Assembly (NCBI GenBank): GCA_937920335.1
Contig: CALGUT010000457.1
Location: 1-37,789 of the forward strand
DNA length: 37,789 bases
Direction: 5' to 3'
DNA from: an uncultured Opitutales bacterium
GTDB taxonomy: Bacteria > Verrucomicrobiota > Verrucomicrobiia > Opitutales > UBA2995
Shown here: one piece after another, positions 1 to 37,789 of the stretch
Numbering within the stretch: position 1 is the first letter of the stretch
Layout of the letters: each line of letters starts with the position of its first letter
The notes under the pieces: model-generated
The model's database searches: none
What the model saw: only the letters and a program-made list of their open reading frames with translations
What the model was told of the DNA's origin: nothing
Made by a program: the position numbers and the translations under genes

Positions 1-57
1 TTCAACGTCGGTGAGGGCCGACTTGATCGCGGCAAATACAGTTTCTTTATCGTTCAT
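1..57 (-). CDS. lutC: LutC/YkgG (LUD domain) lactate utilization protein C, 5' end only (runs off window)
   Basis: Manual translation of 57..1 gives MNDKETVFAAIKSALTDVE, resembling LutC N-termini. Position follows lutA-lutB in the same orientation. Only 19 codons are visible. Confidence 0.6.
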   Translation of the reverse strand, partial: MNDKETVFAAIKSALTDVE

Positions 58-88
58 GAGTCCAGGAAAATTGTACAAAAATAGATGA

Positions 89-119
89 TTACCGCTTATA
101 CTCGCTAATGTGAGCTTAT
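89..119 (+). repeat. Left inverted end of GxxExxY cassette (three CGCTTAT-like units)
   Basis: TTACCGCTTATACTCGCTAATGTGAGCTTAT. ACCGCTTATA (91-100) is the exact reverse complement of TATAAGCGGT (768-777). Confidence 0.75.
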
Positions 120-174
120 CATCGAGAAGACGGGATGAATTTTTTTAAGATAAAACGCCGCCATTCCACCAGTG

Positions 175-222
175 TTCCGGTCTGCTGAGCATCCGGTCTT
201 GTCGCCACTTCGTGTCTCGGAA
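175..222. mobile_element. 48-nt palindromic mini-insertion, copy A (in-frame)
   Basis: TTCCG...CGGAA termini. 40/48 identical to 578-625. Removal converts NFGPNVPRHEVATRPDAQQTGTLVEW to NFGPNALVEW. Confidence 0.8.
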
Positions 223-330
223 CATTCGGACCGAAATTGATAAGATAGCCTACTGCCTTCTTTGTTATGTGCATATAGTTCATAATTTGTTGTTCGTGGC
301 TCGAGTCCAAAATTTTAACCGCCTTTAGCG

Positions 331-463
331 GTCCGATATCTCCCCAAGATGAAAAGTGTCGCTACGCTCGATTCGGTCATGTCGTCGGTCCCCTCCTCGG
401 AAAAGTGACAATTGAGAATATAATATCTAAAAACACAATGTTATGATGTCGCTACACTCGGAA
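331..463. mobile_element. 133-135-nt composite insertion with related termini
   Basis: GTCCG (331-335) ... CTCGGAA (457-463) termini. Internal near-duplicate TGTCGCTAC(G/A)CTCG at 357-370 and 447-460. It separates PDLLV from LKAVK and carries an in-frame stop. Confidence 0.7.
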
Positions 464-577
464 CTCTACACACTAACAGGTCAGGTATATATTTCTTTCT
501 CAGGCATTGCCCTTTATAATATACCTCAAGCTCGTTCTTCGAAGAAAATGGTATTCCTCTCAAACCTAACTCAATTG

Positions 578-625
578 TTCCGGCCTGCAATGCACCCGGT
601 CTTGTCGGCACTGCGTTTCTCGGAA
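578..625. mobile_element. 48-nt palindromic mini-insertion, copy B (in-frame)
   Basis: TTCCG...CGGAA termini. Removal converts YQESLVPRNAVPTRPGALQAGTIELG to YQESLAIELG. Confidence 0.8.
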
Positions 626-748
626 CCAAGCTCTCCTGATACAGTTCCTCGCTCAATCCACCTCCAAGCTCTTTGTGTACCTCAAACGCCGCCCCCATCA
701 AGGAATACCCCTCAGATCCAAGAAACTCTTTGTTCTCTAACATGATTT

Positions 749-780
749 TAAGCGTAAGTTCAGCGGCTATAAGCGGTTAA
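749..780 (-). repeat. Right inverted end of GxxExxY cassette, overlapping the lutB stop codon
   Basis: Minus strand reads TTAACCGCTTATAGCCGCTGAACTTACGCTTA, three CGCT units. Its TAA is the lutB stop (777-779). Confidence 0.75.
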
Positions 781-2189
781 ACCTCCGATCGGTCAGCTTT
801 CTTTCTTTGTTTAAGCCATTTGCGGAATTGGCCGCCTTGCCAGGCAGGCAGGGTGCGGTCCTTGAGCCAGGTTTGCATGGAGGGAACGGGAACCATCGAC
901 TTGGGAAATACATTCATGAGGTGTCCGCCTTTGAGTGCCAAACTCCACGCAGTGGGACTACTCGCCATGGTGGACCAGGCGCCCATGGGTGGGGCGGAGA
1001 TCTTGGACATGGGTGCATTCGCTTCTTTCCCACGGTAGCGCAGTTTAAGTAACAGGTCTGGAATCGGGATATTGACAGGGCAGACTTCGTTGCAAGCACC
1101 ACATAAACTGGAAGCTTTGGGTAAGTCAGCCAACTCTGGGAATCCTTCTTTGCCCACAAGATTGGGAGCCAAAACCGCACCGATCGGCCCCGGATAGGTA
1201 TGACGGTAGGCATGCCCGGAAGCTTGGCGAAAGACGGGGCACACATTCAAACAGGCTCCGCATCGAATACAGTGCAGTGCTTCCCGGCAATCGGATGCCA
1301 GGGTTTCCGTGCGGCCATTATCCACGAATACCACGTGCATCTGCTCAGGGCCTTCCGGCTGATTTTCCGAACGAGGACCGCTCATAAACTCGGTATACAC
1401 CGACCAATGTTGAGCCGTTGATGAGCGGGCCAGCAGATTCAAGTAAAGTGTCAGATCCTCATCGGTCGGGATGATCTTCTCAATTCCCACCACGGCGATG
1501 TAGACTTTGGCGCCAGCCAAACCAAAACGACAATTCCCTTCGTTGGTGACCACGACTACGCGTCCTGATTCGGCCGAAACAAAATTTCCCCCGGACATGG
1601 TGCCGGTGGATGAGAGGTATTTTTCGCGAAGAAATTTCCGGGCCTGCCGTGTTAAGGTTTGTGGATCTTCGGTATACTCCCCTAGCCCATGCTGTTTAAA
1701 GGTCTCGGCGACCTGTCGCTTGTTTTTGTGAATGATGGGTGTCACAATATGACTGGGGTGATCGTTATCGAGCTGCACGACAAACTCCCCGAGGTCACTC
1801 TCCCACACTTCGATATCATTCTCCTCCATGAGCCCGCGCATATCAAGCTCTTCCGTGACCATGCTCTTGGATTTACAAAAACGGGTAACCCCATTCTTTT
1901 TATAAATATCCACGATCTGGGTACGGGCTGACTCCACCGTACTGGCGAAGTGCACCTGCACCCCATTGGATTCCATTTTCGTAACCGTCTGCTCCAAATA
2001 CTCATCAAGATGACTGATGGTATGGCGCTTAAGCTCCCCGGCCCACTCGCGCAGCTTATTCGCCTCCGGGAAATCCCCAAACAATACGTTCTTCCGGCCT
2101 TCGATACGACCCTTGGTCGCTTTATGAATAGCCGCGTTAACTTCAGGATTCAGTTCCTTGGCAAATTGATCTATAGGTTGAAGAGGCAT
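777..2189 (-). CDS. lutB: LutB/LldF iron-sulfur L-lactate utilization protein
   Basis: 470 aa. KSKSMVTEE, ESDLGEF..QL...PSHIVTP, CIRCGACLNVCP and SLCGACNEVCPVNI ferredoxin-type motifs. Confidence 0.93.
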   Translation of the reverse strand: MPLQPIDQFAKELNPEVNAAIHKATKGRIEGRKNVLFGDFPEANKLREWAGELKRHTISHLDEYLEQTVTKMESNGVQVHFASTVESARTQIVDIYKKNGVTRFCKSKSMVTEELDMRGLMEENDIEVWESDLGEFVVQLDNDHPSHIVTPIIHKNKRQVAETFKQHGLGEYTEDPQTLTRQARKFLREKYLSSTGTMSGGNFVSAESGRVVVVTNEGNCRFGLAGAKVYIAVVGIEKIIPTDEDLTLYLNLLARSSTAQHWSVYTEFMSGPRSENQPEGPEQMHVVFVDNGRTETLASDCREALHCIRCGACLNVCPVFRQASGHAYRHTYPGPIGAVLAPNLVGKEGFPELADLPKASSLCGACNEVCPVNIPIPDLLLKLRYRGKEANAPMSKISAPPMGAWSTMASSPTAWSLALKGGHLMNVFPKSMVPVPSMQTWLKDRTLPAWQGGQFRKWLKQRKKADRSEV

Positions 2190-2194
2190 TTTTT

Positions 2195-2693
2195 TTAGAA
2201 GTGAGAAGCGAGGAGATAGTAGTTAGAAACCATAAGTGAAAAGGCACTGATCACAAGTGGTTAGTGATGAAGGATAGGGTTATCGCGCAAAGACGCAGAG
2301 GCGCAACGGAGGGAGAAAAGGTTAAGAGGTAGGGCAATTGCGTCCCCACAATGCCGGTTGGAGCCAGAAAGAATTTCAATCTTGTTCGTGATCATGGTCG
2401 TAATCGTTGTCGATGGTAGGCGTAAGTAGATAAAATTACTTAAAGTATGGGTTATCGCGCAAAGACGCAGAGGCGCAAAGGTTAATCAGTAGGGCGAAAA
2501 ATGACTTAGGATCGGTTGGCTTAACCACGAAGGACACGGAGAAACACGAAGCTTTAGATTAATGGGTAGGGCAATTGCGTCCCCGCAATGCCGGGTTATA
2601 GTGCGGCTCCGCCGCGGTTAAAATCGTTATCCTGATCATGGTCGTAATCGTAATCGATAGTAAACATTTCGGTGGTGAATGGTAAACAAGAAG
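2195..2693 (+). repeat. Mosaic intergenic array of several short repeat families
   Basis: A (30 nt, identical) 2277-2306 and 2449-2478. B (30 nt, 1 mismatch) 2328-2357 and 2565-2594. C (19-nt identical core) 2389-2407 and 2633-2651. Single periodic units at 2195-2229, 2521-2551 and 2673-2693. Hairpins at 2245-2266 and 2603-2615. Confidence 0.9.
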
Positions 2694-2732
2694 GCGTTAA
2701 TAACTAAATAGATGGGATCAATAAGCTACTCA

Positions 2733-3515
2733 CTACTGGCTACTCGATTCTGACTTCTGATCGGGTTCTCCGATCAATGCATCTCTCAGAACCTGAGCAA
2801 TGTGCGTAACCGGATAAGGCAGTCCCTCTTTTTCGGCGAGTCCCTTTTGGTGCATGAGACAACTCATGTCTGCCGATACAATAAGGTCTGGTTTATTGGC
2901 GGTGAGGTTGCCGATCTTAAGGTCGCCCATCGTCTTGGAAATATGCGGAAAGGTCACCGAGAAGGTTCCTCCAAAGCCGCAACACTGTTCAGGCTCGGAT
3001 ACCGCAATCAGTTCAACACCTGCGATCGATGACAGAAGCTGTTCCATCGCCGCTCCCGTTTGGGTGCCACGCGTATGACAGGAATGGTGCACAGCGATTT
3101 TGGCATCGAGCCGTCCCGGCCACGTTGCGATCCCCAAGCCATTTACGAGAAAATCAACCAGTTCCCAGGTCCGGTCGCCCAGCGCTTTTATCTCACCCAA
3201 ATCTGACTCTTTCTCAAACTCGAGAGGCGCTCCATGAAACATCATAGCCGCACAAGAACCGGACGGGACGATGACCGGTTTCTCACCGGCAAACACCGAC
3301 ACGGTATGCCGAACGACTTTCCGCGAGGCAATCCAGTCGCCACCGTTAAAAGCCGGTTGACCACAGCAGGTTTGGCCCTCCGGAAATTCAATGTCGCAGC
3401 CGACGTGGTCAAGTACTTCAACGGTCGCTTGAGCCACATCGGCGTAAAAGGCATCACACAAACAGGTGGCCATTAACTGGACCGACTTAGAAGAGGTTCG
3501 AGATTCGGATATCAT
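2733..3515 (-). CDS. lutA: LutA/YkgE (Fe-S)-binding lactate utilization protein
   Basis: Two CCG domains (QTCCGQPAFNGG, EQCCGFGGTFSV) plus SGSC and HHSCH. ATG at 3515 preferred over TTG at 3521. Confidence 0.92.
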   Translation of the reverse strand: MISESRTSSKSVQLMATCLCDAFYADVAQATVEVLDHVGCDIEFPEGQTCCGQPAFNGGDWIASRKVVRHTVSVFAGEKPVIVPSGSCAAMMFHGAPLEFEKESDLGEIKALGDRTWELVDFLVNGLGIATWPGRLDAKIAVHHSCHTRGTQTGAAMEQLLSSIAGVELIAVSEPEQCCGFGGTFSVTFPHISKTMGDLKIGNLTANKPDLIVSADMSCLMHQKGLAEKEGLPYPVTHIAQVLRDALIGEPDQKSESSSQ

Positions 3516-3634
3516 GAGCAAGAGATAGCATTAACCGCTTAGGACGCGACGGGCGCAAACACCCAATTAAACATAGGATTCCAAAAATCTCTGCCATGCA
3601 TCGTCAGCAAGCGAGGCATTTTTTCATCCATGGA

Positions 3635-5113
3635 TCAGTTTGTGATCATCGATTTAAGAAAGGCGATCGGTTCTTGCCAAACTGATGGATCAGAAGGGGC
3701 GAAGGTTTTCGTCTCAATCGAGTTTTCGACTAATCGACGACCCGCTGCCAATGAATCAATCACACCTGCTCCCCGAAGCTGCATCAGCACATTGCCCAAT
3801 GACGTGGCTTCGACTGGACCCGCATGAACCGGACAACCCAATGCATCTGCTATACACTGGTTTAAAAAGTCATTCTGACTGCCACCGCCCACTACGCGCA
3901 ACGCCGCCAGCGGACGCCCGGAGAGTTCGCTCAATTGATCGAACACGAGCCGATATTTACAGGCCAGACTGTCGAACACCGTTCGCAGGAGTTCTCCATG
4001 CGATTGCGGAACAGGCTGCTCCCGCTCGCGACAGAATGCCTGAATCCTCCCGGCCATCGGGCCCGGCCGGGCAAAGGTGTCAGCATCGGGATCGATAATG
4101 GATTGAAAGGGTGTCGAATCACGGGCCAGCTCGACCAAGGTATCGTACGAATAGTCTTCGCCTTCGCCTGCCCATTCTTCCTTGAGCTGCTCAACCAACC
4201 ACATGCCACAAATATTTTTCAAGAATCGGGTCGTTCCCTCTACCCCAGCCTCATTCGAGTAACTGGCAGCCAGCGTCGCCTCGTTGATCATCGGTTGATC
4301 CAGTTCGACGCCCATCAATGACCAGGTCCCAGAACTCAAGAAGGCGGGCGCAGCCTCACTCAAAGGAGCTCCCGCAACCGCCGACCCCGTATCGTGTCCT
4401 GCAACCGCAAAAACTGGAACCGCTCCCAAGCCTGTCTTTTCCTGTAGCTTGGGAAGGAGACTTCCGATGCGCGTTCCTGGCTCCGTGATCGGCTTAAACA
4501 AATGCTTCGGCAAATCGAGTGCCTCCAGTAACACCTCTGTCCAGGCACCGGTCCGCGGATTCAATAGCTGACTCGTGCTTGCCATGGAGCGCTCTTGTAT
4601 CTTTTCGCCGCACAACCAAAAGTTAAACAGATCCGGCATGAACAACAGGTCCGTTGCGGATCCGAAACGGCCTTCAGCAGATTCCTTTTCGGCAACCAGC
4701 TGATTGATCGTATTAAAAAACATGAACTGGATTCCGGTTTCCTCGTAGATCGTCTTCCGGGGTGTGGTTTTCTGGATACGCGCTTCGACGCCCTCCGTCC
4801 TGCCATCGCGATACATGTAGGGATTGCCGATCAATTTACCGGACGCATCCAGTAGCCCGTAGTCCACCCCCCAGGTATCGACACCGATCCCAGCCACTTG
4901 ATCACCAAACCGAACCTGCGCGCGTTTTAGGCCCTCCACCACATAGGAAAAGATGTCCTTCACGTCCCAGTAGTAAGACCCATTTTCCTCGAACCCTTTT
5001 GTCGGGAAGCGATTCAGTTCTTCGAGGACAATTTTTTCACCGTCTACAATAGCTGCCATGACACGACCGCTGGATGCACCAAGGTCGACAGCGAGGTAAA
5101 CTGAAGAAGCCAT
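3635..5113 (-). CDS. rhaB: Rhamnulokinase (FGGY family)
   Basis: LAVDLGASSGRV, GVDTWGVDY, GHDTGSAV, FLSSGTWSLMG, RFLKNICGMW. Rhamnose gene context. Confidence 0.93.
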   Translation of the reverse strand: MASSVYLAVDLGASSGRVMAAIVDGEKIVLEELNRFPTKGFEENGSYYWDVKDIFSYVVEGLKRAQVRFGDQVAGIGVDTWGVDYGLLDASGKLIGNPYMYRDGRTEGVEARIQKTTPRKTIYEETGIQFMFFNTINQLVAEKESAEGRFGSATDLLFMPDLFNFWLCGEKIQERSMASTSQLLNPRTGAWTEVLLEALDLPKHLFKPITEPGTRIGSLLPKLQEKTGLGAVPVFAVAGHDTGSAVAGAPLSEAAPAFLSSGTWSLMGVELDQPMINEATLAASYSNEAGVEGTTRFLKNICGMWLVEQLKEEWAGEGEDYSYDTLVELARDSTPFQSIIDPDADTFARPGPMAGRIQAFCREREQPVPQSHGELLRTVFDSLACKYRLVFDQLSELSGRPLAALRVVGGGSQNDFLNQCIADALGCPVHAGPVEATSLGNVLMQLRGAGVIDSLAAGRRLVENSIETKTFAPSDPSVWQEPIAFLKSMITN

Positions 5114-5182
5114 GAGATGGAGATAAAAGGTTAAAACTTAAAGGGAAAAGGTGAAGGGGTAATTGATTGAAGAAACATCACT

Positions 5183-7372
5183 CTATCTCAAAAACCCATC
5201 CGCCAATCCACCGTCCACCGGAATGACATGGCCTGTGGTTTTCGATAGCTGGTTCGTGAGCAACAAATAAGCGGCTTCGGCCTGATCTGCTGGTGTGATG
5301 GGCGACTGAGTCAACGTCCGCTGAGCGTAGAATTCGGCCAACTTGTTGCGCAAGCTGTCATCGTCGTCCCCTTCATCAAACTCAATATCGTACTTTACAA
5401 GCGAAGAGATCACCCGATCCCTGGGAAACATGGTGCTTCCTTTAACAACCGTGGCGGGAGCGATGGCATTCACCCGGATTTGCGGAGACAGCTCGATTGC
5501 CAGTTCCCTGACCAGGTGATTGGCTGCCGCCTTACTCGTATCGTAGGCCACACTGCCCTTCTTCGCGACGACTGCATTGGCACTCGTCGTCAATACGACA
5601 TTGCCACTCAGCCCTTGTGGATCAAAGACGTGCTGCTTCATTGCATCGACCACGATGTAGCTACCCTTAACATTAATATCAAACGTCTGGCTAAACCGGT
5701 CGTCCGCAATGTGGCCTGTTTTGTCAGGCGGCACAAATATGCCGGCGGTCACGACGACCGAATCGACGCCCCCGTAGGCTAAAATCGCTGTTTCGATCAT
5801 CGCTTCCACGGAATCCCGGTTGGTGATATCGACCGGAGCACTGAGTGCCGGTCCACAGGAAGACACTCCACTACCGGCAACGCCGATTCCCTCACCATGT
5901 TTCGCTGTAATACCTTCCACGGTAGACTCTGCAGCCGTTTCACTCAAATCTGCGGCAACCACATGGGCACCTTCGGGAACAATGCGTTCGGCTATCTCGC
6001 GCCCGATGCCATTTCCGGCACCGATGACCGCAACAACCTGACGAGCCAAGGATTGCTCCGGCGGCATGCGGCGGAGCTTTGCTTCTTCCAACTGCCAGTA
6101 TTCGATATCAAATGCTTCCTGCTCAGGTAATCCACGATAACGGTCAACCGCCTCGGCACCCCGCATCACTTCGATCGCACAATTGTAAAATTCAGCCGTT
6201 ACCCGTGATTCACTCTTATTCTTACCCCAGGCGATCATGCCCAGACCCGGAATCAACACAACCGTCGGAACTGCAGCGCGGATCGCTGGCGAATCCTCAC
6301 GCTTACAGCGGTTGTAATACGCTTGGTAATCCTCGACGTATTTCACCAGCCCGTCTTCGATTTTGCCTTTCAGCTGATCAAAGGACTCGGTGGCGGCATC
6401 CCAATCAACATAGAGCGGCTTAATCTTGGTTCTTAAAAAGTGATCCGGACAACTCGTCCCCAGCTCCGCCAGACGGGGAGCATCGTGGGAATTCACGAAC
6501 TGCATCATTCCCTCATCCGTCTGGATAGTCCCAATGAAACGTTGCTCCTGCGATACTTTACCACGGAGCCACGGCAACAGCTTCACCAAATAATCTCGTC
6601 GTTGCGATTCCGATACATGGCTGTATTTCATCCCACCAAAGGCAGGTTTTCCCTCGGCAGCCTTCTCGATAAACAAAGAGGCCCGCTCAATTAGATCCAA
6701 GGTCAAATTGTAACAGGCCTTGTCATCGTCTGCCCAGTTAATGACACCGTGCTGCCCCATCATGATCGATGAGCATCCAGGATGGGCCGCGATCACGTCC
6801 CGGTAGGACAATCCAAGGTCAAACCCCGGTCGCTGCCATTCAGTCCAGACCATGTCGTCGCCGTAGATTTCCTGGGTCAGCTCTTTACCCCGCTCTGCTG
6901 CGGCGATCGCGATCACCATATTCGGGTGCATATGGTCTACATGACGTCCCGGAATGAAGGCATGGAGCGGAGTATCAATGGATGAAGCCCGCGGATTCAG
7001 CCCGTAGGTGCAATGCTTATACATGGCGACCATCTCGTCCTCGATGTCAGTCTTCACGCCGGAGACCGGCGCGTCTTGGTAGATCTTCTCCAGACTAAAC
7101 ACCTTGTCCATGTAGAGTGACGAAAAGTTCTCCGCCTTCGACGTGCGCAGATCACCCCCCGAGCCTTTTACCCACAACACATCCACGTCGCCGCCGGTGA
7201 GCGGGTCGGTTTCGAATGCTTTACTGGAGGTATTACCACCTCCAGTATTCGTGATGCGCTGATCTGAACCCAGGATATTGGACCGGTAGGTAAGCCGCTG
7301 CAGAGGCGTCATGCCTTGAACGACCGAATCGTCCCACAAATAGTTCACATGTTTATAATTTGATGCAGTCAT
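5183..7372 (-). CDS. rhaD: Bifunctional rhamnulose-1-phosphate aldolase / short-chain (lactaldehyde) dehydrogenase, RhaEW/YuxG type
   Basis: N-terminal class II aldolase (TNTGGGNTSSK, SIDTPLH, HVDHMHP, GTSCPDHFLRTK) fused to an SDR (GAGNGIG, YDTSK). Confidence 0.92.
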   Translation of the reverse strand: MTASNYKHVNYLWDDSVVQGMTPLQRLTYRSNILGSDQRITNTGGGNTSSKAFETDPLTGGDVDVLWVKGSGGDLRTSKAENFSSLYMDKVFSLEKIYQDAPVSGVKTDIEDEMVAMYKHCTYGLNPRASSIDTPLHAFIPGRHVDHMHPNMVIAIAAAERGKELTQEIYGDDMVWTEWQRPGFDLGLSYRDVIAAHPGCSSIMMGQHGVINWADDDKACYNLTLDLIERASLFIEKAAEGKPAFGGMKYSHVSESQRRDYLVKLLPWLRGKVSQEQRFIGTIQTDEGMMQFVNSHDAPRLAELGTSCPDHFLRTKIKPLYVDWDAATESFDQLKGKIEDGLVKYVEDYQAYYNRCKREDSPAIRAAVPTVVLIPGLGMIAWGKNKSESRVTAEFYNCAIEVMRGAEAVDRYRGLPEQEAFDIEYWQLEEAKLRRMPPEQSLARQVVAVIGAGNGIGREIAERIVPEGAHVVAADLSETAAESTVEGITAKHGEGIGVAGSGVSSCGPALSAPVDITNRDSVEAMIETAILAYGGVDSVVVTAGIFVPPDKTGHIADDRFSQTFDINVKGSYIVVDAMKQHVFDPQGLSGNVVLTTSANAVVAKKGSVAYDTSKAAANHLVRELAIELSPQIRVNAIAPATVVKGSTMFPRDRVISSLVKYDIEFDEGDDDDSLRNKLAEFYAQRTLTQSPITPADQAEAAYLLLTNQLSKTTGHVIPVDGGLADGFLR

Positions 7373-7418
7373 AGTCTAGAATTGAGAAATGAGGTTTGAG
7401 AAGCGTTATTAAAAGGGT

Positions 7419-8186
7419 TCAGTTTACAAAATTGAGAATCTGCCGACGATAGGCCTCATCCGGACGACCCACGATGCGATCGACTTCCTCGTCGGGCATA
7501 AAGACCGGTAGCCCTGTTTGGCTGATAGATGCTGCACCGACGAACACCTGAGCCGATTTTTCAGCCATGATCATGGCACCCCAGGCCGCATCGGCAGTGG
7601 GTCCAAGTGTAATGAGTCCGTGGTTTTGGCAAAGTATACTGTTGGGAGCCATGCCCGTCTCAGCTATAAATACGCGCGTCCGTTTGGCGATTTCACGAGC
7701 AAGGTCTACCCCCGGATCGACATAGGGCACCCAGAGTGATTTTGCCTGGCAGCACACTACCTGATCAGGCATCAATCGTTTTTCCGCAAAGAGTGGGCCA
7801 TGATCTCCACACATCACCTGATTCACTGCCACCGGGTGAGTGTGAGCGACATAATTGACACCAGGGAGTGTCAGCAACCAGCCGTGAAACAAGGCTTCCA
7901 CCGACGGCTTGATACCCAACTCATTTGTCCGCGAACGTAGCAAGATGGCATCCGAATCAGGGATGACCTCAGACGACTCGGCTACATCCACCAAGAGTTT
8001 ATCACGGCAAGTAGCCAGACCATCCAGCGTCAGCGTTTCCATCGAGTGGCCGCTCCCTTTAATAGCGAAGGTTCCTTCGTCCAACTTAACCGATGCGTTT
8101 CCCTCCCCCAGTATTGCCAGTCTCCATGCCGGACTACCCAAGCGATGACAAAGACTCAGAAGTGACTCCAGCGGTGCGTTACTCAT
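7419..8186 (-). CDS. Class II aldolase/adducin family protein
   Basis: GEGNAS, KPSVEALFH, HTHP and QNHGL metal-binding motifs. Confidence 0.88.
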   Translation of the reverse strand: MSNAPLESLLSLCHRLGSPAWRLAILGEGNASVKLDEGTFAIKGSGHSMETLTLDGLATCRDKLLVDVAESSEVIPDSDAILLRSRTNELGIKPSVEALFHGWLLTLPGVNYVAHTHPVAVNQVMCGDHGPLFAEKRLMPDQVVCCQAKSLWVPYVDPGVDLAREIAKRTRVFIAETGMAPNSILCQNHGLITLGPTADAAWGAMIMAEKSAQVFVGAASISQTGLPVFMPDEEVDRIVGRPDEAYRRQILNFVN

Positions 8187-8230
8187 TTCAGGAAGGATAT
8201 CGCTTTAGAGTGCAAAAATAGTCAAATCAA

Positions 8231-8270
8231 AAGTTTGCATTTTCTATCATAATCTTCCATTTTCCGTCAT
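8231..8270. promoter_or_regulatory. Candidate DeoR-family operator: four 10-bp phased direct repeats
   Basis: Minus strand reads ATGACGGAAA ATGGAAGATT ATGATAGAAA ATGCAAACTT, within the 87-nt divergent promoter gap. Confidence 0.55.
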
Positions 8271-8273
8271 TTA

Positions 8274-9029
8274 ATGCAAGCCGAGCATCGCCATAAACTT
8301 ATAGAAGCATACCTCAGTGAAGTTGAGTTCGCCTCGCTGGAGGAGTTGTCCGAAAAGGTCGATGCATCGCTTTCTACCGTGAGAAGAGATCTGGGACTCC
8401 TCTCGAACACCGGTAGAATCAAACGCACACACGGAGGCGCCCGACTCATTCAGCCTGCCAAACAGGAATTCGTTTTTACCCAGCGGCAGAAAGTCGAAAG
8501 TGACGCCAAAGATCGGGTTGCTGAAGCCTGCGCCAACCTGATCTCTCCAAATCAGAATTTGTTTCTGGATGCCGGATCGACGGTGTTTGAAGTCGCTCGT
8601 AAACTGGAAGCCCATACGCCGCACATCGTCACCAATAGCCTGTCGATCGCCAATCTCTACGCAGAGCACCGGGAGATCGAGGTGGTTGTCACCGGCGGTG
8701 TCATTTATCCCCGCTTACAGGTCCTCGTGGGCGACCTGGCGGTAAAGGCCTATCGCGCCTTGAATGCCGATATCGCCATCCTGGGTGGTGGCGGCGCTGA
8801 CGAAAACGGTATTATGAACTCACATATGCTACTCATCGATATCCAACAGGCGATGATTCAGTCCGCTCAAAAGGTCATAGTCTGCCTCGACGGTAGCAAA
8901 ATCGGCCGACGCTCTTTCACTCCGCTTTGCGGTTGGGATGCCGTTAACATCCTCATCACCAATCGGGAAGCTCCCAAACCACTGATTAACCACATTAAGA
9001 AACAGGGTGTAGAAGTCATTCTCGCCTAA
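8274..9029 (+). CDS. DeoR/GlpR family transcriptional regulator (probable rhamnose regulator)
   Basis: [12 protein letters not shown]...RTHGGA; sensor domain [18 protein letters not shown]. Confidence 0.93.
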
Positions 9030-9049
9030 CCAATCAAACGCTTTTCATC

Positions 9050-10306
9050 ATGACATCCAACTCCCATTACTCTCTGGCCCAAGAACAGTATGCCGCGATT
9101 GGCGTTGATACCGACGCAGCGCTCAAAGCACTGGCAACAATTCCAATCTCTGTCCACTGCTGGCAAGGCGATGATGTGGCGGGCTTCGAAGGAGACAGTG
9201 GCATCACCGGCGGCGGTATCATGGCGACCGGAAACTATCCAGGTCGCGCCCGCAGTATCGATGAGCTTCGCAGTGACCTCGAACAAGTCTACTCACTGGT
9301 TCCCGGTAAACATCGACTGAATCTCCATGCCAGCTACCTCGATCACGGCGGCGCCAAAGTCGACCGGACGGAGATCGAAGAGAAGCATTTTCAATCCTGG
9401 GCCGACTGGGCCAAGACTCAGGGACTCGGGCTCGACTTCAACCCGACCTACTTTTCCCATCCCTTGGCCAATGACGGCTTCACCCTCGCCCACCCCGACA
9501 AGCACGTCCGGGAGTTCTGGATCGAACACGGTAAACGCAGTCGCAAGATCGGAGCCTTCTTGGGTCGAGAACTGGACAACACCTGCGTCACCAACATCTG
9601 GATACCCGACGGGCTCAAGGATACACCCGCCGACCGAAGAGGACCCCGTGAACGACTGATCGAATCCCTCGACGAAACCCTATCTGAAAAACTCGACCCG
9701 AACCACAATCTGGACGCCGTTGAGTGTAAGCTCTTCGGATTGGGATCGGAAAGCTACGTGGTAGGCTCTCACGAATTCTACATGGGGTATGCGATGAAAA
9801 ACCAAACGGTCCTCTGCCTGGATGCGGGACACTTTCACCCGACCGAATCTATAGCGGACAAAATCTCGTCCGTCATGTTCTACGTTCCCCGACTACTGCT
9901 CCACGTAAGCCGCGGCGTGCGCTGGGACAGCGATCACGTCATTGTCCTAAACGACGACCTGCAGGCCATTGCCCGCGAACTCGTGGTCGGTGACTACCTC
10001 AGCCGAACTCATGTCGGACTCGACTTTTTTGATGCCAGCATCAATCGGGTCGCGGCCTGGACGATAGGCACGCGCAATATTCTAAGAGCGTTACTCATCG
10101 CGTTGCTTGAGCCAACGGCCCAGTTACAAAGCCTTGAAAAAGAAGGCGACTACACCGCGCGTATGGCGCTCTTCGAATCCGTTAAATCCCTACCCTTCGG
10201 AGCCGTGTGGAATCACTATTGCAAAACCGTCGGCGTACCACTCGACACGGGGTTGATGACACCGATCAAAGACTATGAGCAACAGGTACTGAGTAAACGG
10301 AGCTAG
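9050..10306 (+). CDS. rhaA: L-rhamnose isomerase
   Basis: [72 protein letters not shown]. Confidence 0.96.
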
Positions 10307-10494
10307 TCCCTGATTCTCGGCGTTAGCCGTTCAATCGGTAAATATTTACGATAGTGAACGTAGTCTTTGTCCTTTGACAAAATAAGCATTCCCCAAAGCA
10401 CGGAACACGCACAAATAATTAAGTCATTGTTGGAACCCTGAATTCCTTTTGCTCGACAGATATTCGAAAACTGAGCGGCGGTTACGAAAACCTT
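10303..10494 (-). pseudogene. vapC: VapC/PIN toxin remnant with internal deletion
   Basis: Manual translation: [63 protein letters not shown]. This matches the PIN C-terminal half, has no start codon and follows vapB directly. Confidence 0.75.
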
Positions 10495-10694
10495 TACTTC
10501 ACTTTGCGTTGCTTCTTGTAATCAAAGGACTCTTCTAGCTCAACGGTACCAAACAGGTCGATAACCTTCAGTTGCTCCCGGCTCCGAACGTACTCAGCAA
10601 GAATCTCGTTAACCGCCTCTTCTTTGGTTTTGAACCCCCCAAGGGCCATGGCCTTCGAAAGTAAACTTTCATTCAACTCAATATTCGCAGCCAC
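10494..10694 (-). CDS. vapB: Type II TA antitoxin, VapB family
   Basis: (M)AANIELNESLLSKAMALGGFKTKEEAVNEILAEYVR...LFGTV...FDYKKQR. GTG start at 10694 inferred. Confidence 0.85.
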   Translation of the reverse strand: MAANIELNESLLSKAMALGGFKTKEEAVNEILAEYVRSREQLKVIDLFGTVELEESFDYKKQRKVK

Positions 10695-10750
10695 GCACAA
10701 GAACTCGCACGTAGTTCAGAACTTATCGATACTTTTCAGTAACAGAACAG

Positions 10751-11479
10751 CTAACCATTCGTCCGCAGGGTGGACCGACCCCCGTCGATTCGCAGCACCT
10801 GTCCGGTTATCCAATCGGACTCGTCGGAGATGAGAAAAGCGGTCATCGAAGCGATATCTTCCGCTGTTCCCAAGCGAGGGAGCGGATGCATTTTGGCAAT
10901 CGCCTCTGCCATTTTCTCGTTGGATAGAATCCCTTGCGCCAAGGGCGTATCTGTAAGCGACGGAGCGATCGTATTGACCCGGATCTTGGGTGCCAACTCA
11001 GCAGCCAGCGACAAAGCCAATCCCTCAACGGCCCCTTTGGCCATCCCCACCGAGGCGTGGAGTTTAAACCCCTGCTGAACCGCGATCGTTGAGTAGAGCA
11101 CTACTGAAGCGGTTCCAAAACTGTTTTTGAGAGCCGGTAACACCGACTGAACAGCCAACGCGGCTCCCACTGCATTGACCCGAAAATCCTCCAGGTAATC
11201 AGCTTCTTTGAAACGCTGAAACGCACCGAGGTTGATCGTGCCGACTGCATACACGAGCCCATGCACGCTCTTACCCGCATCCTCAGCCACCCGACCGAAA
11301 AGCTCGGTGTCCTTGACATCCCCAACTGTAAACCCTGCTCCCAGCTCATCAGCCGCCGACGCGAGCGCCTCTTCATTTCGACCGACCAGATGCAGAGCAT
11401 AGCCTTTTTCTTTCAGTTGCTTTCCAGTCGCCAACCCAATTCCGCTGGCGCCTCCATAAATAATGATCTTTCGCGACAT
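10751..11479 (-). CDS. SDR family oxidoreductase
   Basis: GGASGIG, IRVNTIAPSLTDTP, WITGQVLRIDGG. Active-site segment reads HASVGMAK rather than canonical YxxxK. Confidence 0.9.
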   Translation of the reverse strand: MSRKIIIYGGASGIGLATGKQLKEKGYALHLVGRNEEALASAADELGAGFTVGDVKDTELFGRVAEDAGKSVHGLVYAVGTINLGAFQRFKEADYLEDFRVNAVGAALAVQSVLPALKNSFGTASVVLYSTIAVQQGFKLHASVGMAKGAVEGLALSLAAELAPKIRVNTIAPSLTDTPLAQGILSNEKMAEAIAKMHPLPRLGTAEDIASMTAFLISDESDWITGQVLRIDGGRSTLRTNG

Positions 11480-11600
11480 AGTTTTGAAATATTTAAGGAT
11501 AACGATGTACCGTCTCCCTCACTTTGCCACCGACAGATGAATCTTTGTCAGCGAACAAACACTGAATTCCGATTCAGAAGCGATTCGATGTCGGATGCTC

Positions 11601-13151
11601 CTAAAATTTCTCTGGAGCGACTTCTTTAAGTATACCGAGAAGTTCTTTCGCTTTCTCGGGATATTTTCCGGCCAAATCCCGTTGCTCACCTGGGTCTTCG
11701 GATAAGTGAAACAGAAATCCATTCTTCGGTACCGGCGTATTGAGATTTTGGTCGATACCGAGGCGATCGCGAATCACGCCAGAACCGCCCGGTGGAATAA
11801 ACTTCCAGTTCCCCTGACGAATAGCCAGCTCACCCAGCGCTTCCTGAATTAAGTAATCGCGTCCCTGTGGAGATTCCCCCAACAAAGCCGGTAACACATT
11901 GTAACTGTCGCTGCTGGAACCCTTGGGCATCGGTTTTCCAAGAAGTGCGGCGATCGATGCAAATAGATCAACCTGACTAACCAACGCATCGGAGATACCC
12001 GGCTCAATCTTACCCGGCCAGGTCACGATGAATGGCATACGCGTGCCCCCTTCCCAGCGACCGTATTTTCCACCCCGCCAAGGTCCGGCAGCTTTATGGT
12101 CACCCTGACGCTCAATGGCACCGTCCCAATAACCGTCGAATAACACGGGACCATTATCACTGGAGAGGACGATCATGGTGTTCTCGGTCAATCCCTGCTC
12201 CTCAACCGCCAATACGATCTGCTTCACGCACCAGTCAAATTCCATGATCGCATCCCCGCGCGGGCCCAAGCTGGAGGAACCAATAAAGCGGCGGTGTGGG
12301 ACACGGGGCACATGGTTGTCGTGCGTGGCAAAATAGAGGAAAAACGGGTTATCTTTTTCCCGCTCAATAAAGCCGACGGCCTTTTCAACAAATACATCGG
12401 CCATGTCCTCGTCGACAAACCGGGCTTTCTGCCCACCGGTCATCGTGCCGATTCGACTGACGCCATTTACGATCGTGCCGGAGTGTTGCTCATCGGCCTG
12501 CACCTTTAATAGATGCGGGTGCGAAATACCCGTCGGCTCATTACCTACCGGCTCTGCATAACTCACGGAGATGGGATCATTCGGGTCATGATCCACGATG
12601 TATCCATCTTCGATGTAGACCGATGGAACCCGGTCACCGGTAGCGGCGATGTGAAACGAATACTCGAAACCCACTTCACGAGGCCCGGGCTTGATTTCAG
12701 CATTCCAATCCAAGGGCTCAGTTGCACTCCCCAGGCCCAAGTGCCACTTACCGACCAATGCCGTGGTATAGCCGTTTTCTTGCAAGAATTTTGGAAGCGT
12801 CGGCTGTTTGGGATTGATGATCAGAGGTGCGTTGCCGGGCAAGATACGCGCTCCCTTATTCCGAAAGGCATACTGCCCAGTGAGCAACGAGTAGCGAGAC
12901 GGCGTGCACGTCGCCGCAGAGCAATAACCCGACAGGAACTTAAGTCCGTTAGCCGCCAGACGATCCGTGTAGGCGGTATCCGCACCGGTACCTCCGTAGG
13001 CACTGATATCTCCGTAGCCGATGTCATCGGCATAGATGAAAATAATATTGGGGCGTTCGGCAGCACCTGCTGACTGAAAAGCCAACATAAGGAGCCCACC
13101 TGCCAAAACAGACAGCTTGGTCTTCGTAAGTAGAGTTCGGATAGATTTCAT
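11601..13151 (-). CDS. Arylsulfatase (S1 formylglycine-dependent sulfatase), secreted
   Basis: Signal peptide from MKSIR (13151). RPNIIFIYADDIGYGD, CTPSR, GKWHLG, SSDNG. Confidence 0.92.
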   Translation of the reverse strand: MKSIRTLLTKTKLSVLAGGLLMLAFQSAGAAERPNIIFIYADDIGYGDISAYGGTGADTAYTDRLAANGLKFLSGYCSAATCTPSRYSLLTGQYAFRNKGARILPGNAPLIINPKQPTLPKFLQENGYTTALVGKWHLGLGSATEPLDWNAEIKPGPREVGFEYSFHIAATGDRVPSVYIEDGYIVDHDPNDPISVSYAEPVGNEPTGISHPHLLKVQADEQHSGTIVNGVSRIGTMTGGQKARFVDEDMADVFVEKAVGFIEREKDNPFFLYFATHDNHVPRVPHRRFIGSSSLGPRGDAIMEFDWCVKQIVLAVEEQGLTENTMIVLSSDNGPVLFDGYWDGAIERQGDHKAAGPWRGGKYGRWEGGTRMPFIVTWPGKIEPGISDALVSQVDLFASIAALLGKPMPKGSSSDSYNVLPALLGESPQGRDYLIQEALGELAIRQGNWKFIPPGGSGVIRDRLGIDQNLNTPVPKNGFLFHLSEDPGEQRDLAGKYPEKAKELLGILKEVAPEKF

Positions 13152-13158
13152 GTAGTAG

Positions 13159-16344
<3,186 letters not shown>

Positions 16345-16474
16345 TCATTCGCTAAAAAAAAGAGTCTGATCTTGCAGAAAAATCAGACTTTTCAAGAAAA
16401 CATTGCCAAGCGACCCCGGCCGAATCAGTGTCGAAATGAACCCTTCAGCAACCTAGTATTTGTTTACTTCCACG

Positions 16475-18268
16475 ATGCCGAAAAGGACCGGTAAGACTTT
16501 CTGCGTTGAGCTCATCAAGCCCTCCCACTACGACGATAATGGCTATGTCATCCGTTGGTGGAAAGCGTGGATTCCGTCCAACTCGTTGGCCGTTCTGCAC
16601 GGATTATCCCTCGATGCGGCTCGTCGAAATGTGCTGGGAGAAGAGGTCTCGTTTCTTATTAACGCCTACGACGAAACGAACACCCGGATACGGATCCAAC
16701 AGATCATAAAACGGTTTCGTAAATACGACAATTGTGGTCTGATTTGCCTCGTTGGCGTACAGAGCAACCAGTATCCACGGGCCCTCGCAATGGGAAAACA
16801 GTTCAGGGCCGCCGGTATCCAAGTTGCCATGGGTGGGTTTCACGTAAGTGGTTGCCTGTCGATGCTACCTGACCTGACACCGGAGCTCCAGGAAGCCGTC
16901 GACGCAGGTATCACGCTCTTCGCCGGGGAATCCGAGGGACGACTGGAGGGGCTTTTCCGTGACGCCCATAACAAACAGCTGAAACCCATTTACAACTACC
17001 TGAAAGATTTACCCGACCTGCAGGACGAACCCCTTCCCTTTTTACCAAATAAGAACGTTCGACGTTACGCCCGCTCGATCGGCTGTTTCGACGCGGGTCG
17101 CGGGTGCCCATTCTCCTGCAGCTTCTGCACCATCATCAATGTTCAGGGACAGAAGTCCCGCTATAGAAACGCCGACGATGTAGAGGGTATCATCCGGGCT
17201 CACGTGACTGAAGGCGTCGATACCTTTTTCATCACCGATGACAACTTTGCCAGAAACAAAAACTGGGAAGAGATTTTTGATCGCCTGGCTCACTTACGGG
17301 AGCAGGAAGGGCTGGAGGTCTACTTTGTCATGCAAGTCGACACCCTCTGCCACAAAATCCCCAACTTCATTGTAAAAGCCCAGCGCGCCGGCTGCCGCTT
17401 TGTGTTCCTCGGTCTGGAAAACATTAACCCGGAAAGCCTGATGGGCGTCTCCAAGCGCCAGAACCGCATCACCGAATACCGCAAAATGCTACAAGCCTGG
17501 CACGAGGTCCGAGTGATCACTTACTGCGGTTATATATTGGGATTCCCTGGCGATACCCCGCAGACGATCGAACGGGATATCAAAATCATTCAAAAAGAAC
17601 TGCCGGTTGATCTACTGGAGTTTTTTATCCTTACCCCACTTCCTGGTTCGGTTGACCACCGGGAACTATACCTGAAGGGCGTCTGGATGGATCCCGATCT
17701 TAACAACTATGACCTGGAGCACGCGACCCGTGAGCATGAGTTGATGAGTAAAGAAGAGTTGGAGGGAATCTACGACAAAGCCTGGCACATCTACTACTCC
17801 TGGGAACACATTGAAACACTGATTCGACGGGCAGCCGCCGCGAACATGCACGTGCCGCGCCTGGTATCTTTGGTTTTCGAGTTTTACGGCAGCTACCGCT
17901 TTGAACGGTTGCACCCGCTACAGAGTGGATTGATCCGCCGGAAAAACCGCCTGGAAAGACGCCCGGAACGCCCCCGTGAATCGATCATGAGCTACTACCC
18001 GAAACGACTTTGGGAAATCACAAGAACCTACATCCCCGGCTCTCTATTCCTCGTCCGACTCCTTTGGATCTGGCTCAAGGTTCACCGCGATTCAAACAAG
18101 AAAAGCTTCAAAGATCTCGCAACCATACCCGTGGAAGACCAACTCGAAGAGGACCTGGAACTGTTCGAAGTCACTGAGGCCGCAAGAAACACCGTTGCCA
18201 AAGCCAAGGCAAATCAGCATAAACTTTCAGACCAACGTTCGAAAGTTCGTCAACCTACGAACGAATAA
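16475..18268 (+). CDS. Radical SAM protein with predicted N-terminal cobalamin-binding-like domain
   Basis: GRGCPFSCSFC (CX3CX2C), MGGFHVS, FITDDNF, GLEN, GYILGFPGDT. ATG at 16475. Confidence 0.88.
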   Translation: MPKRTGKTFCVELIKPSHYDDNGYVIRWWKAWIPSNSLAVLHGLSLDAARRNVLGEEVSFLINAYDETNTRIRIQQIIKRFRKYDNCGLICLVGVQSNQYPRALAMGKQFRAAGIQVAMGGFHVSGCLSMLPDLTPELQEAVDAGITLFAGESEGRLEGLFRDAHNKQLKPIYNYLKDLPDLQDEPLPFLPNKNVRRYARSIGCFDAGRGCPFSCSFCTIINVQGQKSRYRNADDVEGIIRAHVTEGVDTFFITDDNFARNKNWEEIFDRLAHLREQEGLEVYFVMQVDTLCHKIPNFIVKAQRAGCRFVFLGLENINPESLMGVSKRQNRITEYRKMLQAWHEVRVITYCGYILGFPGDTPQTIERDIKIIQKELPVDLLEFFILTPLPGSVDHRELYLKGVWMDPDLNNYDLEHATREHELMSKEELEGIYDKAWHIYYSWEHIETLIRRAAAANMHVPRLVSLVFEFYGSYRFERLHPLQSGLIRRKNRLERRPERPRESIMSYYPKRLWEITRTYIPGSLFLVRLLWIWLKVHRDSNKKSFKDLATIPVEDQLEEDLELFEVTEAARNTVAKAKANQHKLSDQRSKVRQPTNE

Positions 18269-18313
18269 ATCGAACTCACAACCCCGCTAACTCATACCCT
18301 AACGAAACTCATC

Positions 18314-19519
18314 ATGCCGAATAACTTCTTCTCTCGCCGTAACTGGATAAAATCCATGCTCGTGGCACCCCCCGCCCTACTGGGAATGAATGCAGCGAGC
18401 TCGACCGTCAAAGCCGCTCCGATCAATCCGAATGACAAGATCAAGGTCACGAAACTTGAAACCTTTGTGCTTAAAAACTCCTGGGTCTTCGTGAAAATCT
18501 CTACCAACGCTGGCATCACCGGTTGGGGAGAAATGCTGAAAGACGACGCCAAAGCCTGCGCAGCCGGTGCCTTGGAAGTCGGCGACTATTTGATCGGCAA
18601 GGACCCACGCCCTGTGCTCCATCACTGGCAAGCCATCCACCGCGGGGCCTTTTATCGGGGTGGACCGATCAAATCGGCCATCTCGTCAGGGATAGACCAG
18701 GCTCTCTGGGATATCGCGGGAAAATGCTATGGTGTACCCGTTTATAAACTACTGGGAGGACCCACCCGGGACAAAGTATTCGTCTACGGAACTCCCGACA
18801 AGAAGACCGGCGTCCGGGCAATGAAGGTCGGCCCTTCCGCCCATCGCAAAGCCCACAAATACCTGGAAGGGCACAAGATGGTAGACGCAGTTGTTGAGAA
18901 GTTTGCTGCTCTGCGCGAACAGTATCCAGACGTCGATATTGGAATTGATTTCCATGGAGCGGTTCAACCCACAACGGCGAGCATCTTGATTAAGGCACTC
19001 GAACCATATCGCCCTTGGTTTTACGAGGAAATCGTGCAAGCCTTGAATGTAGACGTGATGGCTGATCTGGCGAAAAAGACCCACATTCCCTTGGCAACCG
19101 GCGAACGAGTCTTTCTTAAATGGGGCTTCCGGGAGATCCTGGAAAAAGGAGCCGCCATGATTCTACAACCCGACGTAAATTATGCGGGGGGTATCACGGA
19201 GCTCAAAGTTATCGCAGGCATGGCAGAAGCCTATTACGCGCCGATTGCGCCACACAATCCGAACGGGCCCTGTTCCTTGGCAGCCAGCTTACAAGTTGCA
19301 GGCTGTGTACCTAATTTCCTGGTGCAGGAGCGAGGGGACCGCGAACACGAACTGTTGGCCGAGCCTTTACCTCCTGTAAGAGATGGTTATAGGCCGCTCC
19401 CCACGGGTCCAGGACTCGGTATCACTATCGATGAGGATAAATTGATGGATGAGGTTGGGGAACCGAGAGAGTACCTGCCACAGTTCGACGAAGACGACGG
19501 CTCAGTAGTCGATTGGTAA
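18314..19519 (+). CDS. Galactonate dehydratase-like enolase-superfamily protein with Tat signal
   Basis: SRRNWIK leader. FYRGGPI...SGIDQALWDIAGK, DFHG, EE, ATGER, QPD, APHNP; C-terminal DGSVVDW typical of DgoD. Confidence 0.85.
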   Translation: MPNNFFSRRNWIKSMLVAPPALLGMNAASSTVKAAPINPNDKIKVTKLETFVLKNSWVFVKISTNAGITGWGEMLKDDAKACAAGALEVGDYLIGKDPRPVLHHWQAIHRGAFYRGGPIKSAISSGIDQALWDIAGKCYGVPVYKLLGGPTRDKVFVYGTPDKKTGVRAMKVGPSAHRKAHKYLEGHKMVDAVVEKFAALREQYPDVDIGIDFHGAVQPTTASILIKALEPYRPWFYEEIVQALNVDVMADLAKKTHIPLATGERVFLKWGFREILEKGAAMILQPDVNYAGGITELKVIAGMAEAYYAPIAPHNPNGPCSLAASLQVAGCVPNFLVQERGDREHELLAEPLPPVRDGYRPLPTGPGLGITIDEDKLMDEVGEPREYLPQFDEDDGSVVDW

Positions 19520-19531
19520 AGACCTCGACTA

Positions 19532-19759
19532 CTACTTAGCGGTCGTTAACACAGCCAGCTCTTTTTCAAGGGCCTCAATGCGTTGACTCAGCTCCAGATT
19601 CTTCGCACGAAGACTTGCTAGCTCTGACGCCGCGGATTCAGCTTGAGCGGCAGTCGGCAGATTTTCAGGCGTAAGGCTATCGGCTGGCTTATTGATACCA
19701 AACATATAACCAACCCACAGCCCCACAATTAGACAGACAACAAAAGGAAATGATTTCAT
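19532..19759 (-). CDS. Small membrane-anchored coiled-coil hypothetical protein
   Basis: Hydrophobic N-terminus (FPFVVCLIVGLWVGYMFG) and heptad-like C-terminus (LASLRAKNLELSQRIEALEKEL). Confidence 0.65.
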   Translation of the reverse strand: MKSFPFVVCLIVGLWVGYMFGINKPADSLTPENLPTAAQAESAASELASLRAKNLELSQRIEALEKELAVLTTAK

Positions 19760-19810
19760 AGATTTCACATACGGTGGCAAAGCCACTGATCTTGGCAACA
19801 GGGTATCCCA

Positions 19811-20392
19811 CTAAAACGGCAAAATAAATCGTCCAAGCCCCTTCATGGTATCCACGAAGAAGTCACCTATCCGCGCACCGATAGCCAACCTAACCGGATC
19901 ACTGGAGCTTTCCCCGTTTCGACTTTCGGAAAGATCCATTCCAACGTAATAGTACTGATCACTTCCGTGAGAATGAACTCCATCGGATACCAGTAGACCG
20001 TACACCCGCTCCGTGCCATAGTCGTCGCTCGTCATTTGATTCGTCATCAGATGAATCACAAGCAAACGATTCTTCCAGGAAACCTGTAGCTGATTACCAT
20101 GGGTCACATCCCGCCTGTAGAGTGCGACACGATCGATGTCCTTTATAGGAATCGTGAGATCAGATAATGATGCCTGTCCGGAACTCGTGGAGATTTGCAG
20201 CGAATCCCCGGTCAACACAAGGTCTCCCTGGGCAAACTGCAACTGGTTATCCCCCCGATCGATCTCGGCAAAACTGCAGCGATTAAAGAGTCTAACCGGA
20301 GAATCCACCGATGCACTCTCCTGCTTTCCTGAAAACGACGCACATCCGGGCAACAGAAGTACGAGCGATAATATGGAGAGGATAGCTTTCAC
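19811..20392 (-). CDS. Hypothetical lipoprotein
   Basis: (M)KAILSILSLVLLLPGC lipobox-like leader from GTG at 20392. No family recognised. Confidence 0.6.
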   Translation of the reverse strand: MKAILSILSLVLLLPGCASFSGKQESASVDSPVRLFNRCSFAEIDRGDNQLQFAQGDLVLTGDSLQISTSSGQASLSDLTIPIKDIDRVALYRRDVTHGNQLQVSWKNRLLVIHLMTNQMTSDDYGTERVYGLLVSDGVHSHGSDQYYYVGMDLSESRNGESSSDPVRLAIGARIGDFFVDTMKGLGRFILPF

Positions 20393-20745
20393 AAAGATTA
20401 TTAGAACGCACACTCTGCATGCTTCCCCCATCTGCTTTCAAGCTCAACCATAGCGAGGGCTCAATAGCCCAACTGCATGGCCCAAAACCGAAACGGTCGT
20501 TAGCTACCCAAAACCGTGACCGAGGAAATAACTCATTTCAAGGATCTCACTTTCCCGCTACCGATTGACGCATTTTCGGCTTACTTTAAGGACAGAATAG
20601 CATTGCTAACCCCTTCAACCCAATGATTGGTTGCACGTGCCATATTCGTGGCGCTTTTACACCCAACGGCTAAACTACCCAGTTGATCTGCGCCTCGGTT
20701 AGTCGAGAGCACCGTTCACAAGAAAAACTCAATCACTAAAGATCA

Positions 20746-22452
20746 TTGAATATACAAGGTAAAGGAACTGCAGAGAATACCTACGATGCCATCGTAATAG
20801 GATCTGGAATCAGTGGAGGCTGGGCTGCCAAAGAGCTCGGCGAAAAAGGTCTCAAGACACTCGTCCTCGAAAGAGGTCGCGATGTAAAGCACGGTGAATA
20901 TCCGACCGCGATGATGGAGCCTTGGGAATTCGAAGGTGCCGGAGCGAAGTCAAAAGAGATCCTCGAGCGCCAACCGAAACAAAACCGCACCGGTTATACC
21001 ACGCACCCGGCGTCAGCGCACTGGTTTGTGGACGACGTCGATAATCCTTACAGCGAAGTAAAACGCTTTGATTGGATGCGTGGCTACCATGTAGGCGGTA
21101 GATCCCTACTCTGGGGTCGACAGTCTTACCGAATCGGCGATATCGATTTCGAAGCCAACGGCAAGGACGGCTGGGCAGTCGACTGGCCAGTCCGCTACAA
21201 GGAAATCGATCCTTGGTACGATTACGTTGAAGAATTTGCTGGAATAAGCGGCAGAAACGAAGGCCTCTCGCAATTACCCGACGGAAAGTTCCTTCCGGCC
21301 TGGGACATGAATTGTGTTGAGACCCATGTGACGGAACAGATCCGAGAAAAATTTGATGACCGTATTATGACGATCGGTCGGGTCGCTAACCTGACACAGG
21401 ACCACAAAGGGCGAGGGGCCTGTCAGTCGAGAAACCGCTGCATACGCGGTTGTCCCTACGGAGCCTACTTTAGCAGTAATGCCTCGACCCTCCCAGCAGC
21501 ATTTGCCACCGGAAACGTTTCCCTACGTCCGTTCTCGATCGCCAACGAGATTATCTACGACAAGGAAAAAGGAAAGGCCATCGGCGTCCGAATCATTGAT
21601 GCAGAAACGAACGAAGTCATCGAATATTATGCCAAAGTCATTTTCTGCTGCGCGTCCGCAGTCGCCTCCACATTTATTCTCCTAAACTCTAAGTCAGACC
21701 GTTTCCCCGAAGGATTCGGAAATGATAGTGGTGAGCTCGGACACAACTTGATGGATCACCATTTTAAGGTGGGAGCCAGTGGTATAGCCGAAGGGTTTGA
21801 CGACCAATACTACACTGGACGTCGCCCGAACGGAATCTATATCCCCCGCTTCCGGAATCTCGACGAAAAGACCAAGCGCAAAGACTACATCCGCGGATTC
21901 GGCTATCAAGGTGGAGCCAGCCGGACCAACTGGGCGCGGGGCATTGCAGAATTCAATCGTATCGGCGCAGAATTCAAAGCCGACATGATCGAGCCAGGTC
22001 CCTGGCGCATGGGAATCGGCGCGTGGTGCGAACACCTACCGTATCACGAAAATAAAATGTATTTGAATTACGAGCTTAAGGACAAGTGGGGCCAACCGAC
22101 CATCACCTTCGATTGTGAGTGGAAGGAAAACGAGATGATCATGCGTAAGGATGCGCAGGCCTCTGCCATCGAAATGCTTGAAACCGCAGGACTCAAAGAC
22201 GTCAAAGGATTTGACGATGGAAGTGCGCCTGGACTCTGTATCCACGAAATGGGCACTGCTCGCATGGGACGGGATCCGAAAACTTCTGTCCTCAACGGAT
22301 ACAATCAGGTTCATGCTTCTCCCAACGTATTCGTAACCGATGGTTCATTCATGACCTCATCGGCTTGCCAAAATCCATCTCTGACCTATATGGCCTTCAC
22401 CGCCCGGGCAGCCGACCACGCAGCCAAAGAACTACAGAAAGGAAATATTTAA
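20746..22452 (+). CDS. GMC family flavoprotein oxidoreductase (glucoside 3-dehydrogenase-like large subunit)
   Basis: DAIVIGSGISGGWAAKEL, VGGRSLLWGRQ, CQSRNRCIRGCP Fe-S motif, IHEMGTARMG, QNPSLTYMA. Confidence 0.92.
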   Translation: MNIQGKGTAENTYDAIVIGSGISGGWAAKELGEKGLKTLVLERGRDVKHGEYPTAMMEPWEFEGAGAKSKEILERQPKQNRTGYTTHPASAHWFVDDVDNPYSEVKRFDWMRGYHVGGRSLLWGRQSYRIGDIDFEANGKDGWAVDWPVRYKEIDPWYDYVEEFAGISGRNEGLSQLPDGKFLPAWDMNCVETHVTEQIREKFDDRIMTIGRVANLTQDHKGRGACQSRNRCIRGCPYGAYFSSNASTLPAAFATGNVSLRPFSIANEIIYDKEKGKAIGVRIIDAETNEVIEYYAKVIFCCASAVASTFILLNSKSDRFPEGFGNDSGELGHNLMDHHFKVGASGIAEGFDDQYYTGRRPNGIYIPRFRNLDEKTKRKDYIRGFGYQGGASRTNWARGIAEFNRIGAEFKADMIEPGPWRMGIGAWCEHLPYHENKMYLNYELKDKWGQPTITFDCEWKENEMIMRKDAQASAIEMLETAGLKDVKGFDDGSAPGLCIHEMGTARMGRDPKTSVLNGYNQVHASPNVFVTDGSFMTSSACQNPSLTYMAFTARAADHAAKELQKGNI

Positions 22453-22453
22453 A

Positions 22454-23038
22454 ATGAGCTCACTAGACGAAAAGAATCCTGCACTCATGATGAACCGCCG
22501 CGAAGCCATCAAACGCACTGCGATGATGCTCGGAGTCGCTGTATCCGCCTCGACCATCGCGGGTTGTATGGACGGTGGTAGTAGCGATTCGGCAGTAGGG
22601 ACCAACTGGTCTCCCGATTTCCTGAGCAAAGCCCAGGGACAGGTCGCAAGAGCGCTAGCCAATGTTATCTTTCCGAAGACAGATACCCCAGGTGCGATTG
22701 ACGTAGGGGTGCCTCAAATGATGGACCTCGTCTATGGCAAATACATGGACGATGAGGAAAAGACTCTGTTTGCAGGAGGCCTCGATGGACTCAGCGCAGC
22801 CGGGTTTGCAGATCTTTCGGAAACGGATCAAGCCGCCGCTGTAACAACTATGGCTGACTCGATGGATGCAACCGACAAAGCATTTCTCCGAAAAGTCCGA
22901 GAGCTTACCATCACCGGTTACTTTAACTCAGAAGAAGTCTGCAAGAACGTGACTACCTACGACCCTATTCCTGGCAGTTACGTAGCTTGCGTTCCGATCT
23001 CTGAAACGGGCAACGTCATCATGAGTGAGCCTCGGTAA
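22454..23038 (+). CDS. Gluconate 2-dehydrogenase subunit 3 family (Tat small subunit)
   Basis: NRREAIK Tat motif, IFPKTDTPGAIDVGV, LTITGYFNSE, YDPIPG. Confidence 0.9.
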   Translation: MSSLDEKNPALMMNRREAIKRTAMMLGVAVSASTIAGCMDGGSSDSAVGTNWSPDFLSKAQGQVARALANVIFPKTDTPGAIDVGVPQMMDLVYGKYMDDEEKTLFAGGLDGLSAAGFADLSETDQAAAVTTMADSMDATDKAFLRKVRELTITGYFNSEEVCKNVTTYDPIPGSYVACVPISETGNVIMSEPR

Positions 23039-23058
23039 GAGCTAGACACAACAGTTTC

Positions 23059-23125
23059 CAAATCGGCAGCCAACTGCCTTCCTGCACTATTAAATAAAGG
23101 AGGTGGCTGGCTGCCGATTTGTTTT
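23059..23125 (+). terminator. Stem-loop / probable intrinsic terminator
   Basis: Perfect 14-bp stem CAAATCGGCAGCCA / TGGCTGCCGATTTG followed by TTTT, 20 nt after the stop. Confidence 0.7.
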
Positions 23126-23310
23126 CAGGAGCGGTGACGGATAAAAATCAACGGCATCGTCTCTGACAATTGACTTTCAAGTTCTGCAATCACTGAATGG
23201 GATTCTATCGAGGAAGGCCTCTGTTATTTTCCGAATCGCAGGTCGACTTCATCAAAAGAACACTAACACGCATTCAGCAATACTGACAGAAGAGATCTAT
23301 GTACAAAGTC

Positions 23311-24507
23311 ATGAAAACTAAATTCGCGATTGGAGTATCCAGTTTTTTTATCTTGGGGTGCTTTCACTCCGCGTTTGCTCAACCCTCCGATGAGCAGGTG
23401 CTGAAAGACATGACGAATCCCGGTATCATCGAAGTAAAATTGACGCCCTCCACTGGGCAAAAACAATGGAATGCCGACTACGGCATCTGGGAGTACGTTC
23501 GCGGAGTAAACGCTATCCGGGAATACAAAGAAAAGGAGGGCGTCACCATAAAGATTGTCGGAGACGCGGTCTACCAGATGTATGGCGCGACCGATTACAA
23601 ATACTGGAAGTTTCGGGTCATCTCGAACGAATACCTCGGCATGGGAGCCCCTTCCAGTGAAGAACTCATGGAAATCGTGCAAGGAGATTTCCCGAAGTTC
23701 CTTTCCAGCTATTGGTACAACCGCATTGTCGGCGAAGTGAAAGCCCTCTACATCGCGGACGACCCCAATTTTTATTGGCACACAACCAACTCACTTTCTT
23801 TCAACGTGGTCGCCGAGTACACTGCCAAGGTCAGCAACATCCACCTGGAGGACATTGTGCAAACCTTCGAAGTGCGCCTCTACCGTGACGGAGAGGACAA
23901 GCCTTGGAAAAACTTCATTTCCAGCGCACGGGATCGCGTGAATGAAAACCGCAGAGAGTTACCCCGCGAAGAGATAAACAACCTCAAGTCACTCGCAGTC
24001 ATTGATGGCGAACGCAAAGCAGCTGAGGCACTGGCGGGTGCCCCCAAAGTGTCTTTCAGTGATCCCAAAGAGTTCGCCTTCGCACTCAATCGAGAATTAC
24101 GAAACGGAACCCCGGAAAGCGTCGAAGCCTTTTTGATTCAGTCCCTCGCCCCCATGCATTTCGTCAATGGCAGTACCGTGTTACTGACCGGACGTGGAGC
24201 CCAGTTAGTGAACCAAACGGTACAAGCCGCTTTCAAAGGTCGCCTGCCCTATGCCAAGCAATTCTGCAACCAACCCGGCATAGATGAGCGTCGCTCATCA
24301 GCCAGCCGCATCTACCTGATTGGCATCGGTGGCCGAGCAACCGCGCAGGTCGCCTTTATGCAAACGCCGGGTGGATACGTCAACGGAGTCCAGCAACCGG
24401 GAGAACTGAAAATTACCACGCTCAACCTCTACCTGAAACAATCGAACGACGACGTGGCATTCTTCAATTCATTTACGGACCCCGCTTCAGCATGTCCCGA
24501 CGATTAG
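23311..24507 (+). CDS. Secreted hypothetical protein
   Basis: About 398 aa, signal peptide MKTKFAIGVSSFFILGCFHSAFA-Q. No family recognised. Confidence 0.8.
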   Translation: MKTKFAIGVSSFFILGCFHSAFAQPSDEQVLKDMTNPGIIEVKLTPSTGQKQWNADYGIWEYVRGVNAIREYKEKEGVTIKIVGDAVYQMYGATDYKYWKFRVISNEYLGMGAPSSEELMEIVQGDFPKFLSSYWYNRIVGEVKALYIADDPNFYWHTTNSLSFNVVAEYTAKVSNIHLEDIVQTFEVRLYRDGEDKPWKNFISSARDRVNENRRELPREEINNLKSLAVIDGERKAAEALAGAPKVSFSDPKEFAFALNRELRNGTPESVEAFLIQSLAPMHFVNGSTVLLTGRGAQLVNQTVQAAFKGRLPYAKQFCNQPGIDERRSSASRIYLIGIGGRATAQVAFMQTPGGYVNGVQQPGELKITTLNLYLKQSNDDVAFFNSFTDPASACPDD

Positions 24508-24576
24508 TATCCGCAGGTTGAAACCCAACTGAATGTTTTAAGGTCACTTCCGTATTTCCGTTAACCACCCAACGAT

Positions 24577-26019
24577 TTGAGAAAATTATTCACTACCCTA
24601 CTGGTATTGCTCGGCACAATTCACGCCTCGGCAACATACAATGTTCTCTTCATCATTTCGGACGACCTGACCTACACCGCTTTATCCTGTTACGGAAACA
24701 CCGTTTACGAAACACCCAACATCGATCGACTGGCCGAAAAGGGGGTCCGCTTTACCCGCGCCTACTGTCAGGGCACCTACTGCGGCCCCTCGCGTGCATC
24801 CTTCATGTCGGGTTACTATCCTCATGCAACCGGAGCCCTTGGCTACAAAAGTCCCCGCCCGCAGATCGGAGACCGGCAAACCTGGTCACAACTTTTTAAG
24901 GACAACGGCTACTACGCCGCACGGGTTAGTAAGATCTTCCACATGGGCGTTCCTGGTGGTATCGAAGAAGGTGGGCATGGTGCTGATGACGAACTCTCCT
25001 GGACCGAACGTTTCAATAGCCCCGGACCTGAATGGGCTGCTCCAGGAGATGCCGAAACGCTCGAAAACAATCCGGACGGTAAAAAACCAGCGGTTGGAGG
25101 TAATACCTTCGTCGTGGTGGAAGCCGATGGCGACGACCTCGTCCACTCCGACGGCAAGACTGCCGCCAAAGCAGTGGAACTCATCCACCAGTTTGACAAA
25201 GAAACCGGTTCACGAAAAGGAGAGCCCTTTTGGTTGGGTGTCGGATTCGTAAGGCCCCATGTTCCACTCGTCGCACCTGCCTCCTATTTCCCTCCTTTCA
25301 AGCCCTACGACAAGCTGGTGCTCCCGCCCAAGATCCCCGGTGACTGGGACGATATTCCAACCCCCGGCATCAATTACAAAACGAGCCAGGGCATGGAGCT
25401 CGACATACGGCGTCAAAAGAAACTCCTCGGCGGCTACTACGCATCGGTTGCTTATATGGATGCTCAAGTGGGTAAAGTCCTCGACGCGCTAGAAGACGCA
25501 GGCCTGGAAGACGAAACCATCGTCATCTTTACCAGTGATCACGGCTACCATCTGGGCGAACATGACTTCTGGTCCAAGGTGAGCTTGCGCGACCCTTCAG
25601 CGGGCGTCCCACTGATTATCTGTGTCCCCGGTAAAGAACCCGCCGTCTGTAATTCTCTCACCGAGCTCATCGACCTCTACCCCACCACCGCCAAACTCTG
25701 CGGTCTCGATGTCCCAGAAGGCAATCAGGGAAAAGACATCTCCCCTTTACTCGACGACCCCACCATCGAAGTCCGCGATGCGGCCTTCTCAGTCGCCCCC
25801 ATGCGGAAAGGATTCCTCCTCAGAACCCACGAGTATTCGTATATTCAATACGGTGAGGATGCTTCCGGAGGCATTGAACTCTTCGACATTAGAAACGACC
25901 CCGAACAATACACCAATCTGGCAACCTTTCCCGAATATAAATTTCTTGCTGCTGCTTTTAAAGACCGACTCGCAGTAAAACTCCAGAGCGTCAGGACAAA
26001 CGATCTGGGCCTCAACTAA
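24577..26019 (+). CDS. Sulfatase (iduronate-2-sulfatase-like S1)
   Basis: NVLFIISDDL, CGPSR, GFVRPHVP, FTSDHGYHLGEH. Signal peptide. Confidence 0.92.
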   Translation: MRKLFTTLLVLLGTIHASATYNVLFIISDDLTYTALSCYGNTVYETPNIDRLAEKGVRFTRAYCQGTYCGPSRASFMSGYYPHATGALGYKSPRPQIGDRQTWSQLFKDNGYYAARVSKIFHMGVPGGIEEGGHGADDELSWTERFNSPGPEWAAPGDAETLENNPDGKKPAVGGNTFVVVEADGDDLVHSDGKTAAKAVELIHQFDKETGSRKGEPFWLGVGFVRPHVPLVAPASYFPPFKPYDKLVLPPKIPGDWDDIPTPGINYKTSQGMELDIRRQKKLLGGYYASVAYMDAQVGKVLDALEDAGLEDETIVIFTSDHGYHLGEHDFWSKVSLRDPSAGVPLIICVPGKEPAVCNSLTELIDLYPTTAKLCGLDVPEGNQGKDISPLLDDPTIEVRDAAFSVAPMRKGFLLRTHEYSYIQYGEDASGGIELFDIRNDPEQYTNLATFPEYKFLAAAFKDRLAVKLQSVRTNDLGLN

Positions 26020-26198
26020 GATTAGCATTCAGCGGTTCTGAATGGCTTACTTTCCATACACCGGCAAACGCTTCTCGCATAGACCTCGGAGACGGTCCTG
26101 ATTTACCCGGCCAAAATGTTCGCAAAGCCGCCTATATAGATCTGAGCGAAGCCGTCACACTCACAACGAGAAATCCGTAAGATCCTCGCTCATCATAG

Positions 26199-26876
26199 CT
26201 AAGCGATTTTGTCACCAACGTATAGCATGTATGCGGCGCGCTTCGCCCGTTCGTGGACCTTCGCCGGAACTGCTTTGACCTTGAAGCCGGCTCTCCCGAA
26301 CCGCGGTTCAAACATAGGTTCCGGACCGGCTGACCAAAAAATAACCCGCCCCTTCGGCTTTAATGCCGACCTAATCGCCCTGAGTCCATTATTTGAATAC
26401 AACGAAAAATTGTTTTTGGCCACCATGGCAACCGGACCGTTATCCACATCCAGCATAATCGCATCGTAGCTTGCCGGCTTCGCTTTTCGGATCAGATTAC
26501 TCGCGTTTCCCAGTCGTATTTCGACCCGAGGATCATCGACCAACCCACCGTGTAGGGATTGCATATGATTACGATTCCATTTCTCCATTTCGGGCAAGAG
26601 TTCTGCTACCTCGACAATCGTCTTATCACTCGAAAATTTCAATGCGGTATGAAGCGTAAAACCAAGTCCCAATCCCCCGACCAACACGCGGGAGTCTCGT
26701 TCACGGTTCAAACGCTCAACTCCCAACTGCCCGAGTAACTCTTCTGATGTGCTTGCGCGCGAATGCATGATCTCCGCTCCATCAAGACTGATCGAAAAAT
26801 CGCCATCATGCTCGAACAAAAACATGGTTCCCCCATCGGGTGTTTTTGTTTCAGCAAGTTTAATATGTGGTTTCAT
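26199..26876 (-). CDS. Spermidine synthase-like SAM-dependent methyltransferase-fold protein
   Basis: VLVGGLGLGFT, VAEL, DAIMLDVDNGP, WSA. Confidence 0.88.
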   Translation of the reverse strand: MKPHIKLAETKTPDGGTMFLFEHDGDFSISLDGAEIMHSRASTSEELLGQLGVERLNRERDSRVLVGGLGLGFTLHTALKFSSDKTIVEVAELLPEMEKWNRNHMQSLHGGLVDDPRVEIRLGNASNLIRKAKPASYDAIMLDVDNGPVAMVAKNNFSLYSNNGLRAIRSALKPKGRVIFWSAGPEPMFEPRFGRAGFKVKAVPAKVHERAKRAAYMLYVGDKIA

Positions 26877-27193
26877 TAAGAGACCACGGTTTGAATATCT
26901 CGTTTTGGCAATTCTATTTGCCTCTCCTTACCGAGAAAGCCAACCAGACACTCAGGAATCGTTTAGCCGGATCACCCGGATGTCCACGATCCAGCATCCA
27001 AACTTCAAAGGTTCGTCAGCTATCTCCTCTTTGTCACCCGATTCTCTCCGTGAACAACTGTGGACAACAAAATCAACCTGGAATTCCCCTAGAGCTATAA
27101 AACTGGAGTTTGAGTCCCACCATTTTCGCCAATTGAACACTCCTTGAGGGTAAAGGCTTGCAGGACCCCCTTCAAAATCTCTTTTTCAAACCC

Positions 27194-30100
27194 ATGCCAA
27201 CACGCACTGCCCAGATTTTCCTGCTAGCCCTATTCACACAACTCGTTTTCGCCTGTTCAAAACAAGCAGATACTAACCATACTGCCCAAACGAACAAGCC
27301 GGACACCCTCACAACCTCCGCTGCAGAAACTGAAACTCAGGCTAACCCCGAATCCAGCGAATCAACTTCTATTCAGTACATCAAATGGTCAGCCGACATA
27401 AACATTCCTGATCCAGTATCGATTAGCATGGATAATCGAGGTCGTGCCTACGTGACACAAACTCAACGGCGGAAGGCTCAGGATCTAGATATACGAAGCA
27501 ACCGCGACTGGATCCCGGATGACGTGGGACTCAACAGCGTTGAAGACAAGCGCTCCTTCTTCAAAACCCAGCTTTCGCCAGAGAGCTCCTCCCTTAACAC
27601 TGAACGCGTCGCAGACCACAACGGAGACGGCTCACACGACTGGCGCGACCTTACCGTAATCCCCGAACGGATACACCTGGTCGAAGACACAGACAAAGAC
27701 GGATTCGCCGACAGTTCCAAGGTTTACTATGACGACTTTAAAACAGAGGTCACTGGTATCGCGGCAGGCGTGCTCTGGCATGACGGTGACGTTTACGCAA
27801 CGGTTGCTCCCGACGTTTGGAAATTTCGCGATACCGACGGCGATGATCTACCCGACAACAAGGAATTAGTCGCTCACGGCTTTGGACTTCATATCGCTTA
27901 CGGCGGCCACGACATGCATGGCTTGATCATGGGCCCAGACGGAAAAGTGTATTGGTCAATAGGCGACAAAGGCATCAATGTGCTTTCTAAAGAAGGGAAG
28001 CGTTTTTTCTACCCGAATCAAGGAGGCATGCTCCGGGCGAATCCTGATGGCAGCGACTTTGAAGTGTTTGCTCATGGTCTACGCAATGTTCAGGAGCCTG
28101 CCTTCGACGCTTATGGGAATTGGTTCGGCGTCGACAACGATTCAGATCAAACAGGAGAGAAAGAGCGTTTCATGTATATCGTGAATGGAATGGATGCTGG
28201 TTGGAGAAATGACTATCAGTACCGCGGTGATAGATACAATCCATGGATGGACGAAGGGATGACGATACCTCGACACGAAGGCCAGGCGGCCTATATCATT
28301 CCAACGATCCAAAACTATATCGACGGCCCTGCTGGATTCGTATTCAATCCGGGCACCGCACTCAACGAACATTACAAAGACTACTTTTTCCTTAACGGCA
28401 CGCTACAGGGCGCACAATATGCCTTCCAGGTAGAACAGGACGGCACTTCATTCAAAATGGTAAATGACCACTCCTTGGGTGAAGGGCTACCTCTTGTCGG
28501 GTTGACCTGGGGTCCAGATGGCGCGCTCTACACGGTCGACTGGGGCGGAGGTTACCCTCTCAATCAATCCGGTGCGATTTGGAAGCTGGACACTCCTGGC
28601 GCCAATGAATCGATGCGCGCTGAAGTCCAAACGCTACTTCTGCATGGCATGCAGGAAAGAAACAGTTCTCAGTTACGAAAACTGCTTGCCCACGCTGATC
28701 AACGCTTACGCCTCCAGGCCCAGTGGGAAATTGTCAACCGTGGCGAAACGAATCATCTTATCGAAGATTCAAACGACAGCTATCAACTTAAACGCATCCA
28801 CGCAATATGGGGACTCGGGCAACTGGCTCGCGCAGGCGACAAGGCCGCAATCAACCACCTGCTTTCTTTACTGAACGATGAAGACCCCGAAATACAGGTT
28901 CAATCCAGCAAGGTCCTGGCTGATCTAAAGCCTGGTTCGTTCGACCCTACTCCACTCATCTCTCACCTTTCATCCATCCATCCGCGTACCCGTTTCCAAG
29001 CAGGTCTTTCGATCGGCCGCCAGAAGGTAAAAGAAGCCTTCACCGCAGTTGTTGATTTTATCGCATCGAATGACATTGAAGATAGCTACTTACGTCATGC
29101 AGGCGTGATGGCTCTGGTCGGTACCGGTGGAGCAAATACGCTTTCCAAACACGATTCTGAAGCGGTTCGCTTATCAGCTGTAGTCGCCCTACGACGCGCC
29201 CAGGATCCCTCAATCGTACAGTTTCTTTCAGACGAATCTGAAATCGTCGTTTTGGAAGCCGCACGAGCAATTCATGACGACTATTCCATAACCGAGGCCC
29301 TTCCCGCACTCGCTAAACAGCTGGTTTTCACGGACAGCGAGAACGAAGCCCTAATTAGGCGACTCATCAATGCCAACTTCCGTATCGGCGGAAGCAACGA
29401 AGCTTATCTCGTCGCAGAGTATGCCGCCAACCCAAACCACCGCATGGCAATGCGACTGGAAGCACTCGATGCATTATCCTTATGGTCTGCCCCTCCTCTT
29501 CTCGATCGTGTCGATGGGCGCAGGCGCTATTTGGAAGATCGTCCGATCGACAAGATTGCGGCCAGCATTGGCTCCATGCTGGAAGGGCTGCTGACTTCCG
29601 AGGACAGCGAACTCCTGCAGAAAACCGTCGAAGCCGCCAATAGCCTTTCAGTCATGCTCAGTCCACCGGCCCTTGAAAAACTACTCCAGAACAGGCAGGC
29701 CCCCAGCTCCCTTCGAGTTTCAGCACTCAAGAGCTTGAAGAATCCAAAAACGGTTAACTACGCACTCAGTTCAAACGACGAAGGCCTGCGAATGGCTGCA
29801 GCCGAATTCCTGTCTAAAACTAATAAAACGACTGCGACAAGTTACCTCATCGAACGTCTAGACAGAGCGTCCTCTGTCAGCGAACAACAAACGAGCATCG
29901 CCCTGCTATCGACTCTCGAGACCTCTGAGGCAGACCAACAGATCAGAACATTAGCCCAGGATCTTTCAAACGGAAACAGCCTACCTCAACTACAGCTGGA
30001 TATTATTGAAGCCGCAACCAGCCGCGGCTTTAACGAGGAATTATCAGGCTTCGAAACTAATCGTCCCACCGGCAGCACAACAGCAGCTTTCATGGAGACA

Positions 30101-30526
30101 CTCGAAGGCGGCAATGCCGAAGCCGGTAGAGCGGTCACTCAAACACACTTGGCCGCACAGTGTGCCCGTTGCCACAAATTCGAATCTGGCGGCGGTAGCA
30201 ACATTGGACCGAATCTAAGAAACATCGGTAGTAAACGAGACCGCGAATACCTGCTCAGGTCCCTGGTCGATCCTGGAGCCGATATTGCCGAAGGCTTCGG
30301 CGTGACAACCGTCACTCTGAAGTCCGGCGAAACTATTAGCGCACAACTCGGCCAAGAAACCAGTGAAGGCATAGAGCTCATTTCCTCAGAGGGAGAAAAA
30401 CAATTTATCAAGGCAGACACCATTGCGTCCAAGACCGAGCCTGTATCAACCATGCCGCCGATGGGCTATTTATTGACCAAACGCGAACTCCGCGACGTGG
30501 TGGAATACCTAAGCAGTTTAAAATAA
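27194..30526 (+). CDS. PVC-type heme-binding membrane-bound dehydrogenase-like lipoprotein (beta-propeller, HEAT repeats, cytochrome c)
   Basis: LVFAC lipobox; GPDGKVYWSIGD and AHGLRN propeller; HEAT-like repeats; CARCH heme motif, GPNL, STMP. Confidence 0.88.
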   Translation: MPTRTAQIFLLALFTQLVFACSKQADTNHTAQTNKPDTLTTSAAETETQANPESSESTSIQYIKWSADINIPDPVSISMDNRGRAYVTQTQRRKAQDLDIRSNRDWIPDDVGLNSVEDKRSFFKTQLSPESSSLNTERVADHNGDGSHDWRDLTVIPERIHLVEDTDKDGFADSSKVYYDDFKTEVTGIAAGVLWHDGDVYATVAPDVWKFRDTDGDDLPDNKELVAHGFGLHIAYGGHDMHGLIMGPDGKVYWSIGDKGINVLSKEGKRFFYPNQGGMLRANPDGSDFEVFAHGLRNVQEPAFDAYGNWFGVDNDSDQTGEKERFMYIVNGMDAGWRNDYQYRGDRYNPWMDEGMTIPRHEGQAAYIIPTIQNYIDGPAGFVFNPGTALNEHYKDYFFLNGTLQGAQYAFQVEQDGTSFKMVNDHSLGEGLPLVGLTWGPDGALYTVDWGGGYPLNQSGAIWKLDTPGANESMRAEVQTLLLHGMQERNSSQLRKLLAHADQRLRLQAQWEIVNRGETNHLIEDSNDSYQLKRIHAIWGLGQLARAGDKAAINHLLSLLNDEDPEIQVQSSKVLADLKPGSFDPTPLISHLSSIHPRTRFQAGLSIGRQKVKEAFTAVVDFIASNDIEDSYLRHAGVMALVGTGGANTLSKHDSEAVRLSAVVALRRAQDPSIVQFLSDESEIVVLEAARAIHDDYSITEALPALAKQLVFTDSENEALIRRLINANFRIGGSNEAYLVAEYAANPNHRMAMRLEALDALSLWSAPPLLDRVDGRRRYLEDRPIDKIAASIGSMLEGLLTSEDSELLQKTVEAANSLSVMLSPPALEKLLQNRQAPSSLRVSALKSLKNPKTVNYALSSNDEGLRMAAAEFLSKTNKTTATSYLIERLDRASSVSEQQTSIALLSTLETSEADQQIRTLAQDLSNGNSLPQLQLDIIEAATSRGFNEELSGFETNRPTGSTTAAFMETLEGGNAEAGRAVTQTHLAAQCARCHKFESGGGSNIGPNLRNIGSKRDREYLLRSLVDPGADIAEGFGVTTVTLKSGETISAQLGQETSEGIELISSEGEKQFIKADTIASKTEPVSTMPPMGYLLTKRELRDVVEYLSSLK

Positions 30527-30629
30527 ACTTTAGTAGCCCATCACCAAACGCTTGATCACACAGACAGGACATGCCTAATTTACCGGCATGCCCCTAAGAA
30601 GTAATTCCTCTACCCCAGAGTCTCAGATC

Positions 30630-31871
30630 ATGACTCGCAGGGACGCTTTAAAAACCCTCGGTATCAGCGCTAGCACACTGGCGCTAGGCGGCTATCAAGC
30701 TACCGCCCAAGGTTTCGCCAAGAACGAGACTATGAATATTGGACTCATTGGTTGCGGCGGTCGTATGCGACGAGCACTTGTCCCCGGGTTGGCAAACCTA
30801 CCGGGAACCAAGATCACAGCCGTTTGCGACGTGTATGACGATTTTCTTAATTCCGCTCATGTGGTAGTCGGCGGCCGCGATCGAGACGTGTTTAAAACAA
30901 CCCGCCATGAAGAATTGATGGCCCGCAAAGACATCGACGCGGTCATCATAGCCACCCCCGACCACTGGCACGCTCCGATCACCATCGACGCGGTCGAGGC
31001 AGGAAAACATGTCTATGTCGAGAAACCAGTGACTCACAAACTGGAAGAAGGTGAACAACTCATTCAGGCGGTTCGCCGATCTGGTAAGAAAGTCCAGGTC
31101 GGTGCCCAACAACGATCAATGCCTCACCTTACGGTATTAAAAAAGCGGCTGGATTCAGGAGCTATCGATATCGGAAAAATAACGCGTGTCCACATGCAGT
31201 GGTGCCGAAATATCGGTGCCTACTCCGGAGATCCTAAATACCGGATCACCGAAGATCAGGTCGACTGGAAACGCTTCCTCGGTAATGCCCCAGATCAACC
31301 CTTCAATGCTTTGAGAATGCGTAGTTGGCGCTGGATCTGGGATTTTGGAAACGGTCCGCTCGGTGATCTCATGGTCCATTGGCTGGATGCTACCAACTGG
31401 CTCCTCGAACTTCCCCTCCCGAGCCAGGTCGTAATGACAGGCGGAAAGTACCATCGCAAAGGGAGTCTGGAAACCCCCGATATAACCAACTGCACAATGG
31501 ACTTTCCTGAACTCGACCTGCAGATGGACTATGTGAGCTCGTGGAGTAACAATTTTATGAAAGCCTGTACTGTTATCATGGGTACGGAAGCGACGATCTA
31601 CTTTGACCGCGGACGCTACGAAGTTATTCCACAAGGAGCCGGGACGGAACCGGTGAAACCTGTATCGGAATCCAATATCGCCAGTAAAGGCGCCAGAGGA
31701 GCCGACTTCTTTAGCGACTACAATGGAGAGACCTTACACCTGGGTGACTGGCTCCAAGCCATCCGCGACGATCGAGATCCACTCGATACCATCGAAGCAG
31801 GCGTCCAGGCTGCCGCCAGCTGTCACTACGGAAACACTTCCTACAAAGAAAAACGATTCGTCCAAGTATAA
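30630..31871 (+). CDS. Gfo/Idh/MocA family oxidoreductase, Tat-exported
   Basis: TRRDALK, IGLIGCGGR, IATPDHWH, YVEKP, GDLMVHWLD. Alternative start at 30588. Confidence 0.92.
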   Translation: MTRRDALKTLGISASTLALGGYQATAQGFAKNETMNIGLIGCGGRMRRALVPGLANLPGTKITAVCDVYDDFLNSAHVVVGGRDRDVFKTTRHEELMARKDIDAVIIATPDHWHAPITIDAVEAGKHVYVEKPVTHKLEEGEQLIQAVRRSGKKVQVGAQQRSMPHLTVLKKRLDSGAIDIGKITRVHMQWCRNIGAYSGDPKYRITEDQVDWKRFLGNAPDQPFNALRMRSWRWIWDFGNGPLGDLMVHWLDATNWLLELPLPSQVVMTGGKYHRKGSLETPDITNCTMDFPELDLQMDYVSSWSNNFMKACTVIMGTEATIYFDRGRYEVIPQGAGTEPVKPVSESNIASKGARGADFFSDYNGETLHLGDWLQAIRDDRDPLDTIEAGVQAAASCHYGNTSYKEKRFVQV

Positions 31872-31884
31872 CCTAATTTCCAAT

Positions 31885-33555
31885 ATGAGAACCATTCTAT
31901 TAAGATCTTACTCCGCCTTCATAATCCTCCTACTCAGCGTTCTCAGCCTAGCTGCCGACGAGCGCCCCAACATCCTGATTATTATGTCAGACGATATGGG
32001 GTTTTCGGACCCGGGTTTCCAGGGAAGTGAAATTGAGACTCCCAATCTGGATCGCCTCGCGAACAACGGCCTTACCTTTACCAATTTCTACAATTGCGCC
32101 CGTTGCGGACCCACCCGGGCAAGTATATCGACCGGTCTCTATAGCCACCAAGTCGGTTGCTACGAGCTCGAGCCTGTCGAGCCCGGAAACAATGTGTTCA
32201 TTTCCGAACTACTCGATGACCACGGCTACAAGACCTACATGTCCGGCAAATGGCACCTGGGAAATACTCCCGACAAGCTACCCCCGGCACGAGGTTACGA
32301 TCACTCCTATGCTTATGAAGGTTGCTGCGGTAGTTTCTGGGATCCAGAGATCTATATCCTCGAGTCGCCAGACGTAGAGCCCATCGATTATTCCATTGAG
32401 GAATTCCACGCCACCGACGCAACGACGGACTACGCAGTCAAGTTCCTCGAACACCATGAAACCAACGACGCTGAAGATCCTTTTTTCCTCTATCTCGCCT
32501 ATCAGGCTCCCCATTTCCCCTTGCACGCACCCCAAGACCTTATTGAAAAATACATTCCCACTTACGAAGCTGGCTGGGATATTGTCAGACAGCGTCGCTG
32601 GGAAAAAATGAAACGTCTGGGTCTGTTTTCGGACATCGATACCCTTCCACCCACGTCGGACGCACCCCCCTGGCACGACGAATTCGCGGACCCCGCACCG
32701 CTTGAAACCTGGGATAGCCTCACTCCCGAACAACAACATGATCAGGCCCGTCGCATGGCTATTTTCGCTGCTATGATGGACCAGATGGATCAGGGAATTG
32801 GAAAAGTACTGGATCAACTGGATTCCATGGGCGAGCTGGACAATACCTTTATCTTCTTCCTCTCCGACAACGGCGCCAACTACGAGGGCGGACCTTTCGG
32901 CAGCGACGGACCCTTTTCAGGAGCTGCGCTCGAATACATGGGGCAAGCGGGTACTCGCCATCACACCGGCGCGCACTGGGCAGCCGTCAGCAATACGCCT
33001 TTTAAGCTCTATAAACACTTCAACCACGAAGGTGGCATTAACACCCCCATGGTCGTTCACTGGCCAGACGGTTTAAAGCGCAAGGGCGAGTACGAAACCC
33101 AACGAAGCCACGTGATCGACGTCATGGCCACAATCGTAGATGTGACAGGGTCCACCTATCCCACCAAGCGAAATGGCAACCATATCTTGCCCATGGAGGG
33201 AACCACCCTCATGCCAGCACTGAGCGGCGGTGAGCTTGCTGACCGCGTGATTGCCTTCGAACACGAGGCCAACCGCGCCATCTTCAAGGATCAATACAAG
33301 CTGGTTTCCAAAAACTTCACCTCTACCGATGGCGGGACTCACCACGATTGGGAGCTCTACGATATCGATAAAGATCCACTTGAGCAGAATAACATCGCTT
33401 CAGACCATTATTTCGACCTGGTGATTCCCATGGCGCGCGAATGGCACGCCTGGGCCACTCGGACGGACGGAATTGTCGGCTACGAACGCTGGATGTTGAA
33501 ACTCCAACATTACTGGAAAACAGGCTCCAGGACCTATCTGAACGACGAGTTTTAA
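31885..33555 (+). CDS. Arylsulfatase (AtsA-like S1), secreted
   Basis: Start MRTILL (31885) with signal peptide. RPNILIIMSDDMGFSD, CGPTR, GKWHLG, APHFPLHA, LSDNG. Confidence 0.92.
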   Translation: MRTILLRSYSAFIILLLSVLSLAADERPNILIIMSDDMGFSDPGFQGSEIETPNLDRLANNGLTFTNFYNCARCGPTRASISTGLYSHQVGCYELEPVEPGNNVFISELLDDHGYKTYMSGKWHLGNTPDKLPPARGYDHSYAYEGCCGSFWDPEIYILESPDVEPIDYSIEEFHATDATTDYAVKFLEHHETNDAEDPFFLYLAYQAPHFPLHAPQDLIEKYIPTYEAGWDIVRQRRWEKMKRLGLFSDIDTLPPTSDAPPWHDEFADPAPLETWDSLTPEQQHDQARRMAIFAAMMDQMDQGIGKVLDQLDSMGELDNTFIFFLSDNGANYEGGPFGSDGPFSGAALEYMGQAGTRHHTGAHWAAVSNTPFKLYKHFNHEGGINTPMVVHWPDGLKRKGEYETQRSHVIDVMATIVDVTGSTYPTKRNGNHILPMEGTTLMPALSGGELADRVIAFEHEANRAIFKDQYKLVSKNFTSTDGGTHHDWELYDIDKDPLEQNNIASDHYFDLVIPMAREWHAWATRTDGIVGYERWMLKLQHYWKTGSRTYLNDEF

Positions 33556-33739
33556 CCTGTTGCCAAAGACAATAGAGGCACAAACGTTTCTGGAGGATCC
33601 ACCACCACTACCGCCCAATCGAGTTTCAATTCGTAGGAATACGCTGCCAAAGCTGATCGGCATCCGCATTCTCCAAACCCAAGCCGTATTTACTTAAATC
33701 CAAGCCTTATCCGCAGCCTGGATCGGTGAAAATTACCCT

Positions 33740-33768
33740 TTGACAATTGATTGGTTTAACAAAATATT
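33740..33768 (+). promoter_or_regulatory. Candidate sigma70 promoter for the TBDR
   Basis: TTGACA (33740-33745), 17-nt spacer, AATATT (weak -10). Confidence 0.4.
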
Positions 33769-34013
33769 CGCAACCATTCTTAATTTGGAGACCGTAACTC
33801 TAAAATTCGTCTTTAGAAAACCTTAATCTATGAGGAGCCAAAAGCGCTCCCAAACTACTACTACATCAACCAGCCATTCGGTCTTATAGAGTCCGATAGC
33901 CGATTAGCTGCATAAAGAGGCCTAGCCCTTACTATAAAAAGGGTTTCGCTACTCGTGTCCCGGGATGCTTCATGCACTCCCGTAGAGTATTTTTTCTACT
34001 AACCACAAACTAT

Positions 34014-37000
34014 ATGAATAAACTACTACTATGGTCCAGGCTATGGATGCTTGGCTTGTTATCAGTGGCTTTGCCGCTCGCCGCTCAGGCGCAAGATGAA
34101 GACGAAGAGGATGTATTCGAACTGAGCCAGTTCTCGGTCGAAGCCAGTGAAGATGACGGCTATATGGCCCAAACTACACTCGCGGGTTCCCGGATTCGCT
34201 CAAGTGTTCGAGAAATCGGTGCTTCCCTAGCGATCGTCACTCAGGAGTTCCTCGAAGATACCGGAGCGACCGATGGTGAATCACTACTCGGTTTCGTTGG
34301 AAACGTTGAGGTTGGCGGAAGTCTTGGTAACTTCGCCAACTCAAACGGAGGCACCAGCACAGCTGAGACTCGCGAGAATCCCCAACGTGGACAACGGATT
34401 CGGGGTCTCGTTAGCGCGATTACGACTCGGGATTATTTCCAGACGGATATCCCCTTCGATTCTTACAACACCACTCGTGTAACGGTTAACAGAGGTCCCA
34501 ACTCGATCCTGTTCGGTCTCGGCTCTCCCGGAGGCGTTATCAATAACAGCACCGCCAAAGCACAAATCGGAACCGATACCGGAGAACTCCGTATCCGTGT
34601 CGATCACCGTGGCGGTCACCGTGAAAGCTTGAACGTCAACAAGACCCTCGTTGAGGATCGCCTCGCAATCCGCGTGGCCGTATTGAACGAAAACGTAAAA
34701 TGGAAGCAAGAACCCGCTTATGAGAGCGACGATCGTTTCTTCGTCGCGTGGGACTCCGTGCTTCTTGAAAACGAAGGAGTCGATTGGTTGGGAAAAACCC
34801 GTTTCCGTGGTAGCTTCGAGCATGGTGAAATCGACCGGAATGCTCCAGACGTCATTCCCCCTACCGATGGATTTTCAGGTTGGTGGAACGGACTTGGAGA
34901 CCAAGAAGATGTTAACCGCATCCTCTCAGTTCCAGGTGTAGATTTTTCTGACATTTCCGACCAGGCACTCACCCAACAACAGGTGATCGCAGCTATCAAC
35001 GGCGGATTTGGACAACTTCCACCTGACTATACCGGAACGATTGAAGAATTCGCAGCGGTTGAGGGTCAATTTGTTCCCAGAACCACGATGGACCGTTTCA
35101 AACGAGGCAATCCACTCGGTGACGACCCCACACAAGGTGGGATCAACAGCGCATCAGCTCGGGTTCCTTACTTCCTCTACCCAGCGATCAACTACAATTC
35201 CTATAACGAGGGTGTTCCTGGTTACAGTGATCCTGCGTTGGCTGGATTTCAAGGTATCATGGGCCGCTTCCGTCCCAATGGTTTTGCGACACAGGATGTG
35301 CGCTGGAGTAACACGCCCACAGGTGGATCCGGATTTCAGCAGCCTTCTCTCAATAACAGAGATGTATTCGACTACCACAACCTGAACTTCCCTGGAATCA
35401 CCAGTGAGGTTATCCGTGACTTCGACATTAAGACCTTCGTCCTGGAACAGGACTTCCTGGACGGCAGAATCGGCCTCGAGCTCGCCTACGATGAGCAGAA
35501 CGAAGAGCGTTTCACACGCACTCCGTTCGATGCTGGCGGAGACAAGACCATCAACATCGATATCACTCAAAACCAGCCTACCGGTGACTCCAACTACGAT
35601 GGAATCGCAGATCGTCACCCCAATGAAAACCTCGGGCGTCCCGTGGTTGCCTACTTGGGAACGAACGATAGCGAACGCATCAACGAACAGGAGACCTTCC
35701 GCGCTACCGTATTTGGAAATCTTAATTTCAATGATTTCTTTGATGGAAAGCTTGGAAAGATCCTTGGCGATCACACATTCACCGGTCTCTACGAAGACCG
35801 TGATAACTTTTTCTGGGAGAAAAGTTACCGTGGAGCCTGGTGGTCAGACAACGGCACCTGGCCGGGAAGTGCAGCCGTCTCTAATGGTCTTAGCGATAAC
35901 TTCCGCAGACAAGTAAGAAGCCAGATTTATATCGGTGATGACGTCCGTGGGTTGTCCAGTGCAGATCAAGTTCGCATTGACGGACCAATCAACATTACGA
36001 AAGAGCAGTTCCCTCAAATCGGGGACGAATTCGGCGTCTGGTACTTCAACAACGCCGGCAACATCGACTCTGACGTCCAGGACACTTGGAGAGTTATCGA
36101 AAACGTAGCAGGCGGAAACACCCAGCTCACTCAGCTGGAGTCTACTGCCTACAGTCTACAAAGTCGTTTCTTCGATGGCCACATCGTCGGTATGTATGCT
36201 CAACGGACGGATGAACAAACCGTTTTCCAGCGCATTCAGGAAAACACGAATTATGGTGATCCAGATGCCCCCGGAGTCATTCCTTTAAGAGTTGATGCCC
36301 CCGGCATTCAGGAAATAGACGGTTCATTCAACCTTCGCCTGCTTGAGCTCGAGCCTGAGCCTGCGACCATTGCTAAAGACGATACCACCACCTGGAGTGT
36401 AGTGGCTAAGTTCCCGGAAATATTCTTTGAACTTCCATTTGGAGCCAACCTGTCTGGTCACTATTATGAGGCTGAAAGCTTTGTCCCTGCTGGTATTTCC
36501 AATAACGTCCTGAATCAACCGTTGGCCAGTCCGTTTGGAATCACTGAAGAATATGGATTTACCTTGGAGCTCTTTGAGTCTCGCCTGGCGATCCGTTTCA
36601 ACAAATTCGAAACCTCCAGTGCCAATAACCGCACCAACTTGGGTGGAGCACTCGGCAATATCTCGGGTCGTATCGACTTCTACCTCGATCGGATCACTTC
36701 CGCTGAAAACTCTGGCCTTAACTTGTATCCAGATGGTTTCAATGGCTTTGGTGTTGCACCCGATCCAGATACTGATGCGACTCTTTTCCCAAATACGGTT
36801 CCTGATAATCGCCAACGTATTAGCGGAACCGATGCGGACGTTGCTGGTTTCATGACCTACGACGAGTATTACAACGCCATCATTGGTGCCGTTTTGCCAG
36901 AATTGCAGGCTGTAAAGAATCACCGCGTCGAATTCCTCGAAAGTGGAGAACGTGTAGACGGAAGCGATCCTATCCGTGGACTGAACTCCACTCAGGACTT

Positions 37001-37691
37001 CGTAGCGACTGGAACTGAAATCGATATCGTAGGTCGTCTTACCGACAACCTCAGTATCTCTTTCAACTTCGCTGAGCAGCAAACCGTAACCTCCAATACA
37101 GGTCCCGTAGCTATCGAACTGGCCTTCCGCCAGGCTGAAGCACTGCAAAAAGCACTGCCTTCTTCCCCGGATGGATGGGCATTGTGGAATCTGCGGGCTT
37201 CTCCGTTCCAGGTTGAGTCTGATCAGATCGGTGTTCGTTACGAAAACAATGTGTTACGGCAACTGCGTATTCAACAAGGTTTGGACGGAACTCAGAATCC
37301 TGAGCAACGGAAATACCGCGCAAACATGACGCTTCGTTATGACTTCCTTGAAGGAAATCTACGTGGCCTGCAAGTGGGTGGTAGCTTACGTTACCAGGAT
37401 GCGATCTCTGCTGGTTATCCAAACAAGCTCGCGGATGACGGTGTAACCGTTCTTCCAGATATTGAGAATGCGTTCTTCGGACCCGACTCTATTGACGGAG
37501 ATTTGTTCGTTCGTTACCGCAAGAAACTAACTGACAAGATCGACTGGACTATCCAGCTCAATGCGCGGAACCTATACCGCAGCAATGGATCGGATGACAT
37601 CCCGGTTACGATCAATCCAGATGGATCTGTCGCTATCATCCGGGTTCCGGTTGAACAGCAATACTTCCTCTCTAATACCTTCAGTTTCTAA
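34014..37691 (+). CDS. TonB-dependent receptor (Opitutae-type, large)
   Basis: Signal peptide; EDVFELSQFSV...GYMAQTTLAGSR; plug RGPNSILFGLGSPGGVIN; C-terminal IQLNARNL...SNTFSF ending in Phe. Confidence 0.92.
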   Translation: MNKLLLWSRLWMLGLLSVALPLAAQAQDEDEEDVFELSQFSVEASEDDGYMAQTTLAGSRIRSSVREIGASLAIVTQEFLEDTGATDGESLLGFVGNVEVGGSLGNFANSNGGTSTAETRENPQRGQRIRGLVSAITTRDYFQTDIPFDSYNTTRVTVNRGPNSILFGLGSPGGVINNSTAKAQIGTDTGELRIRVDHRGGHRESLNVNKTLVEDRLAIRVAVLNENVKWKQEPAYESDDRFFVAWDSVLLENEGVDWLGKTRFRGSFEHGEIDRNAPDVIPPTDGFSGWWNGLGDQEDVNRILSVPGVDFSDISDQALTQQQVIAAINGGFGQLPPDYTGTIEEFAAVEGQFVPRTTMDRFKRGNPLGDDPTQGGINSASARVPYFLYPAINYNSYNEGVPGYSDPALAGFQGIMGRFRPNGFATQDVRWSNTPTGGSGFQQPSLNNRDVFDYHNLNFPGITSEVIRDFDIKTFVLEQDFLDGRIGLELAYDEQNEERFTRTPFDAGGDKTINIDITQNQPTGDSNYDGIADRHPNENLGRPVVAYLGTNDSERINEQETFRATVFGNLNFNDFFDGKLGKILGDHTFTGLYEDRDNFFWEKSYRGAWWSDNGTWPGSAAVSNGLSDNFRRQVRSQIYIGDDVRGLSSADQVRIDGPINITKEQFPQIGDEFGVWYFNNAGNIDSDVQDTWRVIENVAGGNTQLTQLESTAYSLQSRFFDGHIVGMYAQRTDEQTVFQRIQENTNYGDPDAPGVIPLRVDAPGIQEIDGSFNLRLLELEPEPATIAKDDTTTWSVVAKFPEIFFELPFGANLSGHYYEAESFVPAGISNNVLNQPLASPFGITEEYGFTLELFESRLAIRFNKFETSSANNRTNLGGALGNISGRIDFYLDRITSAENSGLNLYPDGFNGFGVAPDPDTDATLFPNTVPDNRQRISGTDADVAGFMTYDEYYNAIIGAVLPELQAVKNHRVEFLESGERVDGSDPIRGLNSTQDFVATGTEIDIVGRLTDNLSISFNFAEQQTVTSNTGPVAIELAFRQAEALQKALPSSPDGWALWNLRASPFQVESDQIGVRYENNVLRQLRIQQGLDGTQNPEQRKYRANMTLRYDFLEGNLRGLQVGGSLRYQDAISAGYPNKLADDGVTVLPDIENAFFGPDSIDGDLFVRYRKKLTDKIDWTIQLNARNLYRSNGSDDIPVTINPDGSVAIIRVPVEQQYFLSNTFSF

Positions 37692-37711
37692 TTTAAACAG
37701 AAGCTTATTTC

Positions 37712-37744
37712 AAAACCCCTGCTGGAAACGGCAGGGGTTTTTTT
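37712..37744 (+). terminator. Rho-independent terminator
   Basis: AAAACCCCTGCTG-GAAA-CGGCAGGGGTTTTTTT directly after the TBDR stop. Confidence 0.9.
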
Positions 37745-37789
37745 GTGTCCAGGTTTCAGGCTTATCCGAGGCCAGAAACACTGCTTCTA

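What the first reader, a model, noticed from the sequence alone, without database searches (positions are those of the whole stretch)
175..625. Two 48-nt in-frame palindromic mini-elements inserted independently into one small gene
Seen: 175-222 and 578-625 have the same length and orientation, are 40/48 identical and end in TTCCG/CGGAA inverted repeats. Each sits between a G and a C with no target duplication. They add related peptides (VPRNAVPTRPGALQAGT, VPRHEVATRPDAQQTGT). Precise removal restores family-like sequence (YQESLAIELG; NFGPNALVEW). Established analogy: Rickettsia palindromic elements insert in-frame in genes but are longer. Inference: an undescribed tiny non-autonomous element that preferentially hits this nuclease gene, possibly silencing the cassette or acting as a removable (DNA-excised or RNA-spliced) intervening sequence.
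Basis: partly seen in the sequence, partly recalled or inferred. Interest (0 to 1): 0.9.

Follow-up and report, generated by a model that had tools for sequence, protein, structure and literature searches.

The report
Triplet-replacing hairpin mini-elements kill nuclease gene
Four tiny hairpin-forming DNA elements, members of an apparently undescribed family spread through one order of aquatic bacteria, each replaced a glutamate codon in one likely recently transferred nuclease-family gene and broke it; they are likely moved as single-stranded DNA by an enzyme not yet identified, and cutting them out would not restore the gene.

Summary
The two 48-nt copies are real (40/48 identical) and occur in assemblies from three studies. 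Their boundaries and removability were misread. A congener holds the same GxxExxY gene intact at the same lutB/lutC site, about 99% identical. Against it the window gene has four inserts (51, 52, 75, 51 nt), each standing where a Glu codon (GAG/GAA) was; two carry stops. Removing 48 nt gives Ala at an invariant Glu, so these are not removable introns. The family is widespread in Opitutales, up to 234 copies per genome. Two internal hairpins covary, the terminal repeat does not, and loops are mostly GNA triloops. Targets are (G/C)A(A/G) triplets: the first base is kept, one or two are lost, nothing is duplicated. Copies pile up in mobile genes, REP-like repeats, tRNA fragments and one another. 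No Rfam family, paper or partner enzyme was found. Verdict: a new variant of non-autonomous palindromic element, with an unusual junction and an unexplained burst in fresh mobile DNA.

The parts
119..743 (-). GxxExxY (PD-(D/E)XK superfamily) gene, now a pseudogene with four inserts
   Evidence: PF13366 in pieces; the intact orthologue in G002 (L047) is TIGR04256; 3 differences in 393 nt outside the inserts, plus TCG/CTG next to insert D
576..626 (-).
   Evidence: (X4 joint 575-626 with other letters between)
413..464 (-). Insert B, 52 nt standing for GAA (E78): family left hairpin plus AT-rich tail; in-frame stop and frameshift
   Evidence: covered by X1 and X9 contigs
329..403 (-). Insert C, 75 nt standing for GAG (E82 of the invariant ELK motif): type Ib element with a nested hairpin; in-frame stop; first base T and last base G
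173..223 (-).
   Evidence: X4 joint 170-223 with other letters between
36..800 (.). Tract of 98-100% identity with G002 that holds the gene and short stretches of both flanking genes; likely a recent lateral transfer
   Evidence: cassette 97.8-100% against lutB 82.3%; G007 has lutB next to its downstream gene with no cassette
777..2189 (-). lutB-type lactate utilisation gene, upstream neighbour
   Evidence: Pfam LUD_dom, Fer4, LutB_C
1..57 (-). start of the downstream gene (lutC by gene order; inferred, not scanned)

Best explanation
The two repeats are two of four independent insertions of a family of 26-85-nt non-coding hairpin elements that stand in place of a (G/C)A(A/G) triplet, and they are likely moved as single-stranded DNA by an unlinked nicking and strand-transfer enzyme. 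Shown: each copy starts T(T/A)CCGAG-hairpin-GACA and ends in CA; type I adds a second hairpin; the target's first base is kept; the element's core sits between that base and one purine, so a 51-nt unit replaces 3 nt (net +48, frame kept); nothing is duplicated; orientation is fixed relative to the triplet; and the inserts arrived after the gene split from a 99%-identical intact copy. Inferred: the working molecule is the top strand folded as DNA; the cut falls at G^A or C^A in the target; the enzyme is supplied in trans, with a HUH/Y1-type (RAYT-like) protein the best single guess (about one in three); and mobile DNA is hit in bursts, probably while single-stranded during transfer, with selection removing most hits elsewhere. 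The effect here is permanent loss of the gene.
For: Empty alleles: G002 gene, four sites GAG/GAA/GAG/GAA and run X4. A systematic search found empty look-alikes for 9 of 187 elements, all nine with exactly 3 nt between the flanks, mostly GAA or GAG. A 96%-identical phage has GAG, the G002 IS66 has GAG and antisense CAG, and G007 has 10 empty REP copies with CAA. First base G in 168 and C in 12 of 184 type I copies; ends ACCA 89, AACA 72, ATCA 13. Structure: 97.7% of cells paired, 7 of 10 pairs with double changes, 0 of 500 shuffles as high, slid controls 17-35%. GNA triloops in 91 and 65 of 178 hairpins against GNRA tetraloops in 5 and 0; GNA triloops as a DNA-type loop is established knowledge, recalled. 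No coding capacity and no recurring neighbour gene in 150+131 (Pfam), 138 (NCBIfam) and 67 (Pfam) flanking frames. Lengths are multiples of 3 in 110 of 184, and the element sits in open ORFs (PolX-PHP L141; phage ORF). TnpA-REP enzymes cut ssDNA at C|T and C|A, and at GA/GT with an altered guide (PMC8266576, passages). Left-hairpin count tracks Y1 count over 41 genomes, rho 0.59.
Against: No enzyme identified. A single HUH strand transfer should lose no target base (established chemistry), yet one or two are lost. Element-bearing G075, G102, G165 and G324 have no PF01797 match. The Y1 correlation falls to 0.30 after allowing for genome size, and kin are not independent. No lagging-strand bias in complete G001 (15 of 33 on the leading strand). 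The single copies fold no better than shuffles (z -1.0 and -0.8). No donor within 7-8 mismatches of A or D exists in G000 (88% complete), and type I copies at unrelated sites were never identical in five genomes. Junction exceptions: insert C starts with T; TCG/CTG beside D; L083's neighbouring repeat has GGA; a related 77-nt type inserts without loss. No excised or circular form was seen, but only contigs were available.
Confidence: 0.58

Rival explanations
1. Nick-primed copying: a nick at G^A or C^A primes a polymerase or reverse transcriptase on an element template, and the new strand displaces a 1-2-nt flap that is trimmed. This would explain the lost bases, the mixed last base and the tandem duplications that begin at the element.
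For: Loss of 1-2 target bases, and a last base that is sometimes the target's (phage, insert C) and sometimes A (insert A, L380, IS66). rfbA 3' ends and tRNA 3' fragments are duplicated starting at the element. New inserts have no close donor.
Against: GNA triloops and G-T pairs point to the top strand as DNA rather than an RNA template. RT genes near elements are victims, interrupted at the FFD motif, not partners. No RNA data.
Confidence: 0.15
2. Host defence by insertion: a chromosomal system stamps these elements into newly arrived mobile genes to inactivate them.
For: Four inserts in a cassette with about 1% divergence; four in one IS66 and two in one IS481-like gene of the same genome, about 10 of roughly 35 copies in three genes. 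The chance of such a cluster stays below 0.004 even if only 2% of the genome can accept inserts. Hits fall in catalytic motifs (ELK, YSPELN, DET, GIDVH, FFD; motif roles recalled).
Against: Most copies sit in non-coding repeats, tRNA fragments and each other. In-frame, stop-free lengths and tolerated inserts in PolX and a phage ORF suit a benign parasite. Purifying selection alone enriches dispensable DNA. 76 of 80 metagenomic homologues of this gene have no large insert, and the other four share one insert of another type.
Confidence: 0.13
3. The GxxExxY nuclease itself makes the cuts and so is hit in cis.
For: PD-(D/E)XK family, mobile cassette; four hits in its gene; weak count correlation, rho 0.37 over 38 genomes.
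Against: The family is in 149 of 301 Opitutales genomes, including many without elements. IS66 is hit as densely. After the first stop-carrying insert this copy could not act.
Confidence: 0.05
4. A removable intervening sequence, excised from DNA or spliced from RNA, that switches the gene on.
For: A and D keep the frame and have no stop; no RNA run was available to exclude splicing directly.
Against: The lost target bases are not in the filled allele, so removal gives Ala for invariant Glu40. B and C carry stops and would also need removal. No 48-nt skip joint in eight runs' contigs (contigs drop rare variants). No Rfam match.
Confidence: 0.03
5. A classical MITE moved by a DDE transposase through its terminal inverted repeats.
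For: GTTCCG/CGGAAC ends in many type I copies and a CA-3' end.
Against: No covariation in the terminal pairs, and one pair broken in 11 of 30. Types II and VI share the left end but have no inverted right end. Target bases are lost, not duplicated.
Confidence: 0.04

Closest known systems
Rickettsia palindromic elements (RPE)
   Same: Short palindromic non-coding elements that can insert in frame in ORFs (PMC10969869 and PMC3733652, passages); here too in PolX and a phage ORF.
   Different: RPEs are about 150 bp and sit in working metabolic genes. These are 26-85 nt, replace a defined triplet, and mostly sit in mobile or non-coding DNA; two of the four inserts here carry stops.
REP/REPIN elements with RAYT (TnpA-REP)
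   Same: Small ssDNA-type hairpins, lineage-restricted, copy number from a few to hundreds, enzyme in trans; TnpA-REP cuts dinucleotides C|T and C|A (PMC8266576, passages); intragenic REPs are reported in Opitutus terrae (PMC3733652, passages).
   Different: No GTAG or CGTC tag, not an inverted doublet, no linked RAYT. These elements insert into REP-like repeats rather than being them, and they lose target bases.
Non-autonomous IS200/IS605 derivatives (peel-and-paste)
   Same: Subterminal hairpins, strand-specific structure, no terminal repeat, no duplication, fixed orientation to a short target.
   Different: The target is a triplet of which 1-2 bases are lost, rather than a tetranucleotide left intact (recalled); no lagging-strand bias was found; no cognate TnpA was found.
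Classical TIR MITEs (Correia, RUP, ERIC type)
   Same: Non-coding, dispersed, nested, some in frame.
   Different: No conserved TIR and no target duplication.

Membership tests
Rickettsia palindromic elements | in-frame insertion into ORFs that stay open | tested here: inconclusive
   Met for L141 PolX and the phage ORF and for A and D; not for B and C, which carry stops.
Rickettsia palindromic elements | length about 150 bp | tested here: not met
   Type I is 42-77 nt with modes at 45 and 51; RPE length from PMC10969869 passage.
Rickettsia palindromic elements | sequence similarity to an RPE family | not tested
   No RPE library was on hand; the pattern is essentially confined to Opitutales.
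TIR MITE | conserved terminal inverted repeats | tested here: not met
   No covariation; one terminal pair broken in 11 of 30 and another in 3 of 30; absent from types II and VI.
TIR MITE | target site duplication | tested here: not met
   All empty sites show a triplet replaced and none duplicated.
GTAG/CGTC REP and REPIN | GTAG or CGTC tag at the foot of the hairpin, or inverted doublet | tested here: not met
   Invariant columns are TTCCGA, GACA, GACCG, CGGA, CA.
GTAG/CGTC REP and REPIN | cognate RAYT flanked by the repeats | tested here: inconclusive
   Y1 genes lie beside a few copies (L010, L598), but there the element sits inside the Y1's own repeat; four element-bearing genomes have no Y1 match.
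IS200/IS605 non-autonomous element | subterminal hairpins on one strand, no TIR, no duplication | tested here: met
IS200/IS605 non-autonomous element | insertion 3' of a fixed tetra- or pentanucleotide with no loss of target | tested here: not met
   No fixed upstream motif; 1-2 target bases lost.
IS200/IS605 non-autonomous element | lagging-strand orientation bias | tested here: inconclusive
   15 of 33 on the leading strand in G001 (type II/VI 5 of 16, type I 10 of 17); many copies are passengers of other elements.
IS200/IS605 non-autonomous element | cleavage by a cognate Y1 transposase | not testable with these tools
   Needs biochemistry.
Intron or excisable intervening element | precise removal restores the gene | tested here: not met
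   Gives Ala for invariant Glu40; two more inserts carry stops.
Intron or excisable intervening element | spliced RNA junctions | not testable with these tools
   No RNA holder listed.
Rfam families, incl. Acido-Lenti-1 (RF01687) | match to the covariance model | tested here: not met
   0 matches in window 100-800 at E up to 10; in 20 loci only tRNAs and one Acido-Lenti-1 hit, on a neighbouring repeat; 0 RF01687 matches in G000.

The most novel reading that the evidence does not exclude
An unrecognised class of mobile DNA: folded single-stranded mini-elements installed by an unknown enzyme that swaps out part of a (G/C)A(A/G) triplet instead of duplicating it, and that fires in bursts on freshly arrived mobile genes, so that it works as an insertion-based defence against selfish nucleases, transposases and reverse transcriptases.
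Probability: 0.17. Interest if true: 0.9.

Novelty: new variant of a known kind. Interest (0 to 1): 0.66.

Why it matters
How very short palindromic repeats such as RPEs and REPs get into new sites is a long-open question, mostly because empty and filled alleles are rarely found together. This family supplies many such pairs, a precise target rule, a junction (loss of target bases, frame kept) that fits no standard transposase chemistry, and a complete genome with over 200 copies in which the enzyme can be sought. It also shows one way mobile genes die quickly: four hits within about 1% divergence. If the enzyme is new, a system that writes about 50 nt at a three-base motif without duplication would be of mechanistic and possibly practical interest.

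Tried and rejected
Acido-Lenti-1: a hit in L160 looked like a family assignment but lies on the neighbouring repeat. Codon-level (Glu-specific) targeting: all four window sites are in-frame Glu (chance about 0.02), but IS110 hits are out of frame, and RT, IS66 and IS481-like hits are antisense, so the target is DNA. Terminal inverted repeat as the working structure: rejected. Partner by neighbourhood: four family scans of flanking frames gave no recurring gene. Partner by distribution: GIY-YIG does not discriminate (39 of 41, includes UvrC), GxxExxY is too widespread, and Y1 is confounded with genome size. A longer, gene-bearing version was looked for only by eye among left-end matches of five genomes and G000; none was seen. 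Replichore bias: an apparent block pattern in G001 did not match the skew-defined replichores. Intermediate alleles with one to three inserts: none among 80 metagenomic relatives, all 70% identical or less. No RNA holder listed, which is no evidence on expression. No precise-skip joint in eight runs, but contigs cannot show rare variants. A pattern for types II/VI across the phylum gave mostly unstructured matches outside Opitutales. No PDB sequence relative of the intact protein. Single-copy folding energies are not better than shuffles. Rows dropped by eye as chance matches before counting: L067, L084, L090, L096, L104, L110, L113, L131, L149, L150, L180, L185, L202 (L451 too). One search timed out and was rerun. 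Literature: nine searches found no description of this family. Subscription papers and supplements were not seen; the supplementary list of intragenic Opitutus REPs in PMC3733652 could bear on novelty.

Full report
Observation. The two stretches are as described: 48 nt, 40/48 identical, same orientation, between G and C, in frame in a GxxExxY gene on the minus strand. Contigs identical to the filled allele come from studies P1, P4 and P5, so it is not an assembly artefact; P1 may be the source.

The empty allele changes the reading. G002 carries the same gene intact between lutB and its downstream gene. Outside the inserts it differs at 3 of 393 nt, plus one two-base change next to insert D, while lutB is only 82.3% identical. 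G007 has no cassette there, and G004 has a more distant copy broken by another insert. The cassette therefore likely moved between species recently (inference). Against G002 the window gene has four inserts: 576-626 (51 nt for GAG, E40), 413-464 (52 nt for GAA, E78), 329-403 (75 nt for GAG, E82) and 173-223 (51 nt for GAA, E118). Run X4 shows the same replaced joints. B and C carry stops. E40 and E82 are invariant in 17 of 17 homologues.

The family. An HMM finds at least 12 more copies in G000, and a looser scan gives about 35 members by eye (106 raw matches against 54 in each control). The type I pattern is in 5 of 6 congeners and 0 of 34 other relatives, and in 20 of 401 genomes of the class, 17 of them among the 22 of family f28, with a control of 0. 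Related types share the left end T(T/A)CCGAG-hairpin-GACA and end in CA. The shared left end occurs 234 times in G007, 52 in G010 and G035, and 18 in G000, with controls of 0-4; G007 has 102 type II and 122 type VI matches with controls of 0. Outside Opitutales the matches looked unstructured. Of three viral matches, two near-identical phage contigs carry a true copy. Rfam has no match.

Anatomy. In 30 aligned 51-mers the two-hairpin model has 97.7% of cells paired and 7 of 10 pairs with double changes, above all 500 shuffles and all slid controls. The terminal-repeat model has no covariation and one pair broken in 11 of 30. Loops are GNA triloops in 91 and 65 of 178, GNRA tetraloops in 5 and 0, which points to folded single-stranded DNA (GNA triloop stability is recalled knowledge). 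The window's copies alone fold no better than shuffles. Lengths are multiples of three in 110 of 184, although 42 of those 110 hold a frame-0 stop.

Target rule. Empty look-alikes were found for 9 of 187 elements, all with exactly three bases between the flanks. Further pairs come from a phage (GAG), IS66 (GAG; antisense CAG) and G007 repeats (CAA, ten empties). The first base follows the target (G 168, C 12 of 184; nested inserts at CAA start with C). The last base is usually A, but it is the target's G in the phage and in insert C. The simplest description is insertion after the first base of (G/C)A(A/G) with net loss of one base, two if the final A is counted as the element's. Exceptions are listed under evidence against. 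The target is DNA, not a codon: IS110 hits are out of frame and RT, IS66 and IS481-like hits are antisense.

Where they land. tRNA 3' fragments at the T loop, REP-like palindromes, short tandem repeats, a duplicated rfbA 3' end, other copies of themselves, and genes for IS66, IS3, IS481-like, IS630 and IS110 transposases and group II RTs (most of these gene names are recalled from motifs, RT from Pfam). Open ORFs that tolerate them are a PolX-PHP gene and a phage ORF. In G000 about 10 of 35 copies sit in three mobile genes; four in 408 nt is unlikely even if 2% of the genome were the only target (0.004 genome-wide). A and D have no donor closer than 8 and 7 mismatches in G000 (8 and 5 anywhere), and type I copies at unrelated sites were never identical in five genomes, whereas many G007 type II/VI left ends are, mostly as passengers of larger repeats.

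Mechanism. Best supported: a non-autonomous element that likely moves as folded ssDNA, with an enzyme in trans. No recurring neighbour was found. Y1 counts correlate with element counts (rho 0.59; 0.30 after genome size), but four element-bearing genomes lack Y1. TnpA-REP cuts C|T and C|A, and GA/GT with a changed guide (PMC8266576, passages), which resembles the G^T, C^A and G^A junctions here, but does not explain the lost base. There is no replichore bias. Nick-primed copying with flap trimming explains the loss better and is the main mechanistic rival. Defence by insertion explains the bursts, but not the frame-friendly lengths.

Comparison and novelty. It works like RPE, REP/REPIN and IS200/IS605-type miniature elements, but fails a defining test of each (membership table). 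Papers seen, all as passages: PMC3733652, PMC8266576, PMC3116915, PMC10969869, 10.1101/2021.01.26.428298 and 10.64898/2026.10.21.760802; other titles only as search listings. Nine searches found no description; subscription papers and supplements were not seen. Earlier scan notes held nothing on this genome or sequence and one loosely related note.

Verdict. Interest 0.66.

Noticed in passing
window 36-800 against G002:C39 (L047): The GxxExxY cassette and short stretches of both flanking genes are 98-100% identical between two species whose lutB is 82% identical; this looks like homing or short-tract recombination by a family with no known function.
   Followed up: partly
window 2200-2760: A cluster of other repeat types between lutB and lutA; G002 has a second intact GxxExxY gene at this place, which G000 lacks while keeping the flanking repeats.
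   Followed up: partly
G000:C645 (L431) and L245/L250/L251/L256: A further 77-95-nt structured type sits inside a Glu codon without base loss, in an IS66 transposase and in a distant GxxExxY homologue.
   Followed up: partly
G007 (L543-L602): Russian-doll nesting three to four levels deep inside REP/MITE-like units beside about 330-aa Y1 genes; this genome has 46 PF01797 matches.
   Followed up: partly
L024, L006, L396: rfbA is followed by an element and then a second copy of its own 3' end starting right after the Glu codon, in three congeners and with different left junctions; tandemly repeated in G002.
   Followed up: partly
L015, L072, L092, L155, L208 and others: In tRNA-fragment copies, the sequence after the element often ends in the complement of that tRNA's own left flank, giving a target-specific closing stem; this suggests fold-back synthesis.
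   Followed up: no
L141:3-1247: An element sits in frame inside the thumb domain of an open PolX-PHP ORF.
   Followed up: no
G022: A 1.3-Mb genome of the same order has at least 113 Acido-Lenti-1 matches above the cut-off, many in inverted pairs about 145 nt apart, which suggests that this Rfam motif is a REP-like DNA repeat.
   Followed up: no
G004:C173 (L056): The orthologous GxxExxY gene is broken by a different insert of about 190 nt bounded by a 9-nt direct repeat.
   Followed up: no

Follow-up and report, generated by a model that had tools for sequence, protein, structure and literature searches.

Gene Content and Layout of the lutA-lutB Gap

The window, i.e., the whole 37,789-nt stretch of DNA analysed here from an uncultured Opitutales bacterium (genome G000), carries a rhamnose/lactate-use operon in which lutA and lutB, both on the minus strand, are separated by a gap of 543 nt (2190-2732), in agreement with the initial annotation of the locus. 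We found no gene inside this gap: the longest stop-free frame in 2151-2780 spans 74 codons, PF05635 has zero matches on the contig, and Rfam has zero matches across 2100-2850. The gap is filled by short repeat units of several families (Table 1). The heptads, the hairpin, and the units A, B, C, E, and GNA were all located where the initial annotation had placed them, and the detected family units are indeed co-oriented (7/7 in the same direction). Other parts of that description need modification. The spacers are not all unique, since the junction from the B tail to A and ~10 nt following A are each present twice. An opposite end, reported as missing together with any gene, does exist in the form of the heptad arm at 2724-2760, although no gene accompanies it. 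Lastly, the resemblance of A and E to the 'left end' of a cassette holds in window coordinates only; in the sense of transcription they are downstream arms.

Table 1. Host genes, neighboring cassette, and repeat units at the lutA-lutB gap (window coordinates).
Feature	Positions	Strand	Description
lutB-lutC GxxExxY cassette	87..780	-	both arms present; gene broken by small inserts
lutB	777..2189	-	downstream host gene; LUD/LutB_C match; TIGR00273 just under cut-off
Outermost downstream heptad arm	2195..2229	-	four-helix-bundle cassette type; also in G002; matches the upstream arms of four-helix genes L063 (26/35) and L071 (27/35)
Weak hairpin	2245..2266	.	locus-specific, common to G002 only
A1	2277..2306	-	orphan downstream arm of a GxxExxY cassette
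B1	2328..2357	-	single GTAG-type REP arm, with CTAC last in operon sense; missing from G002 allele
C1	2378..2418	-	6-nt-period arm, downstream form; arm type flanks one four-helix subfamily
A2	2449..2478	-	same sequence as the arm downstream of the intact GxxExxY gene of G002
Truncated B head	2480..2496	-	mark of a duplicated B-A block
E	2521..2551	-	downstream arm of another GxxExxY lineage; matches arms of L060 and L056
B2	2565..2594	-	GTAG-type REP, single arm
GNA hairpin module	2595..2620 (hairpin 2601-2617)	-	relatives in mixed arrays on G000 C85 and G002 C90 and C143
C2	2622..2662	-	6-nt-period arm, downstream form
Innermost short heptad arm	2671..2693 (heptads 2671-2686)	-	downstream form, read by eye
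Upstream heptad arm	2724..2760	-	only upstream arm of the array; overlaps last codons and stop of lutA
lutA	2733..3521	-	upstream host gene; CCG domain match

The array is laid out as one upstream arm, a short spacer, and then a stack of downstream arms. Unit A recurs as an exact repeat of 30 nt, longer than any repeat in 300 shuffles (maximum 13). The B units fold at -11 to -12.9 kcal/mol, and B has 41 copies in the genome compared to 0 in the reversed genome. Read in operon sense, 576 nt contain the word TAAC 10 times, mostly at unit edges, compared to a rate of 4 per kb. A CRISPR-like array, with one repeat and regular unique spacers, was ruled out by the several repeat families and their irregular spacing (172, 237, 244). 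The weak hairpin is present in 2 of 15 genomes, i.e., in G000 and in the orthologous gap of G002, and it is possibly a heptad remnant. No partner gene was found for the GNA module, and its sole match outside arrays falls in a coding region.

As the sequence comes from a metagenome bin of 900 contigs, misassembly of the repeats was considered, a concern also raised by the initial annotation. The assembly is fragmented, and positions 2390-2479 lie outside the independent contigs of the lut locus. Contigs from three other sequencing runs are identical to the window over 2168-2318, 2480-2634, and 2490-2740, with zero differences, and the junction from A2 through its spacer to C1, which lies within 2390-2479, is 88% identical in G002. 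The array has no match in the contigs of runs X3, X8, and X11, in which the organism has small shares. We regard an assembly artifact as scarcely credible.

Elsewhere in the window, a gene for a VapB antitoxin (PF09957; 10494-10694) follows rhaA, with no partner toxin ORF called beside it. An inverted repeat pair at 23039-23130 resembles, by eye, the REP doublet of the RAYT on contig C447.

The Units are Arms of Small Gene Cassettes

GxxExxY (PF13366), four-helix-bundle (PF05635), and Y1 transposase genes were taken from five genomes of the genus, and their flanks were read. Every family is bracketed by inverted arms. The GxxExxY arms consist of three 8-10-nt units, the four-helix arms are heptad runs or, in one subfamily, 6-nt ATC/GAT runs, and the RAYT arms are GTAG REPs; the Y1_Tnp gene (RAYT) on contig C779 sits between B doublets. 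Target-site duplications, a hallmark of MITEs and of IS elements with terminal inverted repeats and a cognate transposase, were not seen by eye in the cassette flanks that were read. The genome-wide search proposed by the initial annotation thus led from the units to named gene families: A and E to GxxExxY, the heptads and C to four-helix genes, and B to RAYT. These units thus also occur outside this locus; their absence elsewhere would, according to the initial annotation, have spoken against its reading.

Unit E scores 32.7 bits on an arm matrix trained on 28 arms from other genomes. Unit A reaches just 11.5-13.6 bits on the same matrix, which is within noise, and its assignment to GxxExxY comes from the G002 allele (see below) and from a survey of 80 relatives of the G002 GxxExxY gene in many phyla, the query locus included. 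Arms sharing at least 20 of 29 letters with A stand upstream of the gene in 36/80 and downstream in 31/80 of these loci; wrong-way arms numbered 10 and 16, respectively, since the arms often form doublets. Own arms were also counted in 117 further cassettes from the family and the order. Beside GxxExxY genes, the upstream side holds 39 arms of upstream form vs. 7, and the downstream side 31 of downstream form vs. 14; beside four-helix genes, the corresponding counts are 33 vs. 1 and 34 vs. 2, and shuffles gave values near 0. The regular expressions used for the orientation, neighbor, and foreign-arm counts were written after the units of the window had been seen, so that only the arm matrix and the heptad detector are independent of the window.

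Armed cassettes were also observed in other settings. One four-helix subfamily of the sister genus (L350-L357, L361, L368, and L375) has 8-nt arms that have expanded, on the upstream side, to over 25 copies in tandem. GxxExxY cassettes occur on viral contigs at 10 loci (among L488, L489, L491, L495, L496, and L498-L503), of which 5 were inspected and all were armed, and exact A cores were found on viral contigs at 6 loci with 2 distinct sequences. Viral contigs are a possible vehicle for armed GxxExxY cassettes.

A Pair of Heptad Arms Encloses the Array

The upstream heptad arm (2724-2760) and the outermost downstream one (2195-2229) are identical at 26 of 35 positions in register; they are complementary and enclose the array. 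Their duplex is predicted at -27.9 kcal/mol vs. a shuffle mean of -12.0, with 0 of 200 shuffles as good, and among the eleven units 2724-2760 pairs with 2195-2229 alone. The pair closes the array in both the MFE and the centroid predicted structures, with ~21 expected pairs. By sequence, the two arms belong to the same arm subfamily but need not be one original pair, since the arms of other four-helix genes also match 2195-2229 (26-27/35). The upstream form of the innermost heptad word (2671-2693) sits to the left of the cassette in the congener G004.

Occupied, Replaced, and Empty Alleles in Relatives

Three alleles of the gap were available within the genus (G000, G002, and G004). In G002, with LutA 92% identical, an intact GxxExxY gene (TIGR04256) directly follows the lutA stop, and its downstream arm is A2. 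The two alleles have in common the spacer after A2, part of C1, A1, the hairpin, and the outermost downstream heptads; they differ in the stretch from C1 to A1 and in everything on the lutA side of A2. The G002 allele has neither an outer upstream heptad arm nor any B. The gap of G004 holds a different GxxExxY cassette, which is interrupted and has stacked arms to either side. The tail of LutA after ...DAL is different in each of the three genomes.

Beyond the genus, the aligned ends of lutA and lutB are only 3-25 nt apart in seven sister-genus genomes. We also surveyed 80 metagenome loci (best LutA match 71%), 11 of which were dropped as lutB could not be located. In the remaining 69, the gap measures 1-247 nt; by eye, empty arm pairs of GxxExxY, heptad, or REP type are present in 15 and a lone downstream heptad arm in 3. 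The occupied alleles together with the empty arm pairs in relatives indicate that the gap is a recurrent landing site. They bear out the proposal of the initial annotation that stacked orphan half-ends mark a cassette hotspot, with the intact gene and A arm in G002, the cassette in G004, and the empty pairs in distant relatives as its occupied and empty states.

The same comparison bears on two other explanations. According to the first, the gap is an RNA element in which the outer heptads loop out the spacer for RNase III or tune lutB-lutC relative to lutA, with the inner units as stability or binding sites. The predicted outer stem fits this explanation, as do the contigs from an RNA library that span 2490-2963, although that library may include DNA. 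A precedent is the S23p intervening sequence, which is cut out by RNase III at its terminal stem (PMC4990558). In addition, the array parts in common with G002 are 88% identical, the second highest value among 29 syntenic gaps. This identity, however, is as high in the spacers as in the arms, the upstream heptad arm needed for the stem is absent in G002, and the seven sister-genus genomes have a gap of only 3-25 nt. The fold of the whole gap has a z of only -1.84, with 5 of 100 shuffles as good, and neither an Rfam match nor an excess of terminators or promoters was detected. On these structure predictions and comparisons, an RNA element seems decidedly unlikely, and the functional array of processing sites that the initial annotation had offered as its second option found no support.

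According to the second, a single degenerate tandem duplication of an A-B-C block would account for the region, with no cassette history at all. There are indeed two copies each of A, B, and C in one and the same order, the two blocks can be aligned, and a truncated B head next to A2 marks a B-A block that was duplicated within the gap. Against duplication as the whole explanation, E, the GNA module, and three heptad arms lie outside the duplicated block, the units are arms of named gene families elsewhere, and A2 remains the closing arm of an intact gene in G002. We therefore consider it highly improbable as the sole origin, and the occupied alleles largely refute this reading, which the initial annotation had listed against its own.

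A Possible Conversion Signature Between Two Species

Fourfold-site identity between G000 and G002 is 48% in lutB and 43% in lutA. The array parts common to both genomes, in contrast, are 88% identical, in spacers as much as in arms. The GxxExxY cassette in the lutB-lutC gap, its small inserts aside, is 92-100% identical to the intact copy in G002, vs. 72-88% in lutB, and the high identity continues over ~100 nt of lutB and 17 nt of lutC. The last 31 codons or so of lutB are unusually similar between the two genomes, with 26 of 31 third positions identical, a level matched by 3 of 130 ordinary genes. This pattern suggests that the 3' end of lutB may have been co-converted along with the next cassette. 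A four-helix cassette on contig C476 is 88-98% identical, and this peak takes in ~110 nt from the gene that follows. The G000 copies at these two clear peaks are both broken genes, so that slow evolution of the proteins does not account for the peaks. The RAYT site on C447 shows a weak peak only, and that on C779 lies within a broad tract of 90% identity. The signal of possible flank co-conversion is clear at two sites, weak at one, and part of a broad tract at one.

These peaks have to be read against background gene flow. Among 178 orthologues, 23 have a fourfold identity above 0.8 compared to a median of 0.40 (loci L464-L483 and L280 among them), pointing to recent gene flow between the G000 and G002 species. 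Such flow is common, which counts against the conversion peaks as special evidence. As judged by sequence identity, cassettes and their short flanks are far more alike between the species than neutral sites are, a homing-like conversion signature.

The GxxExxY gene of the lutB-lutC cassette is interrupted at three places, and two of the inserts are ~50 nt long with short inverted ends. The same insert family was also found on contigs C167, C270, C283, C504, and C806, adjoining B, and it resembles a mobile element of very small size.

Stacking Order and Copying of Blocks

Foreign arms beside the intact cassettes among the 117 were of upstream form on the upstream side at 20 loci, of downstream form on the downstream side at 14, and wrong-way at 7; by eye, 8 and 3 of the first two counts are 8-mer arms of the cassettes themselves that were misread, so that ~12 and ~11 remain, and related loci are not independent. 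The arms are nested, with upstream arms piling up to the left and downstream arms to the right of cassettes. One-way polarity, in which downstream arms alone accumulate, was rejected as a general rule by the foreign arms on both sides. On the question of polarised gain or loss raised by the initial annotation, the order around the 117 cassettes is nested and not one-way. There is no downstream bias of orphan arms genome-wide for B (13:13) or C (14:13), and the GxxExxY-type orphan arms stand at 7:3. Foreign arms were at shuffle level beside 61 distant GxxExxY loci with both neighbors called. Stacks are infrequent: none was found in 21 syntenic comparisons obtained from 39 loci tried, and of these comparisons 11 had a short arm-free gap in G000 and 9 a cassette of the same family. 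Moreover, 19 of 22 co-oriented cross-family neighbors in G000 come almost wholly from the lutA-lutB gap and from contig C85.

Block copying has contributed alongside arrivals. On contig C85, the layout relative to the plus-strand gene is the same as in the lutA-lutB array. Blocks of ~125 nt including spacers are common to C85 and the unlinked G002 arrays C143 and C90. The orthologous gaps of G002 and G003 lack the C85 array and measure ~100 nt, arm-free. An RRTTA-3-nt prefix precedes 5 of 5 B copies in the mixed arrays of G000 and 1 of 36 elsewhere. Owing to block duplication and copying between loci, arrivals must have been fewer than units. To read the successive insertions of the initial annotation as one unit per insertion is an overstatement. 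Nor is the unit order a clean time record, since the outer upstream heptad arm is missing in G002 and the two genomes also differ between A2 and A1.

The B units suggest a further alternative, a BIME-like mosaic in which a RAYT acting on REP B captured and amplified neighboring blocks, so that most units are passengers and only one or two cassettes were ever resident. B is a GTAG REP that flanks the RAYT on C779, B is found in each of the mixed arrays C85, C90, and C143, which have blocks in common, and the A-B-C order occurs twice. Run X1 contributes a single contig (depth 2.9) in which 2251-2355 is repeated, which may be an assembly effect. E. coli TnpA-REP cuts at a distance and joins REP and linker sites in vitro (PMC3333891). 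Weighing against this alternative, the G002 allele stacks arms without any B, the B copies are co-oriented rather than alternating, three different cassettes or empty pairs occupy the gap in relatives, and the identity peak over non-RAYT cassettes is left unexplained. A mosaic of this kind is unlikely as the main origin of the array.

Several other arrays were noted. A second co-oriented mixed array of 690 nt, drawn from the same unit library, lies on G000 C85 (3075-3764; L273). On G000 C229 (4119-4258; L274), an upstream heptad arm and an E-type downstream arm form a gene-less mismatched pair, and G002 has a different GxxExxY-type downstream arm at this site. The orthologues of arrays C405 and C229 in G002 include no occupied allele. 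Another array type, in which tandem blocks combine A-type arm doublets with 6-nt arms, occurs on G000 C405 and C330 and at L342, L343, and L344; the gene bracketed by it at L342 is also the one at L344 and encodes ~290 aa. A single site (G000 C804, L066, and L075) carries in three species three four-helix cassettes with different arms, with no stack left.

The GxxExxY Protein

The model of the G002-type GxxExxY protein has a pLDDT of 94.6, its structural neighbors of the PD-(D/E)XK fold score at Z 5-8.1, and residues D67, E77, and K79 are conserved. Foldseek gave no match at E<=0.001, the best Z was 8.1, and Holliday-junction resolvases were tied with many others, so that no nearest family or subfamily stands out; no sequence relative has a solved structure. 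Family matches are to PF13366 (PDDEXK_3) and, for the G002 gene, to TIGR04256, and not to GIY-YIG or HNH. The predicted nuclease gene is intergenic in the G002 allele and in the lutB-lutC gap, and it is absent from the lutA-lutB gap of the window.

Discussion

In an integron cassette array or CALIN, each cassette is followed by one attC hairpin, and an integron integrase is involved. In Nostoc, small dispersed repeats of 20-30 nt reportedly lie in heptamer tracts; the likeness consists of 20-30-nt families beside heptad tracts, but the words described here are tied to gene cassettes.

Closer parallels exist in REP/BIME and REPIN arrays with RAYT (TnpA-REP) (PMC3333891; PMC3733652; PMC2817692). 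The parallels include an intergenic mosaic, a GTAG REP with a RAYT in the genome, and copy-number change at the locus, as well as TIRYTs, inverted-repeat-flanked small genes whose repeats form dispersed families. In BIMEs, REPs alternate in orientation and are joined by linkers, whereas B1 and B2 are single and co-oriented. Moreover, most modules here are arms of non-transposase genes (GxxExxY and four-helix), and several families nest in one gap.

The S23p ORF of 23S rRNA intervening sequences also belongs to PF05635 and lies within a terminal inverted repeat able to form an RNA stem; these sequences are sporadic and horizontally acquired, and their ORF is decaying (PMC4990558). The terminal inverted repeats at 2724-2760 and 2195-2229 are comparable, with a stem that is predicted. 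The differences are that the lutA-lutB array lies in an mRNA operon rather than a 23S rRNA helix, that its loop holds arms of other families and no S23p ORF, and that its arms are built of heptad or 6-nt words in tandem.

The free-standing homing endonucleases of T-even phages (intronless homing; PMC2988022) likewise are promoterless intergenic nuclease genes, with replacement at one gap and with co-conversion of flanks, to which the identity peaks found here may correspond. Here, by contrast, the setting is a bacterial chromosome, the nuclease is predicted and of PD-(D/E)XK rather than GIY-YIG/HNH fold, inverted arms are present, and non-nuclease cassettes carry the same signature. The array is partly like BIME/REPIN, the S23p intervening sequence, and the free-standing homing endonucleases, and it misses a defining feature of each. 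A search of titles and abstract beginnings in the open-access literature returned no paper on these arms.

About ten leftover downstream arms of GxxExxY, four-helix, and RAYT cassettes lie in the gap inside one heptad pair. We consider it probable that this stack was built up as cassette alleles were repeatedly swapped by gene conversion, as genes and inner upstream arms were lost, and as blocks of arms were copied. The array is real, and we read it as the likely scar of such swaps, for the most part non-functional, and not as a working array of RNA sites. In the proposed sequence of events, an incoming allele would recombine in the end of lutA and in an arm common with the resident allele. 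Everything between the crossovers would be replaced and the outer downstream arms left behind, and genes and inner upstream arms would be deleted later. The arms may also serve as short homology pads for in-place duplication and for copying between loci. As for the putative trigger, our best guess is that the GxxExxY nuclease or a trans-acting RAYT would cut in the arms or close to them, followed by host recombination repair. No swap intermediate was seen among the alleles.

A broader reading, which we put forward tentatively and hold to be rather doubtful, is that the GxxExxY, four-helix, and RAYT mini-cassettes all belong to a single homing-like mobility system not described so far. In this system, a trans-acting nuclease would cut at the arms or close by, and host repair would copy the cassette with ~20-100 nt of flank across species. 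Arrivals would nest inside older pairs, making the gap a nested record with the innermost elements the newest.

GxxExxY and four-helix genes are frequent hypothetical genes in operons of many phyla. At the lutA-lutB locus, their arms, the mosaics of orphan repeats, and the conversion signature between species come together with alleles that are occupied, replaced, or empty. It supplies a concrete substrate and a protein for the question of homing, and it suggests a rule for annotation, namely that such mosaics be read as cassette scars and not as regulatory RNA.
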